This document shows positions 1 to 64,000 of a stretch of 64,000 nucleotides of DNA, piece after piece. Numbering within the stretch: the stretch's first letter is position 1; the number at the start of each line of letters is the position of its first letter. The stretch lies in the IMG/VR virus record IMGVR_UViG_3300046507_000773, positions 1-64,000 of that record, one strand, 5' to 3'. Position numbers and translations under genes: made by a program. Under the pieces are notes generated by a model. The model saw only the letters and a list, made by a program, of their open reading frames with translations, was not told the DNA's origin and did no database searches.

Positions 1-1
1 T

Positions 2-229
2 GGCAATAACATCGGCGACGATAGGATCGGTTACTACAGTGCTAGCTGGACCTGTCGAGTCACTAAAACAACAACCACCGTGATTGGTTACACGCCAACG
101 GAAACCCATTATTACACGGATTACTACTACCAAGCGTATTCGGTGAACTTTGCCGGAAACGGATCTGTTGTTCAAGACAAAATCACAGCGCTTAACATTC
201 GGGCCGTTCGCCTAGTGAAGGTCGCTTAA
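2..229 (+). CDS. Partial (3' end) DUF1566/Lcl-like C-type-lectin-fold protein, probably tail-fibre associated
   Basis: Open frame from the window edge to TAA at 227-229. It ends ...YQAYSVNFAGNGSVVQDKITALNIRAVRLVKVA*, matching the DUF1566 C-terminal pattern. Not in the ORF track because it has no start in the window. Confidence 0.65.
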   Translation, partial: GNNIGDDRIGYYSASWTCRVTKTTTTVIGYTPTETHYYTDYYYQAYSVNFAGNGSVVQDKITALNIRAVRLVKVA

Positions 230-243
230 CGAAGGAAACTACC

Positions 244-1059
244 ATGCCTCTGATGTCCGCACGACCAAGGCGCAAACTCAGTAGTCCCAACACGCTCACA
301 CTGGGCAACGAAAACTCAGTTGACGTGTACGCGCGCGCCATTGCAAATGGCTGGGACAAGGTTTCTCCATTGTCTGTTATCGTCACTGGCGATATCGGCT
401 CCAATTCAACGGCAACTCCCGCCCTGCTGTTTAGTGGCTCGTATCCCGACGTTACGCTTACCATCAACGCAGGTGTCTATGTTTGTGGTCGCGGCGGTTT
501 GGGCGGTGCCGTGGGTCAGGCTGGTCAGGTTGGTGGCAATGCTATCCAAACAACCGGCAAAATCAAGATCGATAACAAAGGCGTCATTGGTGCCGGTGGA
601 GGTGGTGGCGCCGGTAACTGGACTAACTCCTATTCGGCCAGCGGCGTAACTTACGGTGGTGATGGAGCTGGTTTGCCAGTCTTGGTTCCTCGTACTGGTG
701 CTGCCACGCCTTCTGCGACTAAGACCAATGGCGGTACTGGCACGCGCGGTTATTCATCCGGCGGTGGCGGTTACGTCAACGGCGGTGTAGGCGGCGCTCC
801 TGGTTCGGTCGGCGGTACGGGTCCAAGTGGAGGCGGAGGCGGTCTCGGTGGTAACGGTGCTGCAAGTCAGGGTGTGGGTCCTGGTACCACCTTTACTGAC
901 CCAGGCGGCAATGGACAAAATGGTCCAGGTACGACTGACAGTGATCCGACGTACAACGACTATGGAAGCTGGGCAGGTGGCGTATCTGGTAAATCCATCG
1001 TCGGCATTGCTAACGTGACCTACGTCACGCAAGGCACCATCTACGGACCTACGTCATGA
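244..1059 (+). CDS. Glycine-rich tail-fibre/virion-associated protein
   Basis: 271 aa with GGxGG/GAGGGGG runs and motifs GRGGLGG and IDNKGVIGAGGGGGAG typical of Gly-rich phage fibre proteins. RBS GAAGGA. Confidence 0.7.
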   Translation: MPLMSARPRRKLSSPNTLTLGNENSVDVYARAIANGWDKVSPLSVIVTGDIGSNSTATPALLFSGSYPDVTLTINAGVYVCGRGGLGGAVGQAGQVGGNAIQTTGKIKIDNKGVIGAGGGGGAGNWTNSYSASGVTYGGDGAGLPVLVPRTGAATPSATKTNGGTGTRGYSSGGGGYVNGGVGGAPGSVGGTGPSGGGGGLGGNGAASQGVGPGTTFTDPGGNGQNGPGTTDSDPTYNDYGSWAGGVSGKSIVGIANVTYVTQGTIYGPTS

Positions 1060-1691
1060 GAAAAGTTCCTACCCTCATTACCGTCGATGACTTCTACGAC
1101 AATCCAATGGGAGTGCGAGAACTTGCGCTCTCTCTGGAGTTTGCTAAGTCGCCCCGTACGAACTATCCTGGTTCCCGTACGGGGCACTTGCAAGAAGTCG
1201 CACCAGAGTTCTACCAGATGTGGGAGGAGAAGTTCTTCGATATCTTTGGTGGCATGCATAACGGCGAATGGCGTTTCTCGACGCAATTCCAACTCATCCC
1301 GGCTGATCTTGAAGACCCTGAGATCAACGAGGGTTGGACACATTGCGACGATACGCAAGACATCGGTGGCGTGATCTACCTGAATCCTGAACCAGACTAC
1401 GAAGCGGGTACCAGCTTCATGCGTCCAAAGGCTGGCCTGAACCCTCAGGTTAATGCTCACCTTCGTTTTCGTAACGATTACTATGGCGGACGCAACAACA
1501 TCACGAAGGAAGAGTTCATTCGTGCCAAAGCCTTTCACAATGGCAAGTACGAAAACGATATCGTCGTGTCCAATGATTTCAATCGCATGATTGCTTTCAA
1601 CTCCCTTAAACCGCATAAGCAAAGCAAGTTTGGCCGCCCAGGTGAACTTCGCCTGACTCAAGTCTTCTTTGCGAAAATGATCAAGGAATGA
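1056..1691 (+). CDS. 2OG-Fe(II) oxygenase (DUF6445-like)
   Basis: N-terminal VDDFYDNP and YPGSRT, HxD (HCD), GGVIYLNP, AGTSF, NRMIAF, distal His (PHK) and RLTQVFF. Confidence 0.8.
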   Translation: MRKVPTLITVDDFYDNPMGVRELALSLEFAKSPRTNYPGSRTGHLQEVAPEFYQMWEEKFFDIFGGMHNGEWRFSTQFQLIPADLEDPEINEGWTHCDDTQDIGGVIYLNPEPDYEAGTSFMRPKAGLNPQVNAHLRFRNDYYGGRNNITKEEFIRAKAFHNGKYENDIVVSNDFNRMIAFNSLKPHKQSKFGRPGELRLTQVFFAKMIKE

Positions 1692-2008
1692 AAATGGCTG
1701 AAGAAGTATCGAAAGAATTGATTCGTTTTGCCATCGAATCGAAGGATGAGTCCGCAGGCACCATTGTCGTGTGTTACTGGATGGTGGGACAGAACTTCCT
1801 GTTCCGCAGCAACATCCAGTTACCCATCGATCCGGACACGAGTGCGATTCCTTCGGGCCAAGCACTCATTGATCTCATCTTGCTGCATGCGCCGGTAGAG
1901 TACTTCACCGACCAGCTCAAGCGTTACAAAGCGGCAGTCTTTGTTGACTACAGCGAGATCGATCGTTTGATCGCTGAGGGCAAAGGAAAAATCCCTACCG
2001 GCAACTAA
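1688..2008 (+). CDS. Hypothetical protein, last gene of the tail-fibre-like module
   Basis: 106 aa, ATGA-coupled, followed by a terminator. Confidence 0.75.
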   Translation: MKMAEEVSKELIRFAIESKDESAGTIVVCYWMVGQNFLFRSNIQLPIDPDTSAIPSGQALIDLILLHAPVEYFTDQLKRYKAAVFVDYSEIDRLIAEGKGKIPTGN

Positions 2009-2018
2009 CCGGCATAAC

Positions 2019-2044
2019 GCCCACCCTGAAAGGGGTGGGCTTTT
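2019..2044 (+). terminator. Intrinsic terminator
   Basis: GCCCACCC/GGGTGGGC stem followed by TTTT. Confidence 0.8.
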
Positions 2045-2082
2045 ATGATGTTCTTTTTATTCGATTCCAAGTTATTATAGGC

Positions 2083-2092
2083 ACATATTCTG
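2083..2092 (+). promoter_or_regulatory. Variant early-promoter-like motif (ACATATTCTG)
   Basis: Resembles the repeated ACATATCACG motif and sits in an AT-rich gap just after a terminator. Confidence 0.4.
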
Positions 2093-2135
2093 CTAGTGAG
2101 ATTGACCTAATCTCGTTATCCTAGGAGAAATTTTC

Positions 2136-2228
2136 ATGTGTCAAAAACTGAAGGAATCAGTGGCCTTTCACTTGCTCGTCCAGGGTGCAGTTGCCTGGTG
2201 CATCTGCGCTAGCTTCGTCTACCGCTAA
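2136..2228 (+). CDS. 30-aa hydrophobic peptide
   Basis: AGGAG RBS. MCQKLKESVAFHLLVQGAVAWCICASFVYR*. Below the ORF-track cutoff. Confidence 0.6.
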   Translation: MCQKLKESVAFHLLVQGAVAWCICASFVYR

Positions 2229-2266
2229 TTCCAACTATCGCCGCTGCCCTCGGAAAGAGGGCTTGT

Positions 2267-2752
2267 ATGACGCTTATTCACAAAAAGAAAGGTTTTATGA
2301 AATCCGTACTCAACTTCATCAAGTTCGTCCTCGTCCTCGTGGTTCTGTTCTTCGCGACGATCCTGGCGTTCTTTTTCCGCTTGACTATGTTCGTTGGCGT
2401 GGGGCAAGGACCCTACCTCTCGATCGTCACGTGGATGCAGTCACTCATTCCACTGAACATCGTGGAGTGCCAGCCATACCAGTATCCGGTCACCCCTGAA
2501 TTCAAGAGTCAAGGTCACATCCGCTTTACCGCCAAGCGAACCCATGACAAGAAAGGGAATCCGCTCAAGATCGAAGAAGTCGATGCGATGCTCTACATTG
2601 CCCGCGTGAACTTCCCGCATCGTCTCCTGGACCCATCTGAAGCATCCTTGCGTCAACTGCGTTACGCTTTGCAAAAGCGCAGTCTCATGACGCAGCGTCT
2701 GTACGTGTACACCGCAGAAAACGATCAAATGGATCGCACCATCGACATCTGA
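2267..2752 (+). CDS. Hypothetical membrane protein
   Basis: 161 aa with a long N-terminal hydrophobic helix. Confidence 0.75.
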   Translation: MTLIHKKKGFMKSVLNFIKFVLVLVVLFFATILAFFFRLTMFVGVGQGPYLSIVTWMQSLIPLNIVECQPYQYPVTPEFKSQGHIRFTAKRTHDKKGNPLKIEEVDAMLYIARVNFPHRLLDPSEASLRQLRYALQKRSLMTQRLYVYTAENDQMDRTIDI

Positions 2753-2769
2753 AACAAGGACCGCTGCAA

Positions 2770-3003
2770 ATGAAACACCTCCGCGCTTTTCTCTTTTACA
2801 TCGTTCTTTTCAGCTTCATGCTGCTTGCCGTATTCATGGTGACGATTGGTCTGTGGATACTTGCCCTGGGCTGGTGGTTCGGGGAATGGATAGGTGCACT
2901 CAACCCTGGGACCGATACCGAAAAGAGATATGCGCTGACTAGGCTTACCGATGCTTTCCACAAGTATCTTGAACTCAACCCATTTATCAAAGACAAAGAC
3001 TAA
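2770..3003 (+). CDS. Small membrane protein
   Basis: 77 aa with a hydrophobic N-terminal half. Confidence 0.7.
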   Translation: MKHLRAFLFYIVLFSFMLLAVFMVTIGLWILALGWWFGEWIGALNPGTDTEKRYALTRLTDAFHKYLELNPFIKDKD

Positions 3004-3012
3004 GGAGTTATC

Positions 3013-3570
3013 ATGAACAATCAAGCACAAATCGTTGCACTGCGCGGCTTCCTGGACAACATGAACCATCTGGCCATCCAGATCAAGGATGACCTCGAAG
3101 ACCTGGCAGCAAAGGGTACGCCGACCGATGCCCAGCAGGTGAACCTGGCCCTGCTGAAGGAAAACATCGACGAAGCACAGGAATTGCTGAACAAGTTCGA
3201 GAACCCGGACATCACTGACCTGAGCCAGGCCAGCGAAGCACTGAAGGGCATGACTGCCAGTAAGCCGGACGAGCAGCACAACCCTGGCACTCAGCCGCCG
3301 GAAGAAGTCAAGCTGGACCCCGAACTGGCGGCTGAGATCGATCGCGCGACTCCGCGGATTACGGCTGGTAACCGTAACCCCGATCTGAATCGTGGTACGG
3401 TTGAAATCATGATCGTCAAGATCACCGGCAGCGCTGAACGCCTGGAGCATGCAGAAGAAGTGAGCGAGAAAGCCAAGCCCCGTACGGACGGCCTCACCCA
3501 GGCAGACATCGACAACTTCGGTACCGGCATTTTCAGCCTCGATAAGGCCGAGGGTACCGGACTGAACTGA
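3013..3570 (+). CDS. Hypothetical protein (helical/coiled-coil N-terminus)
   Basis: 185 aa, AAGGAG RBS, strong phage codon bias. Confidence 0.8.
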   Translation: MNNQAQIVALRGFLDNMNHLAIQIKDDLEDLAAKGTPTDAQQVNLALLKENIDEAQELLNKFENPDITDLSQASEALKGMTASKPDEQHNPGTQPPEEVKLDPELAAEIDRATPRITAGNRNPDLNRGTVEIMIVKITGSAERLEHAEEVSEKAKPRTDGLTQADIDNFGTGIFSLDKAEGTGLN

Positions 3571-3750
3571 TCAATTTCTAAGCAGAAAGAGGCAAAAATA
3601 CTGCGATCTCTTCTGTTATAGAAACCCCTCAAAAACTGTCCAGCTAAATGCCTGTCAGTCCAGGAGTATGACTCTGTATTTGATTATAAGGACTTATACA
3701 AGTCAAACTCCTATCCTAGTTATTCCATCAAAAGAAAGAAGGAGAAACAC

Positions 3751-6700
3751 ATGAACATCATCTACACTCCGGAAATGCAAGCCGCAATCACGCTGTTCCA
3801 TCGTCGCTATGCAAAAGCGATGATGCTGGTGCATGACGATTACAACGTCAAGATGCTCGAAGGCATCCGTGAACACTTCGCAACCGTCGTCGGCAACAGC
3901 GCGCAGGCGTTCAACGAGCACGCGCACAAGAACATCGCGCAGATCACCGAGGAACTGCGCAACGGCGCAGAACCGACTCGTCCGAATAACTTGCTGTTCC
4001 GCCTGCTGGATCAGTTCTACCTGATGCTGAAGGAAAATGCTGAACTGGAAGTGGCGGCCGTCTTGTCGCCGGAACCGGTCAACGGCGTCATGCTCAAGAT
4101 TGTCGACGAAGCGGTTCGTGCCCTGATGGGTACGTTCCAGGATCGTGAGCAGGTCAAGGTGCTGCTCGATACCATCATCGCAAGTCCACTCATGGCCAAG
4201 CGGATTTTCGAGAGGATCGCAGCCACGTATTGGGCCCGCACCGAAAGCAACCTGGCTGATGCCTTGAAGCAGCAGGTCTACGGGGGCGATCGCACCGGCA
4301 TGCGCGGTCAGTTCTCCACGGCAGTGGCGCACGATGCTCAGGCGCTGCACAGGAAGGCAGAAGCCCAAGACCACCTGAACACGGTGGCTGATGCCATCCA
4401 GGGTGAAGACGAACTGCACGCTGCAGCACGTCTGTTCGACGGCACTGTCCTGGTCCATGTGATCGGAATCGGTCATCCGGCAGCAATCGAGGACATCGGT
4501 CAGCGCGTGCAAATGGCTGCCCCGAATGCAACCCGCGTACATGCTTTGGTCTATCATGGCGTAACGATCGACCGCGTCCGTCAGTTCTATCGCACCACCA
4601 TGGACGATGGCGCCAGTACCTTCCTGAAAGATGAACTGGCCAAGGAATCCCCGAAGATCATGAACCTGATCGTGCATCCGTATCCGCTCGGCGACGGTGC
4701 GGCCGAACAGGAACACGACAATAACGTCGGCTATTCGAACATCATCCAGCAAGCGGTGTTCGAACTGGGCGGTACTGTCTACCACATCGGCATGAATCAG
4801 ATTGATGACCTGAGGAAACTGACGGAAGCCGTGGGTGCAGCGGCAGGTGGTGTAAAGTCGGCCCGTGAAGTAAAGCCGGAAACGAAAGCGAACATGGTCG
4901 AGATCCAGCAAACCATCGATAACTACGATGGCTCTGTTGTGTTGCATTTCGTGGGCGAATCCGATCCGACCATCATCAGCGAAAAAATGCTGAAGTTCCA
5001 TGAAGTGATGAAAGATCGCCCAGTCTACCTGATCGATTACCAGGGTACGGATGTGGTGCGCTCGCACCAGCACCTCATGAACCAGATGGACTACCTGACC
5101 GATGTGTTGCTTAAGCATCCGAATGTTGTTCATTACATTATCGCTCCAGCCGGTATTGTCGTGAAGGACACTGCGGCGCGCGGCGGTGTGGATTCGTTCG
5201 AGGGTGAACTGTCCGTGCGGGTGTATCTGCAAGCTGTTGCTGTTGGCTTGAACAACTTGTGCGTTCCGGTCACTGTGCTGGATGATCGACGCCTGAACGA
5301 GCCATCGATGTTCCTCGGCAACCTCGCATGGACCATCAAGGCACGCAAACGCAGCGTTAACTTGCATGTGAGCCAGGCCGAAGTCGGTAGCTACAGTGCC
5401 GAACCGAAGTTTGGTCCGGAAACGCCGATGTCGGTGCGACTGGCTTTCGACGGCGTGCTGGTGGCACACGCTGCCGGTGTGACCGATCCCGATGAGCTAC
5501 AGGTGTTGCAAAGCCGTTTGGAGAAGACCATCCCCAATGGCCGCGTGATGGTGGTGAGCTATCCGTGTTCCGATGTTCAGGATGACCAGCAGAGCTTCAT
5601 CAATCTGATGGAAAACCTGAGCCGCAGTATCATCGAGGGCCAGATGGACATGGTCAACATCGTGGTGCCTAACAAAGAGGTGACCATGGCGGACGTTTCT
5701 GCAATCGGTCACGCACAGGCGCTCAGCAAGATCATCAACACGGCCGGTGTTCCGGCAGTGATTGTGATCATCAACGACGATGTGAGCGACCGCAAGCTCG
5801 AGGCCGACGTGGCATTCGTCATCAAGCAGGGTAAGTTCGTCCTGCAACCTACCTCGCGTGAGAAGAGCTTCGGCGTTCTGTCGCTGATCGCGCAGGGTTC
5901 GGGTAAGCAAGGCGAACGTGTCATGCCGGACAAGTCGCAAGGCGAACCTGAAGTGGGTCGGCCGGGCTGGTATGATCGTCCGGCTCCTGCTTTGACTCCG
6001 GTTGACGAGCGGCTCAATCCTCGTACTCTCGGCGAAGTGGAGCGTCGTGAGCCCGACTTTTCGCAGGCCGTGGTTTCGTTCGATGGTGTCGTTGTTTTGC
6101 ATACCTACAGCAACGGCAAACTCCAACTGCTGAGTGAACGGGTGCATGTCATTCGTGACACGCTGCAGCAAGCGCGCCTGTACACGCTCCCCTACGACGG
6201 CTATGCCTCGTCTGAAATTCTGGACAGGGTGAACGAAAACTTCCACACGGGCGAGCCGATCTGGACAGAAGGGAAAGACGGCGTCAAGGTGGCACACGTC
6301 ATTCTTTTCAACGGCAAACTCGAGCCGGCCCGCATTAGCTCACCGACGACGATGGTAGAACTGGAGTTGCACCATCTGCTCCAGGGCGTCCACATGCATG
6401 ACCGTCGCGCCATGTTCTTCGATGACGAAGACTTCACTTCGCACGAGAAGCTCGTCGAAGCGTTGAACAAGGTCGTCGAATATGCCATGGAAAAGTCCGT
6501 GCAAGATCCTGCTGCAGCCGAACAAGCTGCCCAGGTCGCCGAAGCCATCGGCGATGCTCGGACCGAACAGGCGAATCCCGGCCTCCAGAAGTTCATGGAA
6601 AACTCCGCGAACCTTGAAGAGAACATCGCAGGCGTCATTAAGCAGTTCCTCGATTCGTTGCCGGAAGAAGAACGGTCCCAGTTGGTTGGCACCATGAATG

Positions 6701-6768
6701 ATGGCATATTGGTGTCGAGCGCACTCGATCGCCTGATTAACATGGGCGTGATCGAAAACCGTCAGTAA
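3751..6768 (+). CDS. Large hypothetical protein with four internal domain repeats
   Basis: 1005 aa, AAGGAG RBS. Repeated (F/Y)DGxVxxH...Y motif. Confidence 0.85.
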   Translation: MNIIYTPEMQAAITLFHRRYAKAMMLVHDDYNVKMLEGIREHFATVVGNSAQAFNEHAHKNIAQITEELRNGAEPTRPNNLLFRLLDQFYLMLKENAELEVAAVLSPEPVNGVMLKIVDEAVRALMGTFQDREQVKVLLDTIIASPLMAKRIFERIAATYWARTESNLADALKQQVYGGDRTGMRGQFSTAVAHDAQALHRKAEAQDHLNTVADAIQGEDELHAAARLFDGTVLVHVIGIGHPAAIEDIGQRVQMAAPNATRVHALVYHGVTIDRVRQFYRTTMDDGASTFLKDELAKESPKIMNLIVHPYPLGDGAAEQEHDNNVGYSNIIQQAVFELGGTVYHIGMNQIDDLRKLTEAVGAAAGGVKSAREVKPETKANMVEIQQTIDNYDGSVVLHFVGESDPTIISEKMLKFHEVMKDRPVYLIDYQGTDVVRSHQHLMNQMDYLTDVLLKHPNVVHYIIAPAGIVVKDTAARGGVDSFEGELSVRVYLQAVAVGLNNLCVPVTVLDDRRLNEPSMFLGNLAWTIKARKRSVNLHVSQAEVGSYSAEPKFGPETPMSVRLAFDGVLVAHAAGVTDPDELQVLQSRLEKTIPNGRVMVVSYPCSDVQDDQQSFINLMENLSRSIIEGQMDMVNIVVPNKEVTMADVSAIGHAQALSKIINTAGVPAVIVIINDDVSDRKLEADVAFVIKQGKFVLQPTSREKSFGVLSLIAQGSGKQGERVMPDKSQGEPEVGRPGWYDRPAPALTPVDERLNPRTLGEVERREPDFSQAVVSFDGVVVLHTYSNGKLQLLSERVHVIRDTLQQARLYTLPYDGYASSEILDRVNENFHTGEPIWTEGKDGVKVAHVILFNGKLEPARISSPTTMVELELHHLLQGVHMHDRRAMFFDDEDFTSHEKLVEALNKVVEYAMEKSVQDPAAAEQAAQVAEAIGDARTEQANPGLQKFMENSANLEENIAGVIKQFLDSLPEEERSQLVGTMNDGILVSSALDRLINMGVIENRQ

Positions 6769-6775
6769 TACCCTG

Positions 6776-6815
6776 CAGTAAAACCCTACTGGACTCTCAC
6801 ATCCAGTAGGGTGTA
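6776..6815 (+). terminator. Hairpin after the 1005-aa gene
   Basis: ACCCTACTGGA/TCCAGTAGGGT 11-bp stem with no clear U-tract. Confidence 0.5.
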
Positions 6816-6851
6816 GTAAAACCCTCAACTTTTCTTTTACAAGGATTCACC

Positions 6852-7259
6852 ATGGCACTCCAACAATACGTCTTCGCAGCAGCCGGTATCGTTTTCCTCC
6901 TGATCGCTCTTTTCACCATCCGCCGCGGGATGGCAAAAGGCGAGCGTTTCGATTTCAAGATCAAGTTCCACAGTGAAGCCCATCCGATTGGCTGCCACGG
7001 TATGCTCTACGTGGATTGCCCGGCCAAGAACATGAAGGGACAACCGATCGCCTTCGTCCTCATTGGCGTCCCCGCCACCCCGAATCTTTCCATGGGCTTC
7101 ATGAAGAAGCTTTGGACCGAAGCAGAACTCGCAGGCTACGCACCCCTGGCCGTTAAATCCTACGTCGGCGTCGCACCGATCACGGGTCCGAACCGCCCGG
7201 TTGGTGTTCCTGTAAAGCCAACCGCACACGTACCGGTGCAAAATCCTGAAGTGGCCTAA
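6852..7259 (+). CDS. Hypothetical protein with N-terminal TM helix
   Basis: 135 aa, AAGGA RBS. Confidence 0.75.
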   Translation: MALQQYVFAAAGIVFLLIALFTIRRGMAKGERFDFKIKFHSEAHPIGCHGMLYVDCPAKNMKGQPIAFVLIGVPATPNLSMGFMKKLWTEAELAGYAPLAVKSYVGVAPITGPNRPVGVPVKPTAHVPVQNPEVA

Positions 7260-7269
7260 GGAATAGGTC

Positions 7270-7584
7270 ATGTTAGGGGCCCTCATCGGTCTACCCGAGC
7301 CGAGCATCAATATCGGTTTCGCTTCCCACATGGAACTACAACACGCCCACGGGCGCGCCTGGTTTCACATGCCAGGTACCGGGCTGGTAGCTAAGCCATT
7401 TGTCGTCGATAAACCCCGCTTGATGAAAAACGCGACACTCGACATCGTTGATCAATTGTTCGAGCAAATCGTCAAACTCGGTGTGGAGCCGCACTCCATC
7501 GAGTTCGTCGATGATAATTATCGTTACGTTTATCATTACGGGAATCGTCGACCCGTTTTTAAACAACGCAGGTTTTCACCATGA
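7270..7584 (+). CDS. Hypothetical protein
   Basis: 104 aa, in operon order. Confidence 0.7.
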   Translation: MLGALIGLPEPSINIGFASHMELQHAHGRAWFHMPGTGLVAKPFVVDKPRLMKNATLDIVDQLFEQIVKLGVEPHSIEFVDDNYRYVYHYGNRRPVFKQRRFSP

Positions 7585-8228
7585 ATAGCGAAATCAAACC
7601 TGACTTTACTTTTGAAGGAATCAAAGTTGATGAGGAAGGAAAGATGTTCGCTACTGGAGTAAAGTTTCGCGAACCGCTCTGGGAACAACATCCAAACCCT
7701 AGCAAAGGAATTGACATGGGTAACAACATTTTGAGTGCGCGTTTCCGGGACAGCATACCGGGTTCGCGTGTGACGGAAGGGACAAAGGGTTTTTCGCCGC
7801 CCGATCCGCAAGGAATGGTATCGAAGAGCTTTCCGCTGCGACCTTATCAGGAAGATGTCGCTAAGCGGATAGCTGCGGAAGGACGTCGCTTTGGCGACTT
7901 CATGGCGCGCAATGGCACTTTCGGTGCACGGCCCTCGAGCCGGTTTTCATACAACGCCTACGAGTTGCCAAAGCTCATCGTGGACTTTGAGGCGAATGTA
8001 CTGGACGGAAGAGACCTGAACATTCTGGCTCAGTACATCAATCAAGATACGGAATACGTTTCGAACATGTTCCCGATTTCCAATCCGAAACGTCATCTGC
8101 AAATCTCGATGCACCACATGCGTAATGCGCTGGGTAAAGCCGAGGCACTCTACTCCATGGCCCGGCCAATGCCAAAACTGCGACTGTTGACCGTTGCGAT
8201 GAAAGCTGCCTTCCCTGTAAAGGGGTAG
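7581..8228 (+). CDS. Hypothetical protein
   Basis: 215 aa, ATGA-coupled, followed by a terminator. Confidence 0.75.
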   Translation: MNSEIKPDFTFEGIKVDEEGKMFATGVKFREPLWEQHPNPSKGIDMGNNILSARFRDSIPGSRVTEGTKGFSPPDPQGMVSKSFPLRPYQEDVAKRIAAEGRRFGDFMARNGTFGARPSSRFSYNAYELPKLIVDFEANVLDGRDLNILAQYINQDTEYVSNMFPISNPKRHLQISMHHMRNALGKAEALYSMARPMPKLRLLTVAMKAAFPVKG

Positions 8229-8238
8229 GGCAGCATAA

Positions 8239-8270
8239 GGGGGAGGCTTCGCGGCCTCCTTCTTTTTTTT
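8239..8270 (+). terminator. Intrinsic terminator
   Basis: GGGGGAGGC/GCCTCCTTC stem followed by a T8 tract, preceded by GCATAA. Confidence 0.85.
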
Positions 8271-8334
8271 GCCCGATTACCTTTAATAGTGTTTTTTATA
8301 CAGGACACGAAGTTTATGTAACCAAATTTCAACC

Positions 8335-8344
8335 ACATATCACG
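8335..8344 (+). promoter_or_regulatory. Early-promoter-like motif ACATATCACG
   Basis: Exact 10-mer repeated in five intergenic gaps. It resembles the phiKZ TATTAC early promoter. Confidence 0.7.
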
Positions 8345-8389
8345 GTTACGAGAGCTCACCAGAGTTCCAACACTAGGAAAGGAAACATC

Positions 8390-9379
8390 ATGCAATGGCA
8401 ATATTGGGCAGCAATTGGTTTGACTGCAGTCCTTTACATCAGTCTTTATCGCTCCGGGTTCTTCAGGTTCTCTAAAGAGCCGCAATTCAATGACATCCTC
8501 TACCAGCGAGGCGATGTCGCCTACGTGTCGCCCACGGCAATCATGCGTGCGCCCTTGCCCAAGTTCGATCCCGAGCGCGTCAAGGAAGACAACGTCGATC
8601 GCCTGGTTCGTCTTCGCATGGTCGAAGTCGCTCAGTCGCTTCTCGATCCTGCGTCCAACATCAAGGACGAAGAAGACCGCAAGCAATTGCGGCGCTACGC
8701 TACGGTGCAGTCGGCAATCCTTGGCCTGTCGATTCCGAAGTCGTTCATTCTGATCGACAAGGAAACCAAGCATCTCTTCATGTCGGTGCTGTCGCGTCTG
8801 GAACTGGTGAGTGTCGAGCGCGTTCCCGTGGGCTCGGACAAAGTCGACGATACCCATGAGCTTGCCTGGATCAACGTGGACATGCATAACGCAATCCTCG
8901 AACGAGAGCGTAAAGCACTCCTGGCCCAGTACAGCAGCGTCGATCATCTGGTCCAGCAAGAGTTCTTGCGCCAAATGGGAAGGAACGAGTACGATTACTT
9001 CCACATGTTTGCTACTCGCTGCCGGCGGCGCTTTAGCCCGCAGCAAAAGCAAAAGGTCGACGACGCAGGCATCAAGTCCGTCATCACTGCCTACGCTGCT
9101 CGCACGGGACTGAAGATTCCGCGCAGCTACGTCTCGTACGATCCGATCTCGGTTCTCTTGATGAACTGGGATGATCTTCCGAAACCGGAAGCGCAGGTCT
9201 ACGACTTCCGTAAGGGAGCAAATGTTCCGCGCTGCGAATGCGGCAACATGATGGGCCTCATGTACACTGGCTTGGTTTGCGATGCCTGTGATACATCAGT
9301 AATGCCTCCTATGGAGGGTTTCAAACCAGTTCCAGCAATCTGGCAATCCTACCCAAAAGCAGAAGGAAAGAATGGCTAA
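8390..9379 (+). CDS. Membrane-anchored protein with C-terminal RNAP beta'-type zinc finger
   Basis: N-terminal TM helix. C-terminal CECG-x8-G-x2-CDAC-x3-V. Confidence 0.7.
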   Translation: MQWQYWAAIGLTAVLYISLYRSGFFRFSKEPQFNDILYQRGDVAYVSPTAIMRAPLPKFDPERVKEDNVDRLVRLRMVEVAQSLLDPASNIKDEEDRKQLRRYATVQSAILGLSIPKSFILIDKETKHLFMSVLSRLELVSVERVPVGSDKVDDTHELAWINVDMHNAILERERKALLAQYSSVDHLVQQEFLRQMGRNEYDYFHMFATRCRRRFSPQQKQKVDDAGIKSVITAYAARTGLKIPRSYVSYDPISVLLMNWDDLPKPEAQVYDFRKGANVPRCECGNMMGLMYTGLVCDACDTSVMPPMEGFKPVPAIWQSYPKAEGKNG

Positions 9380-10028
9380 GCTTAAAGAGGGCGTCTTCAT
9401 TTCGTTTGAAGGCGCTGATGCTTCCGGTAAGACAACCAATACGTTCTTCTTCATTGAAGAACTAAGGCGTCGCGGGTATGAGGTAGTGCACACCCGCGAA
9501 CCGGGTGGTAGTCCAGTCGGTGAACAAATTCGTGCGTTGCTTCTTACCACGAAGATGGACAAAGATTCGGAAGCACTTCTTTTTGCTGCAAGCCGTCGTT
9601 GTAACATCATGCAAACGATCCTGCCCAATGTAGAAGAGGGCAGGGTTGTTGTGTGCGAGCGCTTTGCTGATTCGTCTTTCGCGTATCAGGGAGTCGCTCG
9701 TGATAATCGGGAACGTATCCTCGCACTGGAGCAATGGACAGTCGAGAACTACAAACCGAAGTACACGATCTTCTTGGATATCACTGAAGAAGAAAGTGAA
9801 CGGCGCTTGGCACTTCGCCGTAATACCACAGAGCTTGACATCTTCGAACTGGAAGCACAGAAGTTTCGTCAAGCTGTGTACAAGGGCTATCAGGAGCGGG
9901 TAGCCCAATTCCCAGAGCGTATCGTAAAGATTGACGCAATGGGTGCTTTAGACGTGGTCCAGGCTAACTTGGTCACCTGGATCGATACCGTGTTTGTACC
10001 AAACCATCCTCTCGCAGAAGAAAAATGA
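9372..10028 (+). CDS. tmk: Thymidylate kinase
   Basis: FISFEGADASGKTT P-loop, TREPGG, LLFAASR, ERFADSSFAYQG. Confidence 0.95.
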   Translation: MAKLKEGVFISFEGADASGKTTNTFFFIEELRRRGYEVVHTREPGGSPVGEQIRALLLTTKMDKDSEALLFAASRRCNIMQTILPNVEEGRVVVCERFADSSFAYQGVARDNRERILALEQWTVENYKPKYTIFLDITEEESERRLALRRNTTELDIFELEAQKFRQAVYKGYQERVAQFPERIVKIDAMGALDVVQANLVTWIDTVFVPNHPLAEEK

Positions 10029-10441
10029 AATCGTCCTTTAAGACCGGCCGTCAGCGCCGTACCAACCAACAGAAACTGAAACGCAGCAAAGCAGCGCTGG
10101 CGAGTCGCAAAGCAAACCGTGAGATGGAGCAGAAGAACACCATCCACATCAAGGGTAGCGTGACGAAGGGTGTCACTCGTTACCGCACCCAGTCCCGCTG
10201 GTCGGCTTTCAAAGCGTGGGCTGGCGAAAAGCTGTCCAAGTTCCGTGGCCTCTTCAAGACGAAGAAACAAAAGGAACAGGACCGTCTGTGGGAAATGCAC
10301 ATGGGTCAAGGACTGGGCCTGAATCGTTTCCTCAAGGAAGAAAACAAACCGGCATCGCCCGGTGGTGGTAGTGACGGTCGTTACTATCGTGAAGCCATCG
10401 ATCCGCCGCCGGTACCACACATCGAAGGCATCTACGGATGA
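10025..10441 (+). CDS. Basic hypothetical protein
   Basis: 138 aa, K/R-rich, ATGA-coupled. Confidence 0.75.
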   Translation: MKSSFKTGRQRRTNQQKLKRSKAALASRKANREMEQKNTIHIKGSVTKGVTRYRTQSRWSAFKAWAGEKLSKFRGLFKTKKQKEQDRLWEMHMGQGLGLNRFLKEENKPASPGGGSDGRYYREAIDPPPVPHIEGIYG

Positions 10442-10695
10442 CGACCGATTACACTGGCGGGCGCACCCAAGCGTGGGCCTGTCCTGGTAGCTGTGCAATG
10501 GAACTCGTAGCGGGGGTGTGCTGCGCATCCTCCTGCGAGTATTACGACAACTTCGTGAAGCAACAAAGGGAGGCTTCAAATGGCATCGAAGGCACAACTG
10601 GAACGGGAACACCTGGAAGAGATGAAACGCATGGCAAAGGAGTGCGGGATCAAGTTCGTGACCCCCAAAGCTCCGCCGATGGCGCCTCGTCCTAA
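10438..10695 (+). CDS. Cys-rich small protein (3' part uncertain)
   Basis: ATGA-coupled, CPGSC...CCASSC. It overlaps the next ORF by 116 nt. Confidence 0.5.
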   Translation: MTTDYTGGRTQAWACPGSCAMELVAGVCCASSCEYYDNFVKQQREASNGIEGTTGTGTPGRDETHGKGVRDQVRDPQSSADGASS

Positions 10696-10765
10696 CTGGC
10701 TGCCCAAGCCCACGATGGTTATCGTGGATTACATCACGAAGCTGCTTCCTGAGCGTCGTGTATAG
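10580..10765 (+). CDS. Small hypothetical protein
   Basis: 61 aa, GGAGG RBS, coupled to the next gene. Confidence 0.7.
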   Translation: MASKAQLEREHLEEMKRMAKECGIKFVTPKAPPMAPRPNWLPKPTMVIVDYITKLLPERRV

Positions 10766-11117
10766 CGTTTATCAAGAAGAGCCGGGTGGCACCTTTGAAG
10801 CCGATGGCGTGCTCTACGATTTGAATGGCATTTTGCGAGACACCGCAAGACTCCCAGTCAATCACATTGCACTGTCGAAGGTAGCATGGGCTTTAAATAG
10901 CCGCCCGCTCGACCCACAACGTGTTGAGGATGCGGACTACAGTGTCCCCGTCCTCATTACCCTTTATGCTGGCCGAAATCCGAAGTATAAAGGCAAGCCG
11001 CTTGTAGTTGACGGAGAACATCGCTGTGTCAAAGCGATCCGTGACAAACGAGTTACGATCGGATACCGTTTGGTGTCCGAAGCAATCATGAAGCGCCACA
11101 TCGTTAAGAAAGCTTGA
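10758..11117 (+). CDS. ParB/sulfiredoxin-like N-terminal domain protein
   Basis: ADYSVPVLI and VVDGEHRCVKA motifs. Confidence 0.7.
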   Translation: MYSVYQEEPGGTFEADGVLYDLNGILRDTARLPVNHIALSKVAWALNSRPLDPQRVEDADYSVPVLITLYAGRNPKYKGKPLVVDGEHRCVKAIRDKRVTIGYRLVSEAIMKRHIVKKA

Positions 11118-11118
11118 A

Positions 11119-11451
11119 ATGGATGTCACCCGTTTGTTCGTAACAAAAGAAACAGGAAAAACTGGCCGTTACCGTTACCGCCGTGGTTGGTTCGGTAAAG
11201 TCATTTTGCAAATCGAAGTGGGCATCCATCGTCATCCAATCGGAATTGATTCGAAGACGCTTTACCCGGTCGAAACGAAGTGGCGCGATGCAAGGCAGGA
11301 AGAAGTTGGGCTCTTCCATCCGCACGCAAATGCAGGCATGCAGTATCAGGATTACACCACACACTTTTTCATGCGCCTGACAGCAGCGGGCGTTCATGCA
11401 GTTAGCGAAGGACGCGAAGAACGCGCCTTGGCCACCGAGAGGAAAGAATGA
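11119..11451 (+). CDS. Hypothetical phage protein
   Basis: 110 aa, GRYRYRRGWFGKVILQIE. Confidence 0.7.
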   Translation: MDVTRLFVTKETGKTGRYRYRRGWFGKVILQIEVGIHRHPIGIDSKTLYPVETKWRDARQEEVGLFHPHANAGMQYQDYTTHFFMRLTAAGVHAVSEGREERALATERKE

Positions 11452-12080
11452 AGTTTATCGCACAACACGTATTTGACGCCGGCATGCGTGCCGACGTACT
11501 GTATTCCGAAGTCCGGCACATGAATGATCCGGCTGGTCGTTTGACCATCCAGTCGTACGGTAGTCGTACCAGCAGTCAAGGCATGCGTGCCACGGCATTC
11601 GATCTGAACGGCCCGGCAGACTTCCTCGACATGAAGCGAGGCGAAGTCGTCTTTGCCATGCAAGAAGCGCTCACGCGCCTTCTGAACAAGAGCCTGGACC
11701 GTTTGTCGATCCACGGCCTGAAAACGATCCAGTTGGAAGACTTCGGCCAACACACCGTTACCGAAGACAAGGTCTACGCGATCTGGGATTCGATCGACTT
11801 CGAACTGCTGCGTACCCGTCTGGAGCAATACGCCGCCATCGAAAACAAGCCGCGTGCTTACCTGGAGAAGAAACCAAAACTCTTCATCTGGACGCCGATC
11901 CGTGATACGAACCACACCGTCGGCATCGTGCACAACACGAAAGAAGAAGCGTTTGCCGTCGCAAGCGAGCTCGTGAAGAACTACCGCGGCGAGGGCAATC
12001 CGTTCGTCGGTTGGGGAACTGACGACTACACCTTGACCACGAAAGACATGGGTCAAGCTTTCGTGATCCAGTACGAATAG
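11448..12080 (+). CDS. Hypothetical protein
   Basis: 210 aa, ATGA-coupled. Confidence 0.75.
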   Translation: MKFIAQHVFDAGMRADVLYSEVRHMNDPAGRLTIQSYGSRTSSQGMRATAFDLNGPADFLDMKRGEVVFAMQEALTRLLNKSLDRLSIHGLKTIQLEDFGQHTVTEDKVYAIWDSIDFELLRTRLEQYAAIENKPRAYLEKKPKLFIWTPIRDTNHTVGIVHNTKEEAFAVASELVKNYRGEGNPFVGWGTDDYTLTTKDMGQAFVIQYE

Positions 12081-12088
12081 GAAAAAAC

Positions 12089-12301
12089 ATGAAGCACTTT
12101 GTCTATTTCATCTCTGGTGTTCTTGTCGCCAGTTTCGTGCAACTCGGCATTCCGGCTGCTAAAGCCTGGGGCCTGCAGGAGCAACTCAAGAAAGACCGTG
12201 CCAAGTACCAGCTCTATCTGGACTGCCGCGACAAAGAAAAAACCAAGTACGCCACTTACGAGTGTCTGCGTCTGAACAACCTGGGCTTCGAACAGCTCTA
12301 A
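12089..12301 (+). CDS. Small protein with signal peptide/TM
   Basis: 70 aa, hydrophobic N-terminus, two Cys. Confidence 0.7.
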   Translation: MKHFVYFISGVLVASFVQLGIPAAKAWGLQEQLKKDRAKYQLYLDCRDKEKTKYATYECLRLNNLGFEQL

Positions 12302-12312
12302 GGAAAAAGAAC

Positions 12313-13359
12313 ATGAAACAGTACTACGACACCGTGAACTTCATTCGCGAAACCGGTGACCAGCTGGAAAACCGTACCGGTATCGATGCGATCACGGTAC
12401 CGGGCGTTGCAATGTATTTCCGCATGAAGGACGGCTTCCCGATGCTGGGTGGTCGCTTTACGCCCTTCAAGTCCATGATCGGTGAACTGTGTGCATTCTA
12501 TCGCGCTTGCACCAGCGCTGCTCAATTCCGTGAGCTGGGCAGCAAGGTCTGGGATAAGAACGCCAATGATCTTGGCGTCGACAATTCGAACGCCTGGCTG
12601 CGTAACCCGTTCCGTGAAGGCGAAGACCACCTGGGCCCGATCTACGGTGACATGTGGCGCGCATGGCCCGGCTACAAAGTTATCGGCCGTCCTTCGATCG
12701 ATGAACCCGATGAAGCACATATGCGCTATGACGAGATCATAGCGCAGATCGAAAAGGACGGCTGGGAGCACATCGGTTACGCCGAGGTCGGCTCACCCGG
12801 TACACCGAAAGGTCTTCTGTATTACAAAAAGATCGATCAACTGGGTGACGCGATCCGTACCGTCATCAAGAACCCGAACAGCCGCCGCATCCTGTTCCAT
12901 GCCTGGAATCCGGCCGTGCTGGACGAAGTCTCGCTGCCTGCCTGTCACCTGCTGTATCAGCTGCTGCCGAATCCGAAAACGAAGGTGCTGAACCTGTGCG
13001 TGTACCTGCGCTCCAACGACATCGGCCTGGGTGCTCCGTACAACATCTCGCAAGCTGCGGCTCAGTTGCACTTCATCTCTCGTCTGACCGGCTATACGCC
13101 TGGCACTATTTCGTACTTCGCTGCTGATGCCCACGTCTACGTCAATCAGCTTGAATGGCTGGACGAACAGCTGGAACTGTGGAATGCGGGTCAGCGTTAC
13201 GAACTGCCGCGCATCGAAATCAGCGACCGGGTGCCGGACTGTAGTCATGATGCAGAAAAAGCAGTGGCCTGGCTTACTGAAGTAGAACCATCGGACTTCA
13301 TCCTGCACGACTACCAGTACCACACCCTGAAAACCCCAACCCCTCCCATGGCGGTGTGA
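12313..13359 (+). CDS. thyA: Thymidylate synthase (ThyA type)
   Basis: NPNSRRILFHAWNP, LPACH catalytic Cys, YLRSNDIGLGAPYN, DAHVYVNQ. Start reassigned to ATG 12313 after AAGGA. Confidence 0.95.
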   Translation: MKQYYDTVNFIRETGDQLENRTGIDAITVPGVAMYFRMKDGFPMLGGRFTPFKSMIGELCAFYRACTSAAQFRELGSKVWDKNANDLGVDNSNAWLRNPFREGEDHLGPIYGDMWRAWPGYKVIGRPSIDEPDEAHMRYDEIIAQIEKDGWEHIGYAEVGSPGTPKGLLYYKKIDQLGDAIRTVIKNPNSRRILFHAWNPAVLDEVSLPACHLLYQLLPNPKTKVLNLCVYLRSNDIGLGAPYNISQAAAQLHFISRLTGYTPGTISYFAADAHVYVNQLEWLDEQLELWNAGQRYELPRIEISDRVPDCSHDAEKAVAWLTEVEPSDFILHDYQYHTLKTPTPPMAV

Positions 13360-13360
13360 C

Positions 13361-13603
13361 ATGATTGGACACGATCGTACGATTAACCCTATCATCGCCG
13401 GCGTGGAGCGTTTCTGGGGAGAAATCAGGCAAGCGACTCTCGAAGCGGTGCAAGAGGGCATCTTGAATGACAAGCGTGATCGTGCACACATGTCGACCAA
13501 ACGGCACAAGTGCGAAGTCATTCCCCGAAAGCGCAAAAGCAAAGTTAAAGCATCTCCTTTGCTTGTAAAGCTTGTGACCGCCAATACCAAAAAGGAGCAC
13601 TAG
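13361..13603 (+). CDS. Small basic hypothetical protein
   Basis: 80 aa, in operon order. Confidence 0.65.
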   Translation: MIGHDRTINPIIAGVERFWGEIRQATLEAVQEGILNDKRDRAHMSTKRHKCEVIPRKRKSKVKASPLLVKLVTANTKKEH

Positions 13604-13604
13604 C

Positions 13605-13910
13605 ATGGGTATCGTCACGTTTGGTATGCAAAGGTTTAGCGATCCTTTTCCACGTCGTTCCGAACGCATTGACTTTGAGGCGCAAGCAGAAGCCGTGGAA
13701 GAAGTGCAGGAAACGGAAAAGCGTCGGGCGGCCCAAGTATCGAAGAAAGGACACAAGAAAAAGGTCTTTCACAAGAGCGACAAGCCCGACGTGAAGACCT
13801 CTTCTTTGCTCACCCGCATGATGGAACCGGTGGTTGATCCGCACAAGAAAGAGCGTGACGCGGAGTTCCGCAAGAACCCTTTCCGAGGGCTCGATAGGGG
13901 ACGCTGGTAA
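13605..13910 (+). CDS. Small charged hypothetical protein
   Basis: 101 aa, AAGGAG RBS. Confidence 0.7.
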   Translation: MGIVTFGMQRFSDPFPRRSERIDFEAQAEAVEEVQETEKRRAAQVSKKGHKKKVFHKSDKPDVKTSSLLTRMMEPVVDPHKKERDAEFRKNPFRGLDRGRW

Positions 13911-13973
13911 GGAAATAATTGCACTCTCATCCTACGTAGCGGTAAGAACTTTTAACCAAACGAAGGATGAGAG

Positions 13974-15071
13974 ATGCAGTTGAATTTCGATGACGAGGAC
14001 ACCCTCGTCACCAACCAAGCAGCACCGGAAGGTGCTTCCGCAGCAGACGTCGCTAAGCGTGTGAACGTCAGCGAGAAGCGCATCATCAACGGTAAAACGG
14101 ACGTGAACCAGCTGGTTCCGTTCAAGCACAAGTGGGCCTGGGACAAGTATCTGGCAGGTTGCGCAAACCACTGGATGCCGCAAGAAGTGAACATGCAGCG
14201 CGATATCGAACTGTGGAAAGATCCGAAAGGTCTGTCCGATGACGAACGTCGCCTGGTCAAGCGCAACCTCGGCTTCTTCGTGACCGCCGACTCGCTGGCA
14301 GCCAACAACATCGTGCTGGGCACCTATCGCCACATCACGTCGCCGGAATGCCGCCAGTACCTGCTGCGTCAAGCTTTCGAAGAAGCGATCCACACCCACG
14401 CCTACCAGTACATCGTCGAGTCGCTCGGCCTGGACGAGAAGGAAGTCTTCAACGCGTACAACGAGATCCCGTCGATCCGTAATAAGGACCAGTTCCTGAT
14501 TCCGTTCATCGACGTTTTGACCAACCCGGAATTCAAAACCGGCACGATCGAAGCGGATCAGACGCTCCTGAAGTCCCTGATCGTTTTCGCCTGCATGATG
14601 GAAGGCCTGTTCTTCTACGTGGGCTTCACGCAGATCCTGGCACTGGGTCGTCAAAACAAGATGGTCGGCGCCGCCGAGCAGTATCAATACATCTTGCGCG
14701 ACGAATCGATGCACTGCAACTTCGGCATCGACCTGATCAACTCGATCAAGGCAGAAGACGATCGCCTGTTCACGCCGGCATTCCAGGAAGAGATCAAAGC
14801 CCTGTTCCATCAGGCTGTTGAACTCGAATGCGCTTACGCTGACGACACCATGCCGCGTGGCGTGCTGGGTCTGAATGCAGGCATGTTCAAAGCGTACCTG
14901 CGCTTCATCGCCAACCGTCGTGCTGTGCAGATCGGCTTGCCGCCGCTCTTCGCACAGGAAGAAAACCCGTTCCCGTGGATGGCCGAGATGATCGACCTGA
15001 AGAAGGAGCGTAACTTCTTCGAAACCCGTGTTACCGAATATCAAACCGGTGGCGCACTGAACTGGGATTAA
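13974..15071 (+). CDS. nrdB: Ribonucleotide reductase class Ia beta subunit
   Basis: [23 protein letters not shown] (radical Tyr retained), [23 protein letters not shown]. Confidence 0.97.
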
Positions 15072-15081
15072 ACCCTGCTAA

Positions 15082-15116
15082 GGCACCGGCTCTCTCACGG
15101 GGGCTGGTGCTTTTTT
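15082..15116 (+). terminator. Intrinsic terminator
   Basis: GCACCGGCTC/GGGCTGGTGC stem, T6 tract, then TATGCCG. Confidence 0.85.
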
Positions 15117-15139
15117 ATGCCGCAACAGGAGGTTATGAA

Positions 15140-15445
15140 ATGGATGACAACAAAAGGGTAGAGCTTCTTACCAAAGTCACTCTTGGTATTACGGAAAAGG
15201 TCTTGGAAACCAATCCGGAATTGGAAGAGAAGATCTGGGCTAACCTTAATGCTGGCCAGAATCTTCGCTTTACCATCAAGGTCGGTAATAATAAAGCCCA
15301 CTTTGAAATCGATGACAAACAAATCGAGGTCTGCTATGATCTCGTGACAATGGAATGGGCGTGTCCTTTTTACGATCCGATCGAGAAGATCGACGACGTA
15401 ATCGCAACTGCTGCAGCATGGCTCGCTAAACAAAGTTTTAAATAG
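15140..15445 (+). CDS. Hypothetical protein
   Basis: AGGAGG RBS upstream of MDDNK. Confidence 0.7.
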   Translation: MDDNKRVELLTKVTLGITEKVLETNPELEEKIWANLNAGQNLRFTIKVGNNKAHFEIDDKQIEVCYDLVTMEWACPFYDPIEKIDDVIATAAAWLAKQSFK

Positions 15446-15454
15446 GAGAGTAGC

Positions 15455-15772
15455 ATGTGGAAGAAGGATTATGAAGAAACCGAGAAAGTACAAATGAAAA
15501 CGCTGACCAAATGTCTGTATGTTTTCCTGGGAGCTGCTGGAGCTCTCGGTATCGCTGCAGGAATACTTGCGACGCAGTCCAATGCAAAGGCCGCTGTCAC
15601 GGACATTGCTCAACCAAGGGACATCGAGCAATTCATTTTCAAGACCATCGACGGTCGTAAGGTCCAGGTAAATTCTTGGAGAGACGGCAATAACAAATGT
15701 ACTGCTCTTACCGCTGAGTCAGGTTCGAACACGTATGCGCCGGCCGTTGCTCTTTCATGTGTTAAACTGTAG
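15455..15772 (+). CDS. Hypothetical exported/membrane protein
   Basis: Hydrophobic N-terminal segment and a paired Cys near the C-terminus. Confidence 0.7.
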   Translation: MWKKDYEETEKVQMKTLTKCLYVFLGAAGALGIAAGILATQSNAKAAVTDIAQPRDIEQFIFKTIDGRKVQVNSWRDGNNKCTALTAESGSNTYAPAVALSCVKL

Positions 15773-15782
15773 AGGATAAAAA

Positions 15783-16526
15783 ATGTCGTGGCTTAACGGA
15801 CAAATTCTGGGACCGAAAGATCTTCTCAAGAAGGGATTCGATATCGGTTCTAAATTCAAATTCATGGAAGATGTGAAACTGTGGGTCGACCACGGTAACG
15901 TCTACCAATCCATTCCGGCGAAAGTAGTCGGTGTCTTCCTGGGGGCAGAAGGGCGCACGCATTACAAGTTGGCACTGGAAATCGAAGGCACTGGTCTTTA
16001 CAGTGTTATCGAAGCACCGTCGGCAGATATCTCGGATAAGAACGTCATGAACTGGACGGGACCCGACTGGGAAGCAGATGCTGAAGCCGTCAAACAGCAC
16101 TTGGGAGTGACGGAGTCTAAGCTCTCCTTAGCTCCTGTGATAACCGATATCGGCAGGAAGATCGCTCTGGCCCGCACTTACATGGGTACGGTAACAACTC
16201 TTGCCCTGTTGTCTACTAAGGACGAGAATTACGCTTTCGTTATTGCACGGGTCTTAGCAGAAGCTGAAGCGTCCGATCACTACCCGGAGCGCATCGCGTA
16301 CGAGTGCGAGGATCGTCAGTTGCGCGATTGGTCTCTCACGTTTTTGGGGCGCAGAGTAGATCTCACTACCCGCGGGCCTGAAGATCGACTTCTGCGGGTG
16401 ACTTACCAAAGTCCATCAGGTCGACCTGTTGAAGAAAGTCGAACCTACCTGAAACCCAGTCAGGGCGACAAGATTGTCAAAGAAATCTACACTTACTTGT
16501 CAACGGGTAATCTTCCCAGCGAGTAA
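15783..16526 (+). CDS. Hypothetical protein
   Basis: 247 aa, GAGGA RBS. Confidence 0.75.
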   Translation: MSWLNGQILGPKDLLKKGFDIGSKFKFMEDVKLWVDHGNVYQSIPAKVVGVFLGAEGRTHYKLALEIEGTGLYSVIEAPSADISDKNVMNWTGPDWEADAEAVKQHLGVTESKLSLAPVITDIGRKIALARTYMGTVTTLALLSTKDENYAFVIARVLAEAEASDHYPERIAYECEDRQLRDWSLTFLGRRVDLTTRGPEDRLLRVTYQSPSGRPVEESRTYLKPSQGDKIVKEIYTYLSTGNLPSE

Positions 16527-16590
16527 CCATGCTTATCCCATGAGTAGTTGCCAATAGGCACTTTGACTAACTAACCAAAACAGGATTGGC

Positions 16591-17121
16591 ATGGCCTGGG
16601 AAGCAACACACGGGTATTCGAAGCACCCGCACTACAAGCGTTGGGATGACATGATCCAGCGCTGCTATAATTCGAAAGATGTAAAGTTCGAGCTCTACGG
16701 CGCTAAAGGCATTATTGTCGCCGCAATCTGGGATCGTCGTAATCCCTTAGGTGTAGGCAACTTCATCACCTGGCTCGAACAGCAATTGGCAAAGCGTCCC
16801 GAAGAAGAAAAGGACAAACCTTTCAAGGTCGCCCGCCGCAAGGTCACGGATATCTATTCGCCGGAAACTTGCTACATTACGACCAATGTGGATGCATGCC
16901 AAAAACGTAGTACCTGTATCCTCACTTTCGAAAAGGTAGTCGAACTTCGTCGCTTCAAGAAAGCAAACCCAAGCATGACTTTGATTGACATGTGCATCAA
17001 GTTCGGTATCACGCACAAGTACACTCTGAGCCGCTGCTTGAAAGGTATTTCGTGGCCCAATGTTGATTCGGTGGAACCGCCCATCGCTGATCTTGGGGGC
17101 AACGGGAAAAAGAAAGCATAA
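16591..17121 (+). CDS. HNH homing-endonuclease-like protein, degenerate active site
   Basis: HPHYKRWDDMIQRCYN...LYGAKGI...W...F N-terminal signature, YSPETC, and a C-terminal HTH-like segment. Confidence 0.7.
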   Translation: MAWEATHGYSKHPHYKRWDDMIQRCYNSKDVKFELYGAKGIIVAAIWDRRNPLGVGNFITWLEQQLAKRPEEEKDKPFKVARRKVTDIYSPETCYITTNVDACQKRSTCILTFEKVVELRRFKKANPSMTLIDMCIKFGITHKYTLSRCLKGISWPNVDSVEPPIADLGGNGKKKA

Positions 17122-17124
17122 GAC

Positions 17125-17154
17125 GAGGGACTTCGGTCCCTCTTCTTTTTTTTT
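17125..17154 (+). terminator. Intrinsic terminator
   Basis: GAGGGAC-TTCG-GTCCCTC followed by a long T tract. Confidence 0.9.
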
Positions 17155-17284
17155 GTTTCCGTGACAATGAATGATATGTGTTGTCAATTAAAAACACACC
17201 GCATTCGACACCATATGTCGTAACCCACGAAGGATGCTCGAAAGCATCTCTAACCTAATTCTGCCCGCCAAACCAGGAATGCCC

Positions 17285-17665
17285 ATGTCCTCCGAACTTA
17301 ACCTCATTGATGTCAACTCCCCGCACCTCATCGAGGTCTCGGACGAGCAGGCGCGCCGTTTCGATGTCACGGGTTTCGACACCGCAAACAATCCGCACAA
17401 CGCCGATCGCCAGGGTTTTCAGGCCCGCTTCGGTCGCACCACCCTCGTCTTCCAAAGTCACGTACCCAAGGAAGGCGAAACTCCCGACGGCATTACCGAT
17501 GAAGTGCTGTTTGCCATCCTGGAAAAGCGTCTGGAGTCGTACAACTGCGTGATCGAGAAATGCCCGATCAACAGTGAAGCTTTGCTGCACCTGCAGCTGG
17601 CCCATGGCCTCATTCGTCAACGCACTTTGCGCGACGAAACGCTGGTCACTGGCCCCAAGTATTAA
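17285..17665 (+). CDS. Tad1-like (Thoeris anti-defence 1) nucleotide-sponge homolog
   Basis: TLVFQ...KE...GITDEVLFAILEKRLESY...N..AL.HL..A...R..R follows the Tad1 pattern as recalled. Start placed at ATG 17285 by RBS spacing. Confidence 0.6.
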   Translation: MSSELNLIDVNSPHLIEVSDEQARRFDVTGFDTANNPHNADRQGFQARFGRTTLVFQSHVPKEGETPDGITDEVLFAILEKRLESYNCVIEKCPINSEALLHLQLAHGLIRQRTLRDETLVTGPKY

Positions 17666-17695
17666 TCGTAAGTAAGAACTACCTTTCCAATAATT

Positions 17696-17725
17696 ACTCC
17701 TCACTCTAATGGAGTGAGGAGTTTT
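17696..17725 (+). terminator. Terminator-like hairpin
   Basis: ACTCCTCACTC/GAGTGAGGAGT 11-bp stem followed by TTTATGCC. Confidence 0.75.
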
Positions 17726-17748
17726 ATGCCCACTTGAAGGAATTATCA

Positions 17749-18168
17749 ATGAATCAACTCGAACGCCCAATCGTCATCAAACACTTTGTGACGGAAGAAC
17801 AGCCCTTTAACATGATGCAGAAAGCTGCCATGATGGAAGTCGGCAACATGCTGACCAAGTTCATCAAGAAAGCTTGGGCTGAAGGTTTTTACTTCACCGT
17901 TACGCCGTTCCGTGACCACGTCAAGGGCGTCATGATCTACCACGGCTTGCGTGCCTACGTCCTCAAACCTGTCGTTGGCGTAGCGAAGTTCAAGCAAGCA
18001 GAACGCATCCAACAACTGGGGAAAGACCTGCACCACTATCTGCAAACGGCAGTGCAATTCAACCTGATCGTTGAGATCGAATCGGACACCAGCCAAGTCT
18101 ACTTCCGCCACGTAGACCGTCCGATTGTGATTCACTTCCGTTCGTCGACCGCGATCAAGCCCGACTGA
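17749..18168 (+). CDS. Hypothetical protein
   Basis: GAAGGA RBS before MNQLERP. Confidence 0.75.
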   Translation: MNQLERPIVIKHFVTEEQPFNMMQKAAMMEVGNMLTKFIKKAWAEGFYFTVTPFRDHVKGVMIYHGLRAYVLKPVVGVAKFKQAERIQQLGKDLHHYLQTAVQFNLIVEIESDTSQVYFRHVDRPIVIHFRSSTAIKPD

Positions 18169-18182
18169 AAAGAAATTTGGGC

Positions 18183-18192
18183 ACATATCACG
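18183..18192 (+). promoter_or_regulatory. Early-promoter-like motif ACATATCACG
   Basis: Exact repeat preceded by AGAAATTT. Confidence 0.7.
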
Positions 18193-18239
18193 TTGGTGTA
18201 GTAACCCAAATAAAAGAAACTTTGAAAGGAAATGCCGCA

Positions 18240-18887
18240 ATGAACCGCAATGATAAGTTCAACATCGAGATCGGAAATCTCAACTACAAGCCTGTCGGTA
18301 CGAGCTTTCTGAACGAACACATCTGGTCGCGTCAGAACCCGGCCTTCGGTCCGATGCACGTTCTCGTCGTCGGCTACCTGGCTGACATGCAAGGTCACCC
18401 GATCCTGCAAACCGGCTACGGCGCCTACGTCAATGATAACCAGCACAGCGAAACGATGTCGCTGTCGTTCGGCGACATGAAGATTCTCCAGGTGGAGTTC
18501 TTCGAAGATCCGAACCTGGCTGTCGATACGACCGGCGCCCACGTGATGGCACTGAACGACATCCTCGCACTCTTCGACGAGTTCGCACTCTCCCACAAGA
18601 ACGTGATGTACGCTAACGACACCCGTGAATTCACGGCGCAGACCATCACCTTCCCGGTGCGTCACCTGCTGCGTACCTTCTTGCAAGCCGCCGAAAAGCA
18701 AGAAGCGAAGAATTGCGTGTCGGTCTACCGCGAGATCAACCGCACGATCTTCGAAGTGAGCGTGCTGCCGCAAGAAGGCGGCCTGGCTGTTCGCTTCCAA
18801 CTGGTGGCGCCGCCGACTGACCGGGAAGCGCCGGAACAAGAAGCACCGGAGCAGGAACCGAAGCCGATCGAAACTGAAACCGAGTAA
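18240..18887 (+). CDS. Hypothetical protein
   Basis: GAAAGGA RBS before MNRNDK. C-terminal EAPEQ repeat. Confidence 0.75.
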   Translation: MNRNDKFNIEIGNLNYKPVGTSFLNEHIWSRQNPAFGPMHVLVVGYLADMQGHPILQTGYGAYVNDNQHSETMSLSFGDMKILQVEFFEDPNLAVDTTGAHVMALNDILALFDEFALSHKNVMYANDTREFTAQTITFPVRHLLRTFLQAAEKQEAKNCVSVYREINRTIFEVSVLPQEGGLAVRFQLVAPPTDREAPEQEAPEQEPKPIETETE

Positions 18888-18912
18888 TTACCCACAGCCT
18901 GAAAGGAACCCC

Positions 18913-20583
18913 GTGAACACCGCAACCCAACCTAATCAGTTCCCGCCCAAGCATCCCCAGTTTATTCTGGCCGCTGACAAGTCCTTCTTCGAAGACTTCC
19001 GTTTCGGTCAGAACAAGGACCAGCGCCTGGGCGAAGGCATTACCCGTGTCGAGGCGATCAGCTTCTACCAGGGCATTGCCGGCCACACCGTCCTGCGTCG
19101 CCGCTACGAACTGGACCTGGCCACCACCACCCTGCCGTACCGCCAATACCTGCCGTACGACGTGTTCGGCCGCATGAACCGCCAGTTCAAGCGCGAGTAC
19201 TTCGCCTATCGTCGCACCCCGCAAGCTGGCGAATCGGAACTGCATGGCAAAGTATCGGTCGGCATCGGCGGCCACATCGATGGTCATCGTACCTTCTTCA
19301 GTGAAGTCGGCGCCCTGGACCTGTTCAACACCGTCGCTGGCTCGGCTCTGGCTGAACGCGTGGAAGAACTGAAGGTCTACAAGAAGCAAGGACCGGAAAC
19401 CCTGGAACTGACCGGCGGCGAGAAAGCCCAGCAGCTGGCCATGTGGGCCAAGCCGAACCCGAACGTCAACATCCTGGTCGACAACGGCGACAACGTCGGC
19501 CAGCGCCACTTCGCCATCGTCAACTTCATCAACGTGCCGGAGGAATACGAACTGGACATCGCTGAAGAAGAACTGGAAGCCCTGGGCTTCTTGACTTACG
19601 ATGAACTGACGAGCAAGAACGCCGACGGCTCGGCCAAGTACAACCTCGAAGGCTGGACCAAGATCTGCCTGGAATACTTCGAGAAGGGTGCTTCCGGCAA
19701 GACCGGCGTGCAAGCCGACATGACCGACATCCAGCGCGGCCTGCAAGCCCAGCAACTGTCCTCAGCCACCAAGCAAGACCAGCAAGCGGCAATCGAAGCG
19801 CGTCGCGAACGTGCGGACAAGATCCGTACCGGCAGCTACGATGGTGAAGGCGAAGCCATCGGTCGCGACCAGATCGAGCAGCAAGCCCACGCAATGGGCG
19901 TCGATAGCCATACCGCCCTGACCGACAATCCGAACGTCGGCGAAGATGGTGTCGTGAAACCCTACGTGGATGTCCAGGACGCGGGCGTCGCTACCCGTAC
20001 CGTTCCGGCCAGCAACAACGTACCGGTCGGCGACAATCGCGCTGTGACAGCAGCGCAAGTCATCCAGGGCGACACGGGGGCAACCAAGCAGTTCGAAGAA
20101 GCCGTGAGCACGCCGATTCCGGCAACGGGTGAACTGGGTGCCAATCCGGAAAACCAGCCTGGCGGCGCCGGTTCGCTCACGCTGGAAGGTCACGGTGAAG
20201 AAGTCGATACCGGCCAAGGTCAATCGAACGAACCGCACGGCGGCTGGCTGAATCACCAGCAGGCAGGCCAAGTGGCGGACGCGCTGACGGCAAGCAACAC
20301 CGAAGACTTCAAGGATGGTGTCAACACCTTGCTGCCCTCGACCGGCGACCTGGTGCCCGATCCTGCCCATCAACCGGGTGGTTCGGGTTCCCTGACCCTG
20401 CACAACGAAGACGCTGACAAAGCAACTTCGAACATGCCGGGCCAGATCAACACCGAAGCAAACAAGTCCGACACGCCGCAGACTGGCCTGCCGGTGCAAG
20501 ACCCGCTGGTCGACAATGATCCGAACAAGGAACTGATCACCGATCCTTCGACGATCCCGACGAGCGACAAACCGGCCGAGTAA
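18913..20583 (+). CDS. NUDIX-like phosphoesterase (COG4112-like) with long acidic disordered tail
   Basis: YRQYLPY, YRR...GESELHGKVSVGIGGHID, NVGQRHFAIV. The C-terminal ~250 aa are low complexity. Confidence 0.75.
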   Translation: MNTATQPNQFPPKHPQFILAADKSFFEDFRFGQNKDQRLGEGITRVEAISFYQGIAGHTVLRRRYELDLATTTLPYRQYLPYDVFGRMNRQFKREYFAYRRTPQAGESELHGKVSVGIGGHIDGHRTFFSEVGALDLFNTVAGSALAERVEELKVYKKQGPETLELTGGEKAQQLAMWAKPNPNVNILVDNGDNVGQRHFAIVNFINVPEEYELDIAEEELEALGFLTYDELTSKNADGSAKYNLEGWTKICLEYFEKGASGKTGVQADMTDIQRGLQAQQLSSATKQDQQAAIEARRERADKIRTGSYDGEGEAIGRDQIEQQAHAMGVDSHTALTDNPNVGEDGVVKPYVDVQDAGVATRTVPASNNVPVGDNRAVTAAQVIQGDTGATKQFEEAVSTPIPATGELGANPENQPGGAGSLTLEGHGEEVDTGQGQSNEPHGGWLNHQQAGQVADALTASNTEDFKDGVNTLLPSTGDLVPDPAHQPGGSGSLTLHNEDADKATSNMPGQINTEANKSDTPQTGLPVQDPLVDNDPNKELITDPSTIPTSDKPAE

Positions 20584-20702
20584 TTCGGCACAGCCCCACT
20601 TCCATTTCGGGAGTGGGGCGTATGAACGTATTAAGGATAGGTAACATGGTGCAAAACAAGAAGACTGCCTTTGAAGAAGGAGTCAAAAACTAGGGAAAGA
20701 AA

Positions 20703-21044
20703 ATGAATGCGCGTGTGATTTCGAACCGATGCAAGATCGCAACTAGCGGCTACCTATTAGAAGGCTTTCATGATGATCCAGACATCTTGGAAGGTGGTAC
20801 CGTGACTATCAGTAATCTGCTACATCTGGATGGCAGTCCTGTGACGATTGATTTGCCCCGATTCGAATTAGCACCCGAACAAAAGGAAGAAATCGGCCGT
20901 TGGTTTCTTCTCACGTTAAAGCGTTCTGATTTGAAAAATCCCTTCGAACATTATTTCAACGGATTCCGTGTTTCCACTACGGTCTTAACGACGCCGCGAG
21001 TTGTTGAGAAACCGTGGAGACTTTACGACGTAAGCATTAACTGA
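20703..21044 (+). CDS. Hypothetical protein
   Basis: 113 aa. Confidence 0.65.
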   Translation: MNARVISNRCKIATSGYLLEGFHDDPDILEGGTVTISNLLHLDGSPVTIDLPRFELAPEQKEEIGRWFLLTLKRSDLKNPFEHYFNGFRVSTTVLTTPRVVEKPWRLYDVSIN

Positions 21045-21056
21045 AAGGAAAGTGTC

Positions 21057-22400
21057 GTGAGTAATGACAATGTTTTGGGTACCAATAAAAAGCTGGAACT
21101 GTGGCGCAGTCGTTTGATCGATCTGCTGAAAGATGCAGCGGCCGATGACGTGTTTCTGTCGATGTCCACCGTCGCGGAAGGTCAACCCATCACCTATCCG
21201 TTTGACCGCGCCGCAGTTCAGGCGATGAGTGAAGACGGCCAGTGCAGCTACGAATCGATTTCCTTGCTCGATCAGGAACCGGTTGTCATCGACGAGGAAC
21301 GTGCAGTGGTTGCCAATGTTTTCGTGGTGGCCACGGAAATGCAGAAGTTCGAGAACAAAGAGCGCGTACCCCTGGACCGTGAAGAACTGCACGCCAAGCC
21401 GTCGATAAATGTGATGGTGTACTCGACCGGCACCGGTACTGGCGTCGCTTACGTGACCCACCAGATCGCCGAGTTCCTCTCGTACCGCGGCTGGGACGAA
21501 GTGTATCTGCACGCCACCCACACCATCGACGCCGTTCGCACCATGATGAAGAGCGGCAGTGGTCCGTACACCCATCCCCGCAAAGGCGATGATTCGGCAA
21601 CCTGGGACATCCCGATTACGGTCGCGATGGACGAAGGTGCCAAGAACGAGAACCGAGACCTGCACGAAGTCGTGGTGCGTGAAGCAGTACCGGAATGGCT
21701 CAATGACATCATGCCGGGCTCGCATGCTGATGCAGTCCAGCAGGTCAACGGCCGCTTCCAAACCGACGGACACTTCGGCAAGGAAGCGGTGATCTTCAAC
21801 ATGAATCCGGGCGAACCGTTCTTCATCGTCTTGGGTCGTGATCCGCAAGCGCCGTACCTGGTCGAGCAGTGGGCAACTGACCGCCAACAGATCGAACCGG
21901 AAGATCCGAAGATCCTCAATGCACTGAACATCGCTTCCATGATGCGTCAGTACAAAGACGATAATCCGACGATCGGCATGCCCAAGCTGAAGTTCGAGCA
22001 GTACCTGGAAAAAGAACTGATCATTATCCCGAACCGTGAAAAGCCGTACACGGAAGAAGAGATCCTGATCATGGTGCAAGAAGTTTTGCATCGTGCAGTT
22101 CTGTCGGGGGTGAACGTGCACATCCAGCACAACACGGCGATCATCCACCTGGCCGTCGAAAACGCAGTCGAGCAGCAACTGGCAAACGTCAGCAAGCTCT
22201 CGGCCGCAGCTGGCAAGGATGTGCTCATCATCATCTACGAAGAGGACATGCCGGTGAAAGCCTGGGGGAGCCATGACCTTCTGTATTCGCACTTCGGTAA
22301 GGACGTGGCCGACAAGATCACGTACTACCGTCCTGGTGAATACGAGGACATGCGGGCAGCGGATGAACTGATCGTACCGGATGCTCCGGCTACGCATTAA
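21057..22400 (+). CDS. Multidomain hypothetical protein with a degenerate P-loop-like module
   Basis: 447 aa. INVMVYSTGTGTGVAYVTHQIAEFLSYRGW resembles the 57-59 kb family. Also EPFFIVLGRDPQAPYLV. Confidence 0.8.
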   Translation: MSNDNVLGTNKKLELWRSRLIDLLKDAAADDVFLSMSTVAEGQPITYPFDRAAVQAMSEDGQCSYESISLLDQEPVVIDEERAVVANVFVVATEMQKFENKERVPLDREELHAKPSINVMVYSTGTGTGVAYVTHQIAEFLSYRGWDEVYLHATHTIDAVRTMMKSGSGPYTHPRKGDDSATWDIPITVAMDEGAKNENRDLHEVVVREAVPEWLNDIMPGSHADAVQQVNGRFQTDGHFGKEAVIFNMNPGEPFFIVLGRDPQAPYLVEQWATDRQQIEPEDPKILNALNIASMMRQYKDDNPTIGMPKLKFEQYLEKELIIIPNREKPYTEEEILIMVQEVLHRAVLSGVNVHIQHNTAIIHLAVENAVEQQLANVSKLSAAAGKDVLIIIYEEDMPVKAWGSHDLLYSHFGKDVADKITYYRPGEYEDMRAADELIVPDAPATH

Positions 22401-22491
22401 TTTTTCATCGTTGTACCTATTGTTATGTACGAGAATGTCGCTATCCTTCGTCGTTGGAGGTGGTTGCTATCTAGTGCTCCTAATCCAGACC

Positions 22492-22605
22492 TGATCCGTC
22501 TGAAGAGCCGTTAAAGTCGGCAGCGGTTTCCTTAAAGATATCGCTTGGGCTTGGACCCACGAAAGTTGGGGGAGGTACGCCATTACTTCCCCCTTCTAAC
22601 GGACA
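22492..22605 (+). ncRNA. Candidate type I hammerhead ribozyme with expanded stem II
   Basis: Stem I TCCGT/ACGGA; core CTGAAGA (22500-06); G22507-C22560; GAAA (22561-64); stem III with a 10-bp GGGGGAGGTA/TACTTCCCCC helix; CTA cleavage triplet at 22596-98. Confidence 0.7.
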
Positions 22606-22626
22606 TTTTTCTAAAGGAGAATCGAA

Positions 22627-22815
22627 GTGGCCGAAGATGCAAAGAAGGAAAAGAAACTGTTTGAAGGTCGACAGGCTGACACAGTTCAACGCGGCGTGTG
22701 TGCCAACCTGGCAAACATGCGTGCCAAAGATATCGTGATTGCACTCTCCATCGCACGGGAGCACAATCCAGAAGTACAAAAGGCGCTCGACGAAATTTCT
22801 GCAGTCAAGCGCTAA
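22627..22815 (+). CDS. 62-aa hypothetical protein between two structured RNA elements
   Basis: AAAGGAGA RBS, GTG start, normal composition. Confidence 0.75.
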   Translation: MAEDAKKEKKLFEGRQADTVQRGVCANLANMRAKDIVIALSIAREHNPEVQKALDEISAVKR

Positions 22816-22829
22816 CAGTCTTTGAAGTT

Positions 22830-23050
22830 GAGAGTTGAGCCGTACGGGTGCCCTTCCCCGCACTGGAGCCTCTTAATGGAAGAGAGTCTCACTCGTTTTC
22901 TCTAAGGTGCTGGCTTCCTTGCGGCGGTCGCTGGTAACTTGGCCTGAAAGGTCTCCTTTCCCTCCCCCAGGTCCTAGATGAGAAGACGAGTGCCCATGCT
23001 CACGGCCCAACCGTGAGAGAGACAGGGAGGTAACTTGGATAACTCCCACC
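22830..23050 (+). ncRNA. Candidate structured non-coding RNA
   Basis: 13-bp long-range helix 22890-902/22980-92, 7-bp hairpin 22999-23017, GGTAACTTGG twice, no RBS-led ORF, ends at a UUCG hairpin. Confidence 0.55.
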
Positions 23051-23062
23051 TATAACCAATGG

Positions 23063-23092
23063 GTCCCTCGGTCTTCGGATCGAGGGGTCTTT
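23063..23092 (+). terminator. Terminator-like hairpin
   Basis: CCCTCGGTC-TTCG-GATCGAGGG followed by TCTTTATGCCG. Confidence 0.75.
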
Positions 23093-23221
23093 ATGCCGAA
23101 TTTTTTTGTTTGCAGCATAAAAACCCCCACCAGACGGTGGGGGAATATGCCGTACATTTACAAGATGCGTTTTATACCAGGCATCCATATCACTTGGATG
23201 TGGCAAAGGAAAGAACAGCAG

Positions 23222-23707
23222 ATGACTAACACAAAAAACTATCCACCTATGGTGGTGCTCGAACTTGAGCGTACGTTCCCGTGGTTGCTGGACATTGCGG
23301 CAGACTTAGAAGGTCAGTGCACCGTTGATGAGTTGCTCAATCATCTCTTTGAATTTCTGCGAGATGAGATCAACATTACGGATGCTACCAAAATGCTCAG
23401 ACTGGGATATCGTTTCCCAGAGCACGGCGAGAACGAGGAAGAGCAAAAGAAAAAGGATGAAGAGCAGATCAAAACGTTTGTCAACGTACTGCGTGAAATC
23501 AAAGATGCGCTTGTCAGAGCACAAGTCATCACGGCGTTCGAGACGACGCCTTATCGTTTCCACCGAGCTTTTGGTAATGGCTCCATAGTGCTTGTGCGTG
23601 CTGACCTAGCACCACTCAAGGGGAAGCTTATGGAAACGCCACCACGGCCCGTAGAAAGGGTGTGGGAGACTACATTTGGTCGAGATATGGAGTATCGGAT
23701 TGCTTAG
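23222..23707 (+). CDS. Hypothetical protein, dispersed member of the 42.6-43.8 kb paralog family
   Basis: VVLEL...PYRFHRAFGNGSIVLVR. CCATATCACT motif ~30 nt upstream. Confidence 0.75.
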   Translation: MTNTKNYPPMVVLELERTFPWLLDIAADLEGQCTVDELLNHLFEFLRDEINITDATKMLRLGYRFPEHGENEEEQKKKDEEQIKTFVNVLREIKDALVRAQVITAFETTPYRFHRAFGNGSIVLVRADLAPLKGKLMETPPRPVERVWETTFGRDMEYRIA

Positions 23708-23984
23708 GGATGTTGGGGAGTTCCGCGTCCCAGTTACCCAAGAGATGATGGCAATCGGCGGCAAACTTAATGATGCCGTTTGTCACAGTGTAGTGGCAAA
23801 GTGCTGACGGGCGAAGTGCTGGTTCAAACGTCGGCGCATCTACACTACCATTCCAATTCCACATCTGACCGAAGTGGTTGGGACGGTTAATAAAGACTGG
23901 ATGATATCTGTCGCAAGCAGGACACCAGTGGAGCAGCAAATCGTCGCCGACTTGATGCAGCTTACTTGAAAGTGCGCGAATCAT
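23670..23984 (-). CDS. DUF6527-like Cys/His protein
   Basis: CPAC..YH, WNWNG...PTFEP, CHYTVTNG, DCHH. GAGG RBS. 104 aa. Confidence 0.75.
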   Translation of the reverse strand: MIRALSSKLHQVGDDLLLHWCPACDRYHPVFINRPNHFGQMWNWNGSVDAPTFEPALRPSALCHYTVTNGIIKFAADCHHLLGNWDAELPNIPKQSDTPYLDQM

Positions 23985-24056
23985 GGAGTGGCCTCGATGG
24001 AGGTAATACAGCTGTTGGGGATAGAGCACCGATCTCCTTTTAAAAGAATTTTGACG

Positions 24057-24066
24057 ACATATCACG
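24057..24066 (+). promoter_or_regulatory. Early-promoter-like motif ACATATCACG
   Basis: Exact repeat preceded by AAGAATTTT. Confidence 0.7.
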
Positions 24067-24159
24067 ACAGTGTCAAGTAAGTAGTAAAACCCCTGACCAA
24101 TTACAAGAGGGATATATTCCCCCTCCATAGAATTTGAACAAAAAGTTGAAGATTTCTCG

Positions 24160-24753
24160 ATGCCAACAATACTTTCCTTAATGCAAGACGACGCGCGGTT
24201 TGCCATCAGCTACATGCGGATGGTAGCAGCCCTGTCAGTCTTTGCTTTGACGGGTCGCAACCCGCTTGATCAACTTCATGAACTTGTCGCCTACACTGTA
24301 AGAAACGGTGTTCGCGCAGTCCCTTCTCGCATTGATCCGGAGCGTCTTCGGTTTCACTGGGAGAAAGATCCACTTCTTTTTGCCCGTGGTCGTATTCAGA
24401 TCACGGTGTATTACCGCATCACGGATGAGGGACCGGATGCTATCCAGCATGAGGATACACCTTGGCCCGATGTCTACTGCGGCGAGTTCTTCTTAATCGT
24501 CGAGAAGACGCGCGAACACTACGGCATTAAAGCGATTACGTTACAAGACGTAGAGGAATTTGAAATGCCAGTTCCTAATAATCGCTGGAGAATAACGAAC
24601 CATGCTGAATTTGCAGACAGCTGGGAAGAAGCACAGGCAAAGATGCGACATCAAGTCTTAGAGTTGCCTGGAACGAATGTGCCTCGAGAAGAGGCAACAG
24701 AAGCGATATTTGAAACGCTTCGAATGAACCTGCCTAGCAAGCAGCTCTTTTAG
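24160..24753 (+). CDS. Hypothetical protein
   Basis: 197 aa. Confidence 0.7.
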   Translation: MPTILSLMQDDARFAISYMRMVAALSVFALTGRNPLDQLHELVAYTVRNGVRAVPSRIDPERLRFHWEKDPLLFARGRIQITVYYRITDEGPDAIQHEDTPWPDVYCGEFFLIVEKTREHYGIKAITLQDVEEFEMPVPNNRWRITNHAEFADSWEEAQAKMRHQVLELPGTNVPREEATEAIFETLRMNLPSKQLF

Positions 24754-24763
24754 GGAGATGTAG

Positions 24764-25045
24764 ATGAGTACGATGGATAGCTTTCACTTTACGTGCTTGC
24801 GTTTCCCTAGCAAGGAAAAGCGTGACGGCGTGCGTAAAACCATGGTCGTCTTTGGTTCTGATTCAAAGCCTGTTCCCAATGAAGACGACTACATCGCAAC
24901 AGGTACAGATGAAGAAGGTTTCTATTTCGTGATGTTCCGTGATAAGGAACAAACGGAAGACACCGTTTTCACGTACTTGTCCGATGGTGCAATTCTGAAG
25001 AACAACGTCAATCCCAAGTCCTACAAGGACATTTTCAATCAGTAG
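24764..25045 (+). CDS. Hypothetical protein
   Basis: 93 aa, GGAG RBS. Confidence 0.7.
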   Translation: MSTMDSFHFTCLRFPSKEKRDGVRKTMVVFGSDSKPVPNEDDYIATGTDEEGFYFVMFRDKEQTEDTVFTYLSDGAILKNNVNPKSYKDIFNQ

Positions 25046-25102
25046 TACCGGTAAGGTTGAAGGGCCCTACCGTTTCATAAACCCACAGAAGAAGGAATTA
25101 GC

Positions 25103-26308
25103 ATGAACAGCAATAACGTCAAAGAACTCGCTTTCGTCACCATCACCATGCGCCCGCTGGACAGCACCGATGCGACGAAGGCTGACTTCGAAGTCCAGAT
25201 GACCAACACCAACACCGCTGGCATCAAGGTTGTCAAGTTCGACTTCAAGCCCGATCCGCGCCTGGGTCGCAAAGATTTCCCGATCAACCGCGACCGCGCC
25301 GAAAGCCTCGTCATCCACGCCATGGAAGAACTGATCGGCGGCCTGCCGGACGACGTACGCAACGAGTATGACGTGCACTTCGCTACCGCTGACGTGTTCG
25401 ATCGCTTGCTCGTCGTGGCCAGCGTCAAGGTCAAGGATTTCTCGATGCTGCCCGATCCGATCGAATCGCCCTTCGGCAAGATCGAGTTCATCGCCAAGCC
25501 GACCAAAGAAACCTTCACGTCGCTTTCCGATCTTCCCAGCATGGCTTTCACGGCGATGCGCAAGTCGACCTGCGACGTCATGCCGATCTACATCCGTCTG
25601 ACTCCGGTGACCGATATCCCGGCAATGTCTGATGGTTTCGGCATGGGCTACGGTCGGATGGGTAATATCCCTGAAGGCAAGAAGGTGGTCGATCGTACCC
25701 AGGCCATCTTGAAAATGGCCGGTCAGCTGAAGGACGCACTCGATCCGTACGACATGGAAATCACGCCGGAAAATACGGCGCCCAGGGCCCGCTTCGACGG
25801 CAGCAATCCGCAGCCGGAACCGGATCGTCGCACGTTCGTGCAGGCTGCATATGCTCAGTTGGCAGAGAACATCGTTCAGCGCATGTACGAGATCGACTAC
25901 GGCAATGATGTGGCCGACTTCACCATGAGCAAGGGCGGCCGCATTCAGCGCGAGGAAGACAAGGACCATAGCTTCGTCATGTCCCTGCATCTGGGCGGCT
26001 ACTATGTCCTGCACATCCTGTCGGGTGAATACCTCAAGACCCGCCGTCCTGTGCAACACAGCTACGCCGGCTACCCGCGCGGCGATGTCCATGGCAACCT
26101 GCTCTTCAACGGCGAGAAGCGCGGCTTCAGCATCGGTTTCGCAGCGCACAATCGCTACGCTGTGCCGATGAATCTGAAGGAACTGATGGACCCGCCAAAA
26201 CTGCTGGCCGTCATCAACAAGGCAGTCGAGCGTCATCTGCAACCGCTGAACCTGGCGCAGTTCATCGATACCTCGACCATCCAGTTCGACCAGGACGACG
26301 GCAAGTAA
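25103..26308 (+). CDS. Hypothetical protein
   Basis: 401 aa, AAGGA RBS, strong codon bias. Confidence 0.85.
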   Translation: MNSNNVKELAFVTITMRPLDSTDATKADFEVQMTNTNTAGIKVVKFDFKPDPRLGRKDFPINRDRAESLVIHAMEELIGGLPDDVRNEYDVHFATADVFDRLLVVASVKVKDFSMLPDPIESPFGKIEFIAKPTKETFTSLSDLPSMAFTAMRKSTCDVMPIYIRLTPVTDIPAMSDGFGMGYGRMGNIPEGKKVVDRTQAILKMAGQLKDALDPYDMEITPENTAPRARFDGSNPQPEPDRRTFVQAAYAQLAENIVQRMYEIDYGNDVADFTMSKGGRIQREEDKDHSFVMSLHLGGYYVLHILSGEYLKTRRPVQHSYAGYPRGDVHGNLLFNGEKRGFSIGFAAHNRYAVPMNLKELMDPPKLLAVINKAVERHLQPLNLAQFIDTSTIQFDQDDGK

Positions 26309-26318
26309 TTGCTGCATG

Positions 26319-26354
26319 AAAAATAGGGGGCCTTCGGGCTCTCTATTTTTTTTT
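26319..26354 (+). terminator. Intrinsic terminator
   Basis: AAAATAGGGGGCC-TTCG-GGCTCTCTATTTT followed by a T tract. Confidence 0.85.
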
Positions 26355-26408
26355 GTTTCTTCAGGTGAAATATATGTAGCAATAATAACCATTCCTGAAG
26401 GGACAGCC

Positions 26409-26690
26409 GTGGACCAGAAACTCATCACCGATACCGTCGTGGTATCTGCCTATGTACAAATCGTGGGCAGCAAAAGCAAGAAGCGTTTGACCACTTCGGA
26501 GATCTTCCGAGCAGTGGTGAAAGTGCCCAAGGGTTTTAGTGAGCACGACAAGAAAATGTGGATCGAGACTGAAGCGACCAGTCAGTTCCACGAAGAGTTC
26601 CGTAAGCGCCTCGCAGCGCAACCGACACTCAAGCATCAGATCGGTTCGACGAAATGGGAAGTCAATTTGCTCTCGTACAGTCACGAGTAA
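26409..26690 (+). CDS. Hypothetical protein
   Basis: GTG start after GAAGGGA. Confidence 0.65.
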   Translation: MDQKLITDTVVVSAYVQIVGSKSKKRLTTSEIFRAVVKVPKGFSEHDKKMWIETEATSQFHEEFRKRLAAQPTLKHQIGSTKWEVNLLSYSHE

Positions 26691-26791
26691 TAGGGGAGGC
26701 CAGTTGGCCTCTCTTATGCCGTTCTTTCTATTTTTAACAAGAGCATCTAATGTAGTGAGTAAGCCGCCGTAGAAGCAATCGAGATAAAACC

Positions 26792-26801
26792 ACATATCAC
26801 G
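26792..26801 (+). promoter_or_regulatory. Early-promoter-like motif ACATATCACG
   Basis: Exact intergenic repeat. Confidence 0.7.
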
Positions 26802-26847
26802 AACTTGATGCTAACCCACAAGTGTCAAGAATCAACTAACAATAGGA

Positions 26848-27129
26848 ATGAGAATGTCCAGGACTTGCCCGCACGTACAGATGAACATCACGGTCATCGA
26901 CAACGTTACCAAACTGCCGCTCGCAGATTCGTTTGATTGTCAGGTGGATGTGGAAATTCCGCCTTACGCTTACGGTCATCCGGTACTCAAGCGCGTGTAC
27001 ACGGAAGCAGCTGCGCAATTGATGTTCCTCACGAGGTTCATCAATCGAGGTAACGACGAGAACTTCAGGGACAAGGATTGGGGACTCGACATCAAGTACA
27101 CGGATATTCAGTATCCGGAAAGGAATTGA
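26848..27129 (+). CDS. Hypothetical protein
   Basis: 93 aa. Confidence 0.65.
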   Translation: MRMSRTCPHVQMNITVIDNVTKLPLADSFDCQVDVEIPPYAYGHPVLKRVYTEAAAQLMFLTRFINRGNDENFRDKDWGLDIKYTDIQYPERN

Positions 27130-27130
27130 A

Positions 27131-27748
27131 ATGGAGAAGAAAGATTTCCCGAAGCTGAGCGATATGCTCGAAGGAAGTCTCAAGGGTCGTGGCGAAGTCG
27201 AGCGCATCCACTTCGAAAGCACGCCGGGAAAGGGTGAAGGTCTGTGGCCGCCGCGCGTTTGGGGACATCCGGTGATTGTTGATTCGGGTCCGCTCCTGGA
27301 TATCAGCAATCTGATGCGTGTCCAGGAAATGCTCAACGGCGGTTTCCGTCGCGGGGACCTGTCAGTGATGGTCGCACATCACCGCCCTTTCAGAGAATCG
27401 AAGACTGACATGACTTCGTTCATGGCACTTTGCAGTCCTGATCCCGAACTGTTCATGGAACGTCTCATGGAGCAGCGCATGAAGGACGGCCTCTACGATT
27501 TCGAGCACTTTGACGAGAAGGGGTTCAAGGAATCGCTCGAGCGAATGATGGAACGCCTCAACGCAGGTGATACCAAAAACTTCATTACGATCGATTCGTT
27601 GGGCGAATTCGAACCAGGCGATGAAGTTACTGTTAGCTACCAGGCTATCGGTGGTAAGCGCCGCAAGAGCAAGAAAGACAAGAACGTCAGCAAGAAAAAG
27701 AAACTCAAGGCCAGCCGTTTGGCCAAGGGTTTGATCAGCAAACTCTGA
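27131..27748 (+). CDS. Hypothetical protein with a DnaB-like GGFRRGD motif and a basic tail
   Basis: MLNGGFRRGDLSVMVA resembles helicase MLQGGIRRGDEGVIGA. Confidence 0.75.
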   Translation: MEKKDFPKLSDMLEGSLKGRGEVERIHFESTPGKGEGLWPPRVWGHPVIVDSGPLLDISNLMRVQEMLNGGFRRGDLSVMVAHHRPFRESKTDMTSFMALCSPDPELFMERLMEQRMKDGLYDFEHFDEKGFKESLERMMERLNAGDTKNFITIDSLGEFEPGDEVTVSYQAIGGKRRKSKKDKNVSKKKKLKASRLAKGLISKL

Positions 27749-27760
27749 AAGGAATTCAGG

Positions 27761-28231
27761 ATGGAAAATCTCCAACCCATTAAAGTCGTGCTCGCTACCG
27801 CAGGTGTGCCGACAGCCGCTGGCCACATCTACACCCAAAAGGCTCTGGAAAACGTTGTCAAGGGCCAGAAGAAGTTCTACCACGGCGAAGACAAGACTGG
27901 TGGCTACAACCTCCAGGACAAGGCCAAGACGCCGGTCCAGGCCATTTTGAGTATGGGTGAAAAGGAAGAGAAGCTCGCCCAACTTCTGTCCATCAACATC
28001 GGTAATGTCACGCATCGCGTGAGCAATCTCGAGATGGACGGGAATAAGCTCGTGGGCAAGATCGAGTACTGCGGAGCAAAAGGCGACGATGTGATCCGCG
28101 CCATGCTGGACAACGAACAACGTCCCGTCTTCGGTATCCGGGCACTGTGCGACAAACAGCCCAACGGCGTGCTGAATAACATCAGCGTCATCTCTTTTGA
28201 TCTCGTCAACTTCGAGGATAAACATGCCTAG
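27761..28231 (+). CDS. Prohead-protease-fold protein (T4 gp21/phiKZ gp175-like), probably inactive
   Basis: INIGNVTHRVSNL.MDG..LVGKI, FGIRA, ISFDLV. The expected catalytic His and Ser are absent. Confidence 0.6.
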   Translation: MENLQPIKVVLATAGVPTAAGHIYTQKALENVVKGQKKFYHGEDKTGGYNLQDKAKTPVQAILSMGEKEEKLAQLLSINIGNVTHRVSNLEMDGNKLVGKIEYCGAKGDDVIRAMLDNEQRPVFGIRALCDKQPNGVLNNISVISFDLVNFEDKHA

Positions 28232-28457
28232 GGCCAATCTTCCCCAGCCCGACTACCTGGATCTGTGTCGCCTCCTAGGGCCATATCAGCCCATTGAACC
28301 TCTGGACAAGATCATGGAAGGTCCGGTCATGAGAGTGGTGGGCGTCGATCCGGGTAGCGATAGCTTTTCCATCACCGCAGTTTCTTACAACAGCAAAACG
28401 GGGACCGTGACCGACGTCACGAGCTTTACCGAAATCAAAAATAACGAAGGACAGTAA
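28224..28457 (+). CDS. Small protein with an RNase H/RuvC-like first strand
   Basis: MRVVGVDPGSDSFSITAV in a 77-aa ORF. Confidence 0.55.
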   Translation: MPRANLPQPDYLDLCRLLGPYQPIEPLDKIMEGPVMRVVGVDPGSDSFSITAVSYNSKTGTVTDVTSFTEIKNNEGQ

Positions 28458-28834
28458 TGTACCGCGACCGCTATAGCTACCATGACGATCAACCCAAGGT
28501 CGTCATGATTGAAAACGACGAACTGGGCGAAGCACGTTTCACGAAACTCAAGGAAGAGTTCAAGAACGTAAAGCTCACGCCTGAAATGCAACGTCGTTAC
28601 GACAACATCGTCACGGTGTTCTCGTACCGCCTCGACCTGTCCAAGCAGGCGAAGTTCCCGCGTCAGTTCCAAGGTGCCGCTCAGCGCCTGGAAAAGTTCA
28701 AGTCCGTCGCTTTCTTCATGGATGCTTTCCAAGCACTCCTGGACGAATCGAAGAAGGCAGCAGCCGATGAACTGGAACGCAAGCGCACGCAGCGCAAAGC
28801 GCGTGAAAGCAAACCACGTTCCTGGGGCTGGTAA
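28457..28834 (+). CDS. Hypothetical protein
   Basis: 125 aa, TAATG-coupled. Confidence 0.75.
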   Translation: MYRDRYSYHDDQPKVVMIENDELGEARFTKLKEEFKNVKLTPEMQRRYDNIVTVFSYRLDLSKQAKFPRQFQGAAQRLEKFKSVAFFMDAFQALLDESKKAAADELERKRTQRKARESKPRSWGW

Positions 28835-29253
28835 TGATCGTCCAAGGAGAAGCCTGCCTATCCAAAGAGATTCCCTTGACATTACTCGCTCAAGCCGAGT
28901 TGATGAACAAGGAGTTCGTGGGTTCGACAGATTACAAGGTCGAACCTTACGAGCACAAGGATCGCCGTCCGCACAGTGTCGAATGGCGTTTCAAAATCGT
29001 GCACAAGCTCACCGGAGAATGCTTGACTCGCAACCTGGTGCCTGAAGGGGCCGACGCACACACGTACATGCTTTTCATCCATGCGGCAAAGGAACATGGT
29101 AATCGCATGCATGACGAAGGTGAAGCAGATTGCCTGAACCTTCTGTACCAGCACTTCGCCAAGGTTTTGGCTATCAAGCCACACTTGCAGCTTCGGACCA
29201 AAGAACGTGCCATCGCGGAATTTAAGGCTGACAATCCGCACCTTTTCAAATAG
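28834..29253 (+). CDS. Hypothetical protein
   Basis: 139 aa, TAATG-coupled. Confidence 0.75.
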   Translation: MIVQGEACLSKEIPLTLLAQAELMNKEFVGSTDYKVEPYEHKDRRPHSVEWRFKIVHKLTGECLTRNLVPEGADAHTYMLFIHAAKEHGNRMHDEGEADCLNLLYQHFAKVLAIKPHLQLRTKERAIAEFKADNPHLFK

Positions 29254-29262
29254 GAGACAGTC

Positions 29263-29652
29263 ATGTTCATCAGTACGCCTGCAATTCAAAAGCTGAGGGA
29301 CGAATGCGAAAATCCGGAAATTGCCAAGTTCATTGGCGTTCCGGTTTGGTTCTTCACGCTGATCGACGGTAAGGGTGGGGTGGCAAGTGTCAATGCTGTC
29401 ATTACTCGCATCCAGCCTGGTGACGATCCCAACGGTGCTTTCACGGTGGACCTGGGGATCGATACCTCGGTCGAAGGTATCTACCTGGTGCTGACCGATC
29501 TCGTCGTCAAGAGCTTGGTCCTCGAGAATCGCAAGGATGGTGGCCCGATGGAGCGCTCTGCCCTTGCACTCGAAGCAGACCTCGAAGAAGTAAGTGACAT
29601 CATCAATGCCCCGCGCTATGGTGAACTGTCACTCGTACAGAAACCCGAATAA
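29263..29652 (+). CDS. Hypothetical protein
   Basis: 129 aa, AGGAG RBS. Confidence 0.75.
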   Translation: MFISTPAIQKLRDECENPEIAKFIGVPVWFFTLIDGKGGVASVNAVITRIQPGDDPNGAFTVDLGIDTSVEGIYLVLTDLVVKSLVLENRKDGGPMERSALALEADLEEVSDIINAPRYGELSLVQKPE

Positions 29653-29664
29653 CGAAGGAAAGCA

Positions 29665-30546
29665 ATGATTAAGAGCGATAAGTGGATCAAGTCCAAGTGC
29701 ATGTTGCCCTTGGCGGTTGCGCATTACATGGTGCGTGGTTCGGCCTTCGATGGTCCGTTCCGAAAGCACGAATTTATCTACGGCGATGCGACCACCGACA
29801 TCGACGCGGAGTTCGACAAAATCGTCAACCGTGTTTCGCAGGAGAACAACGTCATCAGCGGTTCGACGCAACTGGAATACGTTGGCGACATCCAGGTCAA
29901 CGACTTCCAGCCGATGATCGAACCTTTCGTGCCGACGCAAATCCGGACTGCTGGCCATGACCGACATGTCCGCATGCTGGCGATGCCGCGCAATACGCCG
30001 CAAGAAATGCTGGCCCGCACGCTCCTGGATTTCGATGGCGACGACGAATTCGAAAAGCGTAAGATCATCTCGCGTGGTCTGACGAGCTTCGGTTACGATG
30101 TGACGCTGGCTGAAGAAGCTGCAATCTTCACCAACGTCAACTGCGCCGTCATCGATCCGCTGAACTTTACGGAAGACACGCTGCAGCGCGTCATTGCGAA
30201 AGACGGCTACTTCCTCATGCCGCCCAACAGCTACCTGCTGGGTTACACGAAGGAGTACTTCCGCATGCCGCGTAATGTCATTGCCGTCGCGCTGGGCAAG
30301 TCGACTTACGCTCGTGCCGGCGCCATCGTGAACGTCACACCGATCGAACCGGGCTTTGAAGGTACCGTCGTCATCGAGATCGCCAACGCGACCAGCCTGC
30401 CGATGAAGGTCTACGCCAACCAGGGTATCGCACAGTTCCTCTTCTTCGAATCCGACGAAGACTGTGAAACCTCCTACGCTGACCGTAATGGTGGCGAAGG
30501 TGGCAAGTACCAGGGCCAACGCGGCCTGGTGACTCCGCGGGGCTAA
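29665..30546 (+). CDS. dcd: dCTP deaminase with two N-terminal insertions
   Basis: [61 protein letters not shown]. Confidence 0.92.
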
Positions 30547-30547
30547 T

Positions 30548-30958
30548 GTGAAAGCGCTCAAGATTGCTCTTGAAGGCGTCGCTCTTAATGAACTGCGTGT
30601 CTCTCTTGAAGAGCTGGCCGAAGTTCACGAGGGTGGCGTCGTGGCGTTCGATCTGGACGGTACCCTGGCAGAGTACGATGGCTGGAAAGGCGAGATGCAT
30701 ATCGGAGCTCCAGTTCCGAAGATGGTCGCGCGCTGGAAAGAATATCGTGCCAAGGAAGTCGTCTGCGTGATCTTCACGGCACGTTGGTCGGACGATCCTG
30801 CGAAAGAAATGGCGATGAAGCAAATCCAGGCCTGGGCTCTCCAGAACCTGGACGAGATTCCGCCGATCACCAACGAGAAGACCCCGAACATCGTTCGCAT
30901 CTACGATGACCGGGCACGACAGGTTCTCGAAAACGAAGGCGTCGTAGTCGGCGAGTAA
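30548..30958 (+). CDS. HAD-superfamily phosphatase (PNK-phosphatase-like)
   Basis: AFDLDGTLA, IFTAR, TNEK, YDDRA. Confidence 0.85.
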   Translation: MKALKIALEGVALNELRVSLEELAEVHEGGVVAFDLDGTLAEYDGWKGEMHIGAPVPKMVARWKEYRAKEVVCVIFTARWSDDPAKEMAMKQIQAWALQNLDEIPPITNEKTPNIVRIYDDRARQVLENEGVVVGE

Positions 30959-31018
30959 GTAACCACGGGGAGTGCTGTTGGGCAGCGCTTCCCGTTTTAT
31001 GATGAAAGGAAAAGTAAC

Positions 31019-31285
31019 ATGAACATGCGTCCTGATCAAATCCAGGATTTCTTCAAGAATTTCCTGCGTCATTTGCAGTACGAAGGAGAATTGCCAACTG
31101 AGCTGCGTGAACAACTTCACGGCGCTACGCAGGTCGGACTGCTTACGTCTCCTACGCTCTTTGTCATCCGGTTTCTCGATAGTAATCATCATCCGGTGGC
31201 TTATCAGTACAAAATCCGCGATCCTAACACGCCCGCACCGGAAGTGGAACGTGCTCAGGGTAACTGGGAACTGGTGCCGGAATGA
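31019..31285 (+). CDS. Hypothetical protein
   Basis: 88 aa, GAAAGGA RBS. Confidence 0.7.
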   Translation: MNMRPDQIQDFFKNFLRHLQYEGELPTELREQLHGATQVGLLTSPTLFVIRFLDSNHHPVAYQYKIRDPNTPAPEVERAQGNWELVPE

Positions 31286-31467
31286 GTAACGGTTCTTTTA
31301 ATCGAGCAGAGCCTACTGCCACAGGTGGCGAGCTCAAGAAGTACCAGGGTGATTTATCTCCCAATACTGATCCCAACTACGACGCTGAAATGGAAACGAC
31401 CATGCAGCAAGCCGAGGCTCGTGGTGAATACAATCCGTGGAACAAAGGAGAAGAAAAAGATGACTGA
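31282..31467 (+). CDS. Small acidic hypothetical protein
   Basis: 61 aa, ATGA-coupled. Confidence 0.65.
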   Translation: MSNGSFNRAEPTATGGELKKYQGDLSPNTDPNYDAEMETTMQQAEARGEYNPWNKGEEKDD

Positions 31468-31897
31468 AGAAAAGAAACGTGAACGCCTGTATCTGCGTTC
31501 CAAGTCGATCAAGATTACTGCCGGGTCGGATTTCACGAAAACCGTTCTCGACGCAGCTTGCTACCTGACCAAGCAGCTGAACGATCTGTCCTCCATCACG
31601 GAGCAGCCCAGTATCGAAACCATGCGCGCAGCCATCATGCCGGCGTACACGATGATCGCTTCGCAGCTGGGCGACTTCCTGAACATCCCGGACATGACTG
31701 AAGCTCGCTTGACGGGCCTGTCGGTGGACATGAACCCGTGCTTGGGTACGTACAGCTTCGACGTGAACTACAAACTCGATAGCGGCAAGTACCAGCCCTA
31801 CAGCGTCAAGGTATCGTCGCCCGATGGCAACGTCTTCTTGCGTGTCCGTGAAGCAAAAGGCGTCGAGGCAGCTTTCGAATTCATGCAGCAGATCTAA
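31460..31897 (+). CDS. Hypothetical protein
   Basis: AAGGAG RBS before MTEEKKR. Confidence 0.75.
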   Translation: MTEEKKRERLYLRSKSIKITAGSDFTKTVLDAACYLTKQLNDLSSITEQPSIETMRAAIMPAYTMIASQLGDFLNIPDMTEARLTGLSVDMNPCLGTYSFDVNYKLDSGKYQPYSVKVSSPDGNVFLRVREAKGVEAAFEFMQQI

Positions 31898-31983
31898 TTT
31901 TTATCATGTTGCCGTATTAAATAGATAACGCCTTTGTCGCGTAGTGCACTCCAGTGGGGAGTGCCTTTTTTAGGAGAAGTGCC

Positions 31984-32730
31984 ATGAGTACCAACGTAAT
32001 TGCAACGATCCCTTTCCTCCAAGGTCAAATGGAGATCATTGATTTTCCGACGGACGTGAAGAAATTTGCGGAGTTTCCCGATGGTCGCTTCCTCGTGCTC
32101 GATGGCACCGGTCGCAACATGGGGCCTCAGCACTTTATCCGTATCGACACGTTAGCACACCACTCGACGGTATCGTCGCTTGCGGGTAAGAAAATCCTTG
32201 ATGCCAATATTCAGCTGCTGGCCTGGGTAAAAGACAAATACGGCTTCGAAGCTTCTATTGGAGGTAAGAGTTTGGAGCGTGCTTTAGTTCGCACGATCCA
32301 CCCAGCAAAAGCAAAGGGTCGTCCAAGCGTGCCCAATGCCATTTATGGCGTAAGTCGTCCGAATGCAGGTTCTATCATCGAAATGCGCATGCCGCGTGGT
32401 ATTTCGATGTTGGCATATGGCACCGGGGAACAAATCCCGGAGATCGAAGACACGAAAAAGAACTTTGTCGGTAATTTGAAGTTTGTAGGACGTAAGCAGC
32501 GTTTTCGTATCGGCCACAACAACCAATTTGATTGGTGTGATCAGATTCTTGCTCAACCTGGCGACAAGCTGGATGAACGAGTTGAAGAGGCTTCTCGCTA
32601 TCTCCCTACGCTCATTTCGCCGGCAGATACAATCAGTGAAATGCGCTACTATTTCGAACAAGCGTTCCCCTGGGCCGCAACCTTGTTGGGAGACATCACC
32701 ATCGATTCTCCCTTGACGCTTGTGAAGTAA
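31984..32730 (+). CDS. Hypothetical protein
   Basis: AGGAG RBS before MSTNV. Confidence 0.75.
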   Translation: MSTNVIATIPFLQGQMEIIDFPTDVKKFAEFPDGRFLVLDGTGRNMGPQHFIRIDTLAHHSTVSSLAGKKILDANIQLLAWVKDKYGFEASIGGKSLERALVRTIHPAKAKGRPSVPNAIYGVSRPNAGSIIEMRMPRGISMLAYGTGEQIPEIEDTKKNFVGNLKFVGRKQRFRIGHNNQFDWCDQILAQPGDKLDERVEEASRYLPTLISPADTISEMRYYFEQAFPWAATLLGDITIDSPLTLVK

Positions 32731-32748
32731 CCTTTACCGAAGGATATC

Positions 32749-33327
32749 ATGACTCCGCTTATTCCCATTTACAGTGACGAGAGCAAGAAGTTTTTCGTCG
32801 ATCCGGCTCTCCATAAGCCCTACGAGCGCCAGGTGTCGGGCGACATCAGCGTGACCACGAACTTCCTCAAGTTCGGCGAACGTTTCGACCTGATGGATAT
32901 CTCGAGCGCAACCGAGATGTTCGTGACCGGCATCCGTGACGTGACCGATACGATCGATCCGGCGGTGACACTGGAAAAGATCCTGGTGTCGTTCGGTGAC
33001 CTGGGTACTGCAATTTTCGATGTACGCAACCAAGTGTTCGCATCCATGCACTTTCCGCAGGGGGCCAGTTTCGATACCGTCAATCTCGATTTCAGTACCA
33101 CGAAGAAGTTCGAGAACATCGACATTATCCCGAACCCGCCGGTGGGTGACACGTTCCGCATCAAAGTCACGGGCCATGTGAACCTGCGGACTGGCGACAC
33201 GTTCCTGACGGCCATTCTGGAAGCGATGCCGGCCGGTGTGAATATTCCGCGACCCAGTCTCGAAGGGTACACCCTGCAAGCAAATGCGACCAACATCGCG
33301 CGTTTGGCGACGCCGCTGACTGCCTAG
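32749..33327 (+). CDS. Free-standing paralog of the central domain of the major capsid protein
   Basis: Aligns by eye end-to-end to MCP residues ~222-441 encoded at 46960-47619. Confidence 0.85.
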   Translation: MTPLIPIYSDESKKFFVDPALHKPYERQVSGDISVTTNFLKFGERFDLMDISSATEMFVTGIRDVTDTIDPAVTLEKILVSFGDLGTAIFDVRNQVFASMHFPQGASFDTVNLDFSTTKKFENIDIIPNPPVGDTFRIKVTGHVNLRTGDTFLTAILEAMPAGVNIPRPSLEGYTLQANATNIARLATPLTA

Positions 33328-33331
33328 TCGC

Positions 33332-33354
33332 AAGGGGGCTTCGGCCCCCGTTTA
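33332..33354 (+). terminator. Terminator-like hairpin
   Basis: GGGGGC-TTCG-GCCCCC followed by GTTTATGCCG. Confidence 0.75.
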
Positions 33355-33425
33355 TGCCGGGAAATTCTTGGCCCTTTTTACCTATGGCTGGTATCGAATG
33401 TAGTACCAACCAACAAGGAGAAAAC

Positions 33426-33875
33426 ATGAGTACTTACGACAATGGCTTGACTGTCATCGTCAAGGGCGGCACCGCTTCCGGCAAAACGACTGTGGCAGCT
33501 TTCATCGGGCAGAAACTGCAAGAAGCTGGCTTTTCTCACATCGAGTACGACTGGCAAGAACAGCTCGTTCCTGGTGCGATCGAAGACAAGCTGGAGTCGC
33601 TTGCCGCTCGTCGTTCTGACGACAAGTTCTTCCAGAAGCCGATTCGTATCATCGAAGAACAAGAGCATCGCCGGCCCGTTCACAATGAAGAAAAGTTCAG
33701 TGAATACACTTACGAGCCACTCGTGACGCCCTCGGATTATGCAGCCGAAGCCGTACTCGACAGTCTGCGCGCTCGTAAAGGCGTGGGCAGTGAACTCGAC
33801 GGATACGACCAGGAAACCCTGGGTAGCATCTGTAAGGACATCAAGGAGATTATCTCCGAGTCCATGGGCAAGTAA
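33426..33875 (+). CDS. Small P-loop (Walker A) protein related to the 57-59 kb family
   Basis: VIVKGGTASGKTTVAAFIGQKLQEAGFS. Confidence 0.75.
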   Translation: MSTYDNGLTVIVKGGTASGKTTVAAFIGQKLQEAGFSHIEYDWQEQLVPGAIEDKLESLAARRSDDKFFQKPIRIIEEQEHRRPVHNEEKFSEYTYEPLVTPSDYAAEAVLDSLRARKGVGSELDGYDQETLGSICKDIKEIISESMGK

Positions 33876-34035
33876 AGCAGCATAAGACGGGGGCCGAGTG
33901 CCCCCGCTTTCTGCCCGTAGTAAATACAAAAATATATCGACTACCCGAAGTATATTCAGTTCCTTAAAACAGATGTTTGAAACGTTCCAAGAGATCGTAG
34001 CTTAGTACCCACCATCTAGTCAAAAGGAGTGAGCA

Positions 34036-34422
34036 ATGAAGCTTCAGGGTGAAAGTGAATTAAAGAACGTTGAAGTTGTAAAACTCAATGAAGGAGAACA
34101 TTTTGCCGGGGTCGTACTCGGCAATGGAGAAGGACCCGATTACTACCTCGTGTTGCTACCGCATGAACTTCACGATGCCACGTGGGCAGATGCCTTAGAG
34201 TGGGCCGCAAGCTTCGAAGGAACGTTGCCCAATAGGCGCGAGCTTTCGCTTCTGAAAGCCAACTTGGCCGAAAAGTTCGAGCCCGTTCAGTACTGGTCTT
34301 CGGAGAAGAATGAGCACCGTAAGCGAGAAGTGTGGATACAGCACTTCCGCAACGGTAATCAAACTTCCTATGGCCAGTGCTTCCGTGGATCGGCGCGCGC
34401 TGTTCGCCGGGTGCTGATGTAA
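34036..34422 (+). CDS. DUF1566/Lcl-like domain protein
   Basis: W.DA..WA...G.LP.RREL.LL, YWSSE, W.Q.F..G.Q, ARAVRR. Confidence 0.85.
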   Translation: MKLQGESELKNVEVVKLNEGEHFAGVVLGNGEGPDYYLVLLPHELHDATWADALEWAASFEGTLPNRRELSLLKANLAEKFEPVQYWSSEKNEHRKREVWIQHFRNGNQTSYGQCFRGSARAVRRVLM

Positions 34423-34432
34423 TATCGGTACC

Positions 34433-34467
34433 AAAAAAGAGAGTTTGGGGATACTCTCTTTTTTTTT
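34433..34467 (+). terminator. Intrinsic (possibly bidirectional) terminator
   Basis: AAAAAAGAGAGT/ACTCTCTTTTTT stem. Confidence 0.8.
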
Positions 34468-34487
34468 GTTTGAAAGAATTTATAACG

Positions 34488-34497
34488 CCATATTACG
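34488..34497 (+). promoter_or_regulatory. Early-promoter-like motif CCATATTACG
   Basis: Contains TATTAC, preceded by AAGAATTT. Confidence 0.7.
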
Positions 34498-34555
34498 CGC
34501 TTGAGATGTAACCAATGTTTCTTCTATAAACCGCTTTTGATAGGAAATCAAAATC

Positions 34556-35872
34556 ATGAAACGTCCAGTTAAACGCAAGTCCCATTTCAAGATCAAAGTC
34601 ACGCGCCGTGACTTGGCTCGTGCAGAGCTGAAGAAGTTGACGCAATACATGCGCGCAAGCTTCCACTCCCCACAGGGTCTCAAGATGGGCATTATCGAGT
34701 CGATGACGATCTATCGTTCGAAGTCGGTGCGATCCCTGGCCAACATCAGCAACTTCGCAGGTTCGATGCGTGCTCGCCGCCGACTGATCGTTCGTGCGAA
34801 GATGCACAGTGCTGTTGTCGGTGAGACTCGCCCGCGTATCGATATCGCCCCCGTGACCGGTAGTCGCCGCCGCAAGAATCGTTCGGTGCTCAAGACGCGT
34901 CTCAAAGACCAGCAAACGATCATGACCAACATGAATACCGAGCTGGAAGCTGCACGCGAGCGACACCTCAAGCTTCCCAGGGGGTTTGGCGATATTGATA
35001 CCGAACTCTTCAGTGCTCCTATTTCACGCGGCTACGCCATTGACGTAGATACGATCGCGGCGCGCCAACAGGTCAAGAGTGAAATCAAAGACGGTACTCG
35101 TCCGATGCCGACGCCGGAAGAGATGGACGCGATGCAGCGTCGAGGTTCTCCTCACTTCAGTTTCCGCGGCGTGATCAACTCGATCAAGAATGATCCGTCA
35201 AGTATCTCCACCATGGAGCAGAATCTTCGTACTCGCAGAAAGGTGATCGAGAATCTGGACAAGGGCATGCCGCTGACCGAAGCGTATAAGGACGCTATCG
35301 GTGCCAATGGCAAGATTACCAGTATCGAAGAACCGGCAAAGGAATACAAGTACGGCGTAGAGCTGAACATGAACATGTCGGCGATGCCCCAGGTGCAGGA
35401 AGATGAGATCTTCATCAACCAGCGCCAGGCCGATACGCTCGGAGAAGTGAAGAAATCGCTCGAAGACAAGAACCCTCTTCCGATCACCCGCGGGCACTAT
35501 GGTGACCTGATGGCGGCATCGCAGTATCCGGGTATGAGGCGCATTGCTGACGAGCTCTTCAAGAACGGTGTCGAGTTCATCGAAGCTTCTGATCCACGCG
35601 CCAAGCTGGCCGACTACTCAGTGTGCTTCATGTACCCGCACACCATCACTGCTCTCGACATATCGAAAGACACGACGCAAAGCGAGATCGACAAGTTCAA
35701 ACCTTTTGACGATATCGCGAACTGGCCCAGTCTGGAGGACCAATTGCAGCAGTTGCGTCTGAACAGTCTGAAGCATCTCGATCCCCAAAACGTCGTCAAT
35801 AGCGTCCAAAAATGGATGGATGGCGACAACAATAAAGAGGAAGGAAATCCGAACAATGAAGACCAAGACTAA
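34556..35872 (+). CDS. Hypothetical protein with a very basic N-terminal third
   Basis: 438 aa. Confidence 0.8.
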   Translation: MKRPVKRKSHFKIKVTRRDLARAELKKLTQYMRASFHSPQGLKMGIIESMTIYRSKSVRSLANISNFAGSMRARRRLIVRAKMHSAVVGETRPRIDIAPVTGSRRRKNRSVLKTRLKDQQTIMTNMNTELEAARERHLKLPRGFGDIDTELFSAPISRGYAIDVDTIAARQQVKSEIKDGTRPMPTPEEMDAMQRRGSPHFSFRGVINSIKNDPSSISTMEQNLRTRRKVIENLDKGMPLTEAYKDAIGANGKITSIEEPAKEYKYGVELNMNMSAMPQVQEDEIFINQRQADTLGEVKKSLEDKNPLPITRGHYGDLMAASQYPGMRRIADELFKNGVEFIEASDPRAKLADYSVCFMYPHTITALDISKDTTQSEIDKFKPFDDIANWPSLEDQLQQLRLNSLKHLDPQNVVNSVQKWMDGDNNKEEGNPNNEDQD

Positions 35873-36644
35873 AGAACATGCCATTGGCTACTTAGCGTCC
35901 CTGCTTAGCCAATCTGGCAAGAACGATCTGGAGGCCAAGAATACGGCGGGAGACCTCGTCTTTAAACTGGCCCCGGTACTGATCGTTAAAGATGTGACTG
36001 CCAGTTACGTTAAAGGACTGTGCCACCGCGTTAGTACGGCCAACGCGGAACTGAGCACGGTGCTGAGTTATCACAACTACCTGCAAGCTGCCGCTATCAT
36101 CCTCGGCTACGACGGCTGGCATCCACTCATGAAGGCTGTCGATAAGAGCGATCTTATCCCGGTGGACGTTGAACGCGATGTTGTTCCTTTGACGCACCGG
36201 AACAAGGCCAGTCAAGTGCGCGGTGGCTTGCATGCCCTGGCCAAGGGTACTCACATCACCTGGAAAGACATGCGCGACACCTTGCGTAAGTTGGCAAGTC
36301 ACGACATGCATTCCATGATTGATGCCGTCATGATGGAAATGCAGATGAAAGTCGGCATTACCTCGGCAAGTGATGAGCGGGGCGACATGCTTTTCGCGAT
36401 CTTCCCTGATCCGAGTTCGGACATGGGTGACGACTGGTTCATGATCCTTGGCGAGAAGTACCGCCCGCCGCAGGAACGTGATGGCGAATACAAGACGGCA
36501 ATGATCGCTGTCCAAACGTATCCGCTTTCCAACCGCATCGCTCACATCGAAGGCGGCAAGATCGACGAGTACTCGTCGGTATCGATCAAGGAAATGGTCG
36601 AGGCTACCCGTAAAGCCCGTCAAGCACAAAAACAAACTGCATAA
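35856..36644 (+). CDS. Hypothetical protein
   Basis: Contains LSYHNYLQAAAIILGYDGWHPL, a helical motif seen in phage/plasmid proteins. Confidence 0.75.
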   Translation: MKTKTKEHAIGYLASLLSQSGKNDLEAKNTAGDLVFKLAPVLIVKDVTASYVKGLCHRVSTANAELSTVLSYHNYLQAAAIILGYDGWHPLMKAVDKSDLIPVDVERDVVPLTHRNKASQVRGGLHALAKGTHITWKDMRDTLRKLASHDMHSMIDAVMMEMQMKVGITSASDERGDMLFAIFPDPSSDMGDDWFMILGEKYRPPQERDGEYKTAMIAVQTYPLSNRIAHIEGGKIDEYSSVSIKEMVEATRKARQAQKQTA

Positions 36645-36667
36645 CTTCACTAGGAAAGTGAGAAGCT

Positions 36668-37072
36668 GTGAAACAAGAAGACATCGATAAGCTCAAACTG
36701 AACGCCTCCCTGGTCTTGGAACAACTGGGGGAAATTTTCGAAGAGCGCAATGAACTGCCCAATAAAGCAGTCACGTTGGAAAGTGCAGAAATCGGTACTC
36801 ACGTCATTATGCGCATGACGATGCACGATGTTCGTGATGGCAAGATGGTGCCTACGCCTGAGCATCCGGGTAAGCCCATGTGCCTGCTCGGCAAGCCGCC
36901 CTATGTCCATCCCACTAAAACGTTCTCTGGGGCGCTTTGTTTCGTCGGGGACCGTGTGGACCAGTACCACCTGCTAGAGCTCCCTGAGGGCTCGTATCGT
37001 GCCATGGCGGAGATATTCTACGACTTCCTCGTGCACGGTGAAAAGCCTGGTACTGATTTGCCGAAAGCATAA
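36668..37072 (+). CDS. Hypothetical protein
   Basis: 134 aa. Confidence 0.7.
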   Translation: MKQEDIDKLKLNASLVLEQLGEIFEERNELPNKAVTLESAEIGTHVIMRMTMHDVRDGKMVPTPEHPGKPMCLLGKPPYVHPTKTFSGALCFVGDRVDQYHLLELPEGSYRAMAEIFYDFLVHGEKPGTDLPKA

Positions 37073-37141
37073 GCTGTTTTTACCGCATCATCTTATCAAC
37101 TGAGTAGGCGAAGCCTCTCAACAATTAATTGGAAGAACACC

Positions 37142-37852
37142 ATGACCGCAGTCAAGAAGACCGCTCATCTGACCGATGCACAGCTCAAGCGCGAGCGTCA
37201 ATCGGAGTACAATGCAATTCTTTCAGGTCGCTTTATTAAGACCGTGTATTACGAAACCCCAGATAAGAAGAAGAGCACCAAGAAAAACCGTTCTCTCTAC
37301 ATGCGTACTGCCGTGTCGAACGTCATGAAAAACATGGCGCAAAACCGTCACGACTCGCTGTGGGCTGAAGTGTGGAACGATTTGACTGGCGAACTCATCG
37401 CTACCGTCGGTCGAGACATCATGGGTAAGGTCGAAGCAACTCAGTACTTCGATCCGGTCACCGGCAAGAAGCTGCGTGCTCAAGCCCGTAAGGTTTCGGT
37501 TGTCGCTGTCGGCATCACTGCAGAGCAGACCGAGAAAGTCAACCAGCTGATCTTGATGCTGCATTTGTTCGAGAGCAGCCCGGCAGCACAGGTGTTCGTG
37601 CAGGATGGTGTGTTCTACGCCGACGAACTGGGCACCATGGCGCTGAACGAAGTCTATCGCAACGTCATCGAAGACTTGCTCGAACAGATCGACACCACGA
37701 TCTTCATGGGCGAAACCAGCTTCTTCGATAAGAAGGTATTGAAGTACTTCGAAGAAGCAAGTTCGTACAAAATTGTCCAAACTACTGAAGGTTACGATGT
37801 CACTCTGTCGGAAACCTTTGCTATCCGTCGCCGCATTTTTCAACGCTCCTAG
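37142..37852 (+). CDS. Hypothetical protein
   Basis: 236 aa. Confidence 0.8.
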   Translation: MTAVKKTAHLTDAQLKRERQSEYNAILSGRFIKTVYYETPDKKKSTKKNRSLYMRTAVSNVMKNMAQNRHDSLWAEVWNDLTGELIATVGRDIMGKVEATQYFDPVTGKKLRAQARKVSVVAVGITAEQTEKVNQLILMLHLFESSPAAQVFVQDGVFYADELGTMALNEVYRNVIEDLLEQIDTTIFMGETSFFDKKVLKYFEEASSYKIVQTTEGYDVTLSETFAIRRRIFQRS

Positions 37853-37866
37853 GAAAGAGGGCTAAC

Positions 37867-38370
37867 ATGAAGGTTTATACCCCGGCGGGTTATTTCGAAA
37901 ACCGTCCATTGTTTTCCAATCTGCTCGACGTCGTGATGGGCGTGAATCGGCAGATGTATCGGTTTCACAACAATGGCATTACCGTGCCCTATAAGCTTCG
38001 CATCACTGAAGAAGAAACGATGATCGACGGCGAGCACTGCGTTGGCTACCGCTTCACCTTCAAGGAAACGGGATTCACGGTGCTCCTGATGGTGGAGAGC
38101 TACATCGTGACGGATAATGTACCGCATCCGCAGTTCTCGCTTCGCATGAGTGCTGTCGAGGCTTTGCCGGTCATTGCTCGCAAGGTTCCCGGCTTGGGCA
38201 TGGTTGGTGTTTCTGTATTTGACACTACGCGTCCGCCCGACCACATGTTCACGATGGAAGAACGTGAATACATCCACAACGTCATTCTCGACTACCTGTA
38301 CGAGGGCAAAACGCCTGCAGACATTCGTCGCGAGAATTCTCCCCTGAAACTCGTTACCAACAACTCCTAG
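37867..38370 (+). CDS. Hypothetical protein
   Basis: 167 aa. Confidence 0.75.
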   Translation: MKVYTPAGYFENRPLFSNLLDVVMGVNRQMYRFHNNGITVPYKLRITEEETMIDGEHCVGYRFTFKETGFTVLLMVESYIVTDNVPHPQFSLRMSAVEALPVIARKVPGLGMVGVSVFDTTRPPDHMFTMEEREYIHNVILDYLYEGKTPADIRRENSPLKLVTNNS

Positions 38371-38381
38371 GAAAGAGAGTT

Positions 38382-38669
38382 ATGCGCCTTACTACTCCTG
38401 TGCTTTACAATGGCCGCACCGTCGAATTGGCCATGGGTTTTGACAACCACAACCAGGGTTACTTCATGACCGTCGCCCCCACTGACGAAGATGAAGACAA
38501 CCCGGACGCTGACGAAGAAACCGGCATGATCTACAGCAACCTCGACGACAAGGCGCTGAAGTTCCCGGCAGTCACCGAAGACCTGTCGCACTACAAGAAG
38601 GTTCTGCGTGACATGAACATCGACGTGCCGTCCGAGTTCTTTGGCAAAGTTCTGGCAGCATGTGACTGA
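38382..38669 (+). CDS. Small acidic hypothetical protein
   Basis: MGFD...QGYFMTV...MIYSNLDD. Confidence 0.75.
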   Translation: MRLTTPVLYNGRTVELAMGFDNHNQGYFMTVAPTDEDEDNPDADEETGMIYSNLDDKALKFPAVTEDLSHYKKVLRDMNIDVPSEFFGKVLAACD

Positions 38670-38735
38670 GTTCCGTTTGAAAGGGAGTTGGCTTGCGAGG
38701 CCGCTCCCTTTCTTTTTTATTTGGGAGAAAAAGAA

Positions 38736-39308
38736 ATGCTGATTCAAATGCAGCGCAAACTGGTCAACGGTTTGCATCATATCGGGCTGGGTTCGTTGGG
38801 TCAGCTCGTCATGCCGAAGGAAGACAAAGAAAAGCTGGCCGAATTGGTAAAGGGTGTCAAGACGGCCCACGACTTTGTGAAGGGCATGGAAAAGACCGCA
38901 CTCGAGAAGTATCCAGATACCGCTATCTGGTTCGTGGAAGCGAAGGTAAAGACCCTGCCTGGCGCCATGCTTATCTTTAACGACGCGATCTACAACTTGT
39001 TCACGGTATTGAAAACGGAAGAACGTTTCTTCGACTTCTTCCGCAAATTCGTACTGAACGATGAATCGTACAAGGCCATCGTGCTCTTTTTCGCTACGAT
39101 TCAGACGCTCCTGGAAAATTACGGTGCGCTCGATGATGATGGTGGCCCTAAGCTTACCAAGGAAGAAGACGAGGCCCTCGATCTCATGGTGGTGCGTACG
39201 CTAGTGGGTAAGCTCGGTACTTCGCTGTCGAGCAGGTACACCGGCGAACAACTGACTTACGCCCTGATCGAGGCCCTTGACGACGACGTGAAAGGTCAGC
39301 CGGCATGA
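38736..39308 (+). CDS. Hypothetical protein
   Basis: GGAG RBS before MLIQMQ. Confidence 0.75.
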   Translation: MLIQMQRKLVNGLHHIGLGSLGQLVMPKEDKEKLAELVKGVKTAHDFVKGMEKTALEKYPDTAIWFVEAKVKTLPGAMLIFNDAIYNLFTVLKTEERFFDFFRKFVLNDESYKAIVLFFATIQTLLENYGALDDDGGPKLTKEEDEALDLMVVRTLVGKLGTSLSSRYTGEQLTYALIEALDDDVKGQPA

Positions 39309-39649
39309 ACCTGCGTCACATGAAGGAGCACATCGCAGCAGTGGTGGCGCAAATTGCTAAGGATCGTGGTGTTGAAACGAACATCATCGTGTCCCACAAT
39401 GTCGTTCATCGCGACATGGCTTTGCTGCGCTACCAAACCCCGGACAATAAGAAAGATGTCCGGTTTGTGAAGGTGGAAGCCAATCCCCAGGGTAAGCGCT
39501 GGACCCTGACGTTTTGCTTTAACTTGCAAGGCGCTAGCGATGGCTCAAACCGCATTGAAGTGGCGGGTGATGAGATTGTACCCATTACCGCTGTTGTTAT
39601 CCGCAAATACCTCGACGACGGCGTGGTACCTGAAGAACAAACCCTTTAA
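39305..39649 (+). CDS. Hypothetical protein
   Basis: 114 aa, ATGA-coupled. Confidence 0.75.
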   Translation: MNLRHMKEHIAAVVAQIAKDRGVETNIIVSHNVVHRDMALLRYQTPDNKKDVRFVKVEANPQGKRWTLTFCFNLQGASDGSNRIEVAGDEIVPITAVVIRKYLDDGVVPEEQTL

Positions 39650-39663
39650 GAAGGAGGAACCAA

Positions 39664-40155
39664 ATGGCAGAGAAAACTCAATTGCAATACAGTGGCGATA
39701 TCCGTCTCATGCACGAGCGCGTGGGCTTCGGAATGAATCACGAGATCCTGCGTGAAATCATTCGTTCGCTTTGCCGCGGCATTGATGTGTTCGCCGCCAC
39801 TATGGGTAAGGTCGAATCCATGGTGCGTGAAATGCCCGACTACGAATCGAAGGTCGGTATTTCCGGTTACGTCTTCCGTATCCTGCCCTCGTGCAATCCG
39901 AATGATACGTTCGGCTATCGACTGTACGTTCGTTCCAATCGTGAACGCATCCCGACCATGCGCTTCATCCCGATAAGCTTTTCTCCACTCGATGGAAAAA
40001 TCAATACCGTCGGACCGGCTGAAGAACTGACGATGGGCGAGATGGACCTGCATGCTGCTGTCAATGACTTCAATCGTCGTCGTTCTGCCGCGTTAATGGA
40101 TCGTGTCGTCGCAGCGGCCGAGAAACAAAGCGAGCGATCGCCCAACACGAAATAA
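39664..40155 (+). CDS. Hypothetical protein
   Basis: 163 aa, AGGAGG RBS. Confidence 0.8.
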   Translation: MAEKTQLQYSGDIRLMHERVGFGMNHEILREIIRSLCRGIDVFAATMGKVESMVREMPDYESKVGISGYVFRILPSCNPNDTFGYRLYVRSNRERIPTMRFIPISFSPLDGKINTVGPAEELTMGEMDLHAAVNDFNRRRSAALMDRVVAAAEKQSERSPNTK

Positions 40156-40165
40156 AGGAACTGTA

Positions 40166-40693
40166 GTGTCCACAAGAAAGAAAGCGGGTACGCTCGGCAA
40201 GAAGCCGGAAACTACGCCAGCAGTAGAAGGTCAGCGTCAATTACCACCAGGTTTGACGACGATGTTCACGGACCATTCGTTTGAACGAGCAGACGCTCTG
40301 AAAGAGATCCCCAAGAAAAGCCTTGAAAAGCTGGGGAAGCACAAAGGTTCTTTGCGTGATTGGGCCAACATTCAGTTTCGTTTGGCATTCGGACTGTTTC
40401 TTGTCAAAGCAGTTCTCGAAATGGAAGACGAAGCAGCGTCTGTTGTGCTCCCGCTTAACGAAGCAGTACTCGTTAATCGTGCCGTCATGCATCGTGCAAA
40501 GATGCGTATCGCCAATAAGCACGAGTGGGCAGCAACGCCGATGGAAGTTGAGATGATCGATGAAGGACTCGATTACATCAACCAAATCCAGGATCAGGTT
40601 ACGCCTGAAGAAATCAAGACGGCATTTGAAAATGCCAAGCAGGGCTTCGAGACGTCCATGTTGACCATGGCGATTCGAATGAACAAACGGTAA
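40166..40693 (+). CDS. Hypothetical protein
   Basis: GTG start after AAAGGAA. Confidence 0.7.
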   Translation: MSTRKKAGTLGKKPETTPAVEGQRQLPPGLTTMFTDHSFERADALKEIPKKSLEKLGKHKGSLRDWANIQFRLAFGLFLVKAVLEMEDEAASVVLPLNEAVLVNRAVMHRAKMRIANKHEWAATPMEVEMIDEGLDYINQIQDQVTPEEIKTAFENAKQGFETSMLTMAIRMNKR

Positions 40694-40749
40694 TTCAATT
40701 AAGGCCTCATTCCCACAGTGGGGCAACTATCTAGGAAGGATAAAAAGAA

Positions 40750-41703
40750 ATGACTCTCGTAGTTTTCAAGAACGGAATTCTCGCCACCGATTCGCGCCGC
40801 ACGCACGTGTGTTCCAGAACCCACTCGAACAAGTGTCCTTACTGCGAAAAGCCCGCTGTCTCGGTAAAGGACGATGCGGACAAACTTTTCGTCGTTCGAA
40901 AGAAAGGTTCCATCAAGTTTCGTAACGTCACCATTCTCGCGTACGCGTGTGCTGGCGATGTCGAGATGATTAACCGCATTAAAGGGGTCCTTCGTCTGCA
41001 CGATGATCTCGAAGCGGTGTACAAGAGCTACCTCGCTATTCATGGTACGCATACCAAGAACGAGCGCACCTGCACTGTCATGCTCATCGGCGTGGAACAC
41101 AACTTCATCGTTCGCATCCCCGAACAAGGCAGTCTGGATGTGAAGGTTTTCGAGAAGGACAAGTTCCTCGCCATCGGTTCCGGCACGCAGGGGGCACGCT
41201 GGATCAATAAGCTCATGCCTGAAGCATGGGCACCGCTCATTATCAACATGGTGATGGAGGACGACATTGGCGTTGGCGGTACGATCTCGTACGTGGATCT
41301 GAATGAAGAGATAGAGGAAGGCAGTCTGCGTCCTCCAGTCATGCTTCATGTCCCGAACGATCCGAAAGCCATGATTGAACGCGCCAACAAGGTCTTCAGC
41401 ATGGGTGAAGCTGTCGAAGCGGAAAATGAAGTGGTCAAGGTTCGCAAGGAAGCAGGTTATCCTGAAGTCTGGGATTTGCCGATCTCCGACCTGGGGCTGA
41501 AAGTGCATACGCTCAACAACTTGATGACTGAAGGCGGCATTACCCATGTCGCTGAACTCATCATGTTCACGCCGCAAACGCTCCTGAAGATCCCCAAGAT
41601 CGGCAAGGTGGCACTGCAAGAAGTCCACGCCCGCCTGAAAGATCGTAAGCTCACCCTGGGCACCGATACCAACAGCTGGCCGAATCACAAGAAGGCAAAG
41701 TAA
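40750..41703 (+). CDS. HslV/Ntn-hydrolase-like peptidase fused to an RNAP alpha-subunit C-terminal domain
   Basis: Thr at position 2 (MTLVVF..GILATDSR), FLAIGSG. The C-terminal 80 aa align to the alpha-CTD through LTLG....SWP. Confidence 0.85.
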   Translation: MTLVVFKNGILATDSRRTHVCSRTHSNKCPYCEKPAVSVKDDADKLFVVRKKGSIKFRNVTILAYACAGDVEMINRIKGVLRLHDDLEAVYKSYLAIHGTHTKNERTCTVMLIGVEHNFIVRIPEQGSLDVKVFEKDKFLAIGSGTQGARWINKLMPEAWAPLIINMVMEDDIGVGGTISYVDLNEEIEEGSLRPPVMLHVPNDPKAMIERANKVFSMGEAVEAENEVVKVRKEAGYPEVWDLPISDLGLKVHTLNNLMTEGGITHVAELIMFTPQTLLKIPKIGKVALQEVHARLKDRKLTLGTDTNSWPNHKKAK

Positions 41704-41705
41704 CA

Positions 41706-42044
41706 GTGGATCGACTTATCGACGTCGACGTGGTTAGTCGCATGTATCCGGGTCAGATGGTGCAGCTTTACCTGATGGCTTCGTGGCTCTATTACTGGCA
41801 GGATGATTCTGTCATGACGGATCATGCGTTTGACTACATGTGCAAATGCTTGTTGGCTGAGTTCGATAACTTCGAGCACATTCACAAGCATTTAATCGAC
41901 AAGGAAAGCTTAGAAGCTGGAACGTGTCTTTTAGCCAAAGATGCGTTTCCTCAGCGCGTCAGGCATGCTGCTGATGGTTTGTTGCGCTCCATTGCAACAG
42001 ATGGCTTCTGGGACGATGTCGAGCCCCGGTTAAAACCAGCATAA
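41706..42044 (+). CDS. Stand-alone NAD-dependent DNA ligase subdomain Ia-like protein
   Basis: YLMASWLYYWQDDSVMTDHAFDYMCKCL resembles LigA Ia (YY..D.P.isD.eYD.L). Confidence 0.65.
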   Translation: MDRLIDVDVVSRMYPGQMVQLYLMASWLYYWQDDSVMTDHAFDYMCKCLLAEFDNFEHIHKHLIDKESLEAGTCLLAKDAFPQRVRHAADGLLRSIATDGFWDDVEPRLKPA

Positions 42045-42046
42045 AG

Positions 42047-42075
42047 AAAGGGGGCGTCAAGCTCCCTTTTTTTCT
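42047..42075 (+). terminator. Intrinsic terminator
   Basis: AAAGGGGGC/GCTCCCTTT stem followed by a T tract. Confidence 0.8.
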
Positions 42076-42098
42076 TTGGAAAAAAGAAATTACAAGAC

Positions 42099-42108
42099 AA
42101 ATATTACT
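42099..42108 (+). promoter_or_regulatory. Early-promoter-like motif AAATATTACT
   Basis: TATTAC core after an AAGAAATT tract. Confidence 0.6.
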
Positions 42109-42147
42109 GTAGGGTTATTATGCCCGATTTACAGTGAAAGAAAATAA

Positions 42148-42627
42148 ATGAAACTCATCCCATCCAAAACGAAGGAAACGATCGAAAGCGGCGTCGGTCG
42201 TTTTGCTACAAAGACACTACGAGCGATGCATCCTGACGAAGCAATGCAGTTCCTGGGCGCTTACTGCGTCTTCCCGGAGCTCTATCAGGACATCTGCAAT
42301 GCCGTCAACCACGCAATTGAGAACGAGAAGCGCCGTGACAAGTACTTTGTCTATGTTCGCGATGATCGCGTGCCGTACTTCAGCGTCCATTGCAGCATGG
42401 TCGCCAGCCACAAAGTCATCAAGGTAACGATCACCCGTCATCTGCCTGCGCCTGCATCCCGCTTCAAGTGGGCCAGCTACGAACACCAGAGCAAGGTCGC
42501 CGATATCTTCCTGCGCATCACGAATGACGGCTTGATTGCCGACATCTGCGATCGCAATGAAGTGCCGAAATACAATCCGGCCAACCTCATCACGATTCTG
42601 GATCGAAGCGAGGCTTCCTACCACTAA
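42148..42627 (+). CDS. Hypothetical protein
   Basis: 159 aa. Confidence 0.75.
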   Translation: MKLIPSKTKETIESGVGRFATKTLRAMHPDEAMQFLGAYCVFPELYQDICNAVNHAIENEKRRDKYFVYVRDDRVPYFSVHCSMVASHKVIKVTITRHLPAPASRFKWASYEHQSKVADIFLRITNDGLIADICDRNEVPKYNPANLITILDRSEASYH

Positions 42628-42636
42628 GGAGTCTTC

Positions 42637-43011
42637 ATGTATCGTTGGGTCATTCTGGATACCAAGGAGCAGGTCGAGAAGCTTACCCGCAAAGTACAAG
42701 CGGTGCCAAGTCACGATCTGTCGATAGAAGAAATTGTGTCCACCGTTGTGGCTTGTGCCATGAACGACGTGTCCCTCGAAGAAGACTTCTTTGATTACAA
42801 GCTAGCGCTAGGTAAGCGACTCGTTAAGTTGCCCTTGCCTGAGGTACACCGGATTGTAAGGGCGATAGAGAAGTTTGCGAGTTTCCTTTTCAAGAAGATT
42901 CGGGAACTCCATCTTCATTCCAAACACGGCGTTTTGTGGTACGAGTTCGCAGACTTGTTTCACGGCAGTATCGTTCTCAAAAGCATTGTCACCATGGAGG
43001 AACGCTTATGA
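42637..43011 (+). CDS. Paralog-family protein 1 of 3
   Basis: WVILDTKE...HGVLWYEF...HGSIVLK. Confidence 0.8.
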   Translation: MYRWVILDTKEQVEKLTRKVQAVPSHDLSIEEIVSTVVACAMNDVSLEEDFFDYKLALGKRLVKLPLPEVHRIVRAIEKFASFLFKKIRELHLHSKHGVLWYEFADLFHGSIVLKSIVTMEERL

Positions 43012-43421
43012 GGTACGAAGTTTTAATCTTGGATATCCAAGAACCCTTGGAGCGCTTTGTCGATTTGGTCGAAGCGCATCAAGTGGATATCCTTCCTGAC
43101 TTTGCCACAGAAGTCATTGAATCGGTGTTGGACTACGGGGCGGACAAGAAGACTGCCTGGGGTTCGATCGAAGAATACATCCGCGACACAGTCGAAGTGT
43201 ATTACCCGAACGAAGGGCTCGACAAGGATACTTTTCGAAGGCACATCACGACGCTTTGCCGAAGCGTGCACGATGGACTAAAACGCAGTAAAGCGTACGA
43301 CAACACCGGGGCGTTAGAAGCTACCTTTCTGCGCTACTTAGGCTACAACGTTGTTTTAAGGAAGATGACCGCCGATGAACTCAATGCTGTTAAACCACCT
43401 TACCGAGATCGTGGTCCTTGA
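43008..43421 (+). CDS. Paralog-family protein 2 of 3
   Basis: VLILDIQE...TGALEATF...GYNVVLR. GGAGG RBS. Confidence 0.8.
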   Translation: MRYEVLILDIQEPLERFVDLVEAHQVDILPDFATEVIESVLDYGADKKTAWGSIEEYIRDTVEVYYPNEGLDKDTFRRHITTLCRSVHDGLKRSKAYDNTGALEATFLRYLGYNVVLRKMTADELNAVKPPYRDRGP

Positions 43422-43806
43422 CTTTCATGACGATGCAGTCGAGTTCAAGGCCGCAGTCGGTGATGTTTCGAAACACTTAAAGACGCAAACTAAGGACGTT
43501 CTCAACGATCCTTACAACATCATCATTGGCATGATGCCTTGTTTCGATAACCTCTTTGCCGCAGAAACCTTCTTTAATGCTGCGGTGTACGAGTTCTGGA
43601 CCAAGCATCAGCATGTTGATGTGGCGTGGATGGAAAAGTACACGGACCAGATTTTGAAACTCTGTGGGAAAGTGCTGAACAAGATGCAAGTCTTGAACAT
43701 GTATAACCAGGAAGGTGAACTCCTGTACACGTTTGAATCACGCCTGGGTGACGGGATTGTGATGCGTCTGAAAGCGTTAAAGCCTGACCAATACCAACTC
43801 TTCTAG
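43375..43806 (+). CDS. Paralog-family protein 3 of 3
   Basis: IVVLDFHD...EGELLYTF...GDGIVMR. Confidence 0.75.
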   Translation: MNSMLLNHLTEIVVLDFHDDAVEFKAAVGDVSKHLKTQTKDVLNDPYNIIIGMMPCFDNLFAAETFFNAAVYEFWTKHQHVDVAWMEKYTDQILKLCGKVLNKMQVLNMYNQEGELLYTFESRLGDGIVMRLKALKPDQYQLF

Positions 43807-43816
43807 CGCGGCATAC

Positions 43817-43871
43817 GGCCCTCTACCGACCTTACTCCATTACGGGGTAGGGACGGTAGAGGGCTGGTTTT
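43817..43871 (+). terminator. Long hairpin ending the plus-strand accessory block
   Basis: GCCCTCTACCG/CGGTAGAGGGC stem flanked by CGGCATA and TTTATGCCG. Confidence 0.7.
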
Positions 43872-43904
43872 ATGCCGTACTTCTTTTTTTTTGCTTGAAG
43901 AGGC

Positions 43905-43948
43905 GGCATAAAAAAGAACTAGCCCAGCGCACGCACCGGACTAGCCCT
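43905..43948 (-). terminator. Minus-strand terminator of the helicase gene
   Basis: On the minus strand, CTAGTCCGG/CTGGGCTAG (G-U pairs valid only on this strand) followed by TTCTTTTTTATGCCG. Confidence 0.75.
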
Positions 43949-43972
43949 CTCAACTACTATACAATGATGGAA

Positions 43973-45535
43973 TTAAAATGCCATTGCCATTTCACCGACT
44001 GGAGTATCGAGCTCCCAGTCAGGGATTTCGTTACTGGAGCCAATCGGACCACCACCAACTTTGCTACGGCTACTGTCAGGGCCGTTCAAGTCATCCCGGA
44101 TTGCCCCGACAGGATAGAAGGGCAGCACGAGGTACTTGTACTTTTCTGGCAGGATGCCATTGACGCGATGCTTGCCACGTTGCAGCGTCAGGAAGGCGTC
44201 GCCATTGACGATTTCCTTGTGGATGTAGAGTTCCCAGTCCACTTCGTTGTCAAGCGACTGACACAAAGCGTACATGCCTTTGTTCTCGATTTGCTTCACG
44301 AAGTCCGTGGCGCCATCACGGGTCAAACGTTTAGCTTCAGTCGAGAGCTGGTGCGGAGTGATGAAAGCGATCTTACGCGGCGAGCAGAACGCACGAATGC
44401 GCTGGTACATGTTGCGAACGTCCGTACCAGTTGGGCCCACGGTACAGCCAGTCGTTGGTACCTGAGTCAGGTAGTCGACCATGCACAGGTGCACTTCGTA
44501 ACCTTGCGATTCGAATTCCAGCAGTTTGTCGCAGATGTGGCGGTAAGTCCAGAGCGTCGGGTTGACACTGATGATCTTGATGTGGTACCCGTTGACCCGG
44601 AGCTTCTCTTTGACGTACTGTGCGATGTACTTGGGATCGAGGCCAATCGTAACGGCTTTCTTGGTTGGGTCCTCGTTTTCCTTCAAGCTCATGTAGAGGA
44701 ACTCCATGTTCTTCTCGGCCGAGTCTTCGAACGTGAAACGAACGAGGAGTGGCTTCTTGAGCGGATTGATCATGTACGGTACGTTGTACAGAGCGATCTG
44801 CTTGAACATGGTCAGCGTAAAGCCAGTCTTGAAGTTGTGTTGCAGCGCGCCGATGACCCCTTCGTCACCACGACGGATGCCCCCTTGCAGCATTCGGTTC
44901 ACGCCCTGCCAGCCAGTCCTCATGATCGACTCACCCACTTCACTTGCCTGAACCTGGACGTAAGTCTGTGCGACAGCTTCTTCGTCATCGATGTCCAGCT
45001 CGTTAATAATAGCTGGGTCACGGATTACCGAGACGACGTTGCTTTCCTCGAGCTTTTGGGCAAGCTCAGCGAAAAACTTGTGGGTATCCTGAATTTCGTT
45101 CTTCTTGAACTTCATCCTGTACATAGCCTCTTCCATGATCTGGAAGGAGGTGGCTTCCCGCAAAGCCTCCTGCAGCGTGCGGCGCAGGTTCAATACGGTA
45201 CGCTTCAATGCGTTCTCATCGAGTTCGACGACCATGCTATCGTACAGGGCGTCGTAAGCACTCGTGTCTTCTCCGGTATCCACACGGAGGCGCTGCATGA
45301 GTTCGTTCAGTTCGTAGATGTGACCGTGTGGTGCGGAACACATCTGCATGGTGGTTTGACGAAGGCAGTCGATGATGTCATGTTCCTGCCCAACTCCCAA
45401 ATTCGACTCCAGGGCGGTGAACTTCATCTTACTAATTAAGTTACGGATGAGGTCACTGGAGCGTTCCGCATCATTCATTTGGCTCTCGCGGTAGAGCAAA
45501 GTGATGCTAGTGATAAGCAAAAGTTTGTTATTCAT
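43973..45535 (-). CDS. DnaB-like replicative helicase (phiKZ gp118-like)
   Basis: TGW..VNRML.GG.RRG, phiKZ-type Walker A GALQHNFKTGF, VDYL, ITPHQLS, LDNEVD, QRGKHR. Confidence 0.92.
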   Translation of the reverse strand: MNNKLLLITSITLLYRESQMNDAERSSDLIRNLISKMKFTALESNLGVGQEHDIIDCLRQTTMQMCSAPHGHIYELNELMQRLRVDTGEDTSAYDALYDSMVVELDENALKRTVLNLRRTLQEALREATSFQIMEEAMYRMKFKKNEIQDTHKFFAELAQKLEESNVVSVIRDPAIINELDIDDEEAVAQTYVQVQASEVGESIMRTGWQGVNRMLQGGIRRGDEGVIGALQHNFKTGFTLTMFKQIALYNVPYMINPLKKPLLVRFTFEDSAEKNMEFLYMSLKENEDPTKKAVTIGLDPKYIAQYVKEKLRVNGYHIKIISVNPTLWTYRHICDKLLEFESQGYEVHLCMVDYLTQVPTTGCTVGPTGTDVRNMYQRIRAFCSPRKIAFITPHQLSTEAKRLTRDGATDFVKQIENKGMYALCQSLDNEVDWELYIHKEIVNGDAFLTLQRGKHRVNGILPEKYKYLVLPFYPVGAIRDDLNGPDSSRSKVGGGPIGSSNEIPDWELDTPVGEMAMAF

Positions 45536-45658
45536 CGTGGGATTTATTCGTTATTTAATGACGCTAAGATTTCGTACAACAAGTTCTCTCTGTTGTTCGT
45601 TCATAGATAGAAGGCACTCTGATTTTAATTTAATCGCCTTACCTAAAGGAGCCCGGAT

Positions 45659-46237
45659 GTGAGTGTGAAAAGTAAAGTCATCGTGATCCCGCACTGGATT
45701 GCAGAATCCTTGAAGCGGGCTCAGATGCAGCCCAAAGAGTGCATCGACTATCGAAAAGTCAAACAAGTCGTCTCCACCGACGATCTGCTGACCCTGATAG
45801 CTGCACAGCAATTGACCCAAACGCTCATCGGCTCCCAGTGGAATCCGACGTCCGAGTGGGATCTCTGCGAACTCTGGCAACAGAGTATGAATGGTGGTAC
45901 GGAATCGGAGAAGTCCGAAGCCAACGCCCTGTTCGAATTGAGCCGCGCAGGCTACCTGGAAGAAGTGAAGGCTCGCTTGTTCACGGCCGGAACCAACGGC
46001 GATACTTATCGTCCCGACTACGACAAACCCTTTATTATCTATGACCTGATGCCCGACGTCATCGGTATCGTGGTGCATCCGGGTTTCTTTTCGGAAAACC
46101 CAGCCAAGGAATTGAAGCTTTCCCTGGTTGAAGCAGTAATAAAAGTATTGTATGTGTACAATACTGCGTATCACGAGTTGGCTGCTACGCTCTGGTACAA
46201 ACGTTTCCTCGAACTGTTGGCGCCGAACGGCCGCTAA
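45659..46237 (+). CDS. Conserved hypothetical gene upstream of the MCP
   Basis: 192 aa, AAGGAG RBS. Occupies the position between helicase and MCP seen in phiKZ-like synteny. Confidence 0.8.
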   Translation: MSVKSKVIVIPHWIAESLKRAQMQPKECIDYRKVKQVVSTDDLLTLIAAQQLTQTLIGSQWNPTSEWDLCELWQQSMNGGTESEKSEANALFELSRAGYLEEVKARLFTAGTNGDTYRPDYDKPFIIYDLMPDVIGIVVHPGFFSENPAKELKLSLVEAVIKVLYVYNTAYHELAATLWYKRFLELLAPNGR

Positions 46238-46296
46238 CGACGAGGGTCACTTGCCCCAAAAGCAAATTTTTCACAAACTGAAATAAGGTAGATTCC

Positions 46297-48474
46297 ATGA
46301 ATCCGTTCCAAAACAAAACCAAGAAGCCGGCACTGCCGGATTCGCAAACCGCGGTCATGCTGCGCTCCACCCTGAGCCAGCTGAACAAGAACAGCTCGCT
46401 GCTGAGCTCGCAAGTTGCCCGCGGCGCCTTCGCCCTGGAAGGTCTGGACGACGAAACCGTCCTGGCCATGGACAACGCAGCTGAAGGCCTGAACGTCGCC
46501 CTGGAACAGATCTTCCAGGAAGCCGGCTTCAAAGCAACCCCGCAGCAGAAGCAGTCGGCAATGATCGCCGGCATGATGGGCGGCGACGTGGGCGCCTACC
46601 TGGGCCACGCTGTTTCCCTGGAAGGTTTCCAGGCCAAGAACACCGACGTCGTGATCGTCGGCGCCGCTGACGCAATCGCCTCGCGTCCGGCAATGGAAGC
46701 GTACGACGAGAAGGAACTGAAGAACTCGATCGCCTACTCGGTCGCGTACAACATGAACTCGCCGCGTCAAGACGCGTTCGGCGAAGCCTTCTTCCCGACC
46801 GTCGTCGTGAACCCGGACCAGGTCGGCTACCAGATCTCGATCCGCCTGACCTACGTCTACCCGGAAGTCCGCCGCAACATCGACGGCTCCGTCAACGACT
46901 TCAAGAAGCGCAACATCATCCAGGCAATCGTCGACCCGTCGATCCTGAAGACCGAGCAGCTGAAGGTCGTGCCGGTGTTCCGTAACGAATCGAAGGCCAA
47001 CTTCGTCGACGAAACCCTGCTGCCGCCGAAGAACATCACCTTCGAAGGCGAGACCATCACCACCAGCGCCCTGCGCTTCGACAACAAGTTCTCGCTGCTG
47101 GGCATCTCCCAGACCCCGGCCCTGCTGGAAACCGGCGTCATGGACAGCACCGACGCGCTGGACGCGGCGATCACGCTGAGCAACGTCTACATGTCGGTCG
47201 CCGGCAAAGTGGGCGGCGTCGACAAGACCGAGGTGTTCAAGTTCATGACGGCCAACATGCCGCTGTCGAACTTCATCTCGATGCAGCAAGACGACTACCG
47301 CATGATGCAAGTCACCTTCATGACCGAAGGCCTGCTGATGACCGGTAACACCAAGACCGTCGCTGGCGCCGCTTCGGGCGTGCTGGCCGACATCGCTGCA
47401 CAGAAGGTCTCGGTCCGTCTGGAACTGACCGTGAACGGCACCGTGAACGTCGAACTGGGTACCACCAACCTGATGGCATCGAAAGTGCGCGTCAAGTCGG
47501 TCACCGACGAAGACGGCAACCTGCTGTCGCTGACCTCGCCGGGCGTCGGCAAGGACATCGCGGACCTGTTCGCAACGGCTGAAGCCATCGGCTACGACCT
47601 GCAAGCGCAGCGTACCAACAGCAACCGTCGTCAGCGCGGCACCCTGCTGGGCCAGACGATCCAGAACCAGGTGTACAACGTGCCCCTGCGCTCGCCGATC
47701 ACCATCCCGCGTCCGCAAACCGTTGGCGATGCCAACGACGCCTCGGACCTGGCTGCACTGATCTCGACGACCCGCATCCGCATCTCGAACGCGGCCGTCG
47801 ACAAGCTGCTGGAAACCGCTGACCAGCTGAAAGAGCTGGTTGCCCAGAACGACCTGCTGGAAAACAACCTGCCGATCCTGGGTATCGCCCGTCACCTGGT
47901 GACCGCCTTCTACGACGAGTTCACCGTCGACGTGCAAGCGTCGATGAACAACCTGACCTCGTCCGAGAAGTACGACGACATCAGCGCCACGCTGATCAAC
48001 CAACTGCGCGACCTCGTGTATCGCATGCTGGTGAAATCGGCCTACCAGGCTGCTGCTGACGCGCTGGCTGGCGGCATCGCTCCGATGCCTGACGTCATCA
48101 TCGGTACCGATCCGAAGACCGCTCGCTACCTGATGGTTTCGGGCGACCTGCGCACCCTCGGCACCGAAGTGAACATCAAGCTGGTCACCACGCTGAACCT
48201 GCAGATGCGCGACACCATCATCGTCGCCTTCGGCCAGCCGAACGCCGGCGACGGTACGCCGAACCCGCTGCACTACGGCAACATGGTCTGGAAACCGGAA
48301 ATGACCCTGATCATGCCGACCCAGCGTAACGGCTCGAACTCGAAAGAGATCACCGTCACCCCGTCGTTCAACCACATCGTGAACGTGCCGATCATGGCCC
48401 GTATCTACGTGAAGGGCATCAGCGACGCGGTGGGCAGCAAAAGCACTGTTGCCTTCGAACAGGTCGGTCCGTAA
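46297..48474 (+). CDS. Major capsid protein (phiKZ gp120-like)
   Basis: 725 aa, extreme codon bias, N-terminal A/S-x-E maturation-type sites (ALE, SLE, AME), QDAFGEAFFPT, synteny. Confidence 0.92.
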   Translation: MNPFQNKTKKPALPDSQTAVMLRSTLSQLNKNSSLLSSQVARGAFALEGLDDETVLAMDNAAEGLNVALEQIFQEAGFKATPQQKQSAMIAGMMGGDVGAYLGHAVSLEGFQAKNTDVVIVGAADAIASRPAMEAYDEKELKNSIAYSVAYNMNSPRQDAFGEAFFPTVVVNPDQVGYQISIRLTYVYPEVRRNIDGSVNDFKKRNIIQAIVDPSILKTEQLKVVPVFRNESKANFVDETLLPPKNITFEGETITTSALRFDNKFSLLGISQTPALLETGVMDSTDALDAAITLSNVYMSVAGKVGGVDKTEVFKFMTANMPLSNFISMQQDDYRMMQVTFMTEGLLMTGNTKTVAGAASGVLADIAAQKVSVRLELTVNGTVNVELGTTNLMASKVRVKSVTDEDGNLLSLTSPGVGKDIADLFATAEAIGYDLQAQRTNSNRRQRGTLLGQTIQNQVYNVPLRSPITIPRPQTVGDANDASDLAALISTTRIRISNAAVDKLLETADQLKELVAQNDLLENNLPILGIARHLVTAFYDEFTVDVQASMNNLTSSEKYDDISATLINQLRDLVYRMLVKSAYQAAADALAGGIAPMPDVIIGTDPKTARYLMVSGDLRTLGTEVNIKLVTTLNLQMRDTIIVAFGQPNAGDGTPNPLHYGNMVWKPEMTLIMPTQRNGSNSKEITVTPSFNHIVNVPIMARIYVKGISDAVGSKSTVAFEQVGP

Positions 48475-48593
48475 TCCAGTACCGATAGTGATGGTACAGC
48501 TCTTGGATGGATTTGCAATCTTCCATCCTTGAGCAAAGGAGACTTCCCCAAGGAGTCTCCTGTACCTGATCTAGTGAAAGCTTTTGGGGCTTG

Positions 48594-48633
48594 TTGCTCT
48601 CACTCTGGGGAAACCTGGGGTGAGAGCAATTTA
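48594..48633 (+). terminator. Hairpin/terminator downstream of the MCP
   Basis: TTGCTCTCACTCTGGG-GAAA-CCTGGGGTGAGAGCAA followed by TTTATGCCG. Confidence 0.75.
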
Positions 48634-48702
48634 TGCCGCCTATGCTCTTTTTACAGTAGCATGCTATCTAGTAGACACTACTCCACATGGAAGGACTATT
48701 AG

Positions 48703-49446
48703 ATGGATACTCTGGTTTATACGCTGTTTCCCCCAGTACCGGTTATCGCTGAGGGCGCCACACAAGAACAACGTGAGAGCATCAAGATCGGCGCAGGCAT
48801 CGTTTTAGAGAAGGCCAAGTCAATGGCAAATACCGTGGAGCGTATTCGCGTCCACAACGATGCAATCGGTAAGATCATCGAAGTGAAGGAAAACCTTCAA
48901 AGGTACATCGGCCAACTTCAAGCCGCGTTTGAAGAAGGCTTTGTCAATAAGGTTGCACTTCGTCCTTACTACGCACAAGAAACGGTCATCATTAAACAGA
49001 GCATGGAAATGTTCTTACTGACCGATAGCTTCATCCGCTCGGTCAAGGACCTCGTTGAGAAAACGCGCCCCAAGGATGCCGAGGAATGGAATCCGCGGAT
49101 AGCGGCAGTGACGGACCCTGTGATTCGTCGCGCCCTTCTGGCTAACGAGATGATTCGTGGCATGGAGAACGTAACGATTCTCGATAGCCCCCACATCCGT
49201 GTTCGCGGCCAGATCTTTATGACGGTTGCTAATCCGCCTAAAGAAGCAGGTGTCGCCGATCCAGCCACCTTCGGTATGTTCCTCTTTGCCCCGCAGCAAA
49301 TCAAGGATCTTACGCCGGAAGAGTTCCCCATCGTTCATCCGTTTTTCAAGGACAGCCCAGAGCCTGCTCGGGAGTTCTCGTTCAACTACGATCTGATGGT
49401 GAACCAGTCAGTGATGAAGTACTTTCGCGTCGAAGGACTGATGTGA
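48703..49446 (+). CDS. Hypothetical protein
   Basis: 247 aa. Confidence 0.75.
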   Translation: MDTLVYTLFPPVPVIAEGATQEQRESIKIGAGIVLEKAKSMANTVERIRVHNDAIGKIIEVKENLQRYIGQLQAAFEEGFVNKVALRPYYAQETVIIKQSMEMFLLTDSFIRSVKDLVEKTRPKDAEEWNPRIAAVTDPVIRRALLANEMIRGMENVTILDSPHIRVRGQIFMTVANPPKEAGVADPATFGMFLFAPQQIKDLTPEEFPIVHPFFKDSPEPAREFSFNYDLMVNQSVMKYFRVEGLM

Positions 49447-49505
49447 CATAAGGCCCGCACCCTTAATAGGTGCGGGCTGTATGCCGGATGGAAGATTTTT
49501 CAACC

Positions 49506-49515
49506 ACATATCACG
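49506..49515 (+). promoter_or_regulatory. Early-promoter-like motif ACATATCACG upstream of the nvRNAP operon
   Basis: 18 nt (TTTCAACCACATATCACG) identical to the copy at 8327-8344. Confidence 0.75.
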
Positions 49516-49583
49516 TACTTGCTATCGGGATTGATAGAGATTAGTAAGCAATAATAACAGATCCTAGAATGAACTCTTAGATA

Positions 49584-50771
49584 GTGGTTTGCGAGAGCGT
49601 CATGATGAATCAAACGGAGTCCATCCTTAACTCCCACTTCGGTGCACCGGTCCTGCATCAAGTGGGGTTTCGAAAAACTGCACAGGCTTTTGCAAGTCCT
49701 GTTGAAATCACGGAGTCTTACTTTAACTACACCAGGTCACCTTTGACCATTGTGAAACGAAACGGGCTAGTCATTCCGCTCGATCCGGAACCCAGCCTAG
49801 GTTTTGATGAGAACCTAGTCATCCGGATTGAGATCGTTATTCGTAACGGAACGATTCCCGCACTCAAGAAACAATTAAGTGTCCTGGAAGAAGCAGATGA
49901 AAAGGCGATGCACTTGCTTCGGCAAGCCGTCGAGAACACAACAATCAGCCCAGTAAATGGAGGAATCCGCGTAACCCTCGACTATCCGCTGGCTCTGGCG
50001 GAGTTAAAAAAATATGGGGGTACAGTCTATTATGGAGAGCTGGACATAGTCGCCTCGCTCGATCCTCCCGAAACCGTCATCCCGCACCCTTACAGCGAGC
50101 GTGGCAGGCGGGAGAACATTGCGGCCGCGTCAGTGGCTGATGATAAAGGGGAATCCTTCGGGTACTCTGTATTTATCATTGATAACGAGGGGAAGTACGG
50201 ACCACGTTATCTCAACATCGGGGGAAGTGTCTACAAGGTTACGCCAACTCGGGACTTCACAAAACGAGACGGCATCTATGTTGCCTCCACAAGACCGGTG
50301 GAAGGCGATATGCTCGTAACAGGTGTCGAGGTGACCCGACATGCGTTCGAGGGTGCAGAAGACAGCGTAGGCTTGTATAGGACGTATGACGAAGCACTAA
50401 ACCTTGGAGATTTGACAACGGCGCGGAAGAATTCGTTGGCTCAGCTTGAGCACGACAATTTGACATTGCAGCGAGAGATCGCTAACATGAAATCTGCGCA
50501 GAGTCAAGAGGCAGCTGAAAACGATCGAGTCATGCGGGACCTAACAAGCCAGCATGAACGAGAGAAACTAGCTCTTGAAGAGAAACGACTGAAGTCCGAG
50601 TCAGAAGCAAAAGAGCGCGAAGCAGTGCTTGAACGCCAACGACAAGAAATGAAGGACTACTACGAGCAGCGGTCGCTTAACCGGAAAGACAATAGTGAGG
50701 TGGTGAAAGTCCTGCCAGCCATTATTGTTGGAATCGGTGCAGCAATTGCAGTATTGATGAAGATTTTTTAA
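49584..50771 (+). CDS. Conserved phiKZ-like protein with coiled coil and C-terminal hydrophobic tail
   Basis: 395 aa (start may be 49602/49605). Sits immediately upstream of the nvRNAP subunit. Confidence 0.8.
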   Translation: MVCESVMMNQTESILNSHFGAPVLHQVGFRKTAQAFASPVEITESYFNYTRSPLTIVKRNGLVIPLDPEPSLGFDENLVIRIEIVIRNGTIPALKKQLSVLEEADEKAMHLLRQAVENTTISPVNGGIRVTLDYPLALAELKKYGGTVYYGELDIVASLDPPETVIPHPYSERGRRENIAAASVADDKGESFGYSVFIIDNEGKYGPRYLNIGGSVYKVTPTRDFTKRDGIYVASTRPVEGDMLVTGVEVTRHAFEGAEDSVGLYRTYDEALNLGDLTTARKNSLAQLEHDNLTLQREIANMKSAQSQEAAENDRVMRDLTSQHEREKLALEEKRLKSESEAKEREAVLERQRQEMKDYYEQRSLNRKDNSEVVKVLPAIIVGIGAAIAVLMKIF

Positions 50772-50779
50772 GTAAGGGA

Positions 50780-52426
50780 GTGAGCATGGGAGATAGAGAG
50801 CTAGGGCGTCTCATCGATTTACATACGCCTAAGCTGAATCCTCGCACTGCCAAAGGCCTTGCTGTGGAGCATTTGCAGAAACCTGAACTGTACATCGATC
50901 AGGTGATGCGCTCCGCAGCAAAAGGTTTCCCTGTTGGGTTGCACTACCTCGGCTTTTCCCACACGACGCCGATGGAAGAGTTCAACGAGCAAAAGCGTCG
51001 ACCCAGCAGTAACCGTGGCAATAAGAAGCAGTACGACATTGCGCGCTCGGACGTGTACATGGTGAAGTTCCACTTCCGCTGGCAACCACCGGGCTTACCC
51101 CCGGAAGACTTGCCGCCGCGGTATATCTCTTTGCCGTTTGTCGGCGAAGCAGGTACGATCTATATCAGTGGAAGCCGGTTTGTCATCTCGCCAATCATGG
51201 CAGACCGGGTGATCTCTGTGGGCGAATCGGATGTCTTTGTGCGGTTGCTCCGTGCGAAGCTGACGTTCAAACGCATGGGTCACCACTACCGCATCAACGG
51301 TCAGATCGAGACCGTCAACGTGGTGTGGTCGGAAATCCATAACGGCCGTAGCAAAACAAAGGGGACCAGCGGGGCAGGCAAAGCAAAAACGACGATGATG
51401 CATTACTTGTTGGGCAAGTACGGCTTCACCGAAACGTTTGCTCGCTTCGGGAAATGTTATCCGGTTATTGGTGGACCGGAGATCAACGCCAACAATTACC
51501 CGGCATCGGAATGGACCATCTGTTCCAGCAGCGAAGTCAAACCGCGCAATGCATCGCGTGGCAGCTATGCGCCTTCCACCGTGCGCCTGGCAATTCGCAA
51601 TGAAGAGTTCACCCCAACCGTCAAGTCGATGGTGGCTGGATTCTTCTACATCGCCGACTACTTCCCGCATCGCGTGATTCCCGAGACGCGCTATGTGGAC
51701 TCGCAGCGTCTGTGGATGATCCTGATGGGTCACATTCTGTTCTCTTCGCTTTCCATGGAAGGACAGTTGTACGACAACATCGCGGACCATTACCATTCGC
51801 TTGACTACTACATCGACATCATCGTCGATCAGCAGTTGCGAGAAATCGGTATCGCAGTCGATAACGTGTACCACCTGTTCCATGTCATCATCGAGAATTT
51901 CGACAAGTGGGTTGTGAACTCCGGTGACAAGATGACGAGTGTGTACGACAAGGAGCTGAACGTTCGTCACTTCTTGTTGCACGATATCACTTCGTCGATC
52001 ATGAACATGAACTTCCGTCTGAATGCAGCGGCCAAGAAGGAGCTGACCAAGAAGGAAATCATCAAGATCATGGACGCTACCTTGCGTTCTGGCACGATCT
52101 TCCTGATCACGAAGAAGCACGGCGAAGTGTCAACCCTGTCGTCTCCGGGTGACAACATGGCATTCAAGATGACGGCCATGCTGATCCCGCAGTCGGAATC
52201 GAACAAGCAGTCCAAACGTAATGATCGAGGCATCCTCACCGATCCCTCGAAGCGGTTCCACGTATCGGTGATCGAGATCTGCTGTTACTCGAACCTACCG
52301 AAGAGTGGACCAGACGGCCGCCAACGTCTCAATCATTGCGCTCGTCTTGACGATCGTAATGTGGTGCAAAGGAATCCTGTATTCGTGCCTATTCTGGATG
52401 AAGTGCAGGAACTCATTAAGCGGTGA
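50780..52426 (+). CDS. Non-virion RNA polymerase beta subunit, N-terminal half (phiKZ gp123-like)
   Basis: 548 aa. YISLPFVGEAG.IYISGS.FVISP, HVSVIE.C.Y.NLPKS.PDGR.RLN, synteny. Confidence 0.85.
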   Translation: MSMGDRELGRLIDLHTPKLNPRTAKGLAVEHLQKPELYIDQVMRSAAKGFPVGLHYLGFSHTTPMEEFNEQKRRPSSNRGNKKQYDIARSDVYMVKFHFRWQPPGLPPEDLPPRYISLPFVGEAGTIYISGSRFVISPIMADRVISVGESDVFVRLLRAKLTFKRMGHHYRINGQIETVNVVWSEIHNGRSKTKGTSGAGKAKTTMMHYLLGKYGFTETFARFGKCYPVIGGPEINANNYPASEWTICSSSEVKPRNASRGSYAPSTVRLAIRNEEFTPTVKSMVAGFFYIADYFPHRVIPETRYVDSQRLWMILMGHILFSSLSMEGQLYDNIADHYHSLDYYIDIIVDQQLREIGIAVDNVYHLFHVIIENFDKWVVNSGDKMTSVYDKELNVRHFLLHDITSSIMNMNFRLNAAAKKELTKKEIIKIMDATLRSGTIFLITKKHGEVSTLSSPGDNMAFKMTAMLIPQSESNKQSKRNDRGILTDPSKRFHVSVIEICCYSNLPKSGPDGRQRLNHCARLDDRNVVQRNPVFVPILDEVQELIKR

Positions 52427-52465
52427 CCCACGCCGTAAAGTAGTTAATGATAAGGAAAAGAAACC

Positions 52466-54511
52466 ATGATGTTCAATCAATCGAATGACCTGCCGTTCGA
52501 TCCCGTCAACCTGCAAGTCCAGCCGATCAACTTCAGCTTGCAGAATCCGCCGTACGTGCCGAACAACGTGAATACCCACGAAGCGTTGTACGATTACGTT
52601 CCGGCGATCTGCGCGCTGCTGGCCAACGAAATCCAAACCAAGGCCACGGCAAGCAATACGAACTTCCTCCGGGTGTTCATGTACAACCAGTGCGCTCCGA
52701 ACAACTTCGCTACCGAAGCGTTCGACCAGCTGGTGCATGCAACCCTGGACTTCGTCGTCTACATCCTGACCCCGCCGGTATCCATCCAGAACCCGTCGGT
52801 CGAAGCGGCTATCGAGTACGCCGTCCCCGAGATGGTGTACATGATGGCTGCCTACAACTGCCAGCAATACCCGCGTCTGGGTAGCGAGGTGCCGCAGCAA
52901 CTCGTTGGTACGCTGAAGGCGCTGATCGAACAGTACCACTTCGTCAGCAAGGAAATCGAGAACCTCAAGCGCGGCGGTCAGAAGTCGAACAACGCCAGCA
53001 TGGGTAATCGCTCGGCGTTCGGTGGTCGTGGTTCGTTCGGTGGTGGTCAAGCCAACAACAACAACCGCGGCTCGTTCGGCGGTGGTGGACAGCAGCAGCA
53101 AAGCAGCTTCGGTGGCTTCGGCAATCGCAACAACAACCAGAACGCCAACACCAATCGCAGCTTCGGCGCCAGCTCGGGTCTGTTCAGCAATACCAGCAGC
53201 ACCCCGATGGGCTTTGGCAAGCAAACCAATTCGTTCGGTGGCGGCGCGTCGCAGCCTGCTACCCAAATCGAAACCAAGCAAACCACCGGCAGCAAGTATC
53301 CGCAGCCGAACTTCAGCAAAGGAACCAACATGCAGCCTGCAGCACAAGCACCGCAGCAATCGCTGGCCGAAGAGCTGTCGTTCGAATCGCCGGCCGGCCC
53401 GTCGAACGAGGACTACACCGCCACCGACTGGGTACCGTCCAAGCGTTACCCGTACTTCCCGGCGTTTAACCCCGCTACCATGACCCTGTCGTACGAAATC
53501 CAGGCCGACGGGACCACTCATCCGATCTTGAAGAAAAGGGACCCGAATATGGAATACGACCGCCACGCTTTGCCGAGTGTTTTCGGTAACGCGCCGGAAA
53601 GCTACGACCTGAGCCGCACGGCTCAATCGCTGCAACGTATCCAGAAGGGCACGCTTGCCATCAACAGCGAAGCAGCCCTGGCTGCAGCGCCGGTCGAAGA
53701 AGGTCAGGAAGAGCCGAAAACGGTTCTGAATCACCCGGAATGGTTCATCGAGACGTCGCTGACCGGCGCCTGGCTCGTGACCCAGCTGGCTCGTCTGGAA
53801 CTGGACCAGTCCCCGGACGTGTTCCGTGCCAACGCGATGGTGACTTCCCCGATCATCGTGACCCCGGCCGAGAAGGAAACCGTCTCGATCCTGTCCAAGT
53901 GCATGACCTACAAGGGCCTGCGCGAACAGATGGAAGCTGCGTACACCCGGATGACCCCGGAACTGTACCAGGCTCTGAACACCCGGATCACCCGGATCGT
54001 GAACCAGAGCATCCGTCTGGAGATGGGCATTCCGAAGCTGTCGATGACGGACTTCCGTACCGACATCGTCGAAGTGCTCGAGTACATGGAAGAGCGTTAC
54101 GGCAAGGACGTGCTCAACGCGTTCACCTCGCGTCAGGAAGCGCACATCAAAGAAGCGATGGCAACCCTGGACGACGAAGCCTCGGCCAAGATGGTCGACA
54201 GCTTCCTGGCTGGCAAGAAGTTCCCGAACGACATCGCGCCGACGATGCTCTGCCTGGCAACCAACTTCAGCCTGACCGTCGTGAACGTGCGTTCGTTCGA
54301 CCTCGAGCTGGAACTGGGCAACGATGGCCTGGGTTCGGCAGTCACGCCGGAAGCTGTACCGGAAATCCATGAGCTGGTCAAGGGTCTGTTCACGGCGCCG
54401 CACGCCGAGATGGTGCATCGTCACCTGATCCGCACGCAAGACGGCCGCGTCATGGAAGCTGCGCAAGGTGCGCTGGGTGACGGTTACTACACCCTGTCGC
54501 TGGTCGAGTAA
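52466..54511 (+). CDS. Conserved-block protein with an FG/N/Q-rich disordered insert
   Basis: 681 aa with strong codon bias. Low-complexity segment at about residues 170-290. Confidence 0.85.
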   Translation: MMFNQSNDLPFDPVNLQVQPINFSLQNPPYVPNNVNTHEALYDYVPAICALLANEIQTKATASNTNFLRVFMYNQCAPNNFATEAFDQLVHATLDFVVYILTPPVSIQNPSVEAAIEYAVPEMVYMMAAYNCQQYPRLGSEVPQQLVGTLKALIEQYHFVSKEIENLKRGGQKSNNASMGNRSAFGGRGSFGGGQANNNNRGSFGGGGQQQQSSFGGFGNRNNNQNANTNRSFGASSGLFSNTSSTPMGFGKQTNSFGGGASQPATQIETKQTTGSKYPQPNFSKGTNMQPAAQAPQQSLAEELSFESPAGPSNEDYTATDWVPSKRYPYFPAFNPATMTLSYEIQADGTTHPILKKRDPNMEYDRHALPSVFGNAPESYDLSRTAQSLQRIQKGTLAINSEAALAAAPVEEGQEEPKTVLNHPEWFIETSLTGAWLVTQLARLELDQSPDVFRANAMVTSPIIVTPAEKETVSILSKCMTYKGLREQMEAAYTRMTPELYQALNTRITRIVNQSIRLEMGIPKLSMTDFRTDIVEVLEYMEERYGKDVLNAFTSRQEAHIKEAMATLDDEASAKMVDSFLAGKKFPNDIAPTMLCLATNFSLTVVNVRSFDLELELGNDGLGSAVTPEAVPEIHELVKGLFTAPHAEMVHRHLIRTQDGRVMEAAQGALGDGYYTLSLVE

Positions 54512-54519
54512 TCGACATA

Positions 54520-54553
54520 CGAGCCCACTCCCGAATCTGGGGGTGGGCTTTTC
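54520..54553 (+). terminator. Intrinsic terminator
   Basis: AGCCCACTCCC/GGGGGTGGGCT stem followed by TTTCTTTT. Confidence 0.8.
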
Positions 54554-54612
54554 TTTTCTGCTTTGTAGAAAGTTGCTTTTTCTGCAAGGAAATATTTATT
54601 AGAGGAAACAAA

Positions 54613-55224
54613 ATGAGTCAATCGCCGCAAGAATGCCATGGTCTGCAACGTCACCTGTGGGACCAAGTTGTTAAAGCCCACGGTTACCCGGAAGGCTACG
54701 AAGGCAAAGACACTGACGCTACCTTCAACCAGCCGCATCATCACAGCATTTCGCTCTTCCACGCTTTGCAGAAGATCGTGGACGGCGACACCAAGTACGC
54801 CGGTACCAAAATCGAGATGGCGCGTGATCCGGTCTATCTTCGCGATGCATTCAAGCTCGTGAGCACGGGCTACGTTGGCGTCGAAGACGAGAAAAACCCC
54901 AACGTGCGTCGTGTCGAAATCTCGGCAATGGTCTATCCGGAAGACACTTCGTTCATCTCGGCCGCCAAGAAGAGCGATGAGAGCGAAGAAGAACGAAAGA
55001 GCTCGAAGATGGCTGTGAAGACGGAAGCGCGCATTCCCGTCATGTTCATGACCAATATCAACAAGAAGGAACTGAAAGACCTTTCGGTGACTCGCCACTA
55101 CCAGGCCGACAAACCGTCGCGTGTCTACGCCGGCATGACCAACCGCGTACTGGAAACGCTGCCGCAAGATATCGTCAACTTCCTGTACGACGGCACTTTG
55201 CCGGCGGAACCCAAGCTCAACTAA
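54613..55224 (+). CDS. Hypothetical protein
   Basis: 203 aa, GAGGA RBS. Confidence 0.8.
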   Translation: MSQSPQECHGLQRHLWDQVVKAHGYPEGYEGKDTDATFNQPHHHSISLFHALQKIVDGDTKYAGTKIEMARDPVYLRDAFKLVSTGYVGVEDEKNPNVRRVEISAMVYPEDTSFISAAKKSDESEEERKSSKMAVKTEARIPVMFMTNINKKELKDLSVTRHYQADKPSRVYAGMTNRVLETLPQDIVNFLYDGTLPAEPKLN

Positions 55225-55236
55225 AGGGGGGCTGTC

Positions 55237-56763
55237 ATGGCTAAGAAAGAGAAGGGTAGCGTCAACGAGCCGACGCGCGAGGTGTTGGATCTCCGAGATC
55301 AAGGCGGGATTGACATTCGCACCAGCGTTGGCGACGAGGGACCTGTTCCCATTACCGGTAGCGTGGGCGTGGTGGTGCTAGGTAAAGATCCCGAGCGTTC
55401 GGCTATCATGGCGGACGTCATCCACAGCCAGCTGCAAAAGCTCGGCTTGCCGATGGTGGAGCGTCACGAGTTTCACGATGTGGGCAAGAGCCACACGATC
55501 GAATACGATGAACCGTCGGTCATGGACATCATTGGTCGTCGTGATCCCAAGCTTTACGGGACGGCAGTTGTGGTTGCACATGACAACTTCGGCCACAGAC
55601 TGGTGGGTAGCCAGCAAAATCAAATCGTCGGCGATATGGTCAAGCGTTCGGACCTGGTCGCCAACAATGAAAGCAAGGTGAGTCGTATCGGACATATCGA
55701 AGAATCGGACGACACTCGTCGTATCTTCGGTAAAAAGGTCGACAAAACCATCACCGATCTTGCTGACCGGGCGCACAACGAAATCTCGGAAGCCGTCACC
55801 AACATTCTGATCGATGGCGTTTATCGTCTCGAACCGAATGTGGCACCGATCAATCGTCTGCTCGCTGTCCAGGCTTTCGTCAGCCGGACAGGTGTGGGTG
55901 CGGCAGCTTACGATGGCTATCGCCGTGTGGAAAACATGCTGATGGCCGCAGAGCGCGTCGAGAACCATATCGACGAACGGGCGGATTCGGGCTTGTTTGA
56001 ACTTTCCTCGTACGGACTGGATCATCAGTTGCGTTCGAATCTGAAACTGGAAAACCAGATCTCGCATCCGAACCCGACGGAAGAAGACGATGAAATGAAT
56101 GCTCGTGTCTATGACGAGCTGGGGCATCTGATGTGTTCTTACCTGGATGTGCATCAGGACAACACGATGCGTCAAGTGAAAGGTCAGTTCCCGTACGACG
56201 GTAGCCTGATCAATCCAGCCTCCGTCGGCCTGCCGAGCGAAATCGACGGCAAGAAAGTCGAAGCGCGTTTCGTCTCGCACCCGGACGAACTGCGCTACAT
56301 CCTCGACCAGAGCAACGTCAACCTGAACGAGGTGGCGAAGAACAAGATCATCGATACGTTCTTCGCACGCGAGAATGCCAATCCGCCGATCTCGGGTGCT
56401 CGCACCTTTGCGCCGGGCCAGGGCTTCAATCGCGATTTGGCAAAGCTCGAAGGCATCGTCGAGGATCTGCGCAAGATGAACGAAAAGCGTATCGATCCTG
56501 CGGCAACCCTGGAAAAGCATCTCCAGAATCCCAAGGAGCCGAGTGCGGCAGAAAATGCCTGGGCCCAGGGCGTGGTTGACCGTGTGAACAAGAAGATCGC
56601 GGAAGACGCAGCCACGACCTCGGAGACGATCGAAGATCTGCTGGAAGATGCATCCGAACTTCCGATCAACGTTACCGTTCATGAGAATGGCATCAGCATG
56701 ACCAATACGAAAGATGGACCCATGCTCACGCTTCGTAATGGCGTGAAGGTCGGACGTTTCTAG
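55237..56763 (+). CDS. Hypothetical protein with an N-terminal module of the 57-59 kb family
   Basis: VGVVVLG...IMADVIHSQLQKLGL...PSVMDIIGRRDP. Confidence 0.8.
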   Translation: MAKKEKGSVNEPTREVLDLRDQGGIDIRTSVGDEGPVPITGSVGVVVLGKDPERSAIMADVIHSQLQKLGLPMVERHEFHDVGKSHTIEYDEPSVMDIIGRRDPKLYGTAVVVAHDNFGHRLVGSQQNQIVGDMVKRSDLVANNESKVSRIGHIEESDDTRRIFGKKVDKTITDLADRAHNEISEAVTNILIDGVYRLEPNVAPINRLLAVQAFVSRTGVGAAAYDGYRRVENMLMAAERVENHIDERADSGLFELSSYGLDHQLRSNLKLENQISHPNPTEEDDEMNARVYDELGHLMCSYLDVHQDNTMRQVKGQFPYDGSLINPASVGLPSEIDGKKVEARFVSHPDELRYILDQSNVNLNEVAKNKIIDTFFARENANPPISGARTFAPGQGFNRDLAKLEGIVEDLRKMNEKRIDPAATLEKHLQNPKEPSAAENAWAQGVVDRVNKKIAEDAATTSETIEDLLEDASELPINVTVHENGISMTNTKDGPMLTLRNGVKVGRF

Positions 56764-56859
56764 TTCAGTAACTAATGGTAAAAAAGCTAGCCTCTATTCA
56801 TCTTACGTAGAGGCTAGCAGTTGGGCCTGTCGTACATCTAAACGCTGGAAGGAATCCAC

Positions 56860-57183
56860 ATGCTGCACTTGAATCGCCCCATCGCCCAAACAATCGCGAT
56901 GATGGTCGACTTTACTGTGCTTTCACCTGAATACCACGGCACCGACATCCATGTTGTCCCAGACGCCCTGCAGGGAAGGCCTGTATCGATCTTTACTGCA
57001 CCAACTGCATCACCGAATAAAAGTGTCGTGATTTACGAGCCGACATTTGATGAAACCGTCTACGATGGCATCAATGTTTCGTTCATCAAGAATCATGCCA
57101 GTCTTCTGGATGATAATTTCAGAGGACCAGACGTAGCGAATATTGCCAGGCAACTCGTGGAATTCCTTGCACATTCTGCGTAA
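56860..57183 (+). CDS. Hypothetical protein
   Basis: 107 aa, GAAGGA RBS. Confidence 0.7.
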   Translation: MLHLNRPIAQTIAMMVDFTVLSPEYHGTDIHVVPDALQGRPVSIFTAPTASPNKSVVIYEPTFDETVYDGINVSFIKNHASLLDDNFRGPDVANIARQLVEFLAHSA

Positions 57184-57305
57184 TGTTTGCTGTTTGTTAA
57201 TAAAATGCTATGTTAAAATTATTGACCACGCTATTTTAATGAAAGGAATAATTACTTCACCAGTTTTGTTTTACTTTACAGTAACTTAGAGAAGGAAGAA
57301 AACAA

Positions 57306-57626
57306 ATGACAGCAGTTCCAGGAAACATTCACGTCAACATCAGCGGCCAGGACAAGGATGCCCGCGATGTGGTGGCGACCATCGTCAACGATGCACTGAC
57401 CAAAGAAGGGTTCACGAATACCGCAATCGTGAACTCGCACGGCGAACCCATGGCTGGCGTGCACGCGCCGTCGGTGCTCGACGTGCTGAAAAGCCGTGAC
57501 CCGGAGTTCTTCGCAACCCCGGTGCAGATCTGGGCTGACTCGCCCGTCGCAGAAGCGATCGTGAATGCGATCGTGCCTACCGTCGTCGAAGCCGACGTTA
57601 CCATCAACGAAATCGACCCGAAATAA
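57306..57626 (+). CDS. P-loop-derived mini-protein, array member 1
   Basis: ALTKEGFTN...PSVLDVLKSRDP. Confidence 0.8.
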   Translation: MTAVPGNIHVNISGQDKDARDVVATIVNDALTKEGFTNTAIVNSHGEPMAGVHAPSVLDVLKSRDPEFFATPVQIWADSPVAEAIVNAIVPTVVEADVTINEIDPK

Positions 57627-57627
57627 A

Positions 57628-58155
57628 ATGACTTTCGAAAAATCCGAAGAAACTCCCAAGCAAGCTCCGCGTCCAGCATCGAGCACGATCCACATCAACA
57701 GCAACAGCCGCATCGGCGAGCGCGTGATCACCAACATCGTCGCTGAAGCGCTGAAGGAAAAGGGCTTCACCAACGTGGACGTGCGCAAGTCCCATGGCGA
57801 AACCCACGTCGTCAAGAACGGTATGGAACCGCTGTCGGATGATCCGACGACCGTCATGGACGCCCTGATCGCCCGCAACCCGTCGTTCATGAACAGCCGC
57901 GTGACCGTGCAGCCGAACGGCTACCATTACGGTGGCGACATCCCGCCGGACAGCGAATACCCGGCCGCCGGCCTGCCGATCGTCGGCTACAAGACCGCGC
58001 AGTACGCCGACACGAACATCATCGCTGTCGACGAAAAGGGCGGTGAGCAATACATCGCCCACGCCAATTCGCCGGAAGTTGCCAAGGCACTGATCCAAGT
58101 GCTGGAAAAGTCCGACGTCAAGATCCCGGTCGACGCCATCCAGGCGCCGTTCTAA
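57628..58155 (+). CDS. P-loop-derived mini-protein, array member 2
   Basis: ALKEKGFTN...TVMDALIARNP. Confidence 0.8.
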   Translation: MTFEKSEETPKQAPRPASSTIHINSNSRIGERVITNIVAEALKEKGFTNVDVRKSHGETHVVKNGMEPLSDDPTTVMDALIARNPSFMNSRVTVQPNGYHYGGDIPPDSEYPAAGLPIVGYKTAQYADTNIIAVDEKGGEQYIAHANSPEVAKALIQVLEKSDVKIPVDAIQAPF

Positions 58156-58199
58156 TACCAGATCGCGCTCTCCGCTACGAACACTCCCCGTAGCGTCTT

Positions 58200-58231
58200 G
58201 GAGCGCCCATAACTAGGGCGCTCCTTTTTTT
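58200..58231 (+). terminator. Intrinsic terminator with overlapping antiterminator
   Basis: GGAGCGCCC/GGGCGCTCC stem followed by T7. Upstream GCGCTC competes for the 5' arm. Confidence 0.8.
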
Positions 58232-58248
58232 GTTAAGGAAGGACTATA

Positions 58249-58671
58249 GTGAACGTCCAAAAGCAAGCAAACGGTATCGACATCGTTATCGAAGGTGGTA
58301 GCGATTACAACAACCACATGGTAGCGATGGTAGCTACCAGAGCCCTGCACGATGCAGGCTTTACCAATGCGCACCGCGTTTTCACTCCGACCGGTACCAG
58401 CGAAGTGCATCGCCTGGCGAATACTGATCAGTACGTTCCCTCGGTGCTGGACGTTATTCGTAAGCAAGACCCGTCGGTGTTCCGTACGCCGGTCGTCATG
58501 GCTGCGCATGATCCGAAACCTTTCCCCAAAGAGCGTCGGCGCCACGATCGCGCGCTCTTGCAAGCAGATTCCATCGCCGAAGCCCTGAGCGTGAGCGATG
58601 ACCCGGATGAAATCTGGGCAAACCTGCAAGACGGAGACAAGCACAGAATCGTGCGTGAACTGGTGCGTTAA
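58249..58671 (+). CDS. P-loop-derived mini-protein, array member 3
   Basis: ALHDAGFTN...PSVLDVIRKQDP. Confidence 0.8.
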   Translation: MNVQKQANGIDIVIEGGSDYNNHMVAMVATRALHDAGFTNAHRVFTPTGTSEVHRLANTDQYVPSVLDVIRKQDPSVFRTPVVMAAHDPKPFPKERRRHDRALLQADSIAEALSVSDDPDEIWANLQDGDKHRIVRELVR

Positions 58672-58701
58672 TCCAGGGATCAACTAAAGTGAGGTAACAC
58701 A

Positions 58702-59016
58702 ATGATGAATCGAGACCATCTGAGCATCGCAGTCAAAAGCCCGGCTGTCGTGGCTAATGATCTCATTGGCCGAATCATTAAAGACGCCCTGAAAGGTGGC
58801 GGCTTCAAGTCCGTTGAAGTCTACGACCAAAAAGGCGATCCCGTCCCGCCAAAACCCCTGGTGACGATGCTCGATGCAGTACGTTCGCTCAGCCCGAAAA
58901 CTTTTCAAACGCGTGTCGCTATTCGCACGAAGGATGAAGACCATACGGAGTTGACATTCACCGAACAACTGCAAGGCGTCGAACTGGAAACTGGTGAAAC
59001 TGTGGAACAAGACTAA
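58702..59016 (+). CDS. P-loop-derived mini-protein, array member 4
   Basis: ALKGGGFKS...TMLDAVRSLSP. Confidence 0.8.
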   Translation: MMNRDHLSIAVKSPAVVANDLIGRIIKDALKGGGFKSVEVYDQKGDPVPPKPLVTMLDAVRSLSPKTFQTRVAIRTKDEDHTELTFTEQLQGVELETGETVEQD

Positions 59017-59058
59017 CGGCCTATTCAATGGAGTAGCGTTAGCATATGGAGGTTTAAA

Positions 59059-59367
59059 ATGGTTGAAGATGACATCAACATCCTCATTACTGGAGGACCT
59101 GATTCGGGCAAGGCTGTTGCTGCTGTACTCATCAACAAAGCTTTGGCCGACAATGGCTTTTCAGACGTCATCATGCTTTCGGATAGTGGCAAAGCCATTT
59201 CCCCGATTGAAGCAGTACCGTCCATTCTGGACGTAATTAAGAACGGCACTCCAAGGCTGTTCGAAACTCCCGTGATTGTCCAGGAGATCAGAACGAAGGC
59301 ACCTTACTTTCAGCGTCCCGCACGACGATTAGAGCCCTCAGGGCCAATTCTGGAAGTAGAAGGGTAA
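59059..59367 (+). CDS. P-loop-derived mini-protein, array member 5 (Walker A nearly intact)
   Basis: ILITGGPDSGKA...ALADNGFSD...PSILDVIKNGTP. Confidence 0.8.
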   Translation: MVEDDINILITGGPDSGKAVAAVLINKALADNGFSDVIMLSDSGKAISPIEAVPSILDVIKNGTPRLFETPVIVQEIRTKAPYFQRPARRLEPSGPILEVEG

Positions 59368-59485
59368 TCCCGGTGTTCCGGGAACTTCGCACTAGGGAAA
59401 GAATAAAGAGTCTGCTAAAGCAGCATAAGAAGCCAGTGGAGGAAACTCCACTGGCCAGTATGACATCGATTAAGAGGGCTATGGA

Positions 59486-59941
59486 ATGACCGTCAAGTTC
59501 GAGATTACTAGTGAAGCAACATCAGCTGTGTGCGCAGAGTTTCAACAAGAGATCGTCCAAAAGATCCAGTACTGCTTGGTCCATACGCCGGATGCTATTA
59601 CCCGTGAGAATCTGCATCAGATTGCATGGAAGACGAACATTGCCGTTCGTAAGAATGATACCGCATCGCTCATTACGATCCACCGTTTTGTTAATGAGAG
59701 TTACGACAAGCTTGCAGAAGCTGAACATGTTTCGCTTTCGATGAAAGTGCAACAGAGAATGAACGTGATCAATACCCTGGTCAACGGCATGCTCAAAGAC
59801 CACCCAACAGATCAACGCCTTCAAGAGCGCATCTTGACAATCGTGTACCCAATTGAGCAAGTCAAGTCCGATCCCGAGAAGTTTATTCGTTTAGCCAATG
59901 TCGCCATCACCCAGCTGACTACGTTAAGCCGTTCATTGTAA
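59486..59941 (+). CDS. Hypothetical helical protein
   Basis: 151 aa, convergent with the portal gene. Confidence 0.75.
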   Translation: MTVKFEITSEATSAVCAEFQQEIVQKIQYCLVHTPDAITRENLHQIAWKTNIAVRKNDTASLITIHRFVNESYDKLAEAEHVSLSMKVQQRMNVINTLVNGMLKDHPTDQRLQERILTIVYPIEQVKSDPEKFIRLANVAITQLTTLSRSL

Positions 59942-59951
59942 AGCAGCATAA

Positions 59952-60006
59952 GCCCCGCTACGCCACCTTTCCTATTATAGGATTGGTTGGCGTAGCGGGG
60001 GCCTTT
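59952..60006. terminator. Hairpin between convergent genes
   Basis: GCCCCGCTACGCCA/TGGCGTAGCGGGG stem flanked by GCATAA and TTTATGCCG. Confidence 0.75.
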
Positions 60007-60036
60007 ATGCCGGACTACTTCTTTTTTGCTTTGATA

Positions 60037-62874
60037 TCAGCTTGCCTGCTCGTCATCAGTCTTGCCTTTATCGTCGCCGTCCTTTGGTGGTTCTTCGCCT
60101 TCTGGTTTCGCTGCAGCTTCGTCTGCTGCCGGTTCACCTTCAGCACCACCTGCTGCGTCAGGAGTCGCAGGTTCAGCAGTTGCATCAGCGCCGTCATTCA
60201 GACCGCCACCGAGGTCACTGCCCAAGTCAAACCCATCATTCCCGCCACCGCCACCGAACTCATCGTCCGTAGTGCTACCGCCACCGCTCTGGTCATCGGT
60301 GCTACCGCCACCAGATGCTTCCATGTCGCCAACCTTCGCTTGCAGCACTTCATTGGATGCACGCTTGATTGGTTGCAGGTTGACCATGAACGAAGTCAGG
60401 TGCTTAGTGAGGGACTCGATGTGTTCCATCGCGCCGTTGTACAGTTCCATCGTCGGCGAACCGTCTTCGTTGGTTTCCGTGATGGAGGACAGTTCAGGCA
60501 AGATGCCGTTGTCTGCCATGTACTTCTGCATGAAGCGTGCCTTGACGATTGCACGAACCATGCCGGTCTGGTTTGCCACGTCGCCACCGGACTCGCTCGT
60601 GTAGAACGCGTCAGCAATGATGTGGTCCAGTGCAGCATCCAGCGCTTTGCCATAGACTTCCATGGCTGCCAGTTGGTTTTCCAGCGTGACCGAATTCGGA
60701 CGCGGCAGGTTTGCTTCGAAGCCAGCGATGAATTGCTTCAGGAATTCCGTGATGATGAACATCTCCACTTCTTCCTTCTTGACACTCTCGGACATCTGCT
60801 TGTCCTTCATGTACTCTTCGATGCGGGTTTCCAGCTTGTCCTTGTTCTTGACGAGGATTTCCAGCAGCGCTTTCCACAGGTTTTCCGAAGCACCCATGTA
60901 TTTGCGCATGTGGTCAGACAGTTGCGGCGTGAAGACGTCCTGGATGTTGATCACCTGCTTACTCAGCAGGATGTTGTTCGACACCGCAGTGGTTGCGAAC
61001 TCGATGGGAATGCCCGAGTCCACGAGTTCCGGCGGAACGCCCGAACTCATGATGCTGTCTTTACGCAGGCTGTCGGCCAGGTCCGTGTCGGGCTTGACGT
61101 ACTGGTTCGACTTTTCACCGAAGTCCACACGAACGTCCGGCATGCCGGGGTGACCTTCCGTGATGAATTCCAGGGAGGCCAGGTTCAGGTGGTCGACGAT
61201 GTCAGTCGGACTCGTCATGCCAACAGGTGGCAGCGTCTTCTGACGGGAACGCACGACTTCGTGACGGATGATTTCTTCGCTCCTGAACGGGTCAGGATCT
61301 TTCTCATCGAGTTTGATCTTGACTTCGGTGCGGCCGATGGAATTTTTGATACCGGCCATGACGTTCGAGAACAGAAGCGCCGAACGCAGACCGTTCGTCA
61401 CCTTCATCTGGTCCAGCATGGATTCACCCACGCCGTTCTCGTCGTATTCAAAAGCGATGTACGTCACGAGTTCAGCTGGCAGGAACACCAGCTGCGTATG
61501 TTGCTTAGCCAGAGCGCGGGCGAACATGATGCGGTAGATCGATTCGCGCTTGGCAATCGACGCACCTTCACCATACGCACCGTTACGAAGACGCGCCAGC
61601 AGTTCTTGCTCGACCATTTCACCGAACACACGAGCCGAGAAGTCCAGGTGTTGCTGGTTCATCGGATCGAACCCGTTCATCTCGCCCTTGACCTTATTGA
61701 GCATGACAGACGGGAAGGACGATGCACTCGACAGACGCGAACCCATGTCCAAGTTCTGCTGGTATTCAGAAGCGTTGGTAACTGGATTACCTTCGCCGTC
61801 CGTGATCATGAAGTAACCCAGGTGCTGCGAGACGTTACCGGGCATGAAGACCGGCAGCAGTGCTTGCGGTGGGATATGCATGACCAAAGGTTCGCCAACA
61901 GCACGGCGATTCAATTGGTCTTGCGTCTTCAGGGTCGTGATCGGATTGTACTTGAACGCACGGTTCTTGTAGATCAGATCGACCAGCTGACGATCGTTCA
62001 TCATCGGGTTCTTGTGCGACTCCATGGCAGCACGATGGCCACCACTACCCAAAGCCTGCTGGATCTTCTGTTCACGCAAGCGCTGGTTCAAGCGCGGCAC
62101 GTTCAGGATAGCAGGGTTGTCGCAGACGGTGATGAACGTCTCTTGTGCTTTACCTTCGAACGCCAGGGAGAGCGTGACGTTCTGATCGATGTTCTGGTGC
62201 TTGGTATAGCCACCAAAACTCTCGAGCGAAATACTCGACATCGAAGTCGGTGTCGGCGCTTCTTTAACAACCGGGCCCAGGATCGACAGCGGACGGATGT
62301 TGCCTTTGTCGTCGAAATGATCCTTGATCATCTCCATCGAAATCTGGCGACCACCATTGATTACGTCGTCCAGAGTGTTCTCCGGAATAACAGCAATGGG
62401 ATAAGCGCCTTCGTCGAAAATTGCTTTACCGAGGATATCGGCGAGCTTCGGCGTTATTTTATAGTCCTTTTCCAGATGGGCTTTAATCGCAGCCATCATT
62501 TCGGAGGAAACCTCCGGCGGTAAGAGCCCTTCTGCCGATGTGTAATTCAGCTCGACAGTAACCATGTCTTTCGGTGCCAGGACGGAGCTCACCAGGATTT
62601 GCTTGGTGCGTTTCAGGTCCGGCAATACCTGAAGGACGGTTTTAGCATCGATGATGTCTTGTGCTTTCCGCTGGCCAATTTGTTTCAACTGGCTGACATC
62701 TGGGGTGTGCGGCGAAAGGTTCCCTTTGTCGTCGTACGTTGCAGAATTATTGCCACGGATTGTCTTACTCAGGATGGCCGCCATTTCCGGGTTTTGTCGC
62801 GTGAGCTTCATCACCGGGAAATGTTCACCCTGGTTGGCACTCTGTAAGGCCTGTTTGAAAGTTTCACCAGCCAT
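60037..62874 (-). CDS. Portal protein (phiKZ gp129-like)
   Basis: 945 aa. ILVSSVLAPKDM, GAYPIAVIPE, GEPLVMHIP...PV..PG....HLGYF, S/A-x-E sites, acidic Gly-rich tail, divergent from the gp128-like gene. Confidence 0.85.
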   Translation of the reverse strand: MAGETFKQALQSANQGEHFPVMKLTRQNPEMAAILSKTIRGNNSATYDDKGNLSPHTPDVSQLKQIGQRKAQDIIDAKTVLQVLPDLKRTKQILVSSVLAPKDMVTVELNYTSAEGLLPPEVSSEMMAAIKAHLEKDYKITPKLADILGKAIFDEGAYPIAVIPENTLDDVINGGRQISMEMIKDHFDDKGNIRPLSILGPVVKEAPTPTSMSSISLESFGGYTKHQNIDQNVTLSLAFEGKAQETFITVCDNPAILNVPRLNQRLREQKIQQALGSGGHRAAMESHKNPMMNDRQLVDLIYKNRAFKYNPITTLKTQDQLNRRAVGEPLVMHIPPQALLPVFMPGNVSQHLGYFMITDGEGNPVTNASEYQQNLDMGSRLSSASSFPSVMLNKVKGEMNGFDPMNQQHLDFSARVFGEMVEQELLARLRNGAYGEGASIAKRESIYRIMFARALAKQHTQLVFLPAELVTYIAFEYDENGVGESMLDQMKVTNGLRSALLFSNVMAGIKNSIGRTEVKIKLDEKDPDPFRSEEIIRHEVVRSRQKTLPPVGMTSPTDIVDHLNLASLEFITEGHPGMPDVRVDFGEKSNQYVKPDTDLADSLRKDSIMSSGVPPELVDSGIPIEFATTAVSNNILLSKQVINIQDVFTPQLSDHMRKYMGASENLWKALLEILVKNKDKLETRIEEYMKDKQMSESVKKEEVEMFIITEFLKQFIAGFEANLPRPNSVTLENQLAAMEVYGKALDAALDHIIADAFYTSESGGDVANQTGMVRAIVKARFMQKYMADNGILPELSSITETNEDGSPTMELYNGAMEHIESLTKHLTSFMVNLQPIKRASNEVLQAKVGDMEASGGGSTDDQSGGGSTTDDEFGGGGGNDGFDLGSDLGGGLNDGADATAEPATPDAAGGAEGEPAADEAAAKPEGEEPPKDGDDKGKTDDEQAS

Positions 62875-62906
62875 TATTACAACCTCTTTAGTTTTTAGGG
62901 ATAGTC

Positions 62907-64000
62907 GTGACTACCAACAACAGCTATCAAGACTACATGGATTCGGTGCTACAGTTGGCAGAGACGATTGTTATCAAATCGTCCGCTGCTGCTGAAGCGC
63001 TTAATCAGAAATTGGTAGAAGATTACGGGGCAAGTGTTGTTGACTCCCGCTACCCCTCTACCTGGAAGTATTACCTGAATCTTGCAGGTGAGTACCACCC
63101 CACCGATACCGTAATGACGGTCGTGTCAATGGATACATTGGAAAAAATAACTTTTTCCAAGACGAACCTCAAATTGCACCGAGCGACGGCTCGCGGCTAT
63201 GCGTTCGGTACCCGTCAATACAATTTGTTGGTATCCCAATACCCGGAACAATCTCTGCTCATCAAGGGCATCTTGAACCCGGTGGATATCGACGATGCCA
63301 TCGCAGCCGATGATGGCAAGATCCTTGGATACCCAGTAGGACTCGTAGAAGAAAACGAGTACTCCTTAATTGCCAAACTCCAGACGTGGGTAAATGGTTT
63401 TCGTGCCCGTTACGTGAACGAGCAGTTTAGTATCTCTGATTCCCTCTACACTTCATCGTGGATGGGCATCATGTACATGAACTTACCTGGCGCAATTGCA
63501 GGCTTGCGAAAGGAAGCTTGTCACACGAACGAAGCGCACAGCTACCACGTTAAACAGTACCTGGCAAGTCACGGACACCTGGACCAGTACATGGACCAGC
63601 TGACCACGAAGCAAGCTTTGTGGCTCTACCGTAACATCAGATACCTGCGCAACAACACGGGTAAGCAAGAGAACTTCGAGTGGCTCATAGAGCATATCAT
63701 GACCGAGCGTAACCTGCCCTTGGCAGAGTACAACATGCATCACGATGTCTCGGTAATGGCGGGTCACAGCGATTCGTCCATGATGCGCATGATGGCACTT
63801 GAGGCGCCGGTGGAAACTGGCTCACTCTATCCGGACATCAAATTTAAGAAGGTGCCGCTTAACCTCGGCTACAACTTGACTGACGATGATCCGGTGACGC
63901 TTGGCACCGTACTGGCGAAAGAAGATCGTTTTGCCAGGATGAACGCGAAGATCCGTTCAGTTGCACAGCCCCAGATTCAAGAGGCCATGGAGAACTCGCT
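62907..64000 (+). CDS. Virion structural protein (phiKZ gp128-like), partial at the window end
   Basis: GTG start after TAGGGA, open to the end. TWKYYLNLAGEYH, HSYHVKQYLASH, LWLYRNIRYL. Not in the ORF track because it has no stop in the window. Confidence 0.8.
   Translation, partial: MTTNNSYQDYMDSVLQLAETIVIKSSAAAEALNQKLVEDYGASVVDSRYPSTWKYYLNLAGEYHPTDTVMTVVSMDTLEKITFSKTNLKLHRATARGYAFGTRQYNLLVSQYPEQSLLIKGILNPVDIDDAIAADDGKILGYPVGLVEENEYSLIAKLQTWVNGFRARYVNEQFSISDSLYTSSWMGIMYMNLPGAIAGLRKEACHTNEAHSYHVKQYLASHGHLDQYMDQLTTKQALWLYRNIRYLRNNTGKQENFEWLIEHIMTERNLPLAEYNMHHDVSVMAGHSDSSMMRMMALEAPVETGSLYPDIKFKKVPLNLGYNLTDDDPVTLGTVLAKEDRFARMNAKIRSVAQPQIQEAMENS

What the first reader, a model, noticed from the sequence alone, without database searches (positions are those of the whole stretch)
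9233..9301. RNAP beta'-type zinc finger on a membrane-anchored early protein
Seen: CECGNMMGLMYTGLVCDACDTSV at the end of a protein with an N-terminal TM helix. Known: the bacterial beta' zinc-binding domain is CxCG-x8-G-x2-CxxC-x3-V (E. coli C70-C88), with the same spacing and Gly positions. The basic DNA-contacting residues are missing here. Inference: a captured polymerase domain used as a membrane-tethered decoy or protein-interaction module.
Basis: partly seen in the sequence, partly recalled or inferred. Interest (0 to 1): 0.6.

Follow-up and report, generated by a model that had tools for sequence, protein, structure and literature searches.

The report
Polymerase zinc finger copied onto membrane protein
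A nucleus-forming jumbo phage from rhizosphere metagenomes has fused a copy of the small zinc-binding finger of its own RNA polymerase onto the tail of a membrane-anchored early protein of unknown function; the copy is real and kept by selection, but what it binds is not known.

Summary
Bases 9233-9301 encode residues 282-304 of a 329-aa ORF (8390-9379, +), with four Cys spaced CxCG-x8-G-x2-CxxC.

The finger matches the zinc-binding domain (ZBD) of the beta'-N subunit of jumbo-phage non-virion RNA polymerases (nvRNAP):
- BLASTP to the phage's own subunit, E 2e-8.
- A profile of 118 foreign ZBDs scores it 33 bits, against 6.7 bits for the next ORF in the genome.
- hhalign gives 97.6% probability, E 4e-12.
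- Shuffles that keep the Cys fixed never reach the observed score.

No Pfam zinc ribbon matches. Its model superposes almost only on bacterial beta' ZBDs, though no single match is significant.

Residues 1-265 belong to an unnamed jumbo-phage family. It has a conserved N-terminal hydrophobic helix and sits next to thymidylate kinase. Only 3 of its 24 members carry the finger, so the finger is a derived fusion.

The gene follows a terminator. Its promoter-like motif is shared with the nuclear-shell and sigma-like genes, which suggests early expression.

Function is untested. The one complex prediction gave no verdict. The missing basic residues are a trait of all phage nvRNAP fingers, not a loss here.

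The parts
8237..8274 (+). Intrinsic-terminator-like hairpin (12-bp stem, 4-nt loop) plus a T-run. It ends the upstream unit, so the gene starts a new transcription unit.
8322..8344 (+). Promoter-like motif with core ACATATCACG preceded by an A/T-rich TTTCAA stretch. It lies about 50 nt upstream of the ATG and recurs about nine times on the + strand of the genome, including upstream of the chimallin and gp68-like genes. Putative early (virion RNAP) promoter.
   Evidence: the rule that such a motif marks early promoters comes from PMC7598289. No transcript data.
8375..8385 (+). Purine-rich Shine-Dalgarno-like stretch ahead of the ATG at 8390.
   Evidence: read directly from the sequence
8390..9379 (+). 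CDS of 329 aa (P0001), made of an N-terminal anchor, an alpha-helical core, a linker, a ZBD and a tail.
8393..8452 (+). Residues 2-21: hydrophobic helix, a putative N-out/C-in membrane anchor.
8492..9175 (+). Residues 35-262: conserved, mostly helical core of an unnamed jumbo-phage family (FLC9 gp295-like). AF2 pLDDT is about 90. Residues 165-248 look weakly winged-helix-like.
9176..9217 (+). Residues 263-276: low-confidence linker. This is where finger-less homologues end.
9218..9319 (+). Residues 277-310: nvRNAP beta'-N-type zinc-binding domain. The reported motif at 9233-9301 lies inside it.
9320..9376 (+). Residues 311-329: tail that keeps the P-x3-W-x3-P spacing of the beta' segment following the ZBD. 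It is conserved in P0002 but not in P0004, and is modelled at low confidence.
9372..10028 (+). Thymidylate kinase gene. Its start overlaps the stop of the finger gene by 8 nt, and it is a conserved neighbour of the whole family.

Best explanation
Shown:
- The window is the first 64 kb of a 227-kb nucleus-forming, chimallivirus-like jumbo phage.
- ORF 8390-9379 belongs to an unnamed jumbo-phage family of about 260 aa. Members have an N-terminal hydrophobic helix and a helical cytoplasmic core, and lie directly or one gene upstream of thymidylate kinase.
- In one small sub-lineage (three known sequences), a roughly 35-47-residue copy of the zinc-binding domain of the nvRNAP beta'-N subunit has been fused to the C-terminus through a flexible linker, and purifying selection has kept it.

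Inferred:
- The gene is early, transcribed by the virion RNAP.
- The anchor places the core and finger on the cytoplasmic face of the inner membrane.
- The four Cys bind one Zn.
- The finger works as a small Zn-stabilised protein-binding knob, not a nucleic-acid binder, because it has no basic surface.

Most likely mechanism, about 0.2-0.25 on its own: the finger shows the same surface as the polymerase's ZBD. It would then hold at the membrane something that normally docks beside that ZBD, such as the sigma-like gp68 homologue or another factor at the RNA exit.
For: Phage identity:
- Chimallin, phrog_4795, E 8e-74, lies directly upstream of the nvRNAP beta'-N gene.
- That beta'-N subunit (P0003) matches phrog_2987 at 4e-150, Pfam Rpb1_2, carries NADFDGD, and matches PDB 7ogp_A.
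- A gp68 homologue matches 7ogp_B at 8e-44.

Finger homology:
- Search of the phage's own genome, E 1e-5.
- BLASTP 41.6 bits, E 2e-8, 31% identity over 48 aa.
- A profile of 118 foreign ZBDs scores P0001, P0002 and P0004 at 33.3, 28.6 and 22.7 bits. The next ORF scores 6.7.
- hhalign 97.6%, E 4.2e-12, 45 columns.
- Cys-fixed shuffles never reach the observed score.
- phrog_2987 is the only PHROG hit for the isolated C-terminal segment.

Fold: with the A3 alignment the knuckles reach pLDDT 82-88. Of the top 50 Foldseek PDB rows, 48 are bacterial beta' chains, aligned over 26-34 residues at rmsd mostly 1.1-2.4 A.

Derived fusion:
- 21 of 24 family representatives end near residue 265.
- The five closest form a 100/100 clade in which the two finger-less ones pair at 83/91.

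Other support:
- Zn binding by the parent domain is shown by cryo-EM for phiKZ gp55 (PMC7618050).
- Anchor.
- Selection.
- Early motif.
- Synteny with thymidylate kinase.
Against: - Nothing bears on function. The complex prediction with the gp68 homologue gave no verdict.
- The finger is poorly modelled without beta' sequences in the alignment: pLDDT about 50.
- The Foldseek E-values (0.5-2) are not significant for so small a domain, and VIA-align found nothing. The A3 model also leaned on phage beta' rows.
- Against PDB sequences, PKC C1 domains and a mercuric-reductase HMA domain score as well as or slightly better than beta' chains, all non-significantly.
- This protein's own anchor is only marginally hydrophobic.
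- Early timing rests on a motif, not on transcripts.
- Only three finger-bearing sequences are known, all from metagenomes.
- nvRNAP acts inside the phage nucleus, so a membrane-bound mimic would meet its partners only before import.
Confidence: 0.6

Rival explanations
1. The captured finger has no link to transcription any more. It serves only as a Zn-stabilised cap, for folding, stability, self-association or binding to the protein's own core or to a neighbour such as thymidylate kinase.
For: - 21 of 24 family members do without it.
- The tail after the finger is not conserved in P0004.
- The finger lacks basic residues.
- Tight, deep synteny links the family to thymidylate kinase and not to polymerase genes.
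Against: Residues beyond the Zn ligands and structural glycines are still shared with the polymerase family, namely N-x-P before the first Cys and T-x-V-x2-P-x-E after the last. That fits a retained surface, but they could be purely structural.
Confidence: 0.3
2. The motif is a generic four-Cys zinc ribbon, or a C1-like or HMA-like metal site, that resembles the beta' ZBD by convergence only.
For: In the PDB sequence search the best rows are a mercuric-reductase HMA domain (E 0.058) and PKC C1 domains (E 0.11-0.5), ahead of beta' chains (E 0.6-1.6). Cys-rich short motifs often give such hits.
Against: - All of those hits are non-significant.
- Pfam, including its zinc-ribbon, C1 and HMA models, gives nothing at E up to 10.
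- The match to phage nvRNAP ZBDs is far stronger and covers 45 columns.
- Shuffles that keep the Cys never reach the observed score.
- A C1 domain needs six Cys and two His, and an HMA domain needs about 70 residues. Neither is present.
- The structure search returns beta' chains almost exclusively.
Confidence: 0.05
3. The protein is a polymerase accessory part. It would supply a ZBD in trans to the virion RNAP, whose beta'-N subunit lacks one, or act as an assembly factor for one of the two phage polymerases.
For: The vRNAP beta'-N homologue (G000 115088-116707, phrog_2986) has no Cys finger. PMC7824862 notes that only nvRNAPs carry the Zn ribbon.
Against: - Most phages with both polymerases have only the finger-less form of this family, or none.
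- The predicted topology puts the finger on the cytoplasmic face of the membrane.
- The gene is not near polymerase genes.
Confidence: 0.05

Closest known systems
Zinc-binding domain of the beta'-N subunit of jumbo-phage non-virion RNAP (phiKZ gp55; PDB 7OGP/8QUE)
   Same: Same CxCG-x8-G-x2-CxxC-x3-V spacing, the same flanking N-x-P and V-x2-P-x-E residues, and the same lack of basic residues. The profile and hhalign matches are significant. In phiKZ the domain binds Zn through four Cys (PMC7618050).
   Different: Here it is isolated at the C-terminus of an unrelated membrane-anchored protein. There is no clamp, no double-psi barrel and no NADFDGD. phiKZ gp55 itself scores only 12 bits. The nearest ZBDs come from metagenomic relatives of this phage.
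Bacterial RNAP beta' ZBD (E. coli C70, C72, C85, C88)
   Same: Identical Cys and Gly spacing (established knowledge). The model superposes on 26-34 residues of many bacterial beta' chains, mostly at rmsd 1.1-2.4 A.
   Different: The bacterial domain is basic and contacts nucleic acid. Sequence similarity to it is not significant, and Pfam RNA_pol_Rpb1_1 does not match.
Burkholderia phage FLC9 gp295 (BDD79814.1) and an uncharacterised 251-aa protein of Ralstonia phage RSL2 (A0A0A8J9J8)
   Same: FLC9 gp295 is a sequence homologue of the core: tblastn E 7e-5 from P0001 and 1e-15 from family member P0009. The RSL2 protein is linked only by a Foldseek fold match, probability 0.97, E 4e-3. Both phages are jumbo phages.
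   Different: FLC9 gp295 (257 aa) and the RSL2 protein (251 aa) are too short to carry the C-terminal finger. Neither is characterised.
Membrane-anchored anti-sigma factors (for example RseA, or the zinc-binding ZAS class)
   Same: Only the proposed logic is shared: a single-pass membrane protein whose cytoplasmic part could hold a transcription component at the membrane.
   Different: No sequence or fold relation was found. The ZAS H-x3-C-x2-C motif is absent and Pfam gives no hit. Binding to the sigma-like subunit is untested.

Membership tests
msRNAP beta' N-terminal zinc-binding domain (jumbo-phage nvRNAP type) | Four Cys spaced CxC-x12-CxxC, with conserved Gly after Cys2, a mid-loop Gly, and Gly three residues before Cys3 | tested here: met
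   C282, C284, C297, C300 and G285, G289, G294 align column for column with 22 phage ZBDs.
msRNAP beta' N-terminal zinc-binding domain (jumbo-phage nvRNAP type) | Significant sequence or profile similarity beyond the metal ligands | tested here: met
   BLASTP E 2e-8. HMM of foreign ZBDs 33.3 bits against 6.7 for the next ORF. hhalign 97.6%, E 4e-12. Cys-fixed shuffles 0 of 2,000.
msRNAP beta' N-terminal zinc-binding domain (jumbo-phage nvRNAP type) | Fold superposes on solved beta' ZBDs | tested here: inconclusive
   48 of the top 50 Foldseek rows are beta' chains, rmsd mostly 1.1-2.4 A, but E is 0.5-2 and the model's alignment held phage beta' rows. VIA-align gave no match. Without those rows pLDDT is about 50.
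msRNAP beta' N-terminal zinc-binding domain (jumbo-phage nvRNAP type) | Binds one Zn ion | not testable with these tools
   Shown only for the parent domain in phiKZ gp55 (PMC7618050).
RNAP beta' subunit (as a polymerase subunit) | Clamp and double-psi barrel with NADFDGD following the ZBD | tested here: not met
   The protein ends 25 residues after the motif. It has no Pfam Rpb1 domains and no DxDGD. Residues 1-265 belong to another family.
Generic zinc ribbons, PKC C1 and HMA domains | Match to the family profile; C1 needs six Cys and two His; HMA needs a roughly 70-aa ferredoxin-like fold | tested here: not met
   No Pfam family at E up to 10. PDB hits have E 0.058-0.5 over 23-37 residues only. 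The finger has four Cys and no His.
Unnamed jumbo-phage family (FLC9 gp295-like membrane-anchored helical protein) | N-terminal hydrophobic helix, conserved core (R102, T105, I115-P116, D123, F207, S230, T233-A234, P244, Y247), position upstream of thymidylate kinase | tested here: met
   23 representatives at E up to 8e-4. Alignment A1. Hydropathy. Synteny in six of six contexts read.
Zinc-binding anti-sigma (ZAS) factors | Anti-sigma domain with H-x3-C-x2-C and demonstrated sigma binding | tested here: not met
   No Pfam hit and the motif is absent. Binding to the sigma-like subunit got no verdict.

The most novel reading that the evidence does not exclude
The finger is a membrane-tethered mimic of the polymerase's own ZBD. 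Early in infection it would capture the sigma-like gp68 homologue or another factor that docks at the nvRNAP RNA-exit and ZBD face. This would delay or place nvRNAP assembly or nuclear import: in effect an anti-sigma-like regulator built by copying a piece of the polymerase.
Probability: 0.12. Interest if true: 0.8.

Novelty: new variant of a known kind. Interest (0 to 1): 0.45.

Why it matters
The beta' zinc-binding domain is described as a universal, integral part of multisubunit RNA polymerases (Lane and Darst, cited in PMC7618050). I found no report of it as a free module on another protein. This rests on two literature searches and the papers read, not an exhaustive survey.

Here it has been copied out of a phage polymerase and kept under selection on a membrane-anchored early protein of a nucleus-forming phage. 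If the copy still binds what the polymerase's finger binds, it would be a natural probe for partners of that poorly understood face of the phage nvRNAP. It could also be a regulator of when or where the polymerase is assembled before import into the phage nucleus.

If it does not, it is a tidy example of domain shuffling inside a jumbo phage genome. It also serves as a marker for an uncharacterised, syntenic gene family next to thymidylate kinase.

Tried and rejected
- DNA search of the phage collection: no match.
- Pfam on the whole protein and on the finger alone: nothing at E up to 10.
- PHROGs on all 24 family members: nothing.
- Word-index protein search, whole protein: only the protein itself and one 84% relative.
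- Word-index protein search, finger region alone: the same two, so uninformative.
With A2 it found nothing in viral contigs or metagenome contigs.
- Fold searches of the full model: no PDB match by Foldseek. VIA-align gives only weak winged-helix-like matches, Z 5-6, for residues 165-248, which is a common arrangement and is not used as evidence.
- ESM Atlas shape search: the top two rows are RNAP beta' N-terminal fragments, but TM is 0.20-0.28, too low to use.
- Atlas feature search of the core: no usable hit.
- VIA-align on the finger model: nothing.
- Complex prediction, gp68 homologue with residues 268-329: no verdict, score 0.00, controls not run. This is neither for nor against binding.
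- A second BLASTP segment between P0001 194-276 and beta'-N 136-201 (E 0.49, not colinear) is treated as chance.
- JADA (phiKZ gp124), the early vesicle-associated protein sensed by Avs5, was checked as a possible identity. It is rejected because it is a 721-aa protein with no anchor described, encoded next to an nvRNAP gene.
- The nvRNAP import study (Imp1, Imp7) gives no role to the ZBD.
- The small genes lying between family members and thymidylate kinase in two distant phages have no finger.
- Pfam RNA_pol_Rpb1_1 does not detect even the phage's own beta'-N. Its silence on the finger therefore says little.
- Sequencing runs: rhizosphere metagenomes only, no RNA run.

Full report
1. What is there

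The ORF at 8390-9379 (+) encodes 329 aa (P0001). Four of the protein's five Cys lie there, at 282, 284, 297 and 300.

Upstream features:
- A strong terminator-like hairpin with a T-run at 8237-8274 precedes the gene.
- An A/T-rich spacer follows it.
- A purine-rich ribosome-binding stretch lies just before the ATG.

The stop codon overlaps the start of a thymidylate kinase gene by 8 nt.

2. The genome

The window is the first 64 kb of a 226,810-bp virus record, estimated 86% complete. It is held by rhizosphere metagenome runs. The record encodes:
- a nuclear shell protein (chimallin, phrog_4795, E 8e-74), directly upstream of the next item;
- a 514-aa beta'-N-like subunit (P0003), with NADFDGD, Pfam Rpb1_2, phrog_2987 at 4e-150, and a match to phiKZ gp55 in PDB 7OGP;
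- a homologue of the sigma-like subunit gp68 (7ogp_B, E 8e-44);
- a virion-RNAP beta'-N homologue (phrog_2986) that has no Cys finger.

This is a nucleus-forming, phiKZ-like (chimallivirus-like) jumbo phage. No isolate matches it at the DNA level.

3. Is the finger beta'-type?

Evidence that it is:
- Searching the phage's own genome with P0001 finds one second place, the ZBD of P0003 (E 1e-5).
- BLASTP aligns residues 277-324 with P0003 75-121 at 31% identity, 41.6 bits, E 2e-8.
- I collected 119 ZBD segments (P0003's own plus 118 from its homologues) and built a profile from the 118 foreign ones. Against all 1,621 ORFs of the genome plus four family members it scored P0003 at 93 bits, P0001 at 33.3 (E 3e-9), P0002 at 28.6 and P0004 at 22.7. 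Nothing else exceeded 6.7 bits.
- hhalign of the three fingers against 21 foreign ZBD segments gives 97.6% probability, E 4.2e-12, over 45 columns.
- With the Cys held in place, 2,000 shuffles of the finger reached at most 61, against an observed 88.
- Shared positions go beyond the ligands: N-x-P before Cys1, G after Cys2, two loop Gly, and T-x-V-x2-P-x-E after Cys4. In P0001 and P0002 the P-x3-W-x3-P of the next beta' segment is also shared.

- Pfam gives no hit of any kind at E up to 10.
- In the PDB sequence search all rows are non-significant. An HMA domain (E 0.058) and PKC C1 domains (E 0.11-0.5) sit slightly above eleven bacterial beta' entries (six distinct sequences) and phiKZ gp55 (E 0.6-1.7). 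The beta' and gp55 hits all fall on the ZBD.
- The finger has neither the six Cys and two His of a C1 domain nor the length of an HMA domain.

So the generic reading is not supported, but single-sequence searches alone would not have settled it.

Structure:
- The full-length model leaves the finger at pLDDT about 50.
- With phage ZBD rows in the alignment, the knuckles reach 82-88.
- Of the top 50 Foldseek rows, 48 are bacterial beta' chains, aligned over 26-34 residues at rmsd mostly 1.1-2.4 A. E-values are 0.5-2 because the domain is tiny.
- VIA-align reports nothing.

I count this as consistent, not independent.

4. Where the finger came from

The best pairwise partners are ZBDs of other metagenomic jumbo phages (scores up to 111), not the phage's own (88). 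phiKZ gp55 and bacterial beta' score only about 12-13 bits.

The source is therefore the nvRNAP beta'-N lineage of this group of phages. It is not a recent copy of the resident gene, and it is not host RpoC.

The phage ZBD family is acidic to neutral in the loop.

5. The carrier protein

An exhaustive search found 23 representatives, most 246-303 aa, matching residues 1-265. Only P0001, P0002 (84% identical) and P0004 (49%, on a 919-bp contig cut at its 5' end) continue into a finger.

On a tree of the core, the five closest members form a 100/100 clade. The two finger-less ones pair at 83/91. That means one gain, or one gain and one loss, and in either case a derived fusion.

Family features:
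- An N-terminal hydrophobic segment, with Kyte-Doolittle mean 1.6 or more in 17 of 24 members. It is followed by net positive charge in most members, which suggests an N-out/C-in anchor. P0001's own value, 1.34, is marginal.
- A confidently modelled helical core, pLDDT about 90.
- No PDB fold match and no Pfam or PHROG family.

Isolated-phage relatives are FLC9 gp295 by sequence and, by fold only, an RSL2 protein.

In all six contexts read, the gene lies directly upstream of thymidylate kinase, or one small gene upstream. This includes members only 19-24% identical and a 237-kb contig.

Between P0001 and P0002, synonymous sites are saturated while dN is 0.06 in the core and 0.15 in residues 266-329.

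6. Timing

A motif with core ACATATCACG behind an A/T-rich TTTCAA stretch lies about 50 nt upstream of the ATG. It recurs about nine times on the + strand, including just upstream of the chimallin gene and the gp68-like gene.

A review states that each RNAP-encoding jumbo phage has one such bioinformatically detectable motif. Wherever it has been tested, it is the early promoter used by the virion RNAP (PMC7598289). nvRNAP subunits are early products in phiKZ (PMC8287921). Early expression is therefore likely but not shown, because no RNA run holds this phage.

7. How it may work

Shown: a selectively maintained nvRNAP-type ZBD on a flexible tail of a family whose anchor and core are conserved.

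Inferred: Zn binding, because the parent domain in phiKZ binds Zn through four Cys (PMC7618050); a cytoplasmic location for the finger; and a protein-binding role.

In phiKZ the ZBD lies beside the clamp, in a region tied to promoter recognition. The sigma-like gp68 contacts gp55. nvRNAP import into the nucleus depends on assembled subunits.

A tethered copy could therefore hold a ZBD partner at the membrane before import. I tested the likeliest pair, the gp68 homologue with residues 268-329. The result was no verdict, which is no evidence either way.

The plainer rival is that the finger is now only a structural or self-association cap. It is nearly as likely.

8. Verdict

A beta'-type origin is supported, and refined to the phage nvRNAP lineage. 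Capture as a derived fusion is supported. The anchor and early timing are supported indirectly. The decoy function is open.

It is a new variant of a known kind: a polymerase domain in a new setting. Interest is moderate.

Noticed in passing
G000 8335, 18183, 24057, 26792, 34489, 49506, 124311, 161290, 169605 (+ strand; the first six lie in the window): A conserved promoter-like motif (A/T-rich, TTTCAA, then ACATATCACG, then N-A-N-TTG) sits upstream of about nine genes, including the chimallin gene and the gp68-like sigma-like subunit gene. It is probably this phage's early (virion RNAP) promoter consensus.
   Followed up: partly
Proteins P0027-P0032 and P0036 (nvRNAP beta'-N of the closest relatives, 64-74% identical to P0003): Their ZBD reads C-E-G-x-H where the family has C-E-C-G-x. 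The second Cys is lost and a His two residues after its position may take its place as a Zn ligand. In all, 13 of 119 ZBDs depart from the four-Cys pattern.
   Followed up: partly
G000 115088-116707 (+), outside the window: The virion-RNAP beta'-N homologue (539 aa, phrog_2986, ADFDGD) has no Cys finger. This agrees with the published remark that only nvRNAPs keep the Zn ribbon.
   Followed up: partly
G000 161339-164954 (+), outside the window: The chimallin gene lies directly upstream of the nvRNAP beta'-N gene, the same order as phiKZ gp54-gp55.
   Followed up: yes
L010:5797-6165 (metagenomic relative): In a distant phage, a 123-aa protein lies between the family gene and thymidylate kinase. 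By eye it carries a helix-turn-helix-like stretch of the sigma region 4 / LuxR type. It was not scanned.
   Followed up: no
window 3751-6768 (+): A 1,005-aa ORF has no Pfam or PHROG match. It is the largest unexplained gene near the finding.
   Followed up: no
window 9372-15071 (+): An early-looking nucleotide-metabolism cluster follows the finger gene: thymidylate kinase, thymidylate synthase (12262-13359) and the ribonucleotide reductase small subunit (13974-15071).
   Followed up: partly
P0001 residues 165-248 (window 8882-9133): This part of the core gives weak winged-helix-like structural matches (cullin WHB, Topo VI-A, Cdt1; Z 5-6). That is too weak to call, but it is the only hint about the core's fold.
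   Followed up: partly

What the first reader, a model, noticed from the sequence alone, without database searches (positions are those of the whole stretch)
17285..17665. Divergent Tad1-like immune-signal sponge
Seen: TLVFQSHVPKEGETPDGITDEVLFAILEKRLESYNCVIEKCPINSEALLHLQLAHGLIRQRTLRD. Known (recalled): Tad1 has T.KFQKG.RKE...HGV.D.DLLEIVRDRL.SFQ.GPF..RENA.AL.H.EEAL.W...R...R and sequesters Thoeris gcADPR and some CBASS cyclic nucleotides. The scaffold matches but pocket-region positions differ (FQAGPF to YNCVIE, W absent). Inference: a sponge with altered ligand range.
Basis: partly seen in the sequence, partly recalled or inferred. Interest (0 to 1): 0.65.

Follow-up and report, generated by a model that had tools for sequence, protein, structure and literature searches.

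The report
Divergent Tad1-family sponge in jumbo phage
A 126-residue gene of a phiKZ-like jumbo phage from rhizosphere metagenomes is a real but very divergent member of the Tad1 family of phage "sponges" that soak up bacterial immune signals. It belongs to a rare sub-branch that keeps three of the four tested pocket residues but has lost the family's loop motif, its C-terminal lid and the cyclic-trinucleotide site.

Summary
Window 17285-17665 (+) is an intact 126-aa gene under purifying selection (dN/dS 0.17), and the quoted peptide is residues 53-117.

It is a homologue of Thoeris anti-defence 1 (Tad1):
- Its profile finds only the Tad1/gp184 family among 1.8 billion proteins.
- hhalign of its sub-branch against canonical members gives 99.9 % probability (E 1e-31).
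- The family profile hits CbTad1, CmTad1 and phiKZ gp184 at 1e-19 to 1e-27.
- The AF2 model (pLDDT 90) matches only Tad1 structures (Foldseek prob 1.0, Z 7.7-9.1).
- A homodimer is predicted.

The host genome is a phiKZ-type jumbo phage. Tad1 is already known in phiKZ as gp184, which is packaged and injected. This copy lacks gp184's N-terminal extension.

It belongs to a six-member, long-branch sub-branch.
- Retained: the aromatic, Asn and first Arg of the gcADPR/dinucleotide pocket (Y86, N96, R113).
- Lost: the second Arg, the FQxGP[FY] loop, the RGVEGT lid and the trinucleotide-binding Arg/Thr.

"Sponge" is therefore likely. "Altered ligand range" is plausible but untested. I file it as a variant of a known kind, of moderate interest.

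The parts
17125..17153 (+). Terminator-like hairpin with a T-run that ends the upstream 176-aa HNH-like gene, so the Tad1-like gene begins a unit of its own.
   Evidence: The consensus scan found a 7-bp stem (5 GC pairs) followed by a T-run. The sequence was read.
17275..17278 (+). Shine-Dalgarno-like AGGA, 6 nt before ATG 17285.
   Evidence: Read in the sequence. The same AGGA-N6-ATG arrangement occurs in orthologue L008.
17285..17665 (+). CDS of 126 aa (P0001): a divergent Tad1-family protein. Predicted strands are at residues 6-9, 15-18, 25-29 and 51-56, and helices at 72-84 and 94-121.
   Evidence: dN/dS against L008 is 0.17.
17696..17728 (+). Conserved RNA hairpin (stem 17697-17706 / 17712-17721, loop TAATG) followed by an invariant TTTATG. 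It is a probable terminator of the Tad1-like gene and/or a 5' element of the next gene.
   Evidence: It is present at the same place in all five orthologous loci, with 34 invariant columns. The stem has 10 pairs, two of them with compensatory changes, and G-U wobbles that fit the + strand. It is unique in the window and has no Rfam match.

Best explanation
The gene encodes a small cytoplasmic Tad1-family sponge made by a phiKZ-type jumbo phage after infection. It most likely forms a symmetric homo-oligomer, at least the intertwined dimer. It would then sequester a host nucleotide immune messenger in the pocket at the dimer interface, lined by Y86, N96 and R113. The most probable ligand class is a TIR-derived cyclic ADP-ribose isomer or a cGAS-like cyclic dinucleotide. 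Sequestration would keep a Thoeris- or CBASS-type effector from being switched on. Compared with the characterised Tad1 proteins, it has no trinucleotide site, no C-terminal lid and a rebuilt alpha1-alpha2 loop, so its ligand spectrum or binding mode probably differs. Shown here: homology, predicted fold, predicted dimer, which residues are kept or lost, purifying selection and phage context. Inferred: ligand binding, the identity of the ligand, the oligomeric state beyond the dimer, and the timing of expression.
For: Homology: a profile search of 1.8 billion representatives returned 64 hits. Apart from two multi-stretch matches in long proteins that I set aside as likely spurious (P0008, P0011), those I examined carry the Tad1/gp184 motif set. 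The resulting family profile hits phiKZ gp184 at 4.5e-27, CbTad1 at 2.7e-22 and CmTad1 at 2.2e-19. The sub-branch alone hits them at 7e-4 to 2.5e-3. hhalign gives 99.9 %, E 1.1e-31. The three PHROGs it touches are exactly the three that true Tad1 and gp184 proteins hit.
Fold: the AF2 model has pLDDT 89.9. The Foldseek top 20 are all Tad1 (E 3e-4 to 1e-2, prob 1.0, TM 0.6-0.67), and the next hit is at E 0.47. VIA-align gives Z 7.7-9.1 over 105-110 residues for 8 Tad1 entries, and the next match covers only 44 residues.
Oligomer: the homodimer score is 0.80 against a best control of 0.03. That mark was reached by 20 of 30 proteins solved as pairs of one chain and by 1 of 23 solved as single chains. 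Runs agree in at least 85 % of contacts, and the partner's pLDDT is at least 77. N96, R113 and R116 lie in the predicted interface.
Pocket: Y86, N96 and R113 correspond to CbTad1 F82, N92 and R109, and are kept in 5 of 6 sub-branch members (residue roles).
Selection and context: dN/dS is 0.17. The genome has a phiKZ-type major capsid protein (PF25620, 3.7e-193). phiKZ's own Tad1-domain protein gp184 is described as an injected anti-Thoeris/anti-CBASS sponge.
Against: No binding or anti-defence assay exists for this sub-branch. The second pocket Arg (CbTad1 R113, conserved in 43 of 53 canonical members) is D117 here and is variable within the sub-branch. The lid motif RGVEGT (30-39 of 53) is absent. 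The Q-x-G-P-[FY] loop (G in 49 of 53) is replaced. These are among the best conserved features of the family, so the pocket may no longer bind a nucleotide. About a quarter of the sponge homologues tested by Hadary et al. inhibited none of seven systems. The dimer score may partly reflect the model's memory of solved Tad1 complexes. The hexamer could not be tested.
Confidence: 0.6

Rival explanations
1. It is an ordinary Tad1 with the usual specificity (3'cADPR with or without cGAMP). On this reading the motif changes are neutral drift in a fast-evolving family, and there is no altered ligand range.
For: Three of the four mutationally validated pocket residues are retained. Loss of the trinucleotide Arg/Thr pair and of Trp is common in canonical members, gp184 included. 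Tad1 loops differ widely even between CbTad1 and CmTad1.
Against: The replaced positions (G59, Q87, G89, R117 and the RGVEGT tail) are conserved in 43-49 of 53 canonical members for the first four, and in 30-39 of 53 for the tail. They are replaced throughout the sub-branch, which has its own invariant residues E98, L101, G108 and L109. The branch is long and well supported.
Confidence: 0.2
2. It is a Tad1-fold protein that no longer binds nucleotides and does something else, for example acting as a protein-binding inhibitor or a structural or scaffolding factor.
For: The lid, the second Arg and the loop motif are lost. The new invariant hydrophobic stripe on helix 2 (L100, L101, L105, L109, G108) could be a protein-protein surface. 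phiKZ gp184 shows that a protein carrying this domain can also be a capsid component.
Against: Y86, N96 and R113 would not be expected to stay conserved without a pocket to serve. In gp184, the role in the capsid is assigned to the N-terminal part, and the Tad1 domain is described as released and injected.
Confidence: 0.15
3. It is the functional equivalent of phiKZ gp184: a sponge packaged in the head and injected with the DNA.
For: It is the only Tad1-domain gene found in the 226.8-kb record, and the phage has a phiKZ-type capsid.
Against: There is no N-terminal extension. The Tad1 domain starts at about residue 5, whereas gp184 (230 aa), PhiPA3 gp217 (189 aa) and FLC9 gp131 (338 aa) all carry one. 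There is no synteny with the gp184 locus. The gene lies among nucleotide-metabolism genes (thymidylate synthase, RNR beta), not head genes. The record is only 86 % complete, so a gp184 orthologue could be missing.
Confidence: 0.05

Closest known systems
Tad1 (Thoeris anti-defence 1): CbTad1 (PDB 7UAV/7UAW/8SMD/8KBE-H), CmTad1 (8KBB-D), SBSphiJ7 Tad1
   Same: Both are small phage proteins with an N-terminal antiparallel sheet and two C-terminal helices. A homodimer is predicted here. The conserved F-Q strand, G-x-T, the R of D-R-L, the aromatic/Asn/Arg of the gcADPR-dinucleotide pocket, and the C-x-x-N and A-L-x-H of helix 2 are all present.
   Different: Identity is only 17-22 %. The second pocket Arg is missing, as is the ordered C-terminal lid (CbTad1 residues 116-122). 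The trinucleotide-binding R90/T97 are P94/L101 here, and W105 is L109. The alpha1-alpha2 loop FQAGPF is YNCVIE. Unlike the clostridial Tad1 proteins, it carries the proteobacterial-branch motif R-[FY]-D-[IV]-T-G-F-D-T-x-x-N-P in the sheet.
phiKZ gp184 (PDB 8Y6V chain I; called Tad1 in recent phiKZ literature) and PhiPA3 gp217 / 201phi2-1 homologues
   Same: These are Tad1 domains in phiKZ-type jumbo phages. The family profile hits gp184 at 4.5e-27, and the sub-branch profile alone at 7e-4. gp184 likewise lacks the trinucleotide Arg/Thr/Trp set.
   Different: gp184 has a roughly 100-aa N-terminal part that sits in the inner vertex complex of the capsid. It is processed by the head protease, and the sponge is reported to be injected. 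It keeps FQAGPFACEEN and the GTEGT lid. The present protein has neither the extension nor those motifs, and its locus is not syntenic.
Agrobacterium phage OLIVR5 gp79c and relatives (annotated 'ABC transporter ATPase' or hypothetical)
   Same: This is the closest annotated relative: 35 % identity over 105 residues, E 2e-9. It is a single-domain protein of 133 aa and shares the T-G-F-D-T-x-x-N-P motif.
   Different: gp79c is a canonical family member, matching CbTad1 at 5.6e-15 and gp184 at 2e-19, with the FQSGPF loop and the lid.
Acb2 (anti-CBASS 2)
   Same: By analogy only: Acb2 is also a small hexameric phage sponge that binds dinucleotides, and binds trinucleotides through phosphate-contacting residues at a three-fold pocket.
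   Different: It is a different family. No Acb2 entry appeared in the sequence or structure searches against PDB.

Membership tests
Tad1 family (Thoeris anti-defence 1) | Significant sequence homology to experimentally characterised Tad1 proteins | tested here: met
   hhalign of the sub-branch against canonical members gives 99.9 %, E 1.1e-31. The family profile hits CbTad1 at 2.7e-22, CmTad1 at 2.2e-19 and gp184 at 4.5e-27. The sub-branch profile alone reaches 7e-4 to 2.5e-3. The single sequence reaches only E 0.5.
Tad1 family (Thoeris anti-defence 1) | Fold: N-terminal antiparallel beta-sheet followed by two helices | tested here: met
   The AF2 model (pLDDT 89.9) has 4 strands and helices 72-84 and 94-121. 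The Foldseek top 20 are all Tad1 at prob 1.0. VIA-align gives Z 7.7-9.1 over 105-110 residues. This is a predicted model, not a solved structure.
Tad1 family (Thoeris anti-defence 1) | Homo-oligomer: a dimer that assembles into a D3 hexamer | tested here: inconclusive
   A dimer is predicted with score 0.80 against a best control of 0.03. The mark was reached by 20 of 30 known homo-pairs and by 1 of 23 single chains. The hexamer could not be submitted. The CmTad1 hexamer-interface residues R88, T95, K96, E99, M102, W103 and K106 correspond to P94, L101, H102, L105, G108, L109 and Q112 here, so most are changed.
Tad1 family (Thoeris anti-defence 1) | gcADPR / cyclic-dinucleotide pocket residues (CbTad1 F82, N92, R109, R113) | tested here: inconclusive
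   Three of the four are retained as Y86, N96 and R113. The fourth is D117, with R116 adjacent, and is variable across the sub-branch (residue roles).
Tad1 family (Thoeris anti-defence 1) | C-terminal lid that orders over the ligand (CbTad1 residues 116-122; family motif R-G-V-E-G-T) | tested here: not met
   The motif is present in 30-39 of 53 canonical members and absent from all six sub-branch members, which end 5-9 residues after helix 2.
Tad1 family (Thoeris anti-defence 1) | Cyclic-trinucleotide pocket (CbTad1 R90 and T97) | tested here: not met
   These positions are P94 and L101 here. L101 is invariant in the sub-branch. This feature does not define the whole family: only 7 of 53 canonical members have Arg at the first position and 7 of 53 have Thr at the second, and gp184 lacks them too.
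Tad1 family (Thoeris anti-defence 1) | Binds 3'cADPR/2'cADPR and relieves Thoeris (with or without CBASS) defence | not testable with these tools
   This needs binding and plaque assays.
phiKZ gp184-type packaged/injected Tad1 | N-terminal extension that anchors the protein in the capsid and is removed by the head protease | tested here: not met
   The product is 126 aa, and the Tad1 domain begins at about residue 5. In gp184 the domain occupies residues 101-227 of 230. The loci are not syntenic.

The most novel reading that the evidence does not exclude
The six-member sub-branch may be a lid-less Tad1 variant whose rebuilt pocket has been retargeted to an immune messenger that no characterised Tad1 binds. 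That could be a still unidentified TIR or CD-NTase product of rhizosphere Burkholderiales-type hosts. Alternatively, the pocket may have been reshaped to avoid decoy nucleotides that hosts use to detect sponges. In the first case the protein could serve as bait to capture and identify that molecule.
Probability: 0.2. Interest if true: 0.75.

Novelty: new variant of a known kind. Interest (0 to 1): 0.4.

Why it matters
Sponge proteins have served as tools for discovering immune messengers: Tad1 revealed 3'cADPR and 2'cADPR, and MoTad2 revealed His-ADPR. Homologues with rebuilt pockets are therefore the natural place to look for unknown signals. Recent reviews name Tad1 (gp184 of phiKZ) as the only anti-defence protein described so far in jumbo phages. 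This gene shows a second, free-standing and strongly diverged form of the domain in an uncultured rhizosphere lineage of such phages. If it turns out to bind the usual ligands, the finding is simply a useful annotation for a protein that Pfam and PHROGs leave as 'unknown'.

Tried and rejected
- Pfam gave no hit. This is uninformative, because bona fide Tad1 and gp184 proteins also give none.
- Megablast of the 6-kb neighbourhood against phage records found no match.
- The word-based protein search found only the protein itself and one 85 % relative, so I used the exhaustive profile search.
- I asked for a hexamer prediction as two chain entries of three copies. I then ran the documented two-copy job, so the hexamer remains untested.
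- The supplementary tables of Hadary et al. are not held. I could not check whether a member of this sub-branch was among the 20 Tad1 homologues they tested.
- Synteny with the phiKZ/PhiPA3 gp184 locus and with FLC9 gp131: none found.
- Rfam found nothing credible for the conserved hairpin.
- The ESM Atlas look-up of the conserved downstream 139-aa gene gave no usable lead.
- No RNA runs hold the locus, so read laying was not used and expression is untested.
- The sigma-70 promoter scan found nothing convincing upstream. That is expected if the phage uses its own RNA polymerases, as phiKZ does; I state this from my own knowledge.

Full report
**1. What is in the sequence**

Window 17285-17665 (+) is an intact gene of 126 codons plus a stop.

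The frame is open from 17234, but ATG 17285 is the supported start:
- AGGA at 17275-17278 lies 6 nt upstream.
- The same arrangement precedes the orthologue in L008.
- All orthologues start M-S/T-x-x-E.

The gene stands alone between two hairpins. A terminator-like hairpin with a T-run (17125-17153) closes the preceding HNH-like gene. A conserved hairpin follows at 17696-17728. Against its 85 %-identical orthologue, dN/dS is 0.17 at dS 0.64, so this is a protein under purifying selection.

**2. Genomic setting**

The window is part of a 226,810-bp IMG/VR virus record estimated to be 86 % complete.
- It encodes a phiKZ-type major capsid protein at 46297-48474 (PF25620, 3.7e-193).
- The nearest cultured relatives by that protein are Burkholderia phage FLC9 (50 %) and Ralstonia phages RP12 and RP31 (41-42 %).
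- The DNA is held by rhizosphere metagenomes.
- Nearby genes include thymidylate synthase (12262-13359), ribonucleotide reductase beta (13974-15071) and a 176-aa HNH-like gene (16591-17121).
- This is the only Tad1-domain gene detectable in the record.

**3. Homology to Tad1**

Direct tests are weak on their own but all point the same way.
- Pfam gives nothing. True Tad1 and gp184 proteins also give nothing, so Pfam evidently has no model that detects this family.
- Three PHROGs are touched, at 2e-5, 1e-4 and 0.2. They are exactly the PHROGs of Bacillus-phage Tad1, PhiPA3 gp217 and phiKZ gp184.
- phmmer against PDB puts five Tad1 chains on top, but at E 0.5.

The word-based search found only one relative, so I used the exhaustive search. 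It returned 64 proteins at E < 1e-3 out of 1.8 billion. Two were multi-stretch matches in long proteins, which I set aside as likely spurious. The others I examined carry the Tad1/gp184 motif set.

Profile evidence then becomes strong:
- A 59-sequence alignment headed by the query hits gp184 (8Y6V) at 4.5e-27, CbTad1 (7UAV) at 2.7e-22 and CmTad1 (8KBB) at 2.2e-19.
- The six closest sequences alone reach the same entries at 7e-4 to 2.5e-3.
- hhalign of those six against 31 canonical members gives 99.9 %, E 1.1e-31 over 111 columns.
- The closest annotated relative, Agrobacterium phage OLIVR5 gp79c (E 2e-9), carries the label 'ABC transporter ATPase', the same mislabel as the CbTad1 PDB entry. 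It matches CbTad1 at 5.6e-15.

**4. Fold and oligomer**

The AlphaFold2 model built on the family alignment has mean pLDDT 89.9 and pTM 0.76. It shows four strands followed by helices 72-84 and 94-121.
- Foldseek against PDB lists 20 Tad1 chains first (E 3e-4 to 1e-2, probability 1.0, TM 0.6-0.67), then drops to E 0.47.
- VIA-align gives Z 7.7-9.1, rmsd 4.0-4.8 Å and 105-110 aligned residues for eight Tad1 entries. The next row aligns only 44 residues of the helical hairpin.

Two copies co-fold with a score of 0.80 against a best control of 0.03.
- That mark was reached by 20 of 30 proteins solved as homo-pairs and by 1 of 23 solved as single chains.
- The runs agree in at least 85 % of contacts, and the partner's pLDDT is at least 77.
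- My own alignment was used, so these counts hold only roughly.
- Tad1 complexes are solved, so the pass may reflect likeness rather than independent evidence.
- N96, R113 and R116 lie in the predicted interface. In Tad1 that is where the gcADPR pocket sits.

A hexamer could not be submitted.

**5. What is kept and what is lost**

Li et al. (bioRxiv 10.1101/2023.11.15.567273) report the following for Tad1:
- CbTad1 binds gcADPR and 2',3'-cGAMP in a dimer-interface pocket. F82A/N92A and R109A/R113A each disrupt binding there.
- The C-terminal residues 116-122 form a lid over the ligand.
- The hexamer binds two trinucleotides through R90 and T97.
- The hexamer contacts in CmTad1 involve R88, T95, K96, Q98, E99, M102, W103 and K106.

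This region aligns without gaps. PDB chain numbers are the paper's numbers plus one. The correspondences are:

| CbTad1 feature | This protein |
|---|---|
| F82 | Y86 |
| N92 | N96 |
| R109 | R113 |
| R113 | D117 (R116 adjacent) |
| R90 | P94 |
| T97 | L101 |
| W105 | L109 |
| lid, residues 116-122 | absent |

Column counts over 53 canonical and 6 sub-branch sequences show three classes of position.
- **Shared by both groups:** [YF]26, G30, F31, D32, N36, F56, Q57, G69, T71, R82, aromatic 86, C93, N96, A99, L100, H102 and R113.
- **Conserved only in canonical members and replaced throughout the sub-branch:** G59 (49/53), Q87 (49/53), G89 (49/53), P90 (32/53), [FY]91 (42/53), T114 (43/53), R117 (43/53) and the tail R-G-V-E-G-T (30-39/53).
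- **Invariant only in the sub-branch:** E98, L101, G108 and L109.

The trinucleotide Arg/Thr pair and the Trp are minority features even among canonical members (7, 7 and 9 of 53). gp184 also lacks them. Their absence here is therefore not special. The loss of the loop motif, the second Arg and the lid is special.

**6. Phylogenetic position and conservation of the locus**

In a quick maximum-likelihood tree of 64 domains, the six sequences form one group on a branch of length 1.02 (SH-aLRT 99). That group is separate from all canonical members and from the references OLIVR5 gp79c, Bacillus phage Chotacabras gp161, FLC9 gp131, PhiPA3 gp217 and phiKZ gp184. The careful search did not finish, so only this split should be read from the tree.

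All five other members lie in metagenomic contigs with the same gene order: a 175-176-aa HNH-like gene, the Tad1-like gene, a 139-148-aa gene, then a gene of about 200-236 aa. Thymidylate kinase or synthase lies upstream. None of the six has an N-terminal extension.

**7. Relation to what is known**

Tad1 in jumbo phages is not new.
- phiKZ gp184 is a minor capsid protein of the inner vertex complex and is processed by the head protease (PMC11297242).
- Recent work calls it Tad1. It describes the C-terminal part as liberated and injected, and as blocking Thoeris and CBASS (bioRxiv 10.1101/2025.11.23.690004; PMC13282480).
- Hadary et al. collected 1,587 non-redundant Tad1 homologues and tested 20 of them. 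They inhibited CBASS and type I Thoeris. About a quarter of all the sponges tested inhibited none of seven systems (PMC12393519).

The present protein is therefore a member of a known family, in a known kind of phage. Two things are new. It is a free-standing form in a phiKZ-type phage, with no packaging extension and no synteny with the gp184 locus. It also belongs to a rare sub-branch with a rebuilt pocket periphery.

**8. Mechanism and rivals**

Most likely (0.6), it is a cytoplasmic sponge. It would bind a cADPR-type or dinucleotide messenger at the Y86/N96/R113 site of a homodimer or higher oligomer, without trinucleotide capacity and without the usual lid.

Within that reading, an altered ligand preference or binding mode is plausible, at about one chance in three overall. 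It remains an inference from the pattern of conservation.

The rivals are:
- An ordinary Tad1 with drifted loops (0.2).
- A Tad1 fold that has lost nucleotide binding and gained another role; the new leucine stripe on helix 2 could be a protein interface (0.15).
- A packaged gp184 equivalent (0.05), which the missing extension and the genomic position argue against.

**9. Verdict**

I rate it a new variant of a known kind, interest 0.4.

Noticed in passing
window 17689-17728 (also L008:570-608, L009:~947-985, L010:~1322-1360, L011:~8408-8446, L012:~8419-8456): A 40-nt intergenic element directly after the Tad1-like gene has 34 invariant columns across six loci whose flanking proteins are only 31-85 % identical. 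It reads AATAWTT, then a 10-bp hairpin (ACTCCTCRCYC / GRGTGAGGAGT), then an invariant TTTATG. The stem shows two compensatory pairs and G-U wobbles that fit a + strand RNA. The element is unique in the window and has no Rfam match. It could be a sequence-specific terminator, a promoter or 5' leader of the next gene, or a protein-binding operator.
   Followed up: partly
L002:2335-3351 (Burkholderia phage FLC9 gp131, LC667451.1): The closest cultured relative encodes a 338-aa fusion. An N-terminal cyclophilin-type peptidyl-prolyl isomerase (PF00160, 2.5e-44, residues 3-162) is joined to a C-terminal canonical Tad1 domain (phrog_2428, 5.9e-29, residues 210-337). I did not find this architecture described in the papers I read.
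   Followed up: partly
window 17749-18168 (+): A 139-aa gene always follows the Tad1-like gene in the sub-branch loci (76 % identity in L008, 56 % in L009, and genes of 148 aa in L011 and L012). It has no Pfam or PHROG hit and no usable ESM Atlas lead. The ORF listing starts it at TTG 17734, but ATG 17749, preceded by GAAGGA, looks the better start. It may be a second accessory or anti-defence gene.
   Followed up: partly
window 16591-17121 (+): The 176-aa HNH-like gene (phrog_3377, 1.7e-17) holds the same position upstream of the Tad1-like gene in L009 (78 % identity) and L010 (53 %). Genes of 175-176 aa sit there in L011 and L012. It therefore behaves as a fixed gene of this phage lineage rather than a roaming homing endonuclease.
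   Followed up: no
window 17238-17254: A small hairpin (GATGCT-CGAA-AGCATC) in the 5' leader of the Tad1-like gene is conserved in L008. The whole 130-nt leader is conserved between these two phages and contains two TATG motifs.
   Followed up: no
P0015, P0007, P0025, P0065 and other hits: Many family members are multi-domain. P0015 (284 aa) appears to carry two Tad1-like domains in tandem. Others have N-terminal extensions of 100-300 aa of unknown function, reminiscent of the gp184 packaging arm.
   Followed up: no

What the first reader, a model, noticed from the sequence alone, without database searches (positions are those of the whole stretch)
22424..23098. Self-contained RNA-centred unit: ribozyme, 62-aa ORF, structured RNA, terminator
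Seen: about 670 nt between an AT-rich gap with TATG (22424-27, the phiKZ late-promoter motif) and a UUCG terminator, of which only 189 nt are clearly coding. This is unusual in a genome that is otherwise densely coding. Predicted cleavage after 22598 would leave a 28-nt leader containing the RBS. Known: hammerhead products have 5'-OH ends that resist 5'-monophosphate-dependent decay. Inference: an undescribed system giving a stabilised dual-function RNA, in which the small protein may bind or regulate the 3' RNA as an RNP or toxin-antitoxin-like pair.
Basis: partly seen in the sequence, partly recalled or inferred. Interest (0 to 1): 0.85.

Follow-up and report, generated by a model that had tools for sequence, protein, structure and literature searches.

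The report
Ribozyme-led phage RNA with small gene
A giant phage carries a conserved RNA gene that starts with an unusual hammerhead-type self-cutting motif, encodes a 62-residue protein in the middle and ends in a strongly conserved folded RNA domain; that domain belongs to a larger, previously unlisted RNA family found in related uncultured phages.

Summary
Window 22401-23223 has one real ORF (62 aa, 22627-22815). Its non-coding flanks are more conserved than the ORF or the neighbouring genes.

I recovered nine related loci from metagenomes. All ten share:
- an invariant TATG promoter-like motif
- a hairpin starting at the predicted +1
- a roughly 250-290-nt 3' RNA domain (incomplete on two short contigs)
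- where the contig reaches that far, a terminator hairpin

Covariation in the 3' domain is very strong: alifold z = -10, and 23 of 29 modelled pairs change on both sides.

Eight loci also carry a hammerhead-like module. Stem II is not a simple helix. It is a conserved three-hairpin junction, and no Rfam hammerhead model matches. I therefore read it as a probable new hammerhead variant whose catalysis is untested.

Six relatives have no ORF and instead carry about 500 nt more structured RNA, giving an 0.8-1 kb RNA with no Rfam match. The window's lineage appears to have exchanged that central RNA for a small gene.

Best reading: a ribozyme-trimmed, dual-function RNA of unknown cellular role.

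The parts
22416..22430 (+). Promoter-like motif CCTATTGTTATGTAC. TATG is at 22424-22427 and the predicted transcription start is G22427.
   Evidence: TATGTA is invariant at the same position in all ten loci, and the wider motif CCTATTG(T/A)TATGTAC is conserved. In phiKZ, TATG is the late-promoter consensus with G as +1 (PMC4666361). The window encodes a phiKZ-type RNA polymerase subunit homologue. The full 15-mer occurs once in the window. Its use as a promoter is inferred.
22427..22477 (+). 5'-terminal leader hairpin, starting at the predicted +1.
   Evidence: In each of the ten loci a hairpin forms within 1-3 nt of the predicted start. The sequences are quite different between loci.
22495..22603 (+). 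Hammerhead-like module. Helix I 5' strand UCCGU 22495-99. Core CUGAAGA 22500-06. Stem II domain 22507-22560, made of three hairpins plus a closing G...C. GAAA 22561-64. Helix III 22564-97. Cleavage-site base A22598. Predicted cut between 22598 and 22599. Helix I 3' strand ACGGA 22599-22603.
   Evidence: Eight homologous loci keep CUGA(A/U)GAG and CGAAA unchanged. Helix III, helix I and hairpin 1 change by compensatory substitutions. The cleavage-site base is A or C, never G. No Rfam hammerhead hit. Catalysis not tested.
22599..22626 (+). 28-nt leader left after the predicted cut. SD site AAAGGAG at 22613-22619, 7 nt before the GTG start.
   Evidence: Read from the sequence. The SD and the GUG start are kept in L003, L021 and L022.
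22627..22815 (+). 62-aa ORF, predicted to form three helices.
   Evidence: Homologues at 61-92% identity. Differences against L003 fall 5/2/18 by codon position, with 16 synonymous and 5 non-synonymous codon changes. AlphaFold gives three helices at mean pLDDT 78. No Pfam, PHROG or PDB relative.
22809..23053 (+). Conserved 3' RNA domain. A closing helix starts inside the last ORF codons. Invariant elements: GUUGAGCC (22834-41) with GGAGCC; loop UUGCGGC (22919-25); SD-complementary UCCUUUC (22954-60); a hairpin with loop CCCAA; and hairpin 23025-23047 with the 13-nt loop GUAACUUGGAUAA.
   Evidence: In 8 sequences, 37 of 61 predicted pairs change on both sides. Alifold energy is -54.1 against -15.6 +/- 3.8 in column shuffles, z = -10.1. 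The covariance model finds one copy per locus at 79-121 bits, including the window. On that alignment, 23 of 29 pairs change on both sides and 0 of 500 shuffles reach the observed values.
23062..23094 (+). Terminator-like hairpin: 10-12 bp stem, UUCG loop, then UCUUUAU.
   Evidence: Partly picked up by the terminator scan. Seven of the eight loci that reach this far align a covarying GC-rich hairpin followed by UUUAU here; L010 did not align at this position.
23091..23152 (+). Downstream boundary. TTATGCC (23091-97) overlaps the terminator's U-tract. A second hairpin (23124-43) is followed by another TATGCC (23146-51). These are probably promoters for the next gene, not part of the RNA.
   Evidence: TTATGCC occurs 11 times in the window against 4.4 expected. 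Nine are on the + strand, mostly in intergenic gaps just after hairpins. In the long-form loci, the start codon of the next gene follows this motif within about 25 nt.

Best explanation
The region is one transcription unit of a phiKZ-like jumbo phage. It is a derived member of a previously unlisted family of large structured phage RNAs.

Proposed steps (shown or inferred as marked):
1. Transcription starts at G22427 of a TATG motif, and may also read through from the upstream gene. The 5' end folds into a hairpin.
2. A hammerhead-type ribozyme follows, whose stem II is elaborated into a conserved three-hairpin junction. It cuts after A22598. This removes the structured leader and fixes the 5' end whatever the transcript's origin.
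3. The 3' product carries a 5'-OH and a 28-nt leader exposing AAAGGAG. It then runs through the 62-aa ORF, a roughly 250-nt conserved multi-helix domain and a terminator hairpin.
4. In most relatives the body after the ribozyme is an 0.75-0.8 kb non-coding RNA. In the window's lineage the central 500 nt or so is replaced by the small gene, while the 3' domain stays under strong structural selection.
5. The RNA is therefore dual-function. It is the mRNA for a small helical protein, and it carries an ancestral RNA module. That module probably binds a partner through its invariant loops, one of which (UCCUUUC) is complementary to the phage's SD consensus.

Shown: the anatomy, the conservation, the covariation and the coding status of the ORF.
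Inferred: promoter use, self-cleavage, the effect of a 5'-OH end, and the role of the 3' domain.
For: - Ten loci share the same order of parts.
- Hammerhead features are kept in eight loci, with compensatory changes in helices I and III and in hairpin 1. N7 is the only variable core base.
- Covariation of the 3' domain. Covariation of the long form: 65 of 140 predicted pairs change on both sides.
- The covariance model gives one strong hit per locus and none elsewhere.
- The ORF is coding but evolves faster than its RNA flanks. Against L021 the ORF is 78% identical, the 3' domain 98% and the leader plus ribozyme 93%.
- The 3' domain shows compensatory changes within the ORF-bearing group itself, for example L022 against the window.
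- There is no terminator between the upstream gene's stop (22400) and TATG, so read-through is plausible.
- TATG with G as +1 is the phiKZ late-promoter motif (PMC4666361).
- Hammerheads that flank genes in prophage transcripts are already on record (PMC3088659).
Against: - No Rfam hammerhead model matches, even at E <= 10.
- Stem II is not a simple helix. G10.1 could pair with either of two invariant C residues, and I found no precedent for a branched stem II in what I read.
- Helix I is short, 3-5 bp. In the window, helix III has a UU/UU internal loop next to its first two pairs.
- Two long-form relatives (L006, L008) lack the module, so it is dispensable for the RNA family.
- No transcript data exist, so the start site, the cut and the 3' end are all predictions.
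- Only ten loci are known, several closely related, and all come from uncultured phages.
- The promoter motif differs from the recurrent intergenic TTATGCC motif in the same window.
Confidence: 0.6

Rival explanations
1. The small protein and the 3' RNA are an obligate pair, either a ribonucleoprotein or a toxin-antitoxin-like module, made together from one stabilised transcript.
For: In all four ORF-bearing loci with DNA, the ORF lies between the same ribozyme module and the same 3' domain. On the two further contigs without DNA, the ORF is also flanked by long stretches with no called gene. The last ORF codons overlap the closing helix of the 3' domain.
Against: Six of ten loci carry the RNA without the ORF, and no copy of the protein lies within the 4-6 kb of flank held. 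So the RNA works without the protein. The protein is near-neutral in charge and has no RNA-binding or toxin family, fold or sequence match. It evolves faster than the RNA, with 15 non-synonymous against 14 synonymous codon changes versus L021. There are no antitoxin-type repeats and no nuclease gene.
Confidence: 0.12
2. The hammerhead-like motif does not cleave. It is a structured 5' element, for example a protein-binding or regulatory fold, that happens to keep hammerhead-like core sequences. The RNA keeps its 5' triphosphate hairpin.
For: No Rfam hammerhead hit. Stem II is branched and has invariant loops (UUAAAGU and YUUGGA) that look like recognition sites. Helix I is short. L006 and L008 attach the 5' hairpin directly to the RNA body with no such module.
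Against: All 11 core positions, the A15.1-U16.1 pair and a non-G cleavage-site base are kept across eight loci, while the surrounding helices have diverged completely. The only variable core base is N7, the one position the hammerhead consensus leaves free. A chance or purely structural motif would not be expected to reproduce this pattern. Natural hammerheads with one or two stem II pairs are active (PMC3088659).
Confidence: 0.2
3. This is an ordinary small phage gene with long untranslated regions. The 3' domain serves only as a stabiliser or terminator, or is a decaying relic of an RNA gene that the ORF interrupted.
For: The ORF replaces the central RNA domain present in relatives. That could be read as disruption of the RNA gene by an inserted small gene.
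Against: The 3' domain is the best-conserved part of the unit: 98% against L021 while the ORF is 78%. It keeps compensatory changes within the ORF-bearing lineage, and its invariant loops match those of the long forms. About 250 nt of multi-helix structure with invariant single-stranded loops is far more than a terminator needs.
Confidence: 0.08

Closest known systems
Type I hammerhead ribozymes, including those that flank genes in phage and prophage transcripts (Perreault et al. 2011, PMC3088659)
   Same: Same order of elements: helix I strand, CUGANGA, stem II, GAAA, helix III hairpin, U-H cleavage site, helix I strand. Same core sequence. Same phage setting between genes, where processing of long transcripts into gene-length RNAs has been proposed.
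   Different: Stem II is a conserved junction of three hairpins rather than one helix. Helix I is only 3-5 bp. No Rfam hammerhead model scores it. Activity is untested.
Hammerheads in 5' UTRs of fungal and plant RNA viruses that are needed for translation initiation (PMC13725137)
   Same: A type I hammerhead sits directly upstream of an ORF, so that self-cleavage creates the 5' end of the translated RNA.
   Different: Those cases are eukaryotic and replace cap-dependent initiation. Here there is a bacterial SD-led ORF in a DNA phage, and most family members have no ORF behind the ribozyme.
glmS ribozyme and the GIR1 lariat-capping ribozyme (my own knowledge, not checked here)
   Same: Each is a ribozyme in the 5' region whose cleavage defines the 5' end of an mRNA and so its stability.
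   Different: Different ribozyme classes. glmS is ligand-dependent and destabilises its mRNA in Bacillus. GIR1 leaves a lariat cap and lives inside a group I intron.
Dual-function small RNAs that also encode a small protein, such as SgrS/SgrT, RNAIII/hld and SR1/SR1P (my own knowledge)
   Same: One transcript is both an mRNA for a peptide under 70 aa and the carrier of a conserved structured RNA module.
   Different: Those are host regulators acting by base-pairing, with known targets. Here the RNA module is about 250 nt, descends from an 0.8-1 kb phage RNA, and has no known target.
Large phage-associated structured RNAs GOLLD and ROOL (my own knowledge; both are Rfam families)
   Same: The long forms are 0.8-1 kb, multi-domain, rich in covariation, phage-borne and of unknown function.
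   Different: No similarity in sequence or structure at Rfam level. Different phage group (phiKZ-like). A hammerhead-type module sits at the 5' end. No tRNA genes were found in the loci held.

Membership tests
Hammerhead ribozyme | Core C3 U4 G5 A6 N7 G8 A9 | tested here: met
   CUGAAGA at 22500-06. CUGA(A/U)GA in all eight module-bearing loci, varying only at N7.
Hammerhead ribozyme | G12 A13 A14 followed by the A15.1-U16.1 pair | tested here: met
   GAAA at 22561-64, with A22564 opposite U22597. Invariant in eight loci.
Hammerhead ribozyme | Cleavage-site base H17 is not G | tested here: met
   A, A, A, A, C, C, C, A in the eight loci.
Hammerhead ribozyme | Helix III supported by covariation | tested here: met
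   The helix III stem sequences change by compensatory substitutions among the close ORF-bearing loci and are unrelated in the four long-form loci, yet all pair from 15.1/16.1 outward. The window has a UU/UU internal loop after two pairs.
Hammerhead ribozyme | Helix I joining the two flanks of the core | tested here: met
   3-5 contiguous pairs next to the cleavage site, with different sequences: ACGGA/UCCGU, AAAG/CUUU, UGGGU/ACCCA, AAG/CUU. Short for a natural hammerhead.
Hammerhead ribozyme | Stem II is a helix closed by G10.1-C11.1 | tested here: inconclusive
   G22507 can pair with C22521 or C22560. Between CUGANGA and GAAA lie three hairpins, two of them with invariant loops, forming a tight junction rather than one helix.
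Hammerhead ribozyme | Match to a curated hammerhead covariance model (Rfam) | tested here: not met
   No hit at gathering score or at E <= 10 in the window region or in L005.
Hammerhead ribozyme | Site-specific self-cleavage giving 2',3'-cyclic phosphate and 5'-OH ends | not testable with these tools
   Needs an in-vitro or in-vivo cleavage assay.
Known large structured RNAs (group I/II introns, RNase P, tmRNA, GOLLD, ROOL, OLE and others in Rfam 15) | Match to the family's covariance model, or tRNA/tmRNA detection | tested here: not met
   No credible Rfam match in the window, L005 or L006. ARAGORN finds nothing. The flanking genes are intact, so this is not an intron.
Toxin-antitoxin pair with an RNA antitoxin (type I or III) | A toxic protein, plus an antisense RNA or repeat-array RNA that neutralises it | tested here: not met
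   No repeats. The antisense ORF is not conserved. The protein has no toxin family match. The RNA occurs without the protein in six loci. Toxicity itself was not tested.
Dual-function RNA (coding plus structured functional RNA) | One transcript holding both a translated small ORF and an RNA element that is independently selected | tested here: met
   The ORF is under coding selection. The 3' domain is under structural selection both in ORF-bearing and in ORF-less relatives. No promoter-like motif or terminator was seen between the two. That they share one transcript is inferred.

The most novel reading that the evidence does not exclude
The 0.8-1 kb RNA is a new class of large, complex-folded functional RNA of phiKZ-like jumbo phages. 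It is matured by a new hammerhead architecture with a branched stem II. Its conserved 3' module is an effector, for example one that uses its SD-complementary loop and other invariant loops to engage ribosomes, mRNAs or a host or phage protein. The window's lineage shows the RNA is modular: the central domain can be exchanged for a small protein gene while the ribozyme and the effector module are kept.
Probability: 0.35. Interest if true: 0.85.

Novelty: new variant of a known kind. Interest (0 to 1): 0.75.

Why it matters
A recent review of nucleus-forming jumbo phages that I searched never uses the word noncoding. My literature searches found nothing linking hammerheads or large structured RNAs to these phages.

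If the predictions hold, this locus would give three things:
- A hammerhead whose stem II is a conserved multi-hairpin junction, which would widen the known architecture of the best-studied small ribozyme.
- A new large structured RNA family, with unusually dense covariation for so few sequences.
- A natural example of an RNA gene turning into a dual-function RNA by exchanging an RNA domain for a small ORF.

Each claim can be tested with a short synthetic transcript. No cultured phage is needed for the first step.

Tried and rejected
Searches for a known RNA family:
- Rfam at gathering score on the whole window, and at E <= 10 on the region and on L005 and L006. Only terminator-like or noise hits came back.
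- ARAGORN found no tRNA or tmRNA.

Searches for more copies:
- blastn of the region and of the long form L006 against GenBank phages gave nothing beyond terminator-like pieces.
- tblastn of the two neighbouring proteins against phages gave no match.
- The closest cultured relative, Burkholderia phage FLC9 (major capsid protein 50% identical), is densely coding around its only weak (28% identity) homologue of a gene from this neighbourhood, and the covariance model finds nothing there.
- IMG/VR scans with the protein, the protein alignment and two RNA patterns returned only the window's own contig.
- Both JGI metagenome scans were empty.
- The GTDB genome scan gave five hits. None carries any other motif of the domain, so they are chance matches.
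- DNA for two further ORF homologues (P0002, P0003) could not be fetched.

Ideas considered and dropped:
- Intron. The flanking genes are complete, and there is no group I or II signature or Rfam hit.
- Read-through extension of the ORF or a broken gene. All six frames are full of stops outside 22627-22815.
- A real antisense 127-aa ORF. It is broken in relatives.
- The middle of the long forms being coding. L006 and L008 differ by 1-2-nt indels, and no frame stays open.
- The conserved UUAUGCC after the terminator being part of the RNA. It is a recurrent intergenic motif, more likely the next promoter.
- Resemblance of UGGAUAAC...CACCU and UCCUUUC to the 3' end of 16S rRNA. I noted it from memory, did not test it, and do not rely on it.

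Methods that fell short:
- A full covariance model of the hammerhead module was not built. MAFFT could not align the 3' halves because hairpin 2 and helix III vary in length. The pair table was computed from anchored coordinates instead.
- Protein fold and sequence searches for the 62-aa product found nothing.
Full report
**Where the window comes from.** The window is part of IMG/VR contig UViG_3300046507_000773, 226.8 kb. It encodes a phiKZ-type major head protein and a homologue of the phiKZ-type multisubunit RNA polymerase subunits. The nearest cultured phage is Burkholderia phage FLC9, at only about 50% protein identity. It is therefore an uncultured, divergent phiKZ-like jumbo phage.

**Checking the observation.** The stretch 22401-23223 lies between a 447-aa gene (21057-22400) and the next + strand gene, whose start is probably ATG 23224.
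- TATG at 22424-27
- CUGAAGA at 22500-06
- GAAA at 22561-64
- AAAGGAG at 22613-19
- GTG start at 22627 and stop at 22815
- a UUCG-looped hairpin at 23062-89, followed by UCUUUAU

Outside the 62-aa ORF, all six frames are full of stops. The 127-aa antisense ORF is broken in three relatives. Rfam finds nothing in the window at gathering score and nothing relevant in the region at E <= 10. There are no tRNA or tmRNA genes. Folding the two flanks on their own gives only z about -2, while the reverse strand of the 3' flank gives z = +0.4. The case therefore had to be made by comparing relatives.

**Finding relatives.** DNA searches of GenBank phages, IMG/VR, JGI metagenomes and GTDB genomes gave nothing useful. 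Protein searches did.
- The 62-aa product has five homologues at 61-92% identity.
- The upstream 447-aa protein belongs to a small family of 435-893-aa proteins.
- Fetching the contigs gave nine loci with DNA.
- In every locus with enough sequence, an 820-1090-nt stretch with no called gene sits at the same place.

**Two forms of one RNA gene.** All ten loci begin with TATGTA inside a conserved motif. Each has a hairpin that starts within 1-3 nt of the G of TATG, although the hairpin sequences differ. Every locus that extends far enough carries the same 3' domain, and seven of those eight then have a GC-rich hairpin followed by UUUAU (L010 did not align there).
- The window, L003, L021 and L022 are the ORF form: leader, ribozyme-like module, SD, the 62-aa ORF, 3' domain.
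- L005, L006, L008, L010, L012 and L013 are the long form. They have no ORF and no copy of the protein in the flanks held. In its place is about 500 nt more RNA.
- That extra RNA differs between close relatives by 1-2-nt indels and folds with abundant covariation. Of 140 predicted pairs, 65 change on both sides in only six sequences.
- The long forms also have no Rfam match.
- The window's unit is therefore a derived version of an older 0.8-1 kb RNA gene, in which the central RNA was exchanged for a small protein gene.

**The 3' domain.**
- With eight sequences, RNAalifold predicts 61 pairs, 37 of which change on both sides.
- The consensus energy is -54.1 kcal/mol, against -15.6 +/- 3.8 for 100 column-shuffled alignments (z = -10.1). 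There are 41 compensatory pairs, against a mean of 6.7 and a maximum of 17.
- A covariance model of the first 126 positions, built from ten sequences, finds exactly one copy per locus at 79-121 bits. It finds nothing in the rest of the window or in the FLC9 region. These hits are the training sequences themselves, so the informative result is that there are no further copies.
- On that alignment, 94.6% of cells pair and 23 of 29 pairs change on both sides. No shuffle out of 500 reaches the observed values, and sliding the partners drops pairing to 34-53%.
- Invariant unpaired elements:
  - GUUGAGCC with GGAGCC, around a 2x2 A/G internal loop
  - the loop UUGCGGC
  - UCCUUUC, which is complementary to the AAGGA-type SD sites of this phage and sits in a hairpin loop in several relatives
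  - the loop CCCAA
  - the 13-nt loop GUAAYKUGGAUAA
- The closing helix of the domain starts in the last codons of the ORF (22809-13).

**The ribozyme-like module.** Eight loci (all except L006 and L008) carry it between the 5' hairpin and the RNA body.
- CUGA(A/U)GAG and CGAAA are invariant. The only variable core base is N7, the position the hammerhead consensus leaves free.
- The A after GAA always faces a U, and that U is followed by A or C, never G.
- Helix III changes by compensatory substitutions among the close ORF-bearing loci and has unrelated sequence in the long-form loci, yet always pairs from that A-U outward.
- The bases after the predicted cut pair with the bases before CUGA over 3-5 bp, with different sequences: ACGGA/UCCGU, AAAG/CUUU, UGGGU/ACCCA, AAG/CUU.

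What does not fit a textbook hammerhead is stem II. Between CUGANGA and GAAA lie:
- a 3-4-bp hairpin with the near-invariant loop UUAAAGU; its stem covaries as GCCG, GUCG and GCUG
- an invariant C
- a hairpin of variable length
- a hairpin with loop YUUGGA
- a second invariant C

This makes a tight multi-helix junction that could stack on a single G10.1-C11.1 pair. Natural hammerheads with one or two stem II pairs are active (PMC3088659), but I found no precedent for a branched stem II. The Rfam models do not score it. A crude descriptor scan finds occasional chance matches at minimal thresholds. The argument therefore rests on conservation at orthologous sites, not on the motif itself. I put the chance that it self-cleaves at roughly two in three.

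**The ORF.**
- Against L003, differences fall 5/2/18 by codon position, with 16 synonymous and 5 non-synonymous codon changes.
- The SD and the GUG start are kept in all four ORF-form loci.
- The product is predicted as three helices at pLDDT 78. It has no Pfam, PHROG, PDB-sequence or PDB-fold relative.
- It evolves faster than the RNA around it. L021 comes from the same metagenome as the window. Against L021, the 3' domain is 98% identical and the leader plus ribozyme 93%, but the ORF is 78% identical, with 15 non-synonymous and 14 synonymous codon changes.
- The RNA parts are thus the most constrained parts of the unit.

**Boundaries.**
- TATG with G as +1 is the phiKZ late-promoter consensus (PMC4666361). 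Its invariance here, together with the hairpin at +1, makes a start at G22427 likely.
- No terminator separates it from the upstream gene, so read-through transcripts are also possible. A ribozyme would give both kinds of transcript the same 5' end.
- At the 3' end, the conserved UUAUGCC after the hairpin is not specific to this RNA. TTATGCC occurs 11 times in the window against 4.4 expected, mostly on the + strand in intergenic gaps just after hairpins.
- In the long-form loci, the start codon of the next gene follows this motif within about 25 nt. I read it as the next promoter, overlapping the terminator's U-tract.
- A second hairpin plus TATGCC follows at 23124-51. On the minus strand, that hairpin looks like a terminator.

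**How it most likely works.** See the best explanation. The anatomy and the selection on it are shown. Promoter use, cleavage, the consequences of a 5'-OH end and the role of the 3' domain are inferred. It is weakened because the RNA family mostly lacks the protein, and nothing about the protein suggests RNA binding or toxicity.

**Limits.**
- Only ten loci are known, several of them closely related, and all come from metagenomes.
- There are no transcript data and no cultured host.
- The ribozyme pair table was computed from hand-anchored coordinates, not from a statistical model.
- Alignments fitted to a model lean towards that model's structure.

Noticed in passing
window 15115, 17724, 23091, 26714, 42118, 43870, 48631 (+ strand), among others: TTATGCC recurs in + strand intergenic gaps, usually right after a GC-rich hairpin: 11 copies against 4.4 expected. 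It looks like a combined terminator and TATG-promoter junction used throughout this phage. It differs from the TATGTAC of the RNA gene.
   Followed up: partly
window 23670-24206 (-); also L008 8256-8540, L012 4708-4992, L013 8421-8705: A minus-strand gene with a DUF6527/BubE domain (PF20137; PHROG 3362) converges on the + strand gene downstream of the RNA and overlaps its 3' end by about 38 nt. The arrangement is kept in relatives. A minus-strand terminator-like hairpin (23143-23124) lies about 530 nt beyond its stop.
   Followed up: no
window 21057-22400 (+), residues about 240-320: The upstream 447-aa protein shares a roughly 70-residue segment (GEPFF.LGRDPQAP...W) with 547 representative proteins, mostly 60-350 aa. 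None of the eight short and two full-length family members I scanned has a Pfam family. The full-length family (435-893 aa) always sits just upstream of the RNA gene, sometimes with a 106-114-aa gene in between.
   Followed up: partly
L021 1483-1712: L021 is a second variant of the unit from the same metagenome as the window. It has an extra 230 nt or so between the upstream gene and the promoter motif, with no similarity to the window.
   Followed up: no
L006 3095-3174 and L008 6285-6364: Two long-form relatives lack the hammerhead-like module entirely. Their 5' hairpin joins directly to ACUUAACAGUU, so the module behaves as an optional cassette.
   Followed up: partly
window 22954-22960 against 22613-22620: UCUCCUUU in the 3' domain is exactly complementary to the ORF's own SD region, AAAGGAGA (8 bp). 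This could allow cis masking of the ribosome-binding site. However, any SD would match this motif, so the match may mean nothing.
   Followed up: no
window 18913-20583 (+): The N-terminal 250 residues or so of this 556-aa protein match PHROG 8902. Weak tblastn hits include regions annotated as NUDIX hydrolase in other phages. The C-terminal half is low-complexity.
   Followed up: no
window 22480-22863 (-): A 127-aa GTG ORF runs antisense to the ribozyme and the 62-aa ORF. It is open only in the window and is interrupted by stops in L003, L021 and L022.
   Followed up: yes
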